IMG/VR virus record: IMGVR_UViG_3300020045_005706 | Span: 1 to 39,116 of that record | Strand: one strand, 5' to 3' | Length of the DNA stretch: 39,116 bases | Source: a virus | Lineage: Duplodnaviria > Caudoviricetes | Part shown: positions 1 through 39,116 of the stretch, one piece after another | Position numbering within the stretch: the first letter of the stretch is position 1 | Layout: each line of letters opens with the position of its first letter | Made by a program: the position numbers and the translations under genes | The notes under the pieces: generated by a model | Database searches by the model: none | Told to the model about the DNA's origin: nothing | The model's input: the letters and a program-made list of their open reading frames with translations, nothing else

Positions 1-121
1 ACTTAACAACATTTTGTTTTTGGTCGGCGTTTTGCCAGTGGTCACGCACGATAATATGAGCGTTAGGAGTTTTGCCTTTTAAATCTTTCGGTTCGACAAT
101 TTCACCCGCAGCGTTTAATGC
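1..121. repeat. Terminal direct repeat, copy 1 (circular assembly overlap)
   Basis: Bases 1-121 are identical to 38996-39116, and an ORF reads through the junction. Confidence 0.95.
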
Positions 122-421
122 GTAGCCGCTTGCAGCATCAATCGTAAAACCCATTGCTTTACACATAACACCAAAATCTTCAACACCCATGCGCCGAACA
201 GCATCATCGGCATGAAAAAGATTAAAATTGTGTACCAGTTCGCCTGTTTTGCCATTGGCTTTGAATTGGAACGAACAAAGCAAGCCTTTTACATTGGATT
301 GTGATATTTCATGGTCTTTGTTGCGTAGCGTGTAAGCGGCATTTGTGCAGACTAATTTATATTGACCTTCTGGCATTACTGGAAGGGCTGTGGGACGTGT
401 ATCAAGTTTTAGAAATGACAT
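1..421 (-). CDS. 5' part of SSB-like (DUF669-like) protein spanning the circular junction; 174 aa in total
   Basis: ATG at 421 (MSFLKLDTRPTALPVMPEGQYKLVCTNA...), open to base 1 and continuing in frame at 38995 to TAG at 38892. Has a PEGxY N-terminal motif and lies directly after the Sak4-like gene. Missed by the ORF track. Confidence 0.75.
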   Translation of the reverse strand, partial: MSFLKLDTRPTALPVMPEGQYKLVCTNAAYTLRNKDHEISQSNVKGLLCSFQFKANGKTGELVHNFNLFHADDAVRRMGVEDFGVMCKAMGFTIDAASGYALNAAGEIVEPKDLKGKTPNAHIIVRDHWQNADQKQNVVK

Positions 422-432
422 GGTTTTATTCC

Positions 433-1269
433 TTATTTCATTAAATTAAAAATTGTAGCGCAATCGGCACCACCATTTAGTTCATACATAAATTCCATCC
501 CCTCAGGATTGGAATTTTTAGCAAAAAAAGCAGAGCGCGCTTCAGTGAATAAACAGCGTGCTACCTCGGTATTAATATCGGTGGCTTTTGTAACGGTTTT
601 ACGCGCTTTTCCTACGCCTGTTGTGACATCTACTGTCACCGTTTCGCGCTTCATGAAAAATACAAAGTCCGCCCACTGCATGACCTGCTTTTCTGCACTT
701 AGGTTTTTTTGGTCAAACAGATTTAACGCCCAAATGTCATAATCTTCGCCAGCTATTGGGCTTTTGTGCGTTTTAACTACAGCGTGAGCCAATAAAATAA
801 TGTTCATACCGCGTTTTTCAGCTATGCGATCAAGCGTAGATAAAAACCACGTCCACAATTCAATCACATAGCTGTAGCCCAAATTGTATCCAAAATCTTC
901 TAGTGACTTAGCCGCGCTACCGTCTTGCTTTGTGCGTGACTTTAAAATGTGGCTTTTAAAAATATCGGCAATACCTGACAGTCCATCAATAACCAGTGTT
1001 TTATAATCATGTTCAGTGGTTTCCAATAAGTGAAACTGCTCAACAAGTGAACTAATATCGCTATTACCAGCACCACGAAAGCTTGTGACCAGAGGCAACA
1101 TTGCGCAATCGACAGGTAAATAACGGTGCCTATCTTCGGTGCGCAAAAAAACAGGGTTTTCAGAATGTGCGGCTAAATAGGTTTTGCCAACACCGGGGGC
1201 AGAATAAAAAACCGCTTTGAAGTGGCGAACAGGTTTTTTAACCTGTAAAAAATCGTTTAAATTAGCCAT
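433..1269 (-). CDS. Sak4-like / AAA_24 ssDNA-annealing ATPase
   Basis: Walker A YSAPGVGKT, Walker B-like YKTLVIDG, plus IILLAH and QWADFVFF motifs. Start placed at ATG 1269 (track gives 1314). Confidence 0.8.
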   Translation of the reverse strand: MANLNDFLQVKKPVRHFKAVFYSAPGVGKTYLAAHSENPVFLRTEDRHRYLPVDCAMLPLVTSFRGAGNSDISSLVEQFHLLETTEHDYKTLVIDGLSGIADIFKSHILKSRTKQDGSAAKSLEDFGYNLGYSYVIELWTWFLSTLDRIAEKRGMNIILLAHAVVKTHKSPIAGEDYDIWALNLFDQKNLSAEKQVMQWADFVFFMKRETVTVDVTTGVGKARKTVTKATDINTEVARCLFTEARSAFFAKNSNPEGMEFMYELNGGADCATIFNLMK

Positions 1270-1420
1270 GACACACACCACTAATTTGTTGGTCACGTTC
1301 ATACTGCCGACCAAAACCAGATAGATAAGCTGTATTTTTTGAACGGCTTACACCGAGTTTAATACAATCGATAACGCCTTTTTTATACATGATGGCTTTC
1401 ATGTTCGTCTTGATATTCAT
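1262..1420 (-). CDS. Small hypothetical phage protein (52 aa)
   Basis: MNIKTNMKAIMYKKGVIDCIKLG...YLSGFGRQYERDQQISGVCHG; fills the gap between neighbours and its stop overlaps the next gene's start region. Below the track cutoff. Confidence 0.55.
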   Translation of the reverse strand: MNIKTNMKAIMYKKGVIDCIKLGVSRSKNTAYLSGFGRQYERDQQISGVCHG

Positions 1421-1613
1421 TTGTTTCACCTTTCCCCAATGTGGCAGCAGTTTCGTTTTTGTACATTGCGATAGCAGCGTTAGCTATCCACTCAGATAGA
1501 CCAATATCAAGCAGCACACAATGTGCTTTAATTTTGCTAAACATGGTCGCCTCAATTTTTACAGGCGTTTTCTTAAAATTCACTTTGTACCTCCTTTTTC
1601 TTAAGTACGGCAT
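1383..1613 (-). CDS. Small putative DNA-binding protein, ribbon-helix-helix-like
   Basis: KTPVKI beta pattern followed by two helices (MFSKIKAHC...LSEWIANAA); first gene of the leftward operon at a divergent junction. Confidence 0.5.
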   Translation of the reverse strand: MPYLRKRRYKVNFKKTPVKIEATMFSKIKAHCVLLDIGLSEWIANAAIAMYKNETAATLGKGETNEYQDEHESHHV

Positions 1614-1696
1614 TAGTTTATCATGAATAAATATAAATGCAAATATATTTTTGTGTTAATATATCTACTCACAAACAATAAATAATAGGAAAAGCA

Positions 1697-2953
1697 ATGA
1701 TTGAACTAAACGAAAAGCAACAACAAGCAGTTGACTATATAGAGTCAGCGGGTTTTAAGAGTTTTTACGGAATATTCGGGGCAGGCGGAACTGGTAAAAC
1801 CACTGCTATCAAGTCGATTAATAGCCGTTTCCGTGTCGCGTTTACCGCACCAACGAATAAAGCGGCTAAGGTAATGCGTGACAGCGGGTGTCCAGTTGAC
1901 GCAACCATGACCATTTACAGCTTTTTAGGGCTTACTGTCAATGAAGCGACTGGTAAAGTGACGATAGATAAAAAAGGACGGTGCAAATCAGGCGATTATG
2001 ACGTTTTAATCGTTGATGAGTGCAGTATGCTTAATAATGATATTTGTGACCGCTTACGTCAACTTGGGCGCATTAAAATCATTTGCATGGGAGATCATGC
2101 ACAACTCCCACCGCCTAAAGCGACACACAGCCCTATTTTTAAAATCATTGGCGATAATCATATAGTGCTAACCGAGCAAATGCGGCAGAAAAACGCGGAA
2201 AATCCTATCCATAAATTATTAACTGCTATGCGTATGGCGATAGATACTGGTGACAGTAGAATGGTTAAATTTGCCGATTTTAAAGCGCAGGCTCGAGACG
2301 ATGAAAAAGGTCTTAACGTGGGCGTGGTTACGACCAGCAACGGCAAACAATGGGAGAAATGGCTGATTAGTGCGTTTACTGACAAGCGCAGTTTTGAAAC
2401 GTTGGCAGTCGCGTACAGTAACAGGCGTGTCGATGAAATTAACGCACTAGTCCATACAAGTATCTATCCTGATTCAGAGACATATTGTGTCGGGGAAAAA
2501 TTGACGTTTCAAGCGGCAAAAAAAGAAGGTCAGCAGGTTGTGGCACAAAACGGAGACGTAATAACCGTAGAATCGGTAGTAAAAAAACAGGAACTTGTAA
2601 AAATTGGCACTCATAAAGTGATGATTGATAGCCTTTTAATCAACGGCGAATATCTGACACCGGGTGACCGAAACCAGTTTAATAACTGGCTTGAAATGTT
2701 GAAAACCGACTTAAACAATCCCCGCGTGACTGCCGGTTATTCATGGGGTGAACTGTATTTGTTGCGTGACAGGTTTGCTGATTTGCGGCATTCGTATTGT
2801 TCTACTGTCCACAAAGCACAGGGCAGCACCGTGGATAATGTTTTTGTAGATATGATTGACGTGTACAGGATGCCTGAACCGATTGATATTATTAACCGCT
2901 GTGTCTATACCGCACTCTCAAGGGCTAAATATAACGCTATTATTTTGTCGTGA
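1697..2953 (+). CDS. SF1 helicase, Dda/RecD-like
   Basis: GAGGTGKT, APTNKAA, LIVDECSM, GDHAQLPP, STVHKAQGST and YTALSRA motifs; AGGA RBS. Confidence 0.9.
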   Translation: MIELNEKQQQAVDYIESAGFKSFYGIFGAGGTGKTTAIKSINSRFRVAFTAPTNKAAKVMRDSGCPVDATMTIYSFLGLTVNEATGKVTIDKKGRCKSGDYDVLIVDECSMLNNDICDRLRQLGRIKIICMGDHAQLPPPKATHSPIFKIIGDNHIVLTEQMRQKNAENPIHKLLTAMRMAIDTGDSRMVKFADFKAQARDDEKGLNVGVVTTSNGKQWEKWLISAFTDKRSFETLAVAYSNRRVDEINALVHTSIYPDSETYCVGEKLTFQAAKKEGQQVVAQNGDVITVESVVKKQELVKIGTHKVMIDSLLINGEYLTPGDRNQFNNWLEMLKTDLNNPRVTAGYSWGELYLLRDRFADLRHSYCSTVHKAQGSTVDNVFVDMIDVYRMPEPIDIINRCVYTALSRAKYNAIILS

Positions 2954-2964
2954 TGATTTATACT

Positions 2965-2999
2965 AAAAAACCGAATAAGCCACCACGCTTATTCGGTTT
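2965..2999. terminator. Intrinsic terminator-like hairpin
   Basis: 13-bp stem AAACCGAATAAGC/GCTTATTCGGTTT with a 6-nt loop, after the helicase stop; A-tract on the left side. Confidence 0.65.
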
Positions 3000-3031
3000 C
3001 ACTTCTTACCAATCACAATAGAGATTTTAAC

Positions 3032-5266
3032 ATGAAATGCGCATTAGTACACAGTATTACATCGCCCGATAATTTTAAAACAATCAATATTTTAGATGTA
3101 TTGAGCGACATTAAAACAGAACGTTATAAAAGCATTATTGAAGCGTTGCCGCCAGCCACCGACAAGAAAGCATACACCGAAGCAAAGCGACACTTGCCAA
3201 GCTGGGCATTAAACGGCGAGTTTAGCGGCAAGGTAATAAACAGCGGCTTTACCGAGTCAAACGGCTTATTCCATATCGACATTGATGGATTAAGTGATCC
3301 AAAAGCGGTTAAATGGCAACTGGCACATGATATTCCAGAAATTTACGCACTATGGCTTAGTCCGTCTGGCAAGGGCTTAAAAGGATTGTTACGCATTCCT
3401 GATGATTTAATCAAAAAAGACAGCGACTTTAAAAGAGCGTTTGCACAAATTGAGCGTTATCTATCTGTGTACGATGTGACGATAGACAAAGCCTGTAAAG
3501 ACGTGCGGCGATTGTGCTTTGTCGGGTGTGATGCTGATATTTTTATCAACACCGACGCACCTGCTTTTATTTTTGATTCTGCCCAATGGGATTATAAGCC
3601 AGATATTCACGCTCCACTGGCTGTTAAGACTTCCGTTAGCAACCACGCAGACCGATACATTAACCGCTGTTGTGATTTGATTCTAAACGCTGGACAGGGT
3701 AATTATCACAACAGCCGTCTACGCGCCGGTAAACTGGCAGGTGGCTTTATTGCCGCTGGATTAATAAACGAGCATGAAGTCATGCAAGCGTTAAGCGATG
3801 CAAGCGATGCTATCAGTACACAGTACAGCGATAATGCAGCAGTAATACAACGAGAACAGAAAACTATTTATGACGCTATACAGCACGGGAAAGAGCTACC
3901 AGTTGAGCAGGAACAATACAGGCAGGTGTCAGGCGGGCAGGTAATGACAGAGAGTAAAGTCGTGTACCCTGATTTTGAAGCACCACGCGCAGCAACGGCG
4001 GAGGAAATTGAACAGCACGACTTTGACTATGAACCAGAACCACGCGCCACTTTTGACAATCCAGTATTGCCAATTAAACATCTAGCGGCGATTTGCGACT
4101 ATATTAACGCGCCAACTTACCATTATTCACCAAAAGCAACACAACACGCGGCAATCGCTTTTATTTGTCATGTTGTAAGTCGAAAGTTTTTAAGTGATGG
4201 CGGCGATAAATGCTCGTTAATGATAGGAAACGTGGGGACAACAGTTAGCCAGCTACAGGATATTAATAACAGCATAGAAGCGTTATGTACTGAGCTTGAC
4301 ATAGACAAAGACACTGCGCTATATAGAATGAGTCATATTGACTTGATAACTCATTACACGTCTGATGTTAATGCTAGTTGCAAATTGCTGTATATGCCGC
4401 CAGATTTAGGGCATACGATACGACAAGGACAAAGACAGTCATCACTAGCCATTGATGGCTTTATGGCTGAAATAGCGCAATTTCACGATAAAAAACAGCA
4501 TAAATTTAAAACAGCTAAGGGAACGCTAACCACGCAAAATCCAGTTATTAATGTTTATGCCAATTTTAGCGAGAATGATTTATTTACGTTTGGAAAAACA
4601 TCTAATTCAGATGGAATTTTCAATATGTTTTTAATCCAGACGAACAGTACAGAAGATTTCGTTTTCAACGCAAAAAAACATGAGCCATTGACCGACACAG
4701 AAACCTTTAAAAACCTGTCTGAACACGTTAAAAACATATCTTCAAAATCTACTACGCTTATGCCAAGCGTAAAAACTCCAGAAAGTGGGCAATCTATTAT
4801 TCATTGGTCAGTGAGTCAAAGCGCGTACAGTAAAAAGATTATTGATGCGTGCGGTATTAATACCGCTTGGCATAGTCGGGCAATGCGTCAATTCGCCAAT
4901 TTAGCGGCTACTGTAGCAGCGTGGAACGGTGATGATGCTATTACAGCGCAACTTGCTGATTTATGCTGTCAGTATGTGTGTTATCGCATTAGTGAGCTTG
5001 TGGAAGCACTTAGTAAGCGATCAAGCGAGGATGTTGCCCCAGACATTATGAGCAGAGTGCTGTCTATTATCCATAGGGCAGGTGTTGAAGGTGTAAAGGA
5101 GGGCTATATTTGCTTGTGTTGTGCGGCTTATAAAAAACTATCTGACACGGAAAAGGAAGATTTGATTCACCAACTGGTGAAGATGAAAGAGATTACTATC
5201 AGTATGAGTGATGGAAACAACAAAGGTAATGGAGGGCGCAAGGGTAGAAGGTTTTTTATTAGATGA
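3032..5266 (+). CDS. Primase/replication protein with N-terminal BT4734/VirE-N-like AEP domain
   Basis: K..LP...GEF...NGLFHIDID, SPSGKGLK and DKACKDVRRLCF motifs. C-terminal half not confidently assigned. Followed by an iteron region. Confidence 0.75.
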   Translation: MKCALVHSITSPDNFKTINILDVLSDIKTERYKSIIEALPPATDKKAYTEAKRHLPSWALNGEFSGKVINSGFTESNGLFHIDIDGLSDPKAVKWQLAHDIPEIYALWLSPSGKGLKGLLRIPDDLIKKDSDFKRAFAQIERYLSVYDVTIDKACKDVRRLCFVGCDADIFINTDAPAFIFDSAQWDYKPDIHAPLAVKTSVSNHADRYINRCCDLILNAGQGNYHNSRLRAGKLAGGFIAAGLINEHEVMQALSDASDAISTQYSDNAAVIQREQKTIYDAIQHGKELPVEQEQYRQVSGGQVMTESKVVYPDFEAPRAATAEEIEQHDFDYEPEPRATFDNPVLPIKHLAAICDYINAPTYHYSPKATQHAAIAFICHVVSRKFLSDGGDKCSLMIGNVGTTVSQLQDINNSIEALCTELDIDKDTALYRMSHIDLITHYTSDVNASCKLLYMPPDLGHTIRQGQRQSSLAIDGFMAEIAQFHDKKQHKFKTAKGTLTTQNPVINVYANFSENDLFTFGKTSNSDGIFNMFLIQTNSTEDFVFNAKKHEPLTDTETFKNLSEHVKNISSKSTTLMPSVKTPESGQSIIHWSVSQSAYSKKIIDACGINTAWHSRAMRQFANLAATVAAWNGDDAITAQLADLCCQYVCYRISELVEALSKRSSEDVAPDIMSRVLSIIHRAGVEGVKEGYICLCCAAYKKLSDTEKEDLIHQLVKMKEITISMSDGNNKGNGGRKGRRFFIR

Positions 5267-5276
5267 TAATTGACAC

Positions 5277-5296
5277 TATGTGCAAGGACGCGCATA
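5277..5296 (+). promoter_or_regulatory. CsrA/RsmA-type ANGGA hexaloop hairpin
   Basis: TATGTGC-AAGGAC-GCGCATA: 7-bp stem with one G-U pair and a CAAGGACG core. Confidence 0.5.
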
Positions 5297-5360
5297 CTTT
5301 ACAAAACATCGCAATATCCTCAGCAAGTCCCTTATTCTTAAGCGAATAGTTCAAATTAAG

Positions 5361-5680
5361 CACTTACCAACTCATCCATATAGAATGCGGTTGGTAAGTG
5401 GGTTCAAAAAAACGCAACACCCTCTCAGCCCATACAGAATGCAGTTGGTAAGTTGGTAAGTAAGTAAGGGTAGGTTTTTTCTATATAGAAAAAATAATTA
5501 ACACTTACCAACTTACCAACTTACCAACCGCCTACAAGCCGCGCTATTACTGGGTTTAGTTGGTAAGTAAGTTGGTAAGCATTTCCTTGTAAGCCGCGTC
5601 AATACTACAATCAGTTGGTAAGTGTTTGTATTTTTATTTTCTAATGAAATATATTTTTATATATTTGTATATTTATTCAA
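5361..5680. repeat. Putative replication origin: iteron array, central palindrome and AT-rich tract
   Basis: Ten copies of CTTACCAAC/GTTGGTAAG in both orientations (5362-5623), a 20-bp palindrome TTTTTTCTATATAGAAAAAA (5475-5494), then an AT-rich stretch. Non-coding and directly after the primase. Confidence 0.75.
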
Positions 5681-5744
5681 ATCACTGTGCTATCATTTAC
5701 CCAACGTCACAAAATAGTGACGGGTTAATAAATCGGAGAACAAA

Positions 5745-6053
5745 ATGAATATTATTACCACAGAGCTAGAAAAAGACTTTGGTGTTATCCGCGCCATAGA
5801 GCAAAAGATAACAAAATCATTTCCTTCTTATGAAGAAATTGACGGGCTTTTTTTCACACTACACACACACTATAAAAACCCTACTTTTTCAGGAATCATT
5901 TATTATGATGCTTTCGTAATACCCACGCCACAGCCCGCAGTTTTCACAATGTATGACGGTCGATGGACAATTGAAGCAGTCGGGGCATACGAATCACGCA
6001 TTGATGAAATGCTCGATATTTTAGTTAATACCTTTGGAGGCGAACGTGGCTAA
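5745..6053 (+). CDS. Hypothetical protein
   Basis: GGAG RBS before ATG; first gene after a TGcTATCAT extended -10-like box (5688-5696). Confidence 0.7.
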   Translation: MNIITTELEKDFGVIRAIEQKITKSFPSYEEIDGLFFTLHTHYKNPTFSGIIYYDAFVIPTPQPAVFTMYDGRWTIEAVGAYESRIDEMLDILVNTFGGERG

Positions 6054-6372
6054 GATTAACGCTGACGATATGCGCGAGGTTTGGTTAACCGCCGATGAAC
6101 CAGAAGACACGCGCCCCATATGTTCACACTGCAATAAACATCATGACGGCTCACACTACCAAGAATGGTGTAGTCCGCGCTGTGAAATTTTAGCTCATCT
6201 AGGGCAAATGAGCTATTTTGTTAATGAATTTACAACAAAGTTCAGTAGTTACGAGTCCGTGATTAGAGTGCTTACAGTGACTGGCTGGTTCGATGGTGTA
6301 AGCGACTCAAGTACAGACCGATGGCTACGGGTTATTTGGGCAAGAATGGAAGCAAATAAAGCTAAACTTTAG
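6046..6372 (+). CDS. Hypothetical protein with Cys motifs (CxxC...CSxxC)
   Basis: GGAGG RBS before GTG 6046 (track starts at 6034); overlaps the previous stop. Confidence 0.65.
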   Translation: MAKINADDMREVWLTADEPEDTRPICSHCNKHHDGSHYQEWCSPRCEILAHLGQMSYFVNEFTTKFSSYESVIRVLTVTGWFDGVSDSSTDRWLRVIWARMEANKAKL

Positions 6373-6398
6373 ATTTTTATAATTTTTTAGGAAAGACA

Positions 6399-7397
6399 AT
6401 GAGTAACGAATTAGTAGTAATACAGCAACAAAATGCACTTAATGTTTTTGCAGGCGAACAAACAGAACTTGACAGTATATTGTCTGATATAGCTAGAAAA
6501 GCACGATCTATTGTTCCAGATGTAACAACGGCTAAGGGCAGAGCTGAAATAGCGTCAATCGCGGCTAAAGTATCAAGCTCTAAAGCGGCGATTGAAAAAG
6601 CTGGTAAAGAGCTTGCTGATAAACAGAAAGAAATACCAAAACTGATTGACGCAAGCCGCAAGCGGTCACGGGATTTTTTAGATGCTTTGCGCGATGAAGT
6701 AAGGCAGCCACTAACCGAATGGGAAGCCGAGCAAGCGCGGATAAAAGCAGAAAAAGAAGAAGCCGAACGGATTGAAAATGAACGGATTGAAGCCGAACAA
6801 AAAGCAGAACAAGAGAGAATTGAAGCAGAGCGGCTGTTTTCTTTGTTATGGGATGAAGCTCACATAATGAACGAACGGTTTGACATTGACAAAGAAAAGG
6901 CTGAAATTGCGAAAGCCAAGCAAGCCGAACAGGACGAAAAAGACCGTTTAGCGCGTGAAGCTAAACTGGTCGAACAAGGTCGTTTAGCTGCTGAACAGGA
7001 GAACAAAGACGCATTGGCAAAAGCAGAACGCGAAAAACTCGAAGCCGAACAGCGCGAAAAACAAGCCGTTGAAAATGCGAGGATTGCTAAAGAAAACGCT
7101 GAGTTATTGGAAAAACAGCGGTTGATTGATTCCGAGAATGCGCGTGTTACTGCAAAAGAAAAGGCTGAACGTGAGCGATTGCAAGCGATTGAAGACGAAC
7201 GCAAGCGCGTTGAAGAAGAAGCGGCTAAGCAGAAAGCCATTGATGATAAACGCGCAGCAAATGCAATGCACAGAGAAGCTATTAAATTGCAAGTAAAAAA
7301 TTCGCTTATTGACGCTGGCTTGACTGAGGAACAAGCTGAAACCGTAGTAAATTTAGCCTGTGCTGATAAGTTAGGCGCGTTAAAAATCGAATTTTAA
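6399..7397 (+). CDS. Phage coiled-coil protein, E/A/K/R-rich, function unknown
   Basis: PDVTTAKGRAEIAS...IDASRK...LRDEVRQPLTEWE motif of a widespread phage family, followed by a long charged helix; AGGA RBS. Confidence 0.8.
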   Translation: MSNELVVIQQQNALNVFAGEQTELDSILSDIARKARSIVPDVTTAKGRAEIASIAAKVSSSKAAIEKAGKELADKQKEIPKLIDASRKRSRDFLDALRDEVRQPLTEWEAEQARIKAEKEEAERIENERIEAEQKAEQERIEAERLFSLLWDEAHIMNERFDIDKEKAEIAKAKQAEQDEKDRLAREAKLVEQGRLAAEQENKDALAKAEREKLEAEQREKQAVENARIAKENAELLEKQRLIDSENARVTAKEKAERERLQAIEDERKRVEEEAAKQKAIDDKRAANAMHREAIKLQVKNSLIDAGLTEEQAETVVNLACADKLGALKIEF

Positions 7398-7404
7398 TTA
7401 ATCA

Positions 7405-7420
7405 TGCGCAAGGATGCGCA
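7405..7420 (+). promoter_or_regulatory. CsrA/RsmA-type ANGGA hexaloop hairpin just upstream of an RBS
   Basis: TGCGC-AAGGAT-GCGCA, followed after 5 nt by the GAGGA RBS and ATG at 7437. Confidence 0.6.
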
Positions 7421-7436
7421 ATTTTGAGGAAAGACA

Positions 7437-7556
7437 ATGAGTAATATTTGGATGATAGACCAAAAAAACAGACCATCACGCCGCCCCATGCCGCTTGTTG
7501 TGTGGGTGGGTTTGGTGATAATTGTTTTCTTGTTGATTGCTGAGACATTGATATGA
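7437..7556 (+). CDS. Small membrane protein (39 aa, one TM segment)
   Basis: MSNIWMIDQKNRPSRRPMPLVVWVGLVIIVFLLIAETLI; strong RBS; ATGA overlap with the next gene. Below the track cutoff. Confidence 0.65.
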   Translation: MSNIWMIDQKNRPSRRPMPLVVWVGLVIIVFLLIAETLI

Positions 7557-7741
7557 TCATCAGGCATGACGAAGACGTTGAAGACGTGACAATGCAGCAG
7601 GTATACAGATATGCAGACCTGCATAAACTGCCGATAGTGTTTAACGAGTATCAAAGCATACAACGCTCTTTTGACCTTGTTGTCAGTACTACTGTGTGCA
7701 AAACTGAGAGACAGATTTATGATGAGATGGTGTTACTGTGA
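7553..7741 (+). CDS. Hypothetical protein
   Basis: Overlap-coupled on both sides (ATGA and GTGA). Confidence 0.6.
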   Translation: MIIRHDEDVEDVTMQQVYRYADLHKLPIVFNEYQSIQRSFDLVVSTTVCKTERQIYDEMVLL

Positions 7742-7971
7742 GCAAGTGCAACGATTGCAACTGGTTGGATACCTGCAAAAATACCGCCCAAACAGTTAGC
7801 GGCGTACCATTGCCGCCATTGTCACAACGTGGCGCAAAACCGTCATGCTGGTTGTGTAGCTGTTGTTACTGGCGAATGCAAGTATCAAGTCAACGGCGAG
7901 TGTGTGACGTATGTCACGCGGTAAAGCCTTTAAACAATGATAGCGTGCAAATTAAGCACACAAGGGGATAA
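7738..7971 (+). CDS. Cys-rich hypothetical protein (possible Zn-binding)
   Basis: Three CxxC pairs; coupled to the previous ORF. Confidence 0.55.
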   Translation: MSKCNDCNWLDTCKNTAQTVSGVPLPPLSQRGAKPSCWLCSCCYWRMQVSSQRRVCDVCHAVKPLNNDSVQIKHTRG

Positions 7972-7974
7972 AAA

Positions 7975-8157
7975 ATGACAGAGTATGAAAGCGAACAGCG
8001 CAAACTTAACGAACGCGCAATAGCAATAGGCGCAAAAATAACCATTGCACCGCGCTATGATGTTACGCTATCCGATGGCACTCATTATGCGGTTCGTACA
8101 CGCAAAGAGCTTTACATCTTAATCACACAATTGGAGCAAGAGCATGACAGCCGATAA
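7975..8157 (+). CDS. Hypothetical protein
   Basis: AGGGG RBS; tightly packed in the operon. Confidence 0.6.
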   Translation: MTEYESEQRKLNERAIAIGAKITIAPRYDVTLSDGTHYAVRTRKELYILITQLEQEHDSR

Positions 8158-8563
8158 TTTAGCAACGCGTGAAGACGTGGTAAATCACCCAAAACATTAC
8201 ACTAGCCACCCGTCTGGCATTGAGTGCATCGAATTTTCAAAGCATCTTAGCGGATGTTTAGCTCAGGCTTTTCAATATGTGTGGCGGTGTGGTCAAAAAG
8301 ATGACCCAGTGCAGGAATTGCGTAAGGCTATCTGGTTTATTGATGCTGAACTAAAAATAGTGCAACGGCAAAGAATGAGTAACGCGTATTATTATGAATT
8401 TCTTGATTTGAATTTAACAAAATTAAATCGTGCAGAGCATGATAATAATAAAAAAATTGCGCTATCAAATATCGCTATGTCTGCAAAAATATCAGATAGC
8501 CAGCCAGTTTTAATAATGGCAATACAAGCAATTGAAGAACTGATAAAGGAGTACGAACGATGA
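8144..8563 (+). CDS. DUF3310-family protein
   Basis: DVVNHPKHY...IECIE...YVWR...K...ELRKAIWFI signature. Confidence 0.85.
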   Translation: MTADNLATREDVVNHPKHYTSHPSGIECIEFSKHLSGCLAQAFQYVWRCGQKDDPVQELRKAIWFIDAELKIVQRQRMSNAYYYEFLDLNLTKLNRAEHDNNKKIALSNIAMSAKISDSQPVLIMAIQAIEELIKEYER

Positions 8564-8802
8564 TAGCGTATAACCACCAAGAAGTACCGCAATACAAAGT
8601 TGGTCAACGCGCCAAAAAAGTAACAGGCGATTACTTAATGCGCGGCACAATAGTTGGAGTATTTAACAAAACCAGCGGCGCGTGTCGGTACTGTTTAGAA
8701 GAAGACCACAGCGGGTTGATACATATCTATAACGCTGGTAATTTACAGCCGATGACGTTGACTGATGAAGTTAAGTCGTTTTTTGTTGGGTTATTTAAGT
8801 GA
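8560..8802 (+). CDS. Small SH3-fold protein resembling type II (DfrB/R67) dihydrofolate reductase
   Basis: VGQRAKKVTG...GTIVG...YCLE..HSGLIHIY pattern parallels R67 GDRVRKKSG...GQIVG...YAVE..[8 protein letters not shown] (recalled sequence); GGAG RBS. Confidence 0.5.
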   Translation: MIAYNHQEVPQYKVGQRAKKVTGDYLMRGTIVGVFNKTSGACRYCLEEDHSGLIHIYNAGNLQPMTLTDEVKSFFVGLFK

Positions 8803-9056
8803 CACACTGCACAAACCAATCCTGTAACCAACGCGCCCAATGTGACAATAGCGTGGATATGCGAGACGGCGACCGCGTAGTTTTTTTTGTGCGTAAACCG
8901 TTTGAGCCGTGCAAAGGCTTCGTGTGTACAACTCACCGTTTTGTTTATGTGCTTGGCAAAGGTGAGCGAGAATGCCGTGAGTGCGGGCATAGTGAAAATC
9001 ATTACCGTTTTGTATCGTGTGAGTGGGCTGGATATGGGGATATGAGAAATGCTTAA
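8799..9056 (+). CDS. Cys-rich hypothetical protein
   Basis: CxxxxCxxxxxC and CRECG motifs; GTGA overlap with the previous gene. Confidence 0.55.
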   Translation: MTHCTNQSCNQRAQCDNSVDMRDGDRVVFFVRKPFEPCKGFVCTTHRFVYVLGKGERECRECGHSENHYRFVSCEWAGYGDMRNA

Positions 9057-9792
9057 TCAAATAAAAATAGTTGTGCCGATTAGTGGCGGGAAAGACAGCC
9101 AAGCGTGTTTAAAATTGGCTTTACAAACTTATCAACCTGAACAAATTTTAGGCTTGTTTTGTGATACTCAATTCGAGCATCCGTTGACGTATCAGCACAT
9201 AAAAGACATTAGCAAAATGTACGGGGTAAAAATAGAGACGATATGCGCAGGTAGCGTCCCTGAAAAAGTTCGTAAGCACAATATGTTCCCCAATGGCGTA
9301 AGCCGTTTTTGTACCGACCAATTAAAAATACAACCATCAAAAAAGTTTTATGATGAATTGTCGAGAAATCAAGGCGGGTTTCAGGTCTGGTGCGGCATGA
9401 GGGCAGGTGAAAGCAACGACAGGGAAAAACGCTATCTTGATAAAATAAATACCGAGACATACGCCCCTCATGACGTGTTAGCCAGCTATCCGCAATACTT
9501 ACATAAACAGGGCGTTACATTTAGACTGCCTATTTTAGATTGGTCTTTTACTGATGTTGTTTACTTTTTAGGCGATGAAATAAACCCAATTTATAAAGCT
9601 GGAAAAGGAATTGACCGTGTCGGTTGTTTTCCATGCCTTGCCACAGGCGCAAAAAATCAGGCGCGACATTTTAATTTTGATGATTTTGGCAAGGCGCAAC
9701 GCGATATTGTCATGCAGTTAGAAAGCGAAATTACCAATAAAAACAAATGTCAAGATGATATGTTTCGCGGTTGTTCAATTTGTGCCATTTAG
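9049..9792 (+). CDS. PAPS-reductase-family (PP-loop) protein
   Basis: SGGKDS PP-loop, FCDT..EH..TY, RFCT..LK..P, G.RAGES..R, PILDW, RVGCFPC and a C-terminal CSIC. Confidence 0.85.
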   Translation: MLNQIKIVVPISGGKDSQACLKLALQTYQPEQILGLFCDTQFEHPLTYQHIKDISKMYGVKIETICAGSVPEKVRKHNMFPNGVSRFCTDQLKIQPSKKFYDELSRNQGGFQVWCGMRAGESNDREKRYLDKINTETYAPHDVLASYPQYLHKQGVTFRLPILDWSFTDVVYFLGDEINPIYKAGKGIDRVGCFPCLATGAKNQARHFNFDDFGKAQRDIVMQLESEITNKNKCQDDMFRGCSICAI

Positions 9793-9793
9793 C

Positions 9794-9821
9794 TTGACAG
9801 ATATAAATCACCAGCTATAAT
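9794..9821 (+). promoter_or_regulatory. Sigma70 consensus promoter
   Basis: TTGACA (9794-9799), 16 nt, TATAAT (9816-9821); intergenic. Confidence 0.75.
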
Positions 9822-9826
9822 GTCAC

Positions 9827-9912
9827 ACATCAACGGTGATTCTTTGATGCTTTTCTCCTTGTTAGACCCAATTAGCCGCTATCTGACTTTCCTACAGATA
9901 GCGGTTTTTTTT
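9827..9912 (+). ncRNA. Candidate ~85-nt small RNA or attenuated late leader
   Basis: Bounded by the consensus promoter and a strong terminator; 5' hairpin CATCAA/TTGATG and a single-stranded TTTTCTCCTT. The 5' end is estimated. Confidence 0.45.
9876..9912 (+). terminator. Rho-independent terminator
   Basis: 10-bp stem CCGCTATCTG/CAGATAGCGG followed by T8. Confidence 0.85.
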
Positions 9913-9961
9913 GCTTCATGGTTTTACTTGTGATAATCTCACATTTATTTTGGATTTTATT

Positions 9962-10246
9962 ATGTCTGACTTGCAAGAGCGTGTCGCAGTGACAGAAAAC
10001 GATATTGAACACTTGCAGGAAGATGTCAATAACATCGCTGATATAATGCGAGAAGCGACGAAAGCGCATGATGAAAAGCTGGACAAAGTTTTGTTGATTG
10101 TCGGCGAAACCCGCGCTGAATTAAATCGCTACAAGATTATAAGCGGAACAGCCGTTGCTATCCTTGCTGGATTAATGGCGGGGGCTAATTATTTGATGGG
10201 TATTTTTGGGGTATCATTGGCGGATTTATGGCACAAAAAAATATGA
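9962..10246 (+). CDS. Membrane-anchored coiled-coil protein, putative holin or lysis accessory
   Basis: N-terminal heptads (LQERVAVTENDIEHL) and a C-terminal hydrophobic segment, immediately before the endolysin. Start placed at ATG 9962. Confidence 0.6.
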   Translation: MSDLQERVAVTENDIEHLQEDVNNIADIMREATKAHDEKLDKVLLIVGETRAELNRYKIISGTAVAILAGLMAGANYLMGIFGVSLADLWHKKI

Positions 10247-10845
10247 GTAGTAATCCACTAGCCGACAAACTAAAAGGACACGTGCCTGATTTTGTCCGCG
10301 CTCAATTAACTCAGGCAAAGTTCGACGACTTAACGCCATTACGTTTGGCTCACTTTTTAGCCCAGTGCGATCATGAGTCAGGCGGTTTTAAGCACACAGT
10401 GGAAAATACCAACTACAATGCAAAGGGGCTATTAGCAACATTCGGCAAACGCTTTGATGGTGTTGCTGACCAATACGCGCGTAATCCTGAGGCAATCGCT
10501 AACCGCGCCTATGCCAACAGGCTGGGCAATGGTGACGAAGCAAGCGGGGACGGAAACGCATATCGTGGACGCGGTTACATACAGCTTACAGGTCGTGATA
10601 ATTATGATAGATGCGGCATGTGCTTAGGGATTGATTTTATCAAAGAGCCTGACTTGGTAGCTAAGGCTTACCCTCTAGCCACCGCGTTGTGGTTTTTTAA
10701 ATCAAACAAAATCTGGGATTTATGCGACAAGGGAGCAACCGAGCAAGCAGTTAAGGAAGTTACGCGCCGCGTGAATGGTGAGCGGTGCTTAGGATTGGAC
10801 GAGCGTATTAAATTGTTTAACAAGTATTGGGGATTACTGAAATGA
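10228..10845 (+). CDS. Endolysin, glycoside hydrolase family 19
   Basis: AHFLAQCDHESGGF, YRGRGYIQLTGRDNY and VTRRVNG motifs; the start may be ATG 10243. Confidence 0.92.
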   Translation: MAQKNMSSNPLADKLKGHVPDFVRAQLTQAKFDDLTPLRLAHFLAQCDHESGGFKHTVENTNYNAKGLLATFGKRFDGVADQYARNPEAIANRAYANRLGNGDEASGDGNAYRGRGYIQLTGRDNYDRCGMCLGIDFIKEPDLVAKAYPLATALWFFKSNKIWDLCDKGATEQAVKEVTRRVNGERCLGLDERIKLFNKYWGLLK

Positions 10846-11006
10846 ACTGGATTAAAGAGCGGCTAGAAGAAGCGTCAACTTGGCGTGGCATCGTGATGCT
10901 TAGCGCGTCACTACTTGGCTACACAACATCCCCCGATGTTACCGAAGCAATTGTATTAATTGCAATGTCACTGTCAGGCGGCGTTGGGATTGTTAGCCGT
11001 GGATAA
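10842..11006 (+). CDS. Putative holin (54 aa, two TM segments)
   Basis: MNWIKERLEEASTWRGIVMLSASLLG...AIVLIAMSLSGGVGIVSRG; ATGA overlap with the endolysin. Below the track cutoff. Confidence 0.7.
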   Translation: MNWIKERLEEASTWRGIVMLSASLLGYTTSPDVTEAIVLIAMSLSGGVGIVSRG

Positions 11007-11232
11007 AGATGACGTGTTACTGACAGTGTTACTGGTTGTCGTGCTGGTCACTTGCTACGCTGGGCGTTATTGGAGTTTATTTTGATACCACCGATTAATC
11101 TTTATTGCCTACCAAGCCAAGACTGGTTTGATAAATTGTGGGCAAGACCGCACAGTAGAGAGACTGCTAATCGCGCCAGTGTTGCGCGAGTTGCCAATAA
11201 AAAACCAGTTGATTTTATGAGGAGAAGATAAA

Positions 11233-11640
11233 ATGGCTTTAACGGCAAAACAGGAAGATTTTGCGCAGAATATAGTCGATGGCTGTACGCAAAAAGAAGC
11301 GTACATAAGGGCTTATGATGTAAAGGAAGACGCAACGGACAGTACGACAAGCGGCGAAGCATACAAGCTAATAAACAACCCGCACATAGCCCGCAGAATA
11401 CAACAACTGCGTGACCAGCTTGCAGAACGTCTATTATTTCCACGCATTGAGCGACTAAAGGTCTTAAAAGGCATTGCCCAAGCGAGTGAGCGAGACGGCG
11501 ATAGAATCAACGCCATTAAAGTGTTTAGCGATATGCTTGGCGATAACGCACCGCAAAAAGTAGCGATTGAACACAGCGGCGAAACCACGCAGAAAACTAT
11601 CAATATTGTGCGAGCCGAAGACATAGAGCAAGATGATTGA
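11233..11640 (+). CDS. terS: Terminase small subunit
   Basis: LTAKQEDFAQ...AYIRAY...AYKLINNPHI HTH pattern; directly upstream of TerL; GAGGAG RBS. Confidence 0.85.
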   Translation: MALTAKQEDFAQNIVDGCTQKEAYIRAYDVKEDATDSTTSGEAYKLINNPHIARRIQQLRDQLAERLLFPRIERLKVLKGIAQASERDGDRINAIKVFSDMLGDNAPQKVAIEHSGETTQKTINIVRAEDIEQDD

Positions 11641-12895
11641 CATTGCGCTAACTAAACCACAACGCCAGTTCTGTTTTAGTACAGCGCAACACCCAGCGAT
11701 TGTAGGCGGTTTGGGAAGTGGCAAAAGCGCAGCGGGAACAATGCGTTTAATCCTGTTGTTACTTGGCGATAAAGGCGCAGACGGGGCATATTATATGCCT
11801 ACCTACGACCTTATCAAGTTACGCGCAATGGTAGGCGTTGAGGAAGACTTAGAGCGCATCGGCATTGAATACACAACGAACCGAAGCGATTACAGCATTC
11901 AGCTTGGCGATGGTTACGGAAAGATTATCTTTCGCAGTTATGACAGACCAGAGCGGATTATCGCGTATGAGGTGGCTCATTCGATATGTGACGAACTGGA
12001 TACACTGAACAAAGAGAAAGCATCTTTAGTGTGGCGCAAAATATCAGAGCGCAACAGACAGAAGCGAGACGCACAGAACACAATAGGCTTAGTCACGACA
12101 CCAGATCAGGGCATCAATGGCTTTGTGTATGACAAGTGGGTTAAGCGCAAGCAAGACGGCTATGTATTGTACAAGGCAAGCACTTACAGCAATCCTTTTT
12201 TACCCAAAGGTTATGCCGACCAAATTTTAGCAAACTATGACAGCACACTAGCCGAACTGTATTTAAATGGCGAGTTTGTCAGTCTGTCACAAAACAAGAT
12301 TTACCACTTCTACACCCGCGACAGACACAAAAGCACCCGCACAATTCAGCCGCAAGACCATTTACATATTGGGCTTGATTTTAACGTAGGCGGAACGTGT
12401 GCGACAGTCTTTGTCATCGACGGCGATAATGTGACAGCGGTTGATGAGTTTGTCAGTCATGACACCACAGACTTTATCAACAACTTAACACGCTACAGCA
12501 CGCTAGACATCACAATCTACCCAGACGCAAGTGGCAATAGCAATCGAACCAACGCAAGCGAGTCAGATATTGCAATGATCCGCCGCGCAGGTTGGACAGT
12601 GAAACATAAGAACATAAACCCAGCAGTTAGAGACCGCATTAACTGTGTCAATGGCTTACTGTCACATGACCGCTTAAAAGTTAATGCTGATAAATGCCCA
12701 GAGTTAGCAACTGCGTTAGAGTCGCAAGGCTATAACGACAAAGGCGAACCCGAAAAATACACCACTCACCCAGCGATTGACGACTGGAACGATTGCGCAG
12801 GATATTTCATTGCGTATCAATTCCCGATTAGAATCGAACGCCCAGAGCCGATAAAAATACCACACAGGAGTCACGCACAGTCATGGCAAAGTTAA
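11633..12895 (+). CDS. terL: Terminase large subunit
   Basis: GGLGSGKS Walker A, ICDE Walker B, TTP coupling motif, GLDFN nuclease motif, YPDASG and DDWNDC. Confidence 0.92.
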   Translation: MIDIALTKPQRQFCFSTAQHPAIVGGLGSGKSAAGTMRLILLLLGDKGADGAYYMPTYDLIKLRAMVGVEEDLERIGIEYTTNRSDYSIQLGDGYGKIIFRSYDRPERIIAYEVAHSICDELDTLNKEKASLVWRKISERNRQKRDAQNTIGLVTTPDQGINGFVYDKWVKRKQDGYVLYKASTYSNPFLPKGYADQILANYDSTLAELYLNGEFVSLSQNKIYHFYTRDRHKSTRTIQPQDHLHIGLDFNVGGTCATVFVIDGDNVTAVDEFVSHDTTDFINNLTRYSTLDITIYPDASGNSNRTNASESDIAMIRRAGWTVKHKNINPAVRDRINCVNGLLSHDRLKVNADKCPELATALESQGYNDKGEPEKYTTHPAIDDWNDCAGYFIAYQFPIRIERPEPIKIPHRSHAQSWQS

Positions 12896-14991
12896 AAGAC
12901 ACAGAAAAAGACACCGACGAAAAGTTGATAGCCCGCGCAAAAGAACGGTTTACCGCTTCAATGAGCGAAGAAGCATTACAACGCGATGAAATGTCACGAG
13001 ACCTTAAATTCGTTCGCCTTGGTGGTGTTCATCAATGGGACGATGCAGCGGTATCAAGTAGGCAAATGGTTGGACAGGAACGCCCGATATTAACCATCAA
13101 TCGCATTGCAGCGTTTAATAATCAGGTCATTAACGAAATCAGGCAGAACCGCCCAGCTATCAAGATTAGACCATGCGACGACCATGCGGACGCTGAGACA
13201 GCCGAGATATTACAAGGCATCATTCGCAACATCGAAAGCCAAAGTAACGCGGGTATCGCTTACGAAACCGCAGCGGCTAACATGGTGGACGCTGGTTTGG
13301 GTTACTTTCGGATTATTCCTCAGTACATTACAAATGATGCTTGGGAGCAAGAGCTAGTCATTAAGCGTGTGCCTGACATCATGAAAGTGGTTTACGACAC
13401 CAACAGCGAAGAACCAGACGGAAGCGACTCATGCTGGGCGGGTATTATGGAAGAAGTCGAAAAGGATTATTTTGATGAACAATACCCCGAAGAATCGGCG
13501 GGTTGGGACGCGGCAGGTGCTTTGGATAGCGACTGGACAAATAAAAAGGTTGTGCGGGTCTTTGAATACTTTGAAAAGAAAGAAAAGCCCGAAAAAATAC
13601 ACGTTTTAACTGATGGGCGCGTTGTTTGGGATAGTGAGCTAGTAGAAACCGACCAAGTAAAAGACAGCCGCAAATCAAGCAGAACTACTGTGATGTGGTA
13701 CAAAATAGGCGCGGATTCTATCCTTGAAAGCACCGAACTACCGATAACATCAATTCCTATCATCCCTTGCATTGGGAATGAAGTTTGGGCAGACGGCAAG
13801 CGAACAATTTACGGACTGACACGACACGGTAAAAGCCCTCAACAACTGTACAACTATCAGTCGAGCTGTGAAGCTGAATATCTGGCGTTGTCGCCTTTGT
13901 CGCCGTGGATTGCGTCAGCAGAATCTATACAAGGCTATGAAAAGGAATGGAGTGCGGCAAATAGAACCCCGACTTCCGTACTGCCTTTTAATGCGTATGA
14001 CCAGCAAGGGCAAGCACTACCCCAGCCAAAGCGACAAGACCCAGCGCAAGTACCAACAGGCATAGTCAATGCTAAACAGGCGGCGATTGATGATATTAAG
14101 TCGTCACTGGGCATTTATGACGCGTCACTGGGCAACAACCCGAACGACCAGAGCGGCAAAGCGGTACTGTCATTGCAACGGCAAGCAAGCCAAGGCACGT
14201 TCCATTATTCCGCAAATATGGCGCGGTCAATCAGACAAGCTGGACGTATTCTTGTTGAGTGGATACCAAAAGTCTACGACACCGAGCGCATCATGCGCAT
14301 CATCGGTGAGGACGACGAAATAGACCACGTTAAAATTAACCCAGAAATACAAGGCGCAAAGCAGGAGATTGAAGATGAACGCGGCGAAATACAGAAAATA
14401 TACAATCTTTCAGTTGGGCGTTACGATGTTTATGCAGATGTGGGAGCAAGTTACGCAACTAAACGGCAAGAATCAGCCGAAAGCATGATGCAATTGGTAC
14501 AATCATATCCAGATATTATGCCGATTGCTGGCGACTTGATTGTTAAAAACTTGGATTGGGCAGGTAGTGACGCAATAGCCGAGCGCATGAAGAAAATGTT
14601 ACCCGCACCATTGCAGGAACAGGAACAAAAGCAAGACCCGCAAATGGAACAAGCCACCCAGCAAATGGAGGAAATGGCACAACAAATGGAAGAAATGAGT
14701 AAGCACATTGCACAGCTTGAAGATGAACATGAGCTTAAAATGTTGGACTTGTCTATTAAACAGTATGACGCGGAGACAAAACGTATAAAAACCATTGCTG
14801 ATATTGAAGCTGGAACTCAAGCAGGAATTGAGCCTACCACGCTTGAAATCGAGCGACACGCCAGCGATATGGCAGACGCGGAACACGCGCGGCAGTTGGC
14901 AATCATCGAAGCGCAACATAGAATGAGCATGGATTTAAACCCACAAGAACCACAGAACATTGAGCAAGCAGAACTTACACCAACACCCTGA
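12883..14991 (+). CDS. Portal protein, P22-like
   Basis: 702 aa after TerL; RPILTINRI, GLGYFRI, QQLYNY, SGKAV, ATKRQE motifs and a C-terminal helical barrel region. Confidence 0.9.
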   Translation: MAKLKDTEKDTDEKLIARAKERFTASMSEEALQRDEMSRDLKFVRLGGVHQWDDAAVSSRQMVGQERPILTINRIAAFNNQVINEIRQNRPAIKIRPCDDHADAETAEILQGIIRNIESQSNAGIAYETAAANMVDAGLGYFRIIPQYITNDAWEQELVIKRVPDIMKVVYDTNSEEPDGSDSCWAGIMEEVEKDYFDEQYPEESAGWDAAGALDSDWTNKKVVRVFEYFEKKEKPEKIHVLTDGRVVWDSELVETDQVKDSRKSSRTTVMWYKIGADSILESTELPITSIPIIPCIGNEVWADGKRTIYGLTRHGKSPQQLYNYQSSCEAEYLALSPLSPWIASAESIQGYEKEWSAANRTPTSVLPFNAYDQQGQALPQPKRQDPAQVPTGIVNAKQAAIDDIKSSLGIYDASLGNNPNDQSGKAVLSLQRQASQGTFHYSANMARSIRQAGRILVEWIPKVYDTERIMRIIGEDDEIDHVKINPEIQGAKQEIEDERGEIQKIYNLSVGRYDVYADVGASYATKRQESAESMMQLVQSYPDIMPIAGDLIVKNLDWAGSDAIAERMKKMLPAPLQEQEQKQDPQMEQATQQMEEMAQQMEEMSKHIAQLEDEHELKMLDLSIKQYDAETKRIKTIADIEAGTQAGIEPTTLEIERHASDMADAEHARQLAIIEAQHRMSMDLNPQEPQNIEQAELTPTP

Positions 14992-15067
14992 TTATATTGA
15001 AGCGGTAAAACACTCATTTTTTTTAGGTGTTATTGATGAAAAACAACGTGAAGTTATTGAAAAAGAG

Positions 15068-15162
15068 TATAATTTAACTGTCGGTTGCAACGACGTAACA
15101 ATTTTATAAAAGCCCGTTTATTGTCTAGTATTGCAACTTCTAGATGGTTTCGGGCTTTTTTA
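15068..15162 (+). promoter_or_regulatory. Structured leader: -10 box, small hairpin and terminator-like hairpin with complementary loops
   Basis: TATAAT 15068-15073; GTCG-[GTTGCAA]-CGAC; AAAAGCCCG...TCTAG-[..TTGCAAC..]-CTAGA...CGGGCTTTTTT. Confidence 0.6.
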
Positions 15163-15175
15163 TTGGGGAATGATG

Positions 15176-15355
15176 ATGAAAACAGAATTACACAAATTTT
15201 GCGAAGATAAAGAATTTATGGCAAAAATGGACGCTTTACCGTTAGAACCTTGTGGAGAGCAGGAATTGACACCAGAACAGCTTGAAATGTGGCAACGTGG
15301 GCAAGATGCTTATAATAACGCGTGGAAAGACAAAGAATTTAAGGTAATACCATGA
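15176..15355 (+). CDS. Small acidic hypothetical protein (moron-like)
   Basis: GGGGA RBS at 15165-15169 before tandem ATGs; the track's TTG start at 15131 lies inside the RNA hairpin. Confidence 0.65.
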   Translation: MKTELHKFCEDKEFMAKMDALPLEPCGEQELTPEQLEMWQRGQDAYNNAWKDKEFKVIP

Positions 15356-15524
15356 AAACACTAATTATCATCGTCTTGCTATTTCCATGCACAGCCAACG
15401 CGCTATATTTAATGATATTGATTCATTTATGCCACTAACACCAGCAAAAATATCAGAAGCATTGCGACCAGCAATTAATGCTAAAAATCCAATTAGTCAC
15501 GACAACACAAAGGCGATAACATGA
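15352..15524 (+). pseudogene. Probable frameshifted small exported protein
   Basis: MKTLIIIVLLFPCTANA is signal-peptide-like; the -1 frame from about 15402 runs to a TGA overlapping the next ATG. Confidence 0.35.
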
Positions 15525-15718
15525 CGGATACAATACACACACCACCATCACACATTGTATTAACTCTGTTTGATGACAGACCAATAATTTGTCCTATTAA
15601 TTCGTGTATTTTTAAGAAGTCAACACTAAAAGGAAGTTATGTTTTATTTCAAGACAAAGAAATATCAGTAAAAGAAACTATTAATGAAATAATAGCAATG
15701 CTTAACAAGCTGCATTAG
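15521..15718 (+). CDS. Small hypothetical protein
   Basis: ATG ORF with a C-terminal VKET..EI motif; AT-rich. Confidence 0.6.
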   Translation: MTDTIHTPPSHIVLTLFDDRPIICPINSCIFKKSTLKGSYVLFQDKEISVKETINEIIAMLNKLH

Positions 15719-15770
15719 CAAAAGCGGATTATGAACGCTTTTAAAGTAAACCAGTAATGTAGGAAACAAA

Positions 15771-16604
15771 ATGACCGAAGAAACAGCAGAATACACACCA
15801 CCAGAACGCTACACCATTTTAAGCAACGAGCCAGAGCTACCAGCGGCAGTCACTGATGAAGTGGCGACACCAGAACCAGAAGCAGTTGAAACCGAAACCG
15901 AAACCGAAACCGAAACCGAACAAACGCCCGAAGCCAAAAAGAAAGATGCGCAGTCGAGAATCCGCCAGTTAGCAAACGAAAACCGCGAGCTTAAGGAATG
16001 GAAAGCGGCTCAGGAAGCGGAAAAAGCACAACCTGTTATTGCACCAGCAGACAAACCGAACCCAGCCGACTTTGTAGGCGGCAAGTTTAACGATGATTAT
16101 CAAGATGCGCTTGAAGCATGGAATGATGCCAGAGTCAGCGACAGAATAGCGCAAGCGTTAGCCGAACGGGAAACGAAGCAAGCAGTACAAACACAGGTAC
16201 AGACAATAAAAGCGAGAGAAAACGCCTTTAGAGAAACCCATACTGATTATGATGACGTTTTCCGTGCAGTTGATGATTCTGGTATTATTGACGACCAGTT
16301 AGTATTGAACGCCATTATTGAACTTGAAAATAGTCCTGAAATTATTTACCAGATTGGCAACGATGAAGACTTGCTTTATCAATTGGCAGTAATGACACCA
16401 GCGCAACGCCTAATGAAAATAGGCGCGTTATCAGCACGGGCAAGCGGTACAACTGCACCACCAGCGGCAAGAATTAGCCAAGCAGCAAAACCTATTACGC
16501 CCGTATCGGGTGGTAAAGCGGTATTGACAGGTGCGGCGGCAATTGAAGCGGCAGAAAAGGCGATGGATTATGATGCTTGGAAAGCGGCAAAGGCGGCGAA
16601 ATGA
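15771..16604 (+). CDS. Scaffolding protein
   Basis: Acidic and helical, between portal and coat; RIRQL, KPNPADF...YQDAL..W and KPITPV motifs; AGGA RBS. Confidence 0.8.
   Translation: MTEETAEYTPPERYTILSNEPELPAAVTDEVATPEPEAVETETETETETEQTPEAKKKDAQSRIRQLANENRELKEWKAAQEAEKAQPVIAPADKPNPADFVGGKFNDDYQDALEAWNDARVSDRIAQALAERETKQAVQTQVQTIKARENAFRETHTDYDDVFRAVDDSGIIDDQLVLNAIIELENSPEIIYQIGNDEDLLYQLAVMTPAQRLMKIGALSARASGTTAPPAARISQAAKPITPVSGGKAVLTGAAAIEAAEKAMDYDAWKAAKAAK
15888..15920 (+). repeat. In-frame tandem repeat (GAAACC)5 encoding ETETETETETE
   Basis: Read directly from the sequence. Confidence 0.9.
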
Positions 16605-17005
16605 AAAAAACATTAAACTACATCACAGCAAGTCAGTTAGCTAATAATTGTTTTGAAATGTTTCAGAAATTATTAACAATTGATGTTGAGCCAGAAGACG
16701 ATAATGAGCCATTAATTATTAAGCAATCTCATTCTGGATTTAATTATCCTAATCTATGCCATGCAGATTTAACTTTTAAAGACTTTCACGATAAATTTAT
16801 TGTTAAAGCGGTTAATAACTTGATTGATGAGATAAACAGTCAGCATCAACAGATAAAACAATCGACTGGTAAAGATGTTTCATTATTTTTTAGAGATTTA
16901 AAGCTACCCAATGGCTTTAATGGCGCGGATATAGTAAAGCATGACGGTATATCATTACGCATTATTACCGAATACGATGCCAAGTTAGACGAAATGATAG
17001 TGTGA
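16601..17005 (+). CDS. Truncated, internally deleted paralog of the major capsid protein (134 aa; 150 aa if the UGA is read through to 17053)
   Basis: Three colinear blocks match the coat at 17290-18546, e.g. DLKLPNGFNGA..GISLRIITEYD vs DLPLPKGVNEA..GLSLRMISQYD. ATGA-coupled to the scaffold. Confidence 0.7.
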   Translation: MKKTLNYITASQLANNCFEMFQKLLTIDVEPEDDNEPLIIKQSHSGFNYPNLCHADLTFKDFHDKFIVKAVNNLIDEINSQHQQIKQSTGKDVSLFFRDLKLPNGFNGADIVKHDGISLRIITEYDAKLDEMIV

Positions 17006-17032
17006 CTTGATGCTCTTTATGGGTTTTACCTA

Positions 17033-17061
17033 TTGACAAAAGCTAATAAATAAAGTAGTTT
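17033..17061 (+). promoter_or_regulatory. Putative sigma70 promoter upstream of the coat leader
   Basis: TTGACA (17033-17038), 17 nt, TAGTTT (17056-17061). Confidence 0.5.
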
Positions 17062-17289
17062 AGAAATATATCGAGCAATCGAAACCGAGCAGATCCTGAG
17101 TGCGGTAGAAAAGGCAGGGGGAGTGTAAAAACTTTGACCCCATGCGCTGGGATGAGGAAGACCCGCACAAATCAAACATATCGCAATCATGCGTTAAATG
17201 ACACATCAAATACAGTGAATACATAGCGTTAAAAGGTTGGTCGCTAATCCTAACTGAGAAATTAACTTTTTTCAATAGGACGCTATCAA

Positions 17290-18546
17290 ATGGCAAACCA
17301 ACTATTAACCACCTCAAAAATCACCATGAACGCCTTAGACGTTCTGGAAAACCAACTCACATTTTCGAACAATATCGACCGCTCTTATGATGACCAATTT
17401 AACGGCGGTGGCGGTAAAATCGGCGCAACAGTAAATGTCAGAAAACCAGCGCGTAACATTGTTACAGTCGGTCAAGCTTTAGTGCCGCAATCAAGCGTTG
17501 AAACTTATGTACCTGTTACCTTAACTACTCAAGCGCACGTTGATTTATCATTCAGTTCACAAGATTTGGCATTGAATATTGACGAGTTTAAATCGCGCTT
17601 TATTACCCCCGCAATGGCAGCCTTAGCGAATAAAATCGACTATGACGGATTGCAAATGGCGTATAAAAATACCTATAACTTTGTCGGGACAGTCGGACAG
17701 TTGACAGGCACACCAACAAGCGCACAGGCTTTATTAGCCGTTGCCCAAGGTCAGCAAAAGTTAGACGAAAACGCCGCACCGCGAGACGGTAAACGGTCAG
17801 CTATTATCAACCCAGCTACACAAACTGGCTTGGTTACTGCTAACGCTACACTGTTTAACCCTCAACAAACCATTAGCGATATTTATAAAAATGGTCGTAT
17901 GGGTTCAAACGTATTGGGCTTTGATTTTTACATGGATCAAAACGTACCGATGCACACGGCTGGTACACAAAACGGCACTTTTGCTGTTAGTGCAGCGGCT
18001 CAAGGTGGCGGTAATACCGTACAAGCAGACGCGACAACACCATTCGCTTTAGCAACGGCGGCAATTACTGGCACATTAACTGCTGGTACTGTTTTCACAA
18101 TTGCCAACGTGTACGCGGTCAACCCACAGTCACGCATGAGTACTGGTTCACTGCAAAACTTTGTTGTTATGGCAGATACAGCGGCTTCTGCTACTTCCGT
18201 ATCAATCATGCCTTATCCGATTTTTAGCGGTGCGTTCCAAAACGTCACAAGCACCACAAACACTATCGCAGCATCGGCAACTTGTACTATTTTGAGCGGC
18301 TTGAATGCAGCAGTAGCACCACAAAACATCTTGATGCACAAAAACGCCTTTACATTAGCGTGTGCGGATTTACCACTGCCCAAAGGTGTAAACGAAGCAG
18401 CCCGCGGCAGTTCTAAAGCAGCGGGCTTGTCGTTGCGTATGATTAGCCAGTACGACATTCAGTCAGATAACTTTTTTAGTCGTATTGATGTATTGTACGG
18501 TTATAAGGCATTGTACCCTGAACTCAGTACCCGTCTAACAGGCTAG
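17290..18546 (+). CDS. Major capsid protein, P22 coat family
   Basis: MANQLLT..., KIGATVNVRKP, LANKID, GFDFYMDQN, HKNAFTLA and RIDVLYG motifs; AGGA RBS. Confidence 0.92.
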   Translation: MANQLLTTSKITMNALDVLENQLTFSNNIDRSYDDQFNGGGGKIGATVNVRKPARNIVTVGQALVPQSSVETYVPVTLTTQAHVDLSFSSQDLALNIDEFKSRFITPAMAALANKIDYDGLQMAYKNTYNFVGTVGQLTGTPTSAQALLAVAQGQQKLDENAAPRDGKRSAIINPATQTGLVTANATLFNPQQTISDIYKNGRMGSNVLGFDFYMDQNVPMHTAGTQNGTFAVSAAAQGGGNTVQADATTPFALATAAITGTLTAGTVFTIANVYAVNPQSRMSTGSLQNFVVMADTAASATSVSIMPYPIFSGAFQNVTSTTNTIAASATCTILSGLNAAVAPQNILMHKNAFTLACADLPLPKGVNEAARGSSKAAGLSLRMISQYDIQSDNFFSRIDVLYGYKALYPELSTRLTG

Positions 18547-18602
18547 ACACAAATAACCTTTTATAGTATAATGTACCCTCATTTAACAAGGGGTACATTA
18601 TG
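18544..18602 (+). promoter_or_regulatory. Promoter plus RBS-sequestering hairpin of the HNH gene
   Basis: TAGACA-17-TATAAT; perfect 10-bp inverted repeat TAATGTACCC (18569-18578)/GGGTACATTA (18591-18600) covering most of the SD and the A of ATG. Confidence 0.7.
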
Positions 18603-19337
18603 TGTAAAGTAGAAGGCTGTACAGTAACAAAGATTAAAGGGCATGGTTATTGCAATACCCACTATGCCAGATTCAAACGATTAGGAACTGTTGATTTAGT
18701 TAGTCACAAACAACCGATTGAAGAACGCTTTTGGAGGTTTGTTACAAAGCTAAGTGACGCTGAATGTTGGGATTGGACAGGTAGTAAAAACGCTAAAGGT
18801 TATGGTTCGCTACCTAATGGAAATGAGCAATTAGCACATAGAATTTCACACATTATTTTTAAAGGTGAAATACCAGATAAAATAATGGTTTTGCATCATT
18901 GTGATAATCCTAGTTGCGTTAATCCAAGTCATTTATATTTAGGCGATAATAAGCAGAATATGATTGATATGATTAGCAGAGGGCGAGCAAGACCACAAGG
19001 CGCACCACCTAAACTAACCGACGAACAAGTAAAAATTGTTGCAGAATCAGCTGAATCAGTTAGGGCATTATCTGAAAGATTTAATGTAAGTCGAGGAGTT
19101 ATTGAGCTTATAAAATCAGGAAAGACTTATAGTCACCTTGGTTTATCAATAAATAAAGCTGAAAAAGCAGAAGTAAATAGAAAAGGAAGTTTGAACGCTT
19201 CTGCTAAACTAACCGAAGAAACTGTTTTACTAATCAGAGCGTCAAACGAAAGTAATAGATTAACTGGGATAAGATATAATGTATCAACTTCCCTTGTATC
19301 AATGATAAAAAACCGTAAGGTTTGGAGTCATATTTAA
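18600..19337 (+). CDS. Free-standing HNH homing endonuclease
   Basis: CWDWTG...GYG...AHRIS...VLHHCDNPSCVNPSHL..G....N..DM; N-terminal CxxxxC..C..H and two C-terminal KLT-E-V HTH-like repeats; AT-rich. Confidence 0.9.
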   Translation: MCKVEGCTVTKIKGHGYCNTHYARFKRLGTVDLVSHKQPIEERFWRFVTKLSDAECWDWTGSKNAKGYGSLPNGNEQLAHRISHIIFKGEIPDKIMVLHHCDNPSCVNPSHLYLGDNKQNMIDMISRGRARPQGAPPKLTDEQVKIVAESAESVRALSERFNVSRGVIELIKSGKTYSHLGLSINKAEKAEVNRKGSLNASAKLTEETVLLIRASNESNRLTGIRYNVSTSLVSMIKNRKVWSHI

Positions 19338-19359
19338 CCAATTTTAAGAGGATTTACCC

Positions 19360-19731
19360 ATGCCAGCACAAGGCGCAGCTCCTAACGTAATTACAGCATC
19401 AATTCCCAACTTTGAACATTTAACAATGGTTTCTCTCGCACTGACACCAGCAGCGTGCGCGGCAGTGTCAGCAACCGAGCAAACTTTTACCGTAACAGGT
19501 CTATCAATGGGTGACGCTTTACAAGCCCGTGACGTTATTTTGAACGTATATAAACCAACAGCACAAACTGGTTTAGCTATCGGCTCATGCCGCGTAAGTG
19601 CAGCGGACACAATTAGTATTCAGTTTATCAACCCGACAGCAGGCAGTATCACACCCACAGCGGGCGAGATTTATACCATCACTGTATGGCGTCCATGTGC
19701 ATTAGCTCAGGCTAACGCAACTGTAGTTTAA
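19360..19731 (+). CDS. Small virion protein (possible capsid decoration/cement)
   Basis: Beta-rich, A/T-rich protein after the coat; GAGGA RBS; followed by a hairpin. Confidence 0.6.
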   Translation: MPAQGAAPNVITASIPNFEHLTMVSLALTPAACAAVSATEQTFTVTGLSMGDALQARDVILNVYKPTAQTGLAIGSCRVSAADTISIQFINPTAGSITPTAGEIYTITVWRPCALAQANATVV

Positions 19732-19743
19732 TACCGCAACACC

Positions 19744-19768
19744 AGCCCACGCTTAACCGCGTGGGTTT
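19744..19768 (+). terminator. Terminator-like hairpin
   Basis: CCCACGC-TTAACC-GCGTGGG followed by TTT. Confidence 0.55.
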
Positions 19769-19791
19769 CATCATCCAATAAGGAATAAATC

Positions 19792-20517
19792 ATGCTTGTA
19801 TCAGCCCGCGACCTTATACAGGATTCATTGACTATGTTAATGGTTTATTCGCCTGACACCATCTTAACCGCCGAAGAATCGAACACTGCACTACGATCAC
19901 TGAACGCGCTAATCGAGTCAATCGCAAACGATAACTTAACGATTAACACGGTTACAAAAGAGGATTTTAACCTTGTTGGTGGTCAAGCCACATACACATG
20001 GGGAACGGGTGGTAACTTTAACAGCCCTAGACCCATCACCGTTGAATCCTGTACTACTGCAATCACTGGCACAGCTGGAAACATAGATTTTCCTGTAGCC
20101 ATTGTTCAATACGATGATTATGCAGCCATATCGCTCAAAACATTACAAACCAATTACCCGCAATACTGCTACATTGACGGCGCATACCCGCTGGATAATG
20201 TCACGTTTTACCCTGTCCCGTCGAGTGCAATACCTGTCACGTTTTACAGTTACAAACAGCTAACGGAGTTCGTCACTGTTGCCGATTCTGTAGCTTTGCC
20301 GCAGGGTTATTATCGTATGCTTGTAGCGTTGTTAGCGATTGAACTAGCACCGAGCTATCAACTGACAGCCAGCCAAAACATTTACGATATTGCGAATCAG
20401 GCTAAACGGTCAATTATGCGCACAAACGCACGACCTTTGACAATGCAAACCGACCCCGTATTAATGGGTAGTGGTGGGCGGTATAATATCTTTTCAGATA
20501 GCTACAAGGGAAGATAA
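19792..20517 (+). CDS. Head-tail adaptor (P22 gp4-like position)
   Basis: ARDLI..SL...ALRSLN N-terminus, YPVP and LAIELAPSY motifs; synteny. Confidence 0.7.
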   Translation: MLVSARDLIQDSLTMLMVYSPDTILTAEESNTALRSLNALIESIANDNLTINTVTKEDFNLVGGQATYTWGTGGNFNSPRPITVESCTTAITGTAGNIDFPVAIVQYDDYAAISLKTLQTNYPQYCYIDGAYPLDNVTFYPVPSSAIPVTFYSYKQLTEFVTVADSVALPQGYYRMLVALLAIELAPSYQLTASQNIYDIANQAKRSIMRTNARPLTMQTDPVLMGSGGRYNIFSDSYKGR

Positions 20518-21968
20518 TGGGCGCAGAACTCCGCATATTCGGCAATAACGTCAAAAGCAAGTCACTGACAATAAGCGCGGAAGACCGACTTAACGTCTAT
20601 TTTGACATACCCACAGAAGCAGACCGCGCCCCCGTAGCAGCTTACGGCACACCGGGCGCAGAGTTTTTGTGTTATCCGTCAGGCTTTGTCACACGCGGAA
20701 TGTACGCTATGCCGCAAATTAGCGGGGCGATGGTGTTACAAGGGCGTAAGCTTTTTTTAGTCAAGACTAACGGCGATAGCAACCTTATTGCAACGTTACC
20801 CAATTCAAGCGACATAGGCGGCACGGCTTATTTCACCGACAACGGCACACAGCTTTTAATCATCACTCAAGACTTTGGCTATATTGTTGACACTAAAAAC
20901 GCCTATAAAATTTACGACATTACCAGTAAATTGCCGGAGGGCGGTTGCGATTCATGCGCATTTTTAGACGGCTATTTTATTGTCAATCGGCGCAACACTC
21001 AGCAGTTTTTTATCAGTCAAGTTTATGATGGTTTGTCGTGGAACGCTTTAGACTTTGCCAGTGCAGAATCATCACCTGATAACCTGAAAGCAGTCGCGGC
21101 AAACAACGGATATTTGTATCTGTTTGGCTCATTGACCACTGAAATATGGGTTAATAACGGCGGTGCGCTGTTTCCATTTGACCGTATACAAGGTGCGGCT
21201 ATCACTTACGGATTAGTGAGTATCGACAGCCTAACCGTTATCAATACCTCAATGATTGCCCTTGTACGCGACCGCTACGGGATGTTAGCAATCGGTACAA
21301 TTGCGGGCGGTGCGTTTGCTGAAATCAGCACACCCGACATCACTTACATTATTAATAAGTACGCAGCCAGCGAGGTTACAGCGTTTGTTTACTCGCTCAA
21401 TGGGCGATACTTTTATCAGATTACGTTTGATGGCATCGCATCATGGTTATACGACTTTAAAGCACAGGCATGGTCACGCTTGGCATCATGGGACATGGAA
21501 TACAGTAAGTACAAGCGCGGTTTATCAGTCGGGCGTAAGTTTATCGTTTCATCAGCTCTCAATGGACGACTGTCAACACTAAGCGCGGATGTTTTTACCG
21601 AGGATGGCGAGCAGATTGTTAGAGAGATTACCTTTAATCAGATTTTCGCACCGTCACAAAACTTTATGCTGATTAGTCGCATAAGGGCATGGATGGAAAC
21701 GGGGCAAGGCTTAGTTGCAGCAGACGACCCACCCACTACACCACAAGGCGTGAACCCTACCGTTTATCTACAGATTAGCCGTGACAGCGGGCATACATGG
21801 GGTGAGCGATTACCGACTGAAATCGGGCGGCGTGGCGAGTTTACCAGCCGGGCGGAATGGAGACGATTAGGACAGGCGCGGGCGTGGGCGATTAAATTAC
21901 GCATGACCGACCCAGTTAAATATGTATTAGTTGATGTAGCTATTGCAGCGGGAGAGGCATCAGCATGA
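20517..21968 (+). CDS. Tail hub / packaged-DNA stabilisation protein, P22 gp10-like
   Basis: LDGYFI, FASAESSPD, LFG..TTEIW and S.D.GHTWG...WRRLG motifs; beta-propeller-like composition. Confidence 0.85.
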   Translation: MGAELRIFGNNVKSKSLTISAEDRLNVYFDIPTEADRAPVAAYGTPGAEFLCYPSGFVTRGMYAMPQISGAMVLQGRKLFLVKTNGDSNLIATLPNSSDIGGTAYFTDNGTQLLIITQDFGYIVDTKNAYKIYDITSKLPEGGCDSCAFLDGYFIVNRRNTQQFFISQVYDGLSWNALDFASAESSPDNLKAVAANNGYLYLFGSLTTEIWVNNGGALFPFDRIQGAAITYGLVSIDSLTVINTSMIALVRDRYGMLAIGTIAGGAFAEISTPDITYIINKYAASEVTAFVYSLNGRYFYQITFDGIASWLYDFKAQAWSRLASWDMEYSKYKRGLSVGRKFIVSSALNGRLSTLSADVFTEDGEQIVREITFNQIFAPSQNFMLISRIRAWMETGQGLVAADDPPTTPQGVNPTVYLQISRDSGHTWGERLPTEIGRRGEFTSRAEWRRLGQARAWAIKLRMTDPVKYVLVDVAIAAGEASA

Positions 21969-22528
21969 GCCAAAAAAGCCCAATACCGCCATTAAACAAC
22001 CCGATTACCGACAAGTTACCGAGCTTAACGTGGGCGGCATACTTTACCAATCTAAAGGCTTTTATCGACTTGCTTTACAGTTTGAGCAATTCACCAAGCC
22101 CACACAATGACCTGTTAGACATCCAAGGCGGAACGACAACAGAACGGTATCACCTTACAGAAGCACAACATAACAACGCAGCATCAATACCGTTGTTCGA
22201 CGGTGACGCGACAAAGTTTATTGCTGGTGACGGCACACTGGCAATTCCAGACCATGAAAAGCTAGGCGGTTTGCTAGGCGGTACAGATGGGCAACATTAC
22301 CATCTAACTCAAAACCAATGGAACAATGTAAAACTTATCCCTACGCGGTCAGGCGATGCAAACACTTACTTGAATGGTGTCGGGCAATACGCCACACCAC
22401 AACATAACAGCATGGTAGGGTTACAGGGCGGTGCGTATGGCGATTATCAGCACGTTACCACGCCACAATTAAACAAAATAGCCAACATGGAATCACTGGT
22501 TTTTGGTTACATAACACTGGGGTTATAG
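21965..22528 (+). CDS. Tail protein with three His-containing repeats (needle/fibre-like)
   Basis: Three copies of H..L.(G/D).QGG.....H(L/V)T..Q; occupies the gp26 position. Confidence 0.6.
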   Translation: MSQKSPIPPLNNPITDKLPSLTWAAYFTNLKAFIDLLYSLSNSPSPHNDLLDIQGGTTTERYHLTEAQHNNAASIPLFDGDATKFIAGDGTLAIPDHEKLGGLLGGTDGQHYHLTQNQWNNVKLIPTRSGDANTYLNGVGQYATPQHNSMVGLQGGAYGDYQHVTTPQLNKIANMESLVFGYITLGL

Positions 22529-23713
22529 ATGATAGCAACCGAGACAATTAGCCTACGAGTTAAACTTGGCGGGGCAATAACTACAGCGGATAGTCCGATT
22601 ACTGGGCATTATGTCACGATGACCAGCGCGGGTGTTGTTATCGGTGTACAGGCGATACACTCAATTACAAATGGCGTTACGCCTGTAGTCATTACGCCTA
22701 ACGCGCTGAATGGCTACGTTAATATTCTGAAAAATTTACAGGTGTCAAATGCCGATAGTGTGACAACAAGTGTGATTTTAGAGCAATATGACGGCACAAC
22801 AGCAAAAACAATGTCACTATCACCACTTAGTGTAAATCAGTTTTTAACGCTGGATAGTGAGGGAGGAATAACATTAAGCGCGTCTGGTGGTATCGCTGGG
22901 ACTGGTACGGTTACGCAGGTGCAAGGCAACGGCACTGTAAACGGGTTATCGTTGTCTGGAAATGTAACGACATCGGGAAACATTACGCTAGGCGGCACAC
23001 TAACAGGCACGGCGGCAAGTTTAACGGCGGGTAATACAACAAACATCCCAGCATTATCTGGCGTGATTACAGGTAATTCAACTGGTACAACCACACTCAC
23101 CGCAAACGGTGTTACATCGTCGCAACTTGCCGCATGGACTACTGACGAGACAGGGACAGGAAGCAATGTTTTTGCCAATAATTGCACGTTAAACACGCCT
23201 AATATTACAACTCCATCATTTGCTAACCTAACTAATGCAATTGGTTTACCATTGGCAACAGGTGTTACTGGTATTTTGCCAGTAGCAAACGGAGGGGTAG
23301 ACCAAGCGGCATGGACAAGCTGGACACCAACGCTAGTAAACATAACGCTTGGTAATGGTACATTGTCCTGTGCATACAAAAAGATTACTGAAAAAACAAC
23401 CGCATTCAGGTTTCAATTAACAGCAGGCTCTACTACTGTTATTGGTGCAACACAACCAACTTTTTCATTGCCCGTTACAGCAAGCAGCAGCATATTAGTA
23501 GCTACACAAATAGGGGATATGATAATTAATGACGTGTCAGTACCACTAAAATATCCTGGTTTTGCGTTATTAGAAAGTACGACCACAGCGGGTTTGTATA
23601 TCGGTTATACAGGTGGCACATATGAATATATGGGCGGGGTACTCGCAAATGTGCCTGTATTAATAGCGGCATCCGATACAATCACGGTAAATGGTATTTA
23701 TGAGAGCGCATAA
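22529..23713 (+). CDS. Tail fibre-like protein
   Basis: T/G/S-rich; GTVT.V...GLSLSG, TDETGTG..VFA, VTGILPVANGG and W..WTPT motifs. Confidence 0.75.
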   Translation: MIATETISLRVKLGGAITTADSPITGHYVTMTSAGVVIGVQAIHSITNGVTPVVITPNALNGYVNILKNLQVSNADSVTTSVILEQYDGTTAKTMSLSPLSVNQFLTLDSEGGITLSASGGIAGTGTVTQVQGNGTVNGLSLSGNVTTSGNITLGGTLTGTAASLTAGNTTNIPALSGVITGNSTGTTTLTANGVTSSQLAAWTTDETGTGSNVFANNCTLNTPNITTPSFANLTNAIGLPLATGVTGILPVANGGVDQAAWTSWTPTLVNITLGNGTLSCAYKKITEKTTAFRFQLTAGSTTVIGATQPTFSLPVTASSSILVATQIGDMIINDVSVPLKYPGFALLESTTTAGLYIGYTGGTYEYMGGVLANVPVLIAASDTITVNGIYESA

Positions 23714-24129
23714 TGAATAACGAAGTAACACGCAACCACTTGTACGAACTTGGCAAAGCGGCAATGTGTCAAGAACCTGTAGCGTTGGAATTATCACACC
23801 TGTTCGCCGATGGTCTGTACGGACGCATTATCACCATGCCAGCAGATACGCTGGTAATGACGGCAATCCACAAATACGAAAACATCACAACGGTAGTTAC
23901 TGGGCGGTGTGAGATTGTCAAGCCAGACGGAGAACGGGAAACAATCATAGCCCCCGCTTTTTTTGTCACGCCAGCAAGAACACAAAGAGCCGTTTATGTG
24001 CTTGAAGAATCGACATGGATAACGGTACACGCTTGCGCAGCAACAACGGTACAAGACGCAGAAAATCATATCGCAGAAATGCCGGATTTTTATAATGAAT
24101 TTAAAGAAGCACAGGAGTTATTGATATGA
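23713..24129 (+). CDS. Cupin-like protein in the tail/ejection module
   Basis: HLFADGLYGR...PA.T....IHK...G.C...AP..F...R....E...W.TVH double-stranded beta-helix pattern. Confidence 0.6.
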   Translation: MNNEVTRNHLYELGKAAMCQEPVALELSHLFADGLYGRIITMPADTLVMTAIHKYENITTVVTGRCEIVKPDGERETIIAPAFFVTPARTQRAVYVLEESTWITVHACAATTVQDAENHIAEMPDFYNEFKEAQELLI

Positions 24130-25301
24130 CAGTAGCAGCGATAGCCGTAGCAGGTGTGGGCGCAGCGGCAGCCGTCGGAAGTACCATGATGGCAAACAAG
24201 GCGCAGAACAAAGCGACTGGACAGGCGCAGCAAGGGCAGCAACAAAACGCAGAAACGCAGTATAAAATCGCTGGTCAGAATGTCGATGCTAATAACCGTT
24301 TGATTGATGACAAAACCCGTGCGGCGATGGGTTATGTTGCTCCATTTGTACAGGGTGGCGTTAATGCTAACTTGGCATTACAACAACAAATGGGATTAGC
24401 CCCCGATGCACAGGGCAACATGAGCAGCCCTTTAACGCAGAATTTTACTGCGCAGGATTGGCAGAATGACGCGGGCTACACAGCACCAACCAGTAACCAG
24501 TTTACCCGCGAGCAATACTCACAAATGGCGGGTGTACCTGCTTTAGTCAGTAACACGCTTACAGCGGACGAATGGAAGAATGATGGCACGGGAACATACA
24601 CAGCCACACCTACCACGCTGGCAGAATTGCAAGCGACACCGGGCTATCAATTTCAGCTGGAGCAAGGTTTACAAGGTGTTGACCGAACAGCGGCAGCGCG
24701 TGGCGGGTTACTGTCTGGAAGAACACTTAAAGAGGCGAACAATTACGCCCAAGGGCAAGCGAGTACAGGCTTTGCTGATGCGTGGGCGCGTGGACAGCAA
24801 GCGTATCAAAACGCCTTTGCTCGTAAAAACCAACAGTTTCAACAAGGTCAGGAAGGCTATGCAAACCAGTACGCAAGACAGCAACAGCAATACCAACAAG
24901 GGCAGGATAGCTTACAAAATGCGTATAGTCGATACGGACAGAATCAAGACCGAGCTTATAATAAACTATCTGGTTTAGCGGCTAGTGGTCAAAATGCAGC
25001 CAGTGAACTAGGCGGGTATCAAATGCAAGCGGCACAAATGGGTATTAACAACAACAACAACTATGCCAATAATTTGAGCGGTAGCAGTCAGAATTACGCC
25101 GATAACACGGGAAATTTGGCACTAGGACAAGGGCAAAACAACGCTAATGCAGCGCGTCAAATTGGTAACACTGTTGGTAGTAGCTTGACTGATTTAGCGG
25201 GTAAATACTACGCTTCTACGGCTGGAACTAGCGCGGGTGTCAATACTGGTCAATACCAGACTAACAACGCCGTGAACGGCTTAGGCTTAACAAGAAAATA
25301 G
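24126..25301 (+). CDS. DNA ejection/transfer protein (P22 gp7-like)
   Basis: Hydrophobic A/G N-terminus, Q/N/A/G-rich body and TPGYQF.L.QG......AAARGGLLSG motif. Confidence 0.75.
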   Translation: MTVAAIAVAGVGAAAAVGSTMMANKAQNKATGQAQQGQQQNAETQYKIAGQNVDANNRLIDDKTRAAMGYVAPFVQGGVNANLALQQQMGLAPDAQGNMSSPLTQNFTAQDWQNDAGYTAPTSNQFTREQYSQMAGVPALVSNTLTADEWKNDGTGTYTATPTTLAELQATPGYQFQLEQGLQGVDRTAAARGGLLSGRTLKEANNYAQGQASTGFADAWARGQQAYQNAFARKNQQFQQGQEGYANQYARQQQQYQQGQDSLQNAYSRYGQNQDRAYNKLSGLAASGQNAASELGGYQMQAAQMGINNNNNYANNLSGSSQNYADNTGNLALGQGQNNANAARQIGNTVGSSLTDLAGKYYASTAGTSAGVNTGQYQTNNAVNGLGLTRK

Positions 25302-25310
25302 GAGTATGAA

Positions 25311-26519
25311 ATGGCTTTAAATGTGCCTATGGCAAATGATGTACAAGTAAATATTCCTAGCCTAAGCGATGCCGTTAGTAAATGGACGCAGATCAACGCA
25401 ATGCAACAACGGCAGGAATTGGCAAAAAACGAAGAAGCACGGGCAGCTGATACGACAGAACGCGCTAATAAAATGAATGATTTGAAGTTCGGCGGCGAAC
25501 AACGCGCGGCACACAAAGAAATCATGACCGACTTTAAAACGGTATTGCAGAAAAAAGCGCAAATAGCGGGTATACAGCCTAACACGCCACAATATCAGCA
25601 ATTAGCAAACGCCACATACAGCACGGGCTATGATAAGCTGATGCAGAACACAGGCGCACCGCCTCATGACCCGAACACGGATATTGATTTAGGGGCGGTT
25701 GAAGCATTGACCACCGCGCAAGAAGCTCATGCTATGGAAATGGAGCAGGAAACCGCTAAACAAAATGCAATGTTTAACCGCCAAAAAGAATTGGCACAGA
25801 TGAACTATGCGCACGGCGACCAAGCAGATGAGCGCAATTATAATCAGTCTTTAGGATTGGAAGATGTGCGACACGGGCATAATTTGGAAGCGGCACAGAT
25901 GGAAAACCAGTGGACATTTGACACTAAAATGGAAACTGAGCGAGCCAAGCAAGCGGCAGCACAGGATAAACCATTGCCAGCCACGATTGTAAAAGAACAG
26001 CAAAAACTACGCGACCAGATAGATACCGCGTCACAAATGAATAATATGCTTGGTACTTTTGAGAAACAGTTAGAAGATGGAAAATTAAATCTTTCATTAA
26101 CTGGAAATTTAGCCAATAAAGCGCGCAATTACATTGGAGCGGCAAATGATGACAGTACCGCTCTTGCCAGTTTTCAATCAGGAATGGAGAAAATGCGTAA
26201 TGATTCTTTGCGCTTAAACAGCGGTGTACAAACAGAGGGTGACGCGACAAGAGCATGGAATGAATTGTTCGCAAATATAAATGATGAAAAAATAGTCAAG
26301 CAAAGATTAAAGGAAATTAGAGGCTATAACGAATCGGCTATTAATTTTAAGAAAGCCGATATTAATGCTATGAGGTCGGAGTATGGCAAAGGTGAATTTG
26401 ATGATTCTGCATATACTCAGCAGCCACAAAAAACACCCACACCACAAGATATACCAGCGGGCTACAAAATGCAGCGCAACAAGCGCACAGGCGAAACCAG
26501 ATTGGTTAAGGCGGAATAA
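25311..26519 (+). CDS. DNA ejection protein (gp20-like position)
   Basis: Helical, Q/A/E-rich; synteny; AGGAG RBS. Confidence 0.65.
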   Translation: MALNVPMANDVQVNIPSLSDAVSKWTQINAMQQRQELAKNEEARAADTTERANKMNDLKFGGEQRAAHKEIMTDFKTVLQKKAQIAGIQPNTPQYQQLANATYSTGYDKLMQNTGAPPHDPNTDIDLGAVEALTTAQEAHAMEMEQETAKQNAMFNRQKELAQMNYAHGDQADERNYNQSLGLEDVRHGHNLEAAQMENQWTFDTKMETERAKQAAAQDKPLPATIVKEQQKLRDQIDTASQMNNMLGTFEKQLEDGKLNLSLTGNLANKARNYIGAANDDSTALASFQSGMEKMRNDSLRLNSGVQTEGDATRAWNELFANINDEKIVKQRLKEIRGYNESAINFKKADINAMRSEYGKGEFDDSAYTQQPQKTPTPQDIPAGYKMQRNKRTGETRLVKAE

Positions 26520-29320
26520 TGGTAAGTTTAGCGGATGTTTTAGACGCACAAGCACAGGTTGAAAGTGGCGGAAACCCACGCGCCAGAAGTTACAAAAATG
26601 CTCAAGGACTCCACCAGTTTATGCCAGCTACTTGGAAGCAATACGGCAACGGTAAAGATATTAATGACCCTGTAGCGAACCGAGACGCGGCGGCGCGTTA
26701 TTTAACCGACTTGTATAATAAACATGGCTCTTTGCCGCTTGCACTGGCTGCATATAACGGCGGTGATGGTGGCGCAAACTTTTTAAGGAAAAATCCTTAT
26801 TTAATGCACCACCCCGACAAGAAAGCCCCAATAAACCAATGGCGACACCAAACGGCGGATTATGTGAATAAAATCATGAGCAGATTACCCGCAGATAGTA
26901 CAGGTGGCGGACAGTCAAGCGGTGCAGGTGGCGCGGGCAATGATGACGAATGGGAAGATGTAACACCAGCGGCACAGGCTACCACCAATAATACAGCCGA
27001 TGAATGGGAAGACGTAACGCCGACAGCAGCACCGATACAAGCAGCACAACCCGAACAAAAACAGCCTATGAGTTGGGGTGACGTTGCAAGCGGCGCAGTA
27101 TCTAACATCATCCCCAGCACAGGGCGGATGATTGGCGGATTAGCAGAAGCGGCAATGCACCCTATTGATACCGCGCAATCAGTAGGTACTTTAGTTAATC
27201 AAGGGCTGGAACATTTAGTGCCAGAATCGGCGCGTGGAGATACCAGTCAAGCCGACGCATTAGCCGACGCATACAAACAGCGGTATGGCGGTGTTGAAAA
27301 TATCAAGCACTCAATAGCCGAAGACCCAGCCAGCGTTTTAATGGACGCTTCAATGGTTTTTGGTGGTGTGGGTGCAGGTGCGAGAGCGGCTAATTTACCG
27401 CGTGTCGCAAGTTTGGCAGATAAAGCGGCTATTAATATAAACCCGTTAATGTTGCCAGTAAAAGGCGCACGATTGGCGGGTAAAACGGTACAGGGCATAG
27501 GCAGTAATGTTGTAGCACCCATTTTAGGAAAGACCACAGGCGCGGGAACTGAATCAATTAGACGTGCGGCGGCAGCAGGTGCAGAGGGTGGCGATGCTGA
27601 ACAGGCGTTAATCAGCACAATGCGAGGCAAACAAGGTGCGGAGGAAACTTTGCAAGGTGCAAAAACAGCCCATGCCAATATGTACGGCGAAAACTCAGCG
27701 CAGTATAAAGCCGATTTAGCCCCCGTTTTTGCGGATAAAACTGTACTAGATTTTAAGCCTATACGCGCGGCGATGGATGATATTGATAACGCTGGACAGT
27801 ATAAAGGCGTGAACATTAACACTAAGACCAGCGGCATTAAAGCAGAACTCAAACAAGTTATTGACGAGTGGGAAGCATTACCCGCAAATGAATATCACAC
27901 GGTGGAGGGGTTGGACAGTCTTAAAAAATCATTGGGCGAAGTGCGAGACGCTACCGAACCGCGTACACCACAGCGGATTATTGCCGATAAAGCCTATAAT
28001 GCAGTCAAAACGCAGATAGAGAAACAAGCACCCGCTTATGGTGACGCAATGAAGCGTTACGGCACAGCAGCGGCACTGAATAAAGAAATAAGCAAGGCAT
28101 TATCACTGGGAGACAAGACGGCAGCGGATACCGCAATCAGAAAATTACAGTCTGTCATGCGTAACGATGCAAATACCAATTATGGTCATCGGGTTTCGTT
28201 AGTAGATAAATTGACCGAGAACGGCGCACCGTATTTAATGGAGGAGTTGGCGGGTATGTCGTTAAACGCACCTATGCCGCGTGGTATCGCTGGCGGTGTA
28301 TTGCCAGCATCAATGACGGGGGCGACTTTGGCAGGTTGGGCTGGTGTACCATCAATAGCAGGGGCATTACTTACAAGTAGTCCGCGCGTAGTCGGCGAAA
28401 TGGCTTTGAAAGCTGGACAGGCTAAAAGGTTATTGACAGCACCACAACGCGCAGTTAGTAAACTTTTTAAGGGCAAACAACCGCCAGCAGCAAGCGCAAT
28501 TACACCAGATGAACCAACGCCACCTATTGCGCCACAACCAGCACCACGAAGCTTAGCCGATGCTTTACAACTGACAGATAACGCAGGAAGCGGAACAATG
28601 ATTAAACTGTCTGACGGTTCGACCATCACCCGCGCGGATCGTGTTAAACAGTTGGTTGAAGATAAGGGTTACAGCAAAGCGGACGCGATAGCCAAGGCTG
28701 ATTTTGAAGCGGTAAACCCTGCTAAAACTCCACCACAACCAACGCAAATACACGGTAAAGGCACTATAAGACTGGGAAGCGACAAACCAAAAGTAAAACA
28801 ATTACCGCCTGAACGACTAGGCGAAACGGTGAAGAATGAGCGTGGCACGTTTGAAAAATTCGCCAGTGAGCAGGAGGCGTTAGACTTTGCGGAAGCACAC
28901 GGTATAGCGGCGACTCATGAGCCTAAGATGCTGTTTGGTGCGTATCAGCTCAATGCGAAGCCTAAGCCTAGCCTAGCCGATAAAATCACGCCACCAGCTC
29001 AAAAAGGCGCAGGAATTAAAGACACTGACGACCTTTTAACCGCTATTAAAAAGTTAGGCGGTATTGATGCAGAGATAGCCGAGGGAATAGAAAAACACTC
29101 AGTTATTAGCAAGACAGGGCGCAGTTATGACGATTTAGCCGAAAGTTTACGCGACTATGGCTATGATGTGACGGACGCTAACGACCTAATCGACAAGGTG
29201 TCACGGTCAGTGAATCAAGGTGAGAAAATACATACGGCAAACGGCAGCGCGGCGAAAGCAGCAAAAGATTTTAAAGCGCGGTCTTTAGCTGATAAACTCA
29301 ACAACAAACAGGAAAAATAA
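26519..29320 (+). CDS. Large ejection protein with N-terminal lytic transglycosylase (SLT) domain
   Basis: VESGGNP.A.S...AQGL.QFMPAT and ALAAYNGG motifs, then a linker with DEWEDVTP twice and an A/G-rich body. Confidence 0.85.
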   Translation: MVSLADVLDAQAQVESGGNPRARSYKNAQGLHQFMPATWKQYGNGKDINDPVANRDAAARYLTDLYNKHGSLPLALAAYNGGDGGANFLRKNPYLMHHPDKKAPINQWRHQTADYVNKIMSRLPADSTGGGQSSGAGGAGNDDEWEDVTPAAQATTNNTADEWEDVTPTAAPIQAAQPEQKQPMSWGDVASGAVSNIIPSTGRMIGGLAEAAMHPIDTAQSVGTLVNQGLEHLVPESARGDTSQADALADAYKQRYGGVENIKHSIAEDPASVLMDASMVFGGVGAGARAANLPRVASLADKAAININPLMLPVKGARLAGKTVQGIGSNVVAPILGKTTGAGTESIRRAAAAGAEGGDAEQALISTMRGKQGAEETLQGAKTAHANMYGENSAQYKADLAPVFADKTVLDFKPIRAAMDDIDNAGQYKGVNINTKTSGIKAELKQVIDEWEALPANEYHTVEGLDSLKKSLGEVRDATEPRTPQRIIADKAYNAVKTQIEKQAPAYGDAMKRYGTAAALNKEISKALSLGDKTAADTAIRKLQSVMRNDANTNYGHRVSLVDKLTENGAPYLMEELAGMSLNAPMPRGIAGGVLPASMTGATLAGWAGVPSIAGALLTSSPRVVGEMALKAGQAKRLLTAPQRAVSKLFKGKQPPAASAITPDEPTPPIAPQPAPRSLADALQLTDNAGSGTMIKLSDGSTITRADRVKQLVEDKGYSKADAIAKADFEAVNPAKTPPQPTQIHGKGTIRLGSDKPKVKQLPPERLGETVKNERGTFEKFASEQEALDFAEAHGIAATHEPKMLFGAYQLNAKPKPSLADKITPPAQKGAGIKDTDDLLTAIKKLGGIDAEIAEGIEKHSVISKTGRSYDDLAESLRDYGYDVTDANDLIDKVSRSVNQGEKIHTANGSAAKAAKDFKARSLADKLNNKQEK

Positions 29321-30747
29321 TGGCTACCACCTTCTTATCTAGCTGGTTTAACGAAACAAACTCACTAAACGGCGGCTTACCCAATAACGGCGGCAGTGTA
29401 ACTATATACCTTACTGGAACAACGACACCCGCAGCGGTCTATGTTGACGAGTTGGGCATTATTGCCAACACTAACCCAGTGATGTTAAACAGCCAAGGCT
29501 ACCCCGTGCAGCCTATCTGGTTAGACATCCTTGATAACTATGATGCAATCGTTAAAGACGCGCTAGGCAATGTCATTTATGAGCTTGACTATATCGGCAT
29601 ACCACCAGCGAACCCAGCGGCAGCCAGTGAGTTGGGCGTATGGATTGCCACTACCACGCCAATTAGCACCGTAGGTAGCGAAACTTTTACGATTGCTGGC
29701 GTATGGGATGTGATTTTCACTGCTGGTCGGCGCATGAAGTTTGGCGTTAGTAATAATAAATACGGTACAATCCAAACAGCAACTTATGACGGTGGTACAG
29801 ACTTAACAACTGTTGTTATGCTAATGGACGGCACAAGTACAATTACTGAATACACAACACAGGCTTATTATTCGGTACTTGATAGCATCAATGTAGCCGT
29901 TCCAAAAATAAATTATTTTGCTGAAAACACGGGAACAAGTGACGCGCTAATCGTCAATTTTAACCCTGCTTTTATACCTAACGATAGCGGTACACGCTTT
30001 ACTGTCAAAACAACAGCAGCGAATACAACCACCACGCCCACATTGACTATTGACGACACGACACCGATAACGATTGTAAAAAATGGCGGAGGTGTGCTTG
30101 GTGTGGGTGAAATACCGCAATATGCAGAATTTATCTATGATGTAGCGACAGACAAGGCGGTGTTGCTTAATACATCAACAAGCAGTAATGATGCAAAGTG
30201 GGCAGCGTTTCCTGTCGGCTACACACAGCCTTTTATCCCTGCAATAATGGGAACGACACTAGCGGCGTGGTTAGCGGATCATACTGACTGGGTAAAACTA
30301 AGTAATGCTCATGTGACAGGAATAGAGGGTTGCGCTATGGCGGTATCAAGTGCCACGCATTTAGGCAATACAATTTATGGTAATGATGACGCAATTGTGC
30401 CAAGTCACACCCACGCAGGAAGTACGGTAGCGAGTCATAATCACCCTGGTAGTGCGGGCGGGTCACATACTCATGCAGTTAGCGATCCCGGGCATGGTCA
30501 TAATCTGTTGAATGGTGCGGTTGCTAATCCATCATTATCATTTGCAGGTACGGCAGCAGTAGGCGTATGGCTTGGCACAGCGACCGCAGAAAATAGCGTT
30601 ACAGGCGTATCAATTAGCCCAGCATCGGCAGACGTGTCGATAGCTTATGAAGCACCAGCAGTGACAGTTGCTACCGCTGGTGTAAGTGTCACTAATGCGA
30701 ATATTCAGCGCACCGTGTATTTTGATTATATTTGTAAAATAGCTTAA
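29320..30747 (+). CDS. Tail fibre/spike with head-binding-like N-terminus and HxH-repeat tip
   Basis: G.P..GG.V..Y..GTTTP...NP..LN..G N-terminal pattern; C-terminal HTH, HNH, HTH and HGH motifs. Confidence 0.8.
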   Translation: MATTFLSSWFNETNSLNGGLPNNGGSVTIYLTGTTTPAAVYVDELGIIANTNPVMLNSQGYPVQPIWLDILDNYDAIVKDALGNVIYELDYIGIPPANPAAASELGVWIATTTPISTVGSETFTIAGVWDVIFTAGRRMKFGVSNNKYGTIQTATYDGGTDLTTVVMLMDGTSTITEYTTQAYYSVLDSINVAVPKINYFAENTGTSDALIVNFNPAFIPNDSGTRFTVKTTAANTTTTPTLTIDDTTPITIVKNGGGVLGVGEIPQYAEFIYDVATDKAVLLNTSTSSNDAKWAAFPVGYTQPFIPAIMGTTLAAWLADHTDWVKLSNAHVTGIEGCAMAVSSATHLGNTIYGNDDAIVPSHTHAGSTVASHNHPGSAGGSHTHAVSDPGHGHNLLNGAVANPSLSFAGTAAVGVWLGTATAENSVTGVSISPASADVSIAYEAPAVTVATAGVSVTNANIQRTVYFDYICKIA

Positions 30748-30753
30748 TGTTTA

Positions 30754-30785
30754 AGCCGTTTAGCCTTGGTTAAGACTAAGCGGCT
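30754..30785. terminator. Hairpin between convergent operons
   Basis: AGCCGTTTAG...CTAAGCGGCT at the junction of late (+) and (-) strand genes. Confidence 0.55.
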
Positions 30786-31077
30786 ATTTAAGCATTGATT
30801 TAGCTATTTCACAATCACCGATAACGATTTCATACATCACGCGGTAATTTACATTGTCGCTTATTTTTCGTTTAAAATTTCTAGCCCTCCATTTTAAAGA
30901 AGCCACAATATCCCGCGCTTCTTGTCCGCCTTTGCGTGGGGTGCGGATTGCTGTGATTTCATCAAAATAAAAATTGCCAGTTTTTGAATAAATCATATTT
31001 ATTCCTACTTTAGTAATAATTGATGGTTGACCATAGACAATTACCATATCACCAACTGCGAACGGTCGATTAGCCAT
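30784..31077 (-). CDS. Hypothetical protein
   Basis: ATG ORF overlapping the upstream stop; F.VGD.V N-terminus. Confidence 0.65.
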   Translation of the reverse strand: MANRPFAVGDMVIVYGQPSIITKVGINMIYSKTGNFYFDEITAIRTPRKGGQEARDIVASLKWRARNFKRKISDNVNYRVMYEIVIGDCEIAKSMLK

Positions 31078-31417
31078 TATTACCCCATTGTTTACTAAGC
31101 AAGTAGCAGCGTAGGACTGCTTCCCCGATTGTTTTCCCGTGCGCCATAAAAAAATTATCGCCTGTTTCGGTTCTAATGGCTTTTTCAGATTCCCATAAAT
31201 CAGGCGCGCATGGGAGGACGCTTATTTTTTCGCGTTCTATAATTTCCAAAAGCTGTTTTCCATTGGTTGATGGGTGGTAACGACTCCATAACTCAACATT
31301 ATAGCTCCACACTTTATAACTTGTTAGCGTTTCTAGCACTTCGCTCCACCCATGCGCAACAGCAACCGCACAATCCAGCGCATCACCTTCTAAAGTCATT
31401 ATTTCATCGTTAGTCAT
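31070..31417 (-). CDS. NinX/DUF2591-like protein
   Basis: LEGDALD.AVA.A.GW...Y.PST......IIEREKI...G.T...A.LRC pattern. Confidence 0.7.
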   Translation of the reverse strand: MTNDEIMTLEGDALDCAVAVAHGWSEVLETLTSYKVWSYNVELWSRYHPSTNGKQLLEIIEREKISVLPCAPDLWESEKAIRTETGDNFFMAHGKTIGEAVLRCYLLSKQWGNNG

Positions 31418-31571
31418 TATCGTACTCCTTTAAATTACCAAAAATAGCAAGGACAAAAAACGCATCAATCGCACCGATAATAAAATACAGCTCTGGGATT
31501 GCAATAATTTTATGAGCTACAAAAGAAATGACTAACGAAACAATAATTGCCGATAAGTATCTGAATATCAT
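31410..31571 (-). CDS. Small membrane protein (two TM segments)
   Basis: ATG 31571 overlaps the upstream stop; two hydrophobic segments (track start 31625). Confidence 0.6.
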   Translation of the reverse strand: MIFRYLSAIIVSLVISFVAHKIIAIPELYFIIGAIDAFFVLAIFGNLKEYDND

Positions 31572-32098
31572 ATCTCTGCCTTTTTGGGGTATTTCATTCT
31601 GTAATGAACCGTATAATCTGGGCAATCATTAGTTAAAAAATCCCACTCGCCCCATTCTTTACCGTTAAACCACTCTACAACATCACCATTTTTCGCCCTT
31701 TCAAGGTCAAATGGTAGGGCGGCTGAGTTTTTGCGTCTATACTCTGGAACGCCTTGAGTTATCGCGTCATTAAAAGCGGCGTTACTTTCAAACACTGTAA
31801 ATTTTTCAAAGTTAAATCCATCTCTAAATTCCCACATTAAATAGGCATTATCACCATAAATTTTTACATCGTGGTCGAATAGCTCTATGAATGGCTTTAG
31901 TTTAATATCCTGCAAAGGCATAAACTGCCATATTTCTTCGGCGGTTAATGGCGTTAATCCGTCTATTTCTTCTTGAGAGAATTCAGTTATATGTCGCTGT
32001 TCAATGACGAATATCTCACTAAATTCACAATTATCATCGTGTATTCTGCATAATATTCCATTTTTAGGTATGTTTTCGTACCATTCTTTTTTATTCAT
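31568..32098 (-). CDS. Hypothetical protein
   Basis: ATG with GGTGA RBS; contains a PFDLERAK.G motif. Confidence 0.7.
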   Translation of the reverse strand: MNKKEWYENIPKNGILCRIHDDNCEFSEIFVIEQRHITEFSQEEIDGLTPLTAEEIWQFMPLQDIKLKPFIELFDHDVKIYGDNAYLMWEFRDGFNFEKFTVFESNAAFNDAITQGVPEYRRKNSAALPFDLERAKNGDVVEWFNGKEWGEWDFLTNDCPDYTVHYRMKYPKKAEI

Positions 32099-32123
32099 AA
32101 ATCACCAATTATCTGCGTTGTAG

Positions 32124-33176
32124 TTAAACTGCCTGTTGTGCGTTGATTGCTTGCAACACTAAAAGGTGTTGTTGTGCTGCTTGTTCGTTATCATGTAGTA
32201 AATTTAGACTCAACCACATTAAATCCTGACCACAATTATTGTTAAAAATATTTGTGTATATTTCGCCACTGTCTACATGCACTAAGTACGTTTCAGTATT
32301 ATCCGCACATAATTTAATTGGCTCTGGATATTCAAAAACTGTGCCATTTTGTAGGGTTATTTTGCAGGTGCGTGGGCGTAGGCGGTATTCATTGGAATCT
32401 ATCCACTCTGGATTATCTGAGTCAAACCACTGACTACCGCGTGCTTTGGATTGCCAACGCAATTTATCAGCATCACTACAACCGTGCCACTGGATTATTA
32501 GGTCGCGGTGCGGGTGTTGTCGGTATAACCAAAACGCATCAAATATTGGCTTATTTTCCCACTCAAGATTATGCCAAACTGGTTTATCAATTAATGGGTC
32601 TGAAAATTGCCACAACTTAAACCAAAAATCAGGATAATCACGTTTATCTTGCTCACACTGCATGATAATATCGGCGAGTGGGTGGCGGCGGTAATAACGA
32701 GGGTTATCGCTTTGAGGTGGCATAATACATTGTCCCCATTTTTCACGATTAATCCCATCAAGTCCCATGCACTCTGAATACATGGCTTCCCATCCATAAA
32801 ACCACACCTGAGGATAAGCCGCTTTATCGGCTTTGGCTTGTGCGATTAGATCTTCCAATGTGTCTCCCGCTTCCAGTCTTGCCCTCGCCAGCCACGCATC
32901 CTCAGCCTTTTCAATCCCTTCGTAGTACGACACAGGGTGATCTGTTTTATCCCACCATTTTTTAAATGCCTCTAGTTCTTTTTTTTCTTGTTCAGTCACC
33001 AGTTCTTCTCGCTGGTCATTGGTAGTATTTGGAACAATATTTAGCAGACAATTAACGACCATCCCGCTTTTATCATCGAAAATGTGTGTTGTGACATCGC
33101 CTTGATAAATTTCTGCGATTTTAAATCCTACTGGTACTATTACATTAATTTCAATTTTTTGTTTTTCATTTTCCAT
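32124..33176 (-). CDS. Hypothetical Trp-rich protein with internal repeats
   Basis: GGAG RBS before ATG 33176 (track start 33221); repeated DK..YP..WF..W...YR.HP..D.I.Q unit. Confidence 0.75.
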   Translation of the reverse strand: MENEKQKIEINVIVPVGFKIAEIYQGDVTTHIFDDKSGMVVNCLLNIVPNTTNDQREELVTEQEKKELEAFKKWWDKTDHPVSYYEGIEKAEDAWLARARLEAGDTLEDLIAQAKADKAAYPQVWFYGWEAMYSECMGLDGINREKWGQCIMPPQSDNPRYYRRHPLADIIMQCEQDKRDYPDFWFKLWQFSDPLIDKPVWHNLEWENKPIFDAFWLYRQHPHRDLIIQWHGCSDADKLRWQSKARGSQWFDSDNPEWIDSNEYRLRPRTCKITLQNGTVFEYPEPIKLCADNTETYLVHVDSGEIYTNIFNNNCGQDLMWLSLNLLHDNEQAAQQHLLVLQAINAQQAV

Positions 33177-33318
33177 CGTTATAACTCCAATATGGTAATA
33201 ATTGACTTCTACGCGGTGCAATCACAAGTTGCTGTGTGTTGCGTGGTTGGCTCTTTTTGTTGGCAGTGACAGGAGGTTATGGCGTTTGTCAGCGGTTTGT
33301 TGGGCTGGTGTTTTCAAT

Positions 33319-33456
33319 TCAAACCTCATTAATCAAAAAGCATAAGCCTATAAAAACCATCGTCTTTAATAATCCAATATCAGGATTTAAAATATCTGCT
33401 ATAAAAAGTGATATTACAAGCCAATATGTTACGCCGCGCCTAATTTCTTTATTCAT
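33319..33456 (-). CDS. Small membrane protein (45 aa)
   Basis: MNKEIRRGVTYWLVISLFIADILNPDIGLLKTMVFIGLCFLINEV; ATGA-coupled to the upstream ORF. Confidence 0.5.
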   Translation of the reverse strand: MNKEIRRGVTYWLVISLFIADILNPDIGLLKTMVFIGLCFLINEV

Positions 33457-33596
33457 TTGTGCGCCCCACGTTGATAAAACGGCTGAACTGATTCAATTGC
33501 GCATAAGTGCAGGTCAAAAACAGATTCCAAAGCCTTGCGATTGAACAATGACATTGTTATTTTGTGCCAGATTGTCTTATTGTTTTTGCGTTTCAT
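33453..33596 (-). CDS. Small hypothetical protein (47 aa)
   Basis: AAGGGG RBS; first ORF after the leftward promoter. Confidence 0.5.
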   Translation of the reverse strand: MKRKNNKTIWHKITMSLFNRKALESVFDLHLCAIESVQPFYQRGAHK

Positions 33597-33640
33597 TTCA
33601 GACCCCTTGTTGTTTAAATTTTACCGTTTCGGTGATTGAA

Positions 33641-33703
33641 ATAATAGCACGATGGATTTTATTGTCAACTTATTCGTCATACATTTGTATGACGTGTTAT
33701 GAT
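33641..33703. promoter_or_regulatory. Divergent promoters with a palindromic operator
   Basis: Minus strand TTGACA (33668-33663), 16 nt, TATTAT with TG extension; plus strand TGtTATGAT (33695-33703); inverted repeat CGTCATACA-TT-TGTATGACG (33675-33694). Confidence 0.65.
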
Positions 33704-33726
33704 AAGCCAACATTAACAAAATAGGA

Positions 33727-33921
33727 ATGATAATGGCAATACAAGTACGACACAAGAAACCACTGCGCAACCGCATAAGCTTTAGGCTGTCGGATGCACA
33801 TTTAGCACGATATGAGTCACATGGTGGCGTTTTATACATCAGAGCGTTGATTGATGCGGATATTGCGCAAGAAGCGCGTAGAGCGAAAACCAAGGGGACA
33901 TATGAATTTAATACATTATAG
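33727..33921 (+). CDS. Small putative regulator, ribbon-helix-helix-like
   Basis: RISFRLSD beta-strand pattern followed by helices (YIRALIDADI); AGGA RBS; lies next to the operator. Confidence 0.55.
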   Translation: MIMAIQVRHKKPLRNRISFRLSDAHLARYESHGGVLYIRALIDADIAQEARRAKTKGTYEFNTL

Positions 33922-34127
33922 AGTAAAAAAAGAAACGATTGACTCTGTGAGTAAATATTATCCGCAATACAAATTTATGCTATTGCCGTTTGTGTGGCTT
34001 TTCCAATAATCTTTTTGCATGAGGAGTGCAAAAAATGAGCAAGCAAAAGGCGGTATAATAACCGCTCACATATCCGTGTGTTACTAAAACAGAACTCACC
34101 ACTGTAAAAGTTGACTAGCATCTATAT

Positions 34128-34165
34128 AAAAAAACCGCAATCAGCAATGATTGCGGGTTTTTTTT
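34128..34165. terminator. Bidirectional Rho-independent terminator
   Basis: A7-CCGCAATCA-GCAA-TGATTGCGG-G-T8 between convergent genes. Confidence 0.85.
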
Positions 34166-34170
34166 GCTTG

Positions 34171-34632
34171 TTATTTTGTATCAATAAACTTCTTTATGTG
34201 CGCATTAACCTGTATCGGCGTAGCGTTATGCCACATAAACTGATTTTTTACCGCAATCCCGCGCACGTTCACACCACCGATTTTCAGCAAGCCACGAAAC
34301 ATCAAATTATTTCTGCCATTTGCCGCAAAGTATTGTTTTGGGCAATGGCGGCTGGTGTGGTGTGATGATAGCCCTAGATATTCTGCAACTTCAGTAACAG
34401 CAAAAACCTCACGCCCTTGTTTTCCCTTCAGGAACTCATCGGGCATACGCATGAATGATTCAATTTCAGCGGTGTAGTGTTCCTTTGCGCTGGTGTTGCG
34501 TGTGTGCTTTTGTTCTGCTGGTTGCTCTGATATTGATTTGTACAGCTTTGCTGTGTGGGCAACAATCCCACCGTAAATAATGCCCACGTTCGGTCTGGTG
34601 CTTTTGTATTGTGTTATGTGATTCATGGTCAA
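34171..34632 (-). CDS. Hypothetical protein, possible HTH-type DNA-binding
   Basis: EVAEYLGLS motif; overlap-coupled to VRR-NUC. Confidence 0.6.
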   Translation of the reverse strand: MTMNHITQYKSTRPNVGIIYGGIVAHTAKLYKSISEQPAEQKHTRNTSAKEHYTAEIESFMRMPDEFLKGKQGREVFAVTEVAEYLGLSSHHTSRHCPKQYFAANGRNNLMFRGLLKIGGVNVRGIAVKNQFMWHNATPIQVNAHIKKFIDTK

Positions 34633-35033
34633 AACTCGCTCAAATAGTTAATAATTTCACGCTTTGCTTCAAGCCACGACCAGCACACAACACACCGATA
34701 CCTCAAAGGCTCATGATGCCAGATAAAATCCTGTTGTTCTTTGCTTAGCTTGTTGCGTCCATATTTTAGTTCTACTACTAATCCGTGATAGCCGTTTGAT
34801 GGATAGAGTAGTAACAAATCTAATACACCAGCTTTTAATCCTGTACGCTTCATTGTTGCCGCTGTTGATGCGCCACGCTTCCCGCCATTCGGGACAGAAA
34901 ATAGCCATTTCAGCATGGGGTATTTAATCATTACTTCTTTTGACTCACACCAAGAAATTAAAGCTGATTGGTGTAAATCTTCGCTGGTTAATGTTTCAAT
35001 CGGGTGCAGGTGGTACGGTATTTTTATTGCCAT
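34629..35033 (-). CDS. VRR-NUC domain nuclease
   Basis: E...Q, VPNGG.R, G.KAGV.DL and ELK......S..Q motifs; GAGGA RBS. Confidence 0.9.
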   Translation of the reverse strand: MAIKIPYHLHPIETLTSEDLHQSALISWCESKEVMIKYPMLKWLFSVPNGGKRGASTAATMKRTGLKAGVLDLLLLYPSNGYHGLVVELKYGRNKLSKEQQDFIWHHEPLRYRCVVCWSWLEAKREIINYLSEF

Positions 35034-35035
35034 TT

Positions 35036-37606
35036 TTAATCCTCTTGTAGCTCAATATCAGTGAGCTTCGTAAACCTACCCTCTTTTTTATACCGCACAC
35101 CGATGATTGGCTTACAAGCCATATCGTAAGAGCGGTTCAAAATATCAGCAACGGTCGATACTTCCGCTGTTTCAAATGTTTTTAAATTACTGTAAAAATC
35201 CCGTTCATCATGAAAAAAGCCTTTAAGCATTTCAATGTTATGCGCACGCCAGCCTGATTTATCAGCACGAATCTGAAACCAATGATTGCCTATGTGCTCT
35301 TCATTGTTAAAAAATCGTAGCTTTAGCGACTTGCCACCTTTAGCCGAAACGTGTTCGCTAAAATCCCATGTTGTTACAGGCGAGTAATAATCCATTTCTT
35401 CCTGTTGATGCTGTAATAGCGGAACTGCTTCGGACAGGGGCGTGTATTTGTCATTACCACCGACAATGTAGAACTCTTCGCCGCACTCAATACAGTGTGT
35501 GGCAGTCAGTAAATTGTGCGTGTTGCACTTGATCTCTATGCCCTCAATTTCTTTGATTGCCTGACATTGTTTTGTTGGGCATTCGCCGTTACCGTTTGCT
35601 TTGATAATTGGGTTATCTATTGCTCCCAATCTGGCTATATTGGTTCCGAAATCTGACACGATAAAATCTTTTTTACCCTCGGCAGTTCTAAACCCACGTC
35701 CTACAGTCTGTTTTAGTTTGCTGTTGCTCATCGTGGCATAAAGCAATACTACATGGTCAATATCTCGAACATTGACTCCAGCCACGAACATTCCAACATT
35801 CACGAGATAACGCGGATTGTCATAGTCTATGGGTTCGCTAAACCATGCTAGTGATTCACTTCTATCTGTCAATGGTCTTCCTGATTCGTCTATTTCTTCA
35901 AAATCATCGTAGTTTTTAGATACGACTAACGCGCATTTAATACGATGACTGTGCAGTTCGTGTACGATCAATTCAGCGTTTTCTATAGTGCTTGCAAAGA
36001 TGATAGTTTTACCGCGTTGACAGTCAAAATTAGTGTTGATAATTTCCCGTATTGCCGATGGGATAATCTGTCTTAATGCTTCGCCCTCATCGGCTGTTTT
36101 AAAATCGCCATTGCTTGCCAGCTTGCATTGACTAACATCGGCATTAATAACAGTGTGCCGTGTTACTGGCATTGACAAATATTTTTGCTCAATCAGTTTT
36201 GCCGTGTCAGTTTTATAACAAATATCGGTAAAAAATGGCGGTGTTGGTTCGGTATCGCCACGTTTAACAACCGCCCAAAATAACCAGCCTTGCTTTAATC
36301 GGTACGGTGTTGCCGTTAAACCAACAACTCTACAGCGGGGGTTTTTAATAAGCAGGTCTGACAATGTGCGATGGTATTGCGTGTCATCGTATACACTGAT
36401 TAAATGGCAATTATGTACTAATACCCCTCCAGCGAAATAAGAAGGGTGTCCGCTGACTTGTAAATTGTACATAGGCGTATTGCTTCCTGATTTTTCAATC
36501 GTAACACCCTCCACCCTAACGATTTTAGAAAATTGTCTTTTTTCACGTCTAACAATTTTCTTTTCCCGTTGTGCGATTCCCCGTCCAGCTCTATAGCTAT
36601 TTTTAAATCCTTGTTGCCAATGTCTACCTTGTAGCAGTTCGGATAAACACCATTCCGATGTCCCGCATTCGTTTTTATCGGTAGCTCTGTTTCCCACCCG
36701 ATGCCTAAAATTTCTGCCATTTGTTTTTGCGGCTCTGTTAATTCTTTTCCATTGCCGCCATGGGTTATTGGTTTGTGACCAATTCTTTTTAATGTTTCGC
36801 TCATTTTTTCTTTTACTCCATCCATCCACATAGCATTCTCTTTCTTTTTGGAGCAAGAGATTGAGCAAAAACGGGTTATAAGAAACATTGATTTTGCTAC
36901 AATCCTTCCGTTTGGTCGAATTGGAGTTATTTTTCCTCCGCATTCTTCGCATATCTTGAATGCTAAAAACGCAATTCCGTTTTTCCAATTTTTCAACTCT
37001 AGTCCATCCGTGTTCTGTGAATATAGGATGGTTGTTTGTGGTCTCGATTTCTTTTCCATTGGTAAGTCTCACTTTGTAAATAGTATTGTGATTTTTAACT
37101 GAAACCGACATTACTTCTCCAGTTCCAGTGCTATTATATACTATGTCGCCGCTTCTCACTTCATTAATTTTCTTTTTTCCATTTGGTGTAGATATTAATG
37201 TTTCTCCAGAAAAGCACTCATCAATGACGACTAAATCAAACGCGCGTAAATCATGCAAACGGTTCGCCACTGTTTGGATTGATGTAAAAACTACCTGACC
37301 GCTTAAGTCATAACTTTTCAATCCAGCACAGCAAATACTTAAATCAACATGACCATCAACGCAATCAATCATTGCTTTGCTGTTTTGGTCAACAAGCGTT
37401 TCTGAGTGTGTCAGGTGTAAAACCCTACGTTTCCAGTTGACAGCATCAATGGATAAATCGACAAGCACGATTGATTTACCGCTCCCCGTTTCCATTTCAA
37501 TAATCGGCTTGGCGTTCTTGTCCTCCTTAAACCGCGCATAACACGCGACTTTAGCGTCTGACTGATAATAATGCGGTGTGATGTGTGATTTAAATTTAAG
37601 CATCAT
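35036..37606 (-). CDS. SF2 (DExH, RadD/YejH-like) helicase precursor containing an intein; 587 aa after splicing
   Basis: TGSGKS, split motif II VIDE|CH, GLTATPYR, Q.VGRG.R and a C-terminal Cys cluster. Confidence 0.92.
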   Translation of the reverse strand: MMLKFKSHITPHYYQSDAKVACYARFKEDKNAKPIIEMETGSGKSIVLVDLSIDAVNWKRRVLHLTHSETLVDQNSKAMIDCVDGHVDLSICCAGLKSYDLSGQVVFTSIQTVANRLHDLRAFDLVVIDECFSGETLISTPNGKKKINEVRSGDIVYNSTGTGEVMSVSVKNHNTIYKVRLTNGKEIETTNNHPIFTEHGWTRVEKLEKRNCVFSIQDMRRMRRKNNSNSTKRKDCSKINVSYNPFLLNLLLQKERECYVDGWSKRKNERNIKKNWSQTNNPWRQWKRINRAAKTNGRNFRHRVGNRATDKNECGTSEWCLSELLQGRHWQQGFKNSYRAGRGIAQREKKIVRREKRQFSKIVRVEGVTIEKSGSNTPMYNLQVSGHPSYFAGGVLVHNCHLISVYDDTQYHRTLSDLLIKNPRCRVVGLTATPYRLKQGWLFWAVVKRGDTEPTPPFFTDICYKTDTAKLIEQKYLSMPVTRHTVINADVSQCKLASNGDFKTADEGEALRQIIPSAIREIINTNFDCQRGKTIIFASTIENAELIVHELHSHRIKCALVVSKNYDDFEEIDESGRPLTDRSESLAWFSEPIDYDNPRYLVNVGMFVAGVNVRDIDHVVLLYATMSNSKLKQTVGRGFRTAEGKKDFIVSDFGTNIARLGAIDNPIIKANGNGECPTKQCQAIKEIEGIEIKCNTHNLLTATHCIECGEEFYIVGGNDKYTPLSEAVPLLQHQQEEMDYYSPVTTWDFSEHVSAKGGKSLKLRFFNNEEHIGNHWFQIRADKSGWRAHNIEMLKGFFHDERDFYSNLKTFETAEVSTVADILNRSYDMACKPIIGVRYKKEGRFTKLTDIELQED
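36410..37216 (-). mobile_element. Intein (269 aa, residues 131-399) inserted in helicase motif II
   Basis: Starts CFSGETLI, block B TTNNHPIF, block F MYNLQV, ends VLVHN followed by Cys+1; removal restores DECH. Confidence 0.95.
36418..37059 (-). CDS. Putative homing endonuclease (DUF559/Vsr-like) nested in the intein in the +1 frame
   Basis: CEECG...FCSISC N-terminal Cys motifs; T.P......L...E....YKVDI.....KIAIELDGESH....D.KKD.FL...GWRVLR nuclease motif. The start codon is uncertain. Confidence 0.85.
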   Translation of the reverse strand: MEKKSRPQTTILYSQNTDGLELKNWKNGIAFLAFKICEECGGKITPIRPNGRIVAKSMFLITRFCSISCSKKKENAMWMDGVKEKMSETLKRIGHKPITHGGNGKELTEPQKQMAEILGIGWETELPIKTNAGHRNGVYPNCYKVDIGNKDLKIAIELDGESHNGKRKLLDVKKDNFLKSLGWRVLRLKNQEAIRLCTIYKSADTLLISLEGY

Positions 37607-38103
37607 TTAATCCTCAAATGCTCAGCCTGCACAACCTCACACCCATCCACAGGCGTTCCAGCAATAATCAATGATTTAATCGTTGCTTTATCGGTTTGTA
37701 TCGTTACTATTTCGTGCTTAAAATCAGCTGGAACTTTTGACTCATCAAAAATATTCAACGCTTTTGGTGATGCTTGTACATTGACAGTTAGCCAAGGGCT
37801 TTTAACCTGCTTTTTACCAACTTTCTGCATATTATGCAGGAGATATGCTTTTATGCCGTCAATGCGATTTTCTATCGCTTTTTGACGTGCTAACATTGGG
37901 GCAATTGCCGCTTTTATCGAGTCAGCTTCGGCTTGCATTGACTTGATCACTTTGGCTGTGTTTATCACTTTGTCATCAAAATCAAGTTCGATTGATTCAA
38001 GCGTGTCAGCAATTAAATCCGTGTTAAATGATTGCTCAGGGTCGGTGAACAAGTCGAGAGCTGAGGTGTAAGCGTCGGTTAATTCGTAAAGTTTAATGCT
38101 CAT
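37603..38103 (-). CDS. Siphovirus Gp157-family protein
   Basis: KLYEL...DTLESI...K......IK...A, IKAYL..M, DK..IK and HLRIK C-terminus. Confidence 0.88.
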   Translation of the reverse strand: MSIKLYELTDAYTSALDLFTDPEQSFNTDLIADTLESIELDFDDKVINTAKVIKSMQAEADSIKAAIAPMLARQKAIENRIDGIKAYLLHNMQKVGKKQVKSPWLTVNVQASPKALNIFDESKVPADFKHEIVTIQTDKATIKSLIIAGTPVDGCEVVQAEHLRIK

Positions 38104-38273
38104 TGTGTTTTCTCCATAGCGTCATTTAACGCATTAAAAACATTTTCACGCTCATTTTCAAAATGTACAGGGTAATCATCGCGCTTATTTTGTGTAAGTC
38201 CTCTTAGAAAAATTACCTCATTATGTGTAAATTCAATCAAATAAGTTGTTTTTTTATTATTAAATTCTGCCAT
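38100..38273 (-). CDS. Small hypothetical protein (57 aa)
   Basis: GGAG RBS, MAEFNNKKTTYLIEF...; ATGA overlap with Gp157. Below the track cutoff. Confidence 0.65.
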   Translation of the reverse strand: MAEFNNKKTTYLIEFTHNEVIFLRGLTQNKRDDYPVHFENERENVFNALNDAMEKTQ

Positions 38274-38305
38274 TGTCTTTCTCCAAAAATTATTATTGTG
38301 GTTGT

Positions 38306-38317
38306 GCCGTCCTTGGC
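38306..38317 (-). promoter_or_regulatory. CsrA/RsmA-type ANGGA hexaloop hairpin
   Basis: Minus strand GCC-AAGGAC-GGC, with another AGGA upstream and the GGAG RBS downstream. Confidence 0.45.
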
Positions 38318-38332
38318 GTTTAGTCCTATTGA

Positions 38333-38821
38333 TTATCCATTTATTCCAGAGCCATGTTCTTTATGCCATGCAGTATGGCATTTAGAACAAAGCCAACGGA
38401 CAGTCATGGGATAATTGTAATCGTCATGGTGTCCGTGTAACCGTGATGGTGTGCTGTTGCATCCCTCACAATTTAATGGTTTTATTATTTTTCCATCACG
38501 GACGGCGTTTCCAACTATTGTGCTTGCAGCTCTTTTTATTACATTTTCTTCCGTCCATTTCTCTTTAGCTTTTTGACCTGCTATTTTCCCAGCTTCTGTT
38601 TTTGCATATTCAGACCTTGCTTTAATTCTATGTGGTAAATTAGCTCTTTTTTTCTCATACTCAATATAATGCTCCTTATTATTTTCAATACTGTTTTTTA
38701 CATCTGATTTAGTACATTCCTTGCATTTGTTCAAATGCCCATCTTTCATTTTACTGTGTTTATAAAAATCACTAATAGGCTTTTGTAAATTGCATTTAAA
38801 GCATATTTTTGTATTAATCAT
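38333..38821 (-). CDS. Free-standing HNH-type endonuclease with Zn-finger N-terminus
   Basis: KICFKC...K...FY......CKEC and CEGC......GHHDDY......WLC..CH..WH motifs; AT-rich. Confidence 0.8.
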   Translation of the reverse strand: MINTKICFKCNLQKPISDFYKHSKMKDGHLNKCKECTKSDVKNSIENNKEHYIEYEKKRANLPHRIKARSEYAKTEAGKIAGQKAKEKWTEENVIKRAASTIVGNAVRDGKIIKPLNCEGCNSTPSRLHGHHDDYNYPMTVRWLCSKCHTAWHKEHGSGING

Positions 38822-38879
38822 GGCTTTATCTCAAATTTAAAATAAAGCCAATTATAACACTATTAAAACGGAACTTCAA
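38819..38879 (-). promoter_or_regulatory. Promoter plus RBS-sequestering hairpin of the second HNH gene
   Basis: TTGAAG-17-TATAAT with TG extension; 9-bp inverted repeat TGGCTTTAT/ATAAAGCCA ending on the A of ATG. Confidence 0.7.
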
Positions 38880-38891
38880 ATATATACCGTT

Positions 38892-39116
38892 CTAATATGG
38901 CACATCCGAGTCATAAGGCGCATTAACGTCATGACTATCAATTTCAGGCAATGTCGGTTCTTCTGTTGTTGCACCTGCTTTTGGCATTACCCAAGACTTA
39001 ACAACATTTTGTTTTTGGTCGGCGTTTTGCCAGTGGTCACGCACGATAATATGAGCGTTAGGAGTTTTGCCTTTTAAATCTTTCGGTTCGACAATTTCAC
39101 CCGCAGCGTTTAATGC
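38892..39116 (-). CDS. 3' part of the SSB-like gene spanning the junction
   Basis: Ends ...LPEIDSHDVNAPYDSDVPY*, an acidic tail with terminal Pro-aromatic typical of SSBs. Confidence 0.75.
   Translation of the reverse strand, partial: ALNAAGEIVEPKDLKGKTPNAHIIVRDHWQNADQKQNVVKSWVMPKAGATTEEPTLPEIDSHDVNAPYDSDVPY
38996..39116. repeat. Terminal direct repeat, copy 2
   Basis: Identical to 1-121. Confidence 0.95.

What the first reader, a model, noticed from the sequence alone, without database searches (positions are those of the whole stretch)
16601..17053. Miniature paralog of the phage's own capsid protein between scaffold and coat
Seen: three colinear matches to the 418-aa coat. N-terminus: NYITASQLANNCFEMFQKLLT vs NQLLTTSKITMNALDVLENQLT. 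Middle: QSH...LTFKDFHDKFIVKAVNNLIDEIN vs QAH...LNIDEFKSRFITPAMAALANKID. C-terminus: DLKLPNGFNGA..GISLRIITEYDAKLD vs DLPLPKGVNEA..GLSLRMISQYDIQSD. About 270 aa are missing in two blocks. Inference from the HK97/P22 fold: the N-arm, spine helix and P-domain strands are kept, while the E-loop and A/I-domain regions are lost. It is AT-richer, highly diverged and translationally coupled to the scaffold, so it is not a recent duplication. Possible roles are assembly nucleator or size modulator, dominant-negative inhibitor of competing phages, or decoy for capsid-sensing defences. I know of no described equivalent.
Basis: partly seen in the sequence, partly recalled or inferred. Interest (0 to 1): 0.82.

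Follow-up and report, generated by a model that had tools for sequence, protein, structure and literature searches.

The report
Swappable mini-capsid gene, broken here
This uncultured phage carries, in a swappable slot just before its shell-protein gene, a one-third-size, fast-evolving copy of that shell protein, predicted to keep only the inner core; intact relatives show signs of selection and likely act as decoys for capsid-binding proteins, but this phage's own copy has a premature stop.

Summary
The homology is real, but the gene is 16601-17005 (134 aa).

Six relatives were found (132-157 aa, mostly 22-35% identical). All four with known context sit between scaffold and coat. An intact one folds confidently (pLDDT 87) into an HK97 core: N-arm helix, spine helix and P-domain sheet, without E-loop, A- or I-domain. 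Codon patterns show purifying selection, with protein change 3-6 times faster than the coat's.

The slot is a cassette site. Of 15 close-clade junctions, 4 hold a full mini, 3 other coat fragments, 4 unrelated genes and 4 nothing, including the closest relative. So it is not an essential assembly part.

Best model (0.4): a non-polymerising capsid mimic that binds host capsid sensors. Rivals are a scaffold/coat binder, a competitor poison, or a repurposed fold. No binding was tested. The window's copy models poorly (pLDDT 69) and is probably dead or a sequence error.

Ten literature searches found no description. This scan has reported similar mini-capsids on other genomes.

The parts
15771..16604 (+). 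Scaffolding protein gene (277 aa); its stop overlaps the mini's start
   Evidence: phrog_8865 head scaffolding protein, E 2e-31; ATGA overlap
16592..16604 (+). Cassette linker GGCGGCGAAATGA (ribosome-binding-like, plus stop/start overlap)
   Evidence: This motif or close variants start cassettes in 7 of 15 close-clade junctions and recur between cassettes in L006, L007, L008 and L046
16601..17005 (+). Mini-coat ORF as encoded (134 aa). Residues ~7-26 match coat 5-24 (N-arm helix), ~40-81 match coat 79-119 (strand and spine helix), ~92-134 match coat 353-397 (P-domain strands)
17003..17005 (+). In-frame TGA at the column where five minis have Arg, one has Lys and 94% of coats have Arg; it cuts off most of the predicted last beta-strand
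17006..17053 (+). Coat-like continuation behind the stop (LDALYGF, 17006-17026); the frame then runs into the promoter-like element and ends at TAA 17051-17053
17033..17061 (+). Promoter-like element before the coat: TTGACA, 17 nt, TAGTTT; the downstream border of the cassette slot
   Evidence: TTGACA lies in 14 of 15 close-clade junctions, TTGGCA in the other; the consensus scan did not call it, as its -10 box matches 3 of 6; function inferred
17290..18546 (+). Major capsid (coat) protein, 418 aa, P22 gp5 family
   Evidence: PF11651 E 1.4e-40; phrog_283 E 6e-79

Best explanation
This is a non-essential, fast-evolving cassette gene derived from the phage's P22-type coat, predicted to fold as a lone P-domain core that likely cannot polymerise and likely works as a capsid mimic that occupies host capsid-sensing proteins, while the window's own copy carries a premature stop and is probably inactive. 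Shown: descent from the coat, position, patchy presence and purifying selection in the family. Predicted: the fold. Inferred: it is made with the scaffold; it stays unassembled because the A-domain (capsomer centre) and E-loop (inter-subunit clamp) are gone; it presents the spine helix and P-sheet to a binder; it competes with new coat for a host sensor without completing activation; alleles are swapped as hosts change sensors.
For: Fold: AF2 from six minis alone gave pLDDT 86.9 and pTM 0.84. HK97-fold chains align over the whole model: 2e0z Z 8.7, rmsd 3.5, 117 aligned; CUS-3 Z 7.7, rmsd 5.0, 123 aligned; P22 Z 7.4, rmsd 3.8, 119 aligned. Selection: codon position 2 identity is 0.54-0.67 against 0.31-0.43 at position 3; omega is 0.21-0.57 in 4 of 6 pairs (2 saturated); 6 of 1000 neutral simulations reach 35% identity without a stop. 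Speed: dN is 0.67-0.89 for minis against 0.15-0.23 for coats, with dS 1.4-3.1 against about 1.45. Core positions are kept while coat-conserved N21, A113, N114 and D117 vary (Spearman 0.36). This points to a partner that varies, unlike the phage's own conserved coat and scaffold tail. Dispensable and swapped with other accessory genes. CapRel SJ46 is modelled to contact the P-domain beta-sheet and spine helix, where escape mutations map (10.1101/2022.05.30.493996, passages). DSAD1 shows that competing for a sensor's trigger site works (PMC11263360, abstract).
Against: No binding or defence test exists and the host is unknown. Avs7 engages mainly the A-domain, which the mini lacks (10.64898/2026.01.04.697583, passages). 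One review passage says capsid triggers shared a need for oligomerisation (PMC13728456), and Thoeris escape mutations lie in the P-loop and the E-loop (PMC12578639, one passage). A lone P-domain might activate a sensor rather than block it. At about 30% identity its surface no longer resembles its own coat. Z-scores of 7-9 are in the range the tool calls common, and Foldseek's best PDB hit was E 5e-3. The selection estimates are near saturation.
Confidence: 0.4

Rival explanations
1. Assembly tuner: the mini binds the phage's own scaffold tail or coat monomers through the kept N-arm and spine helix, buffering free scaffold or capping wrong nuclei.
For: In P22 the scaffold's basic helix-turn-helix binds coat N-arm D14, and spine residue R101 also matters (10.1101/2022.12.13.520362, passages); these are the parts kept. 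All minis are net acidic, -2 to -11. All four with context overlap the scaffold stop.
Against: 11 of 15 close relatives lack a full mini. Unrelated cassettes are coupled the same way. The scaffold tail is 55-95% identical to L008's in eight close relatives (34% in L010), while mini surfaces differ widely. No mini is closer to its own coat than to other coats.
Confidence: 0.2
2. Competitor poison: the mini joins or titrates the head assembly of co-infecting P22-like phages or satellites as a chain terminator.
For: Capsid homologues do redirect assembly: SaPI Ccm (PMC8569155, abstract). Patchy, swapped alleles fit a conflict gene.
Against: Minis are at most 35% identical to any of 36 coats tested, so no rival target is evident. 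No integrase turned up among the 35 window proteins scanned with PHROGs, so resident-prophage protection is less likely. Ccm keeps a full fold and forms pentamers; the mini lacks the A-domain.
Confidence: 0.15
3. Repurposed fold: the P-domain core survives as a small stable scaffold with a new job unrelated to capsids or capsid sensing.
For: Only fold-core residues are conserved. A-domain-only HK97 proteins associate with metabolic enzymes (PMC8346489, passages). The model also resembles small non-viral proteins, DUF74/YbjQ-like, at Z 5.5-5.8.
Against: No new conserved surface motif is shared by the minis. The slot repeatedly captures other coat pieces, some still 78-83% identical in DNA to the coat, which suggests that coat-likeness itself is what gets kept.
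Confidence: 0.18
4. Relic: the family is decaying debris of coat duplications at a recombination hotspot.
For: The window's copy has a stop. L008 holds a frameshifted chimeric second cassette, L135 a short remnant of a mini start, and L046's mini is fused to the next cassette.
Against: Six other minis are stop-free at mostly 22-35% identity, with the same breakpoints, a codon-position signature of selection and a confident fold. This rival may hold for the window's allele alone (about 0.6), not for the family.
Confidence: 0.07

Closest known systems
P22-type coat protein gp5 (Pfam PF11651, phrog_283; P22, Sf6, CUS-3)
   Same: Descends from it; keeps the N-arm helix, spine helix and P-domain sheet in order.
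   Different: One third the size; no E-loop, A-domain, I-domain or C-terminal tail; below the Pfam cut-off (P0005 scores 11.2 bits against 24); dispensable.
SaPIbov5 Ccm (PMC8569155, abstract)
   Same: A capsid-protein homologue put to a non-standard use.
   Different: Ccm is encoded by a satellite, occupies pentameric capsomers and reshapes the helper capsid; the mini is in the phage's own head operon and lacks the capsomer-forming domain.
T4 gp24 vertex protein (paralogue of gp23; role recalled, PDB 1yue matched at Z 6.6)
   Same: A second capsid-fold gene in the phage's own head region.
   Different: gp24 is a full-size structural subunit (390 residues in 1yue); the mini is truncated, patchy and fast-evolving.
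Family 4 'A-domain' encapsulins, DUF1884 (PMC8346489, passages)
   Same: HK97 fold cut to about a third and kept as a stand-alone gene.
   Different: The complementary piece (A-domain only), cellular, next to metabolic enzymes; the mini keeps the P-domain side and is viral.
DSAD1 anti-DSR2 protein (PMC11263360, abstract)
   Same: Works like the best model: a phage protein that competes with a structural trigger for a sensor's binding site.
   Different: Acts on a tail-tube sensor; no homology to the mini was tested; function is shown for DSAD1 and only inferred here.

Membership tests
P22-type major capsid protein (PF11651) | Sequence homology to the family | tested here: met
   BLASTP E 4e-9; phrog_283 E 2e-4 for the read-through form; HHalign 95.3%
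P22-type major capsid protein (PF11651) | Reaches the Pfam gathering score over the full model | tested here: not met
   No hit for the window protein; 11.2 against 24 bits for P0005
P22-type major capsid protein (PF11651) | Complete HK97 fold with A-domain and E-loop | tested here: not met
   Coat residues ~35-78 and ~120-352 have no counterpart; the model has two helices and five strands
P22-type major capsid protein (PF11651) | P-domain sheet with spine helix | tested here: met
   Met by prediction for the intact relative P0005; weak for the window's truncated copy, pLDDT 68.7 and best Z 5.1
Capsomer-forming capsid paralogues (Ccm, gp24) | Full-length HK97 subunit able to form pentamers through its A-domain | tested here: not met
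   A-domain absent
Capsomer-forming capsid paralogues (Ccm, gp24) | Present in procapsids or virions | not testable with these tools
   Needs particle proteomics; the phage is uncultured
Family 4 A-domain encapsulins (DUF1884) | Consists of the A-domain only | tested here: not met
   The kept segments map to coat 2-25, 79-119 and 353-407, outside the A-domain; no DUF1884 hit
Anti-defence competitive inhibitors (DSAD1-like) | Binds a host sensor and blocks activation by the trigger | not testable with these tools
   Host and sensor are unknown
Anti-defence competitive inhibitors (DSAD1-like) | Non-essential, patchily distributed accessory gene | tested here: met
   4 of 15 close-clade junctions hold a full mini

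The most novel reading that the evidence does not exclude
Phages mint anti-immune decoys from their own capsid gene. A cassette slot between scaffold and coat repeatedly captures coat fragments; selection trims them to a soluble P-domain/spine-helix core that jams capsid-sensing immunity; and alleles are swapped or switched off as hosts change. This would be a counter-defence class built from the trigger itself, and a natural minimal HK97 fold.
Probability: 0.35. Interest if true: 0.9.

Novelty: new variant of a known kind. Interest (0 to 1): 0.7.

Why it matters
Capsid proteins are major triggers of bacterial immunity (CapRel, Avs7/8/10, Thoeris), and the passages I read describe escape by point mutation, not by a capsid-derived decoy. 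These 130-150 aa natural P-domain cores make that idea directly testable in laboratory strains. They also show which part of the HK97 fold stands alone, the complement of A-domain encapsulins. The slot holds coat-derived genes of several apparent ages, from 80% DNA identity to 30% protein identity, so it is a compact record of gene birth from an essential gene. The caveat is that this window's allele is probably the broken one; intact relatives such as P0005 are the better test objects.

Tried and rejected
Pfam: no hit for the mini. The first word-index search found only the protein itself. Two representative-search hits, P0004 (4172 aa, repeats) and P0007 (691 aa, repeats), were dropped as unrelated repeat matches. 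Most of the 85 and 13 homologue hits were in PF11651 with only 28-49% query coverage; those read were C-terminal coat fragments, and only the 7 minis and 2 full coats matched from the profile's start. tblastn of 50,697 GenBank phages found only full coats and chance hits. The GTDB scan for minis gave 0 of 122 candidates; the coat scan gave 7 loci, none with a mini. No mini lay beside 89 distant coats (<70% identity) that had at least 1 kb upstream. An RLDVLYGF[VA] scan gave 36 loci; 35 showed the peptide in my parse and only one, the P0005 contig, was a short gene. P0074 has no context. The Atlas gave nothing usable for the window protein. For P0005 it gave P22-coat clusters of 127-144 aa that may be fragments, a lead only. 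Sequencing runs: none was listed, so the TGA could not be checked against reads. Complex prediction: no job ran because the queue was full, so there is no verdict on mini-scaffold binding. An alternative genetic code was rejected because TGA ends several core genes. No structured RNA or tRNA was found. A profile search of PDB sequences with the minis found only chance hits. Literature searches with no description of such a gene: 0 papers; 0 papers; some searches were for background. The library lacks most subscription journals, and no supplements were read.

Full report
Setting. The window is a 39,116-base virus record with direct terminal repeats (CheckV completeness 56). It has a P22-like head module: terminase, portal (PF16510), scaffold (phrog_8865) and coat (PF11651, E 1.4e-40). 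No integrase appeared among the 35 window proteins scanned with PHROGs. The host is unknown.

Observation. The ORF starts at 16601, overlapping the scaffold stop (ATGA), and ends at TGA 17003-17005, giving 134 aa. Read through with X, the 150-residue form matches the coat's C-terminal block at E 4e-9, and 0 of 1000 shuffles reach that score. The two N-terminal blocks are weak alone (78 and 30 of 1000 shuffles) but significant jointly (2 of 2000) and by HHalign (95.3%, E 2.4e-8). Kept coat segments are about 2-25, 79-119 and 353-407. The seven residues behind the stop are still coat-like. At the stop's column five minis have Arg, one has Lys, and 94% of coats have Arg; L008 uses CGA there. TGA ends several core genes, so the code is standard. 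No reads were listed, so a nonsense mutation and an assembly error cannot be told apart.

Family. An index-free search gave two same-size relatives among 5 hits (P0005, P0006). Profile searches and locus screens added P0074, the mini domain of P0092, P0093 and P0094. That makes seven minis of 132-157 aa with the same breakpoints. They are mostly 22-35% identical; one pair is 85%. Each is 24-35% identical to the coats compared and none favours its own coat. In a tree of 7 minis and 36 coats the minis fall on one side of a branch (91/99, not starred). Long branches may pull them together, and the bootstrap had not settled. The four with context (window, L001/L008, L046, L133) all overlap the scaffold stop.

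The slot. I compared 15 junctions from contigs whose coat N-terminus is at least 70% identical. L120 was left out because its contig ends at the scaffold stop, and L136 because it is 63% identical; L011 and L013 are near-copies. Four hold a full mini (window, L008, L046, L133). Three hold only shorter coat-derived ORFs (L007, L124, L012). Four hold unrelated ORFs (L006, L010, L134, L135), two of them with a GatB/YqeY-like end below the Pfam cut-off. Four are empty (L009, L011, L013, L014), and L009 has the coat closest to the window's, at 86%. Cassettes start at a GGCGGC-AAATGA-like linker in 7 of 15 junctions and end at the next linker or at a TTGACA element present in 14 of 15. Turnover is visible: a frameshifted chimera in L008, an in-frame fusion in L046 and a remnant mini start in L135. 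Coat fragments in L007, L012 and L124 are still 78-83% identical in DNA to their own coat over 36-75 bases. Whole-record searches of five relatives found no mini elsewhere (the records are incomplete). None of 89 distant coats with at least 1 kb upstream had one beside it. The mini is therefore dispensable, and its coupling to the scaffold belongs to the slot.

Selection. Across six pairs of the four minis with DNA, identity is 0.54-0.67 at codon position 2 and 0.31-0.43 at position 3. Omega is 0.21-0.57 in four pairs and undefined in two. Coats give 0.10 and 0.16, and the scaffold 0.22. dN is 0.67-0.89 for minis against 0.15-0.23 for coats, at dS 1.4-3.1 against about 1.45. In neutral simulation 6 of 1000 ORFs stay stop-free at 35% identity. 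Alignment at this distance inflates position-2 identity somewhat. Column conservation tracks the coats (Spearman 0.36, 119 columns), but several coat-conserved residues (N21, A113, N114, D117) vary among minis.

Fold. AF2 of P0005 on six minis, with no coats in the alignment, gave pLDDT 86.9 and pTM 0.84: helix 7-21, strand 36-47, helix 56-83 and four more strands. Nearly all of the top 50 VIA rows are HK97-fold chains, aligned from their N- to their C-terminal parts: 2e0z Z 8.7, rmsd 3.5, 117 aligned; lambda Z 8.2, rmsd 3.7, 130; CUS-3 Z 7.7, rmsd 5.0, 123; Sf6 Z 7.4, rmsd 5.4, 124; P22 Z 7.4, rmsd 3.8, 119. These Z values are middling by the tool's own note; the agreement with sequence homology is what carries the point. 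Foldseek's best PDB hit is the Sf6 coat at E 5e-3. The Atlas's own model of P0005 matches P22-type coats at TM 0.53-0.56. The window's stop removes about 10 of the 14 residues of the last strand. Its 134-aa model falls to pLDDT 68.7, loses the 36-47 and 88-93 strands and reaches Z 5.1 at best. This is not a same-sequence control. I put about 0.6 on a dead allele, 0.25 on a sequence error or minority allele, and 0.15 on read-through or a working short form; these are judgements.

Mechanism. Without A-domain and E-loop the protein should not build capsomers (inference from HK97 anatomy). What it keeps is the face that others bind on unassembled coat. P22 scaffold binds N-arm D14 and is affected by spine residue R101 (10.1101/2022.12.13.520362, passages). 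CapRel SJ46 is modelled on the P-domain sheet and spine helix, supported by escape mutants and exchange data (10.1101/2022.05.30.493996, passages). The phage's scaffold tail and coat are conserved, while mini surfaces are not and minis come and go. A variable foreign partner therefore fits best: a host capsid sensor, blocked competitively as DSAD1 blocks DSR2 (PMC11263360, abstract). Against this, Avs7 grips mainly the A-domain (10.64898/2026.01.04.697583, passages), oligomerisation was the common trait of some capsid triggers (PMC13728456, passages), and a mimic could trigger instead of block. My odds are decoy 0.4, own-assembly tuner 0.2, repurposed fold 0.18, competitor poison 0.15 and relic family 0.07. 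No binding was tested.

Known systems and novelty. The mini fails membership of the P22 coat family (no full fold, below cut-off), of capsomer-forming paralogues such as Ccm (PMC8569155, abstract) and gp24 (role recalled), and of A-domain encapsulins (PMC8346489, passages), of which it is the complement. Searches found no description of P-domain-only phage capsid paralogues. The library is partial and no supplements were read. Earlier AI notes of this scan report similar cut-down capsid genes on other genomes, in P22-, HK97- and T4-type phages. I did not test them and do not count them as support. What this locus adds is the cassette slot, its graded series of coat-derived genes and a broken allele.

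Verdict. A real, selected, apparently undescribed family of accessory mini-capsid proteins with untested function; this copy is probably inactive. Interest 0.7.

Noticed in passing
L007:5531-5776; L124:4843-5109: 81- and 88-aa cassettes with a coat-like N-arm start, a coat spine-helix copy and a strongly basic tail; omega 0.40 between them. A second, shorter kind of coat-derived gene in the same slot.
   Followed up: partly
L012:5742-6500: Three small ORFs and three TTGACA sites in the junction; one ORF holds a coat E-loop piece 80% identical in DNA to its own coat, and another starts MANQL like the coat.
   Followed up: partly
L006:3420-3797; L134:2416-2778; L046:3481-3843: A non-coat cassette of about 120-125 aa ending in a GatB/YqeY-like segment (Pfam E 4.5e-4 and 3.7e-5, below cut-off), fused in frame to the mini in L046.
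   Followed up: partly
L224:29957-30469 (MN850598.1, nieznany_60; phrog_8569): BFVD hits include small uncharacterised phage proteins of 116-191 aa at TM about 0.5, one a 170-aa protein of Escherichia phage nieznany. nieznany_60 has that length, but I did not verify that it is the same accession, and no sequence link to capsids was found. It could be a mini-capsid in a cultured coliphage.
   Followed up: partly
L200:2545-2838: 97-aa ORF upstream of a distant phage's scaffold, with an RRGFLG twin-arginine-like start (label recalled) and a coat spine-helix segment (E 4.5e-4).
   Followed up: no
L035:5554-6351; L032:10494-11291: A 266-residue reading frame carrying a segment like the coat's insertion domain (E 3.8e-5); it looks like a tail-tube gene by eye.
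   Followed up: no
window 18544-19337: HNH endonuclease gene (245 aa, 35% GC) right after the coat, with an 11-of-12 promoter-like site; present in L009 and absent from L006, L007, L008 and L010-L014.
   Followed up: no
window 15131-15718: A second variable stretch of small AT-rich ORFs between portal and scaffold, with differing content in relatives.
   Followed up: no
window 9049-9792: PAPS-reductase-family gene (phrog_424, E 6e-42), a family that includes DNA-modification enzymes (recalled).
   Followed up: no

Follow-up and report, generated by a model that had tools for sequence, protein, structure and literature searches.

The window analysed, a 39,116-nt stretch of a virus assigned to Caudoviricetes (IMG/VR record IMGVR_UViG_3300020045_005706), carries at positions 35036..37606 the gene of an SF2 (DExH) phage helicase, whose 856-aa precursor includes a 587-aa extein with ResIII and Helicase_C domains and is related to phrog_16 (DNA helicase). 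Between the DE and CH residues of its DECH motif lies a contiguous intein of 269 aa (precursor residues 131-399; 807 nt; 36410..37216), delimited by C1 and H268-N269 and by the edges of BLAST alignments to empty alleles. The extein Asp-Glu codons of Walker B (37217..37222) form the upstream junction, and the extein Cys(+1)-His codons (36404..36409) the downstream one. The N-terminal splicing region, with C1 and T60-x-x-H63, comprises approximately residues 1-84 (36965..37216), as judged from pLDDT, HINT-fold matches and conservation, and the C-terminal splicing region approximately residues 233-269 (36410..36520), most of which is co-coded with the last helices of a nuclease encoded in the +1 frame. 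Helicase, intein and +1 open reading frame (ORF) are all located on the minus strand, a point not made in an earlier reading of the sequence alone.

Class 1 inteins are characterized by an N-terminal Cys or Ser, a block B TxxH motif, a terminal (His)-Asn followed by Cys, Ser or Thr at position +1, the HINT fold, and precise in-frame insertion. All class 1 residues are present here (C1, T60/H63, H268-N269, then Cys+1), and frame 0 matches the Pfam Intein_splicing profile (PF14890) above its cutoff (E 8e-10). The frame-0 model shows a HINT fold with pLDDT of 95-98 over residues 1-90 and a low-confidence middle, its top fold match being the gp41-1 intein (E 2e-8). C1 and H63 are invariant among 55 inteins; across 78 intein clusters, TxxH is found in 75, HN in 70, SN in 8, Cys+1 in 76 and Ser+1 in 2, and C1 in all 78, the last count coming from a set pre-filtered for a C/S/A start and an N/Q end. 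BLAST blocks to two empty alleles (L011 and L012; helicase identity 93-95%) stop at 37214 and restart at 36409. Frame 0 is thus predicted to encode an intein that excises itself and restores the helicase DECH motif; these residues, the profile match and the empty alleles agree with an earlier sequence-only reading, which had proposed a Cys...His-Asn/Cys intein splitting that motif. Its description of the frame-0 center as rich in R, K, N and W and devoid of a nuclease motif was also borne out, since intein residues 81-230 contain 15% R, 11% K, 12% N and 4% W, compared with 5, 7, 5 and 1% in the extein, and neither LAGLIDADG nor HNH profiles matched frame 0 (Pfam, E<=0.1). With the nuclease profile absent from frame 0, the in-frame endonuclease typical of a canonical full intein was not found.

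The +1-frame ORF (36418..37059; 213 aa) begins 157 nt downstream of the intein start, and its stop codon ends 8 nt short of the intein end. Its predicted product comprises a low-confidence N-terminal tail (residues 1-16 mostly with pLDDT <50; mean of the model 87), a four-Cys finger, a linker helix, and a DUF559/Vsr-fold nuclease. The predicted zinc finger (CxxC...CSxxC; C37, C40, C65, C69; 36853..36951) shows only weak similarity to zf-FCS and L24e-type fingers, and its cysteines are all conserved in at least 90% of 60 sequences. In the nuclease domain (36421..36759), which contains GGNG, E125, D146, E157-x-D159-G-x-x-H163 and D171, the residues D146, E157, D159, G160, H163 and D171 are invariant in the same number of sequences, and E125 is at least 90% conserved. 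The ORF matches DUF559 (PF04480) with an E-value of 3.3e-9 and 37 bits against a cutoff of 20.6. Among Foldseek matches, the homing endonuclease I-Bth0305I ranked first with an E-value of 1.6e-3, just short of the 1e-3 line, and VIA gave Z-scores of 9.5, 8.9 and 8.4 to 3HRL, 3R3P and 1CW0, with rmsd of 2.4, 3.6 and 2.8 over 82, 89 and 95 residues, respectively; the similarity to DUF559 proteins equals in strength that to I-Bth0305I. No PHROGs family was found for the +1 protein. The Vsr-like nuclease seen earlier in the letters alone, together with the CxxC/FCSxxC motifs, is matched by a Pfam hit above cutoff and a Vsr-type fold, and the profile search of both frames assigned Intein_splicing to frame 0 and DUF559 to +1.

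The overlap of two open frames, said earlier to extend over 642 nt, is not due to chance. Based on the stop rate in the +1 frame of the helicase extein (0.060 per codon), the probability of an open +1 frame by chance is about 2e-6, and synonymous-codon shuffles of the nuclease produced on average 9.8 frame-0 stops, with none of 300 open. The nuclease cannot be placed in frame, because it shares codons with both splicing regions, and the +1 register is easily held, because there is no pair of amino acids whose coding would necessarily place a stop in the host frame, and silent changes suffice to keep it open.

In the center of the intein, selection acts on the nuclease frame, and at its ends on the splicing frame. 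An alignment of 28 inteins varies most at the frame-0 wobble position upstream of nt 225 and downstream of nt 765 and at the +1 wobble position in between, and identity to the present copy in the catalytic region is 0.52 in +1 versus 0.25 in frame 0. Among strain variants at nt 255-690, 19 of 22 are silent in +1 (random share 0.20; p 6e-11, for variants that are not fully independent) and 20 of 22 alter frame 0. In T/C-ending codons preceding AA/AG/GA codons, T is the ending in 0 of 1161 intein-borne cases compared with 97 of 126 in free-standing copies, because the open overlapping frame requires it. The N-terminal tail of the +1 protein is not selected as protein, given its pLDDT mostly below 50 and the frame-0 wobble that persists at nt 157-225. 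The anticipated constraint on the +1 center and frame-0 ends was hence recovered, as codon-position entropy and variant counts rather than model-based dN/dS; by the same measures, purifying selection acts on the nuclease frame, as in the class described by Gosselin et al. (2025).

The ATG at 37059, located within the Asn53-Gly54 codons of the intein, is preceded at 8 nt by a Shine-Dalgarno-like GTGAG (37068..37072), whose duplex is modest in the present copy (-4.9 kcal/mol; median of 31 open-frame lineages -5.6). A duplex of -4.5 kcal/mol or stronger precedes this ATG in 22 of the 31 open-frame lineages and in none of 14 closed-frame lineages (Mann-Whitney p 5e-6, a value in which the relatedness of lineages overstates independence), against a background of 9% of 367 ATGs, which favors internal initiation over frameshifting. 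The +1 frame contains no stops in 696 codons after the ATG and 112 in 1513 before it (29 lineages), compared with 48 in 1032 codons at the same place in 43 other lineages. The ATG of the [N/D]-G codons also occurs in the 14 closed-frame lineages and is partly a by-product of intein conservation. These patterns suggest that the nuclease is likely translated separately from its own Shine-Dalgarno sequence and ATG 37059. Of the routes suggested in the sequence-only reading, internal initiation at this ATG is thus retained and a +1 frameshift disfavored, and a later TTG (intein nt 220) was rejected, having a Shine-Dalgarno duplex of -5.7 here yet a position not kept across relatives. With regard to the uncoupling of nuclease dose from helicase expression conjectured in the same reading, a search for a promoter of the nuclease gave 5 sites versus 3.9 +/- 1.9 in shuffles; as this is not above chance, the helicase precursor and the nuclease probably share one mRNA.

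Strong homologs were found at 125 loci. Of these, 105 are complete inteins, which group into 78 clusters and each carry the nuclease in the sense-strand +1 frame, and 4 are free-standing copies; no in-frame nuclease-intein fusion occurs among the 125. The insertion sites of the family lie at or next to Walker B in helicases, terminases and DnaX. As for stops in +1 among homologs, at least 170 open +1 codons are kept in 77 of 78 clusters. Free-standing, full, decayed and empty states are all present, the decayed members carrying an internal TAA (L113) or an internal deletion (L279). Several apparent exceptions were dismissed: L292 and L324, initially regarded as broken, are intact on inspection; L322, likewise flagged, duplicates the L073 contig and has 249 open codons; the mini-intein appearance of L275 is a contig-end artefact; and L299, with one frame-0 TAG, was rejected as a split intein, TAG recoding being likelier because under translation table 15 a 714-aa ORF becomes open and another ORF longer. 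A quick tree (81 rows, 138 columns; 44 of 78 inner branches open) does not resolve whether free-standing copies are ancestral or derived. Each of three phage records examined has just one CDS annotated across the nuclease, that of the helicase frame, in line with the earlier suggestion that the nuclease is hidden from annotation.

Inteins of this family are more alike than their hosts: those of L053 and L054 are 100% identical in nucleotides with exteins 88% identical in amino acids, and those of L031 and L034 show 97.7% versus 81%. One sequencing run contains, in the same sample, an occupied contig and a joint missing exactly 807 nt (844-37). In a second run, differences number 38 of 804 positions in the intein versus 102 of 894 in the flanks; low intein divergence can result partly from double constraint and not from recent transfer. 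A pseudopalindromic target across DE|CH, considered from inspection by eye only, was set aside as a reading that no test supports.

We consider it probable that this is a two-gene element, consisting of a self-splicing intein in frame 0 and a separately translated Vsr-fold nuclease in +1 that likely drives homing. Sequencing or assembly could in principle have mimicked this layout, if compensating indels had displaced a nuclease originally in frame; this is already refuted by contigs of four other runs, in which the intein shows no indels (one of the runs spans 804 of 807 nt in a single piece with 0 gaps), and the same +1 register recurs in 78 clusters and in cultured phages, so that the probability of an artefact is virtually negligible. 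Alternatively, a programmed +1 frameshift might yield the nuclease fused to the N-extein and to part of the intein, as the two frames lie on the same strand, probably on the same mRNA, and +1 opens 9 nt before the ATG, offering a small window for a shift. We regard this as highly unlikely: +1 opens at different points in different lineages (nt 52 to 304 for most clusters); of 46 other lineages, 43 carry an ATG of their own ahead of the first CxxC, in 27 of them with a strong Shine-Dalgarno sequence; two lineages (L028 and L093) that lost the ATG have gained a compensatory one 3 nt upstream with a strong Shine-Dalgarno sequence; and no special RNA structure was found at the start, nor a regulatory hairpin over it as in Dassa et al. 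(2009) (z -0.02).

The role of the nuclease is open to a different interpretation, namely that it is expressed and selected without homing to Walker B, as a hitch-hiking enzyme of phage competition or DNA processing, and that the intein spreads by ordinary recombination. DUF559 proteins are indeed common outside mobile elements, most weak matches have no intein nearby, and insertion sites have very different DNA sequences between hosts. Against this, the overlapping frame is open over at least 354 codons in 121 of 125 strong homologs (105 of these complete inteins), occupied and empty alleles are patchily distributed, and the nearest characterized fold match is a proven homing endonuclease, I-Bth0305I (PMC3239194), which makes a non-homing role improbable. 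Still less probable is that the nuclease of the present copy is a dying relic kept open by inertia only; decayed relatives (L113 and L279) exist, but its invariant residues are all intact, and copies with 95-98% identity differ mostly by variants that are silent in +1.

In the two-gene element as we envisage it, ribosomes would start internally at 37059 on the helicase mRNA, and the frame-0 center would be a passive loop kept merely stop-free. Where a co-infecting phage lacks the intein, the nuclease would cut or nick its DNA coding for Walker B, and all 807 nt would be copied during repair. The element may have originated when a free-standing nuclease gene entered a mini-intein. We lean slightly toward a broader reading, in which the family is an old and widespread intein lineage, with the nuclease permanently overprinted in +1, that moves from one Walker B motif to another among unrelated ATPases, namely SF2 and SNF2 helicases, terminases and clamp loaders. 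Overprinting, in published models a passing intermediate, would then be a stable end-point, because in-frame fusions are missing from the strong loci. In the present subclade, the Shine-Dalgarno sequence and start codon would have moved into codons of the splicing domain, and the last nuclease helices would share DNA with splicing block F, so that two folded enzymes would be co-coded at both ends.

In annotations, such inteins would pass for nuclease-less or decayed, none of the three phage records listing a nuclease, so that estimates of the share of mobile inteins in phages are probably too low. If the overprinted, stable-lineage reading is true, annotation-based intein surveys have missed a major class of homing elements. 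The family offers a large natural series for the rise and persistence of overlapping genes and a putative source of small, uncharacterized site-specific nucleases; since cultured phages such as Pseudomonas phage MR14 and Vibrio lentus phage 1.194.O are carriers, the internal start, splicing with a junk loop in between, and homing lend themselves to direct testing. The surprise is limited by the general idea being already in print.

On the novelty of the layout, for which the sequence-only reading had called for a literature check, inteins with out-of-frame nucleases are already published (Gosselin et al., 2025; Phillips et al., 2026), and the layout is not new in kind. In the openly readable literature searched, no description of a sense +1 Vsr intein family was found. 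In their main text, Gosselin, Arsenault and Gogarten (10.1101/2025.01.02.630785) describe non-canonical actinobacteriophage inteins with the nuclease in a separate-frame ORF and propose an origin from free-standing nuclease genes. As here, theirs are full contiguous inteins with the nuclease ORF in another frame, including Vsr-like ones resembling I-Bth0305I; there, however, the Vsr-like nucleases are antisense and the sense case is endonuclease VII-like in frame 3, in contrast to the sense +1 arrangement here, the hosts are polymerase, minor capsid, terminase and thymidylate synthase rather than mostly helicase Walker B, and second ORFs typically lie outside the splicing domain, whereas here the ORF overlaps both splicing regions.

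The cyanobacterial dnaX intein was reportedly the subject of earlier work by Gorbalenya in 1998, as Phillips and co-workers have it. Phillips, DeSimone and Gogarten (10.64898/2026.09.14.751524) describe this intein with a +2 LAGLIDADG ORF, "+2ORF" being their own numbering, which may differ from that used here. It shares with the present element a sense overlapping nuclease, a putative Shine-Dalgarno sequence, frame-dependent selection, and coexisting full and empty alleles, and differs in nuclease type (LAGLIDADG versus Vsr fold) and in host range (one gene versus several ATPase families). In the fractured genes with split inteins and Vsr-like nucleases of Dassa et al. (2009; PMC2677866), a same-strand Vsr-like nuclease likewise lies between the intein halves, its 3' end overlapping the C-terminal part, and a further likeness is the gp41-1 intein as best fold match of frame 0; there, however, the host frame is broken and the intein split, with a 27-51 nt spacer and a 6-69 bp overlap, whereas frame 0 here is continuous (856 aa open) and the nuclease fully overprinted. 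The ShiLan out-of-frame HNH insertion (Arsenault et al., 2025; PMC11855218) also hides a nuclease in a second frame with the host frame of the insertion still open, but it has neither a splicing domain nor a detectable Shine-Dalgarno sequence.

I-Bth0305I (Taylor et al., 2011; PMC3239194), which has been demonstrated to form a homodimer and to have a pseudopalindromic target, resembles the +1 protein in its phage host, in a C-terminal Vsr fold whose catalytic residues are acidic ones and His, and in its N-terminal putative DNA-binding part. In sequence, the +1 protein matches 3R3P weakly (E 0.005); mapped by spacing, E125, D146, D159, H163 and D171 would be plausible counterparts of E170, D196, N208, H213 and D222 of its EDxHD set, the motif being E-x-N-G-x-Y-W-(H) in I-Bth0305I versus E-x-D-G-x-S-H here, with the His one residue closer. 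No NUMOD profile matched the +1 protein in Pfam at E<=0.1, a search in which short NUMODs are easily missed. I-Bth0305I is intron-encoded and carries NUMOD repeats, whereas the nuclease described here is intein-borne and carries a four-Cys finger.

The dual-coded element is real, under selection, and widespread. The window, whose tailed-phage character is evident from its terminase, portal, major head protein, and endolysin genes, encodes an SF2 helicase at 37606-35036 on the minus strand (856 aa, intein included). The sequence-only reading, which had placed a Cys...His-Asn/Cys intein in the helicase DECH motif and a DUF559/Vsr-like nuclease in the +1 frame, was correct on both counts: a 269-aa intein (C...HN/C; 37216-36410, minus strand) splits the motif between DE and CH, and the 213-aa product of the +1 ORF (37059-36418, minus strand), which begins at ATG 37059 and ends 8 nt short of the intein end, scores above the Pfam DUF559 cutoff. 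Five stops interrupt the +1 frame within intein codons 1-52; it is then open for 216 codons, for which the probability is ~2e-6 given the +1 stop rate of the helicase extein. After synonymous shuffling of the nuclease codons, frame 0 (the helicase-intein frame) was open in 0 of 300 cases, with a mean of 9.8 stops. Chance is excluded as the origin of the overlap in both directions. Contigs from four other runs, checked for compensating indels, carry no indel across the intein. Elsewhere in the window, a PAPS reductase-like gene (phrog_424; 9049-9792, plus strand) precedes the genes for lysis and packaging.

Selection follows the reading frames as had been expected, with constraint on +1 in the centre and on frame 0 at the ends. 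In an alignment of 28 inteins, variability peaks at the frame-0 wobble in the exteins and in the intein up to nt 225, at the +1 wobble from nt 225 to 765, and then at the frame-0 wobble again; at nt ~720-810, a stretch that codes for both nuclease helices and splicing block F, variability falls at all codon positions. Among variants from near-identical copies (40 of 44 tabulated), 19 of the 22 located in the intein centre leave the +1 protein unchanged and 20 of the 22 change the frame-0 one; upstream of the ATG, silent changes number six of 10 in frame 0 and one of 10 in +1. The +1 N-tail is not selected as protein. Because centre variants are mostly silent in +1 yet alter frame 0, the frame-0 centre of the intein appears to behave as a passive shadow.

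Predicted structures were obtained for both frames. The +1 product, modelled with AlphaFold2 from a 60-sequence alignment (mean pLDDT 87), begins with 16 low-confidence residues, after which a four-Cys region is joined by a linker helix to an alpha/beta domain; D146, E157, D159, G160, H163, and D171 are invariant across the 60 nuclease sequences. The top Foldseek match was the catalytic domain of I-Bth0305I (E 1.6e-3), and none passed 1e-3. An exhaustive aligner, applied to residues 104-213, gave Z scores of 9.5 for 3HRL (DUF559-type), 8.9 for 3R3P (I-Bth0305I), 8.6 for a Toxoplasma mitoribosome chain, and 8.4 for Vsr, which are tied within ~1; the fold search covers mainly these residues and barely tests the N-terminal half. 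In the frame-0 model, best matched by the gp41-1 intein, both ends form a HINT domain (pLDDT 95-98) and the middle scores mostly 42-55.

Profile scans for nuclease homologues, limited to the 80 best of the confirmed stretches (116, 167, and 272 in number), gave 251 loci; removal of 13 listed duplicates, two empty alleles, and matches weaker than E 1e-15 left 125, window included. Among these listed matches, 105 are complete contiguous inteins, all 105 with the nuclease in the +1 register, 16 are partial or have one splicing half undetected, with the overlapping frame open for at least 354 codons, and four are free-standing nuclease homologues. At 90% nucleotide identity the complete inteins, among which some duplicates persist, fall into 78 clusters; the cluster junctions, among the matches listed, are DE-CH in 58, another DE-C/S in 10, and nearby Walker B variants in the remainder. 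Scanned host genes (n=16) comprise 10 SF2/SNF2 helicases, three terminases, and three clamp-loader ATPases. A second scan with the intein frame as query, which overlaps the first and is biased by the central region of the query, yielded 79 further loci: 61 with a +1 nuclease, 14 labelled short (one an artefact, one with a partial nuclease), three other, and one partial, with no +1-type nuclease in frame 0 among the 79. The nuclease matched in 40 GenBank phage records, and the three opened all share this overlapping layout, the annotation of each listing a CDS for the host frame alone. The L299 contig likely uses TAG as a sense codon (a 714-aa helicase-intein ORF opens under table 15). Besides its intein with the +1 nuclease, the L119:529-4098 helicase carries an in-frame LAGLIDADG match upstream (aa 253-310), which is likely another intein.

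Internal initiation and a +1 frameshift had both been offered as routes to the nuclease. ATG 37059 lies within the [N/D]-G codons of the intein, so its mere presence proves little. A Shine-Dalgarno (SD) signal of -4.5 kcal/mol or better, calculated with an assumed anti-SD sequence, occurs in 22 of the 31 lineages whose frame is open from the ATG to the nuclease, but in none of the 14 control lineages in which the ATG is followed by a stop. Before the ATG, +1 contains 112 stops in 1513 codons, versus 0 in 696 after it. Two lineages without the original ATG carry a new one 3 nt upstream, and 43 of 46 later-starting lineages have their own ATG ahead of the first CxxC. The SD/open-frame association, stop counts, and replacement and lineage-specific ATGs together favour internal initiation over frameshifting; the nuclease would be translated from an ATG inside the helicase-intein message region. 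A single branch of a quick tree (SH-aLRT 96) separates off all 31 early-start lineages, with the later-starting L174 among them. As for the common +1 register, no amino-acid pair in it forces a host-frame stop, whereas in +2 a stop would be forced by 72 of 81 nucleases of this family, and this stop-free coding possibility may account in part for the register. Descent from a single origin would account for it just as well, and HNH cases do occur in +2. Two related inteins (L327:1323-2096 and L330:2001-2834) with a different, non-Walker-B-like junction contain an HNH-looking +2 ORF (motif by eye), and L287:1231-1758 holds a seeming remnant of one. Out-of-frame nucleases recur within this intein lineage.

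Two empty alleles (L011 and L012) are intein-free helicases 93-95% identical to that of the window, and BLAST blocks against them break exactly at the intein junctions; run X1 contains both an occupied contig (depth 5.5) and one joined across exactly 807 nt. In several pairs inteins are more similar than exteins, a difference inflated by double constraint. From these comparisons we infer that the element is mobile. Decay states include a +1 nuclease interrupted by an internal TAA (L113:2041-2967) and a 167-aa intein whose internal deletion leaves a partial nuclease (L279:248-748). Three of the four free-standing homologues (L065:1513-2148, L066:2324-2965, L105:1246-1833, and L186:2312-3241) overlap a downstream helicase gene at its start; no intein was detected in those three genes, two of which have a DE-A motif offering no +1 nucleophile. 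Origin from a free-standing nuclease gene is compatible with this overlap onto intein-less helicases, and the quick tree settles no direction. A free-standing 162-aa endonuclease gene (38333-38821, minus strand; phrog_2340, E 3e-48), missing from both empty alleles, whose alignment skips from ~38893 to 38335/38320, is probably a second mobile nuclease of the window.

Inteins with out-of-frame nucleases are a known kind, since related layouts are described by Gosselin et al. (10.1101/2025.01.02.630785; full inteins with antisense Vsr-like and sense frame-3 endonuclease VII-like nucleases), Phillips et al. (10.64898/2026.09.14.751524; an overlapping LAGLIDADG ORF with an SD and selection that depends on the frame), Dassa et al. 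(PMC2677866; Vsr-like nucleases between split inteins), and Arsenault et al. (PMC11855218; hidden HNH insertions); I-Bth0305I was characterised by Taylor et al. (PMC3239194). No description of a sense +1 Vsr-type intein family was found in the literature searched, preprint supplements and subscription journals being outside its scope. L126 and L127, in which weak DUF559-type matches are accompanied by an intein N-domain on the other strand, possibly represent the antisense arrangement reported by Gosselin et al. We consider it quite probable that the element combines a predicted self-splicing intein with a putative homing nuclease that would be translated separately from the +1 frame. The Vsr-like nucleases described by Gosselin et al. 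are antisense, whereas the Vsr-type nuclease of the window family is encoded in the sense +1 frame, with a putative EDxHD homing endonuclease-like mode of working.
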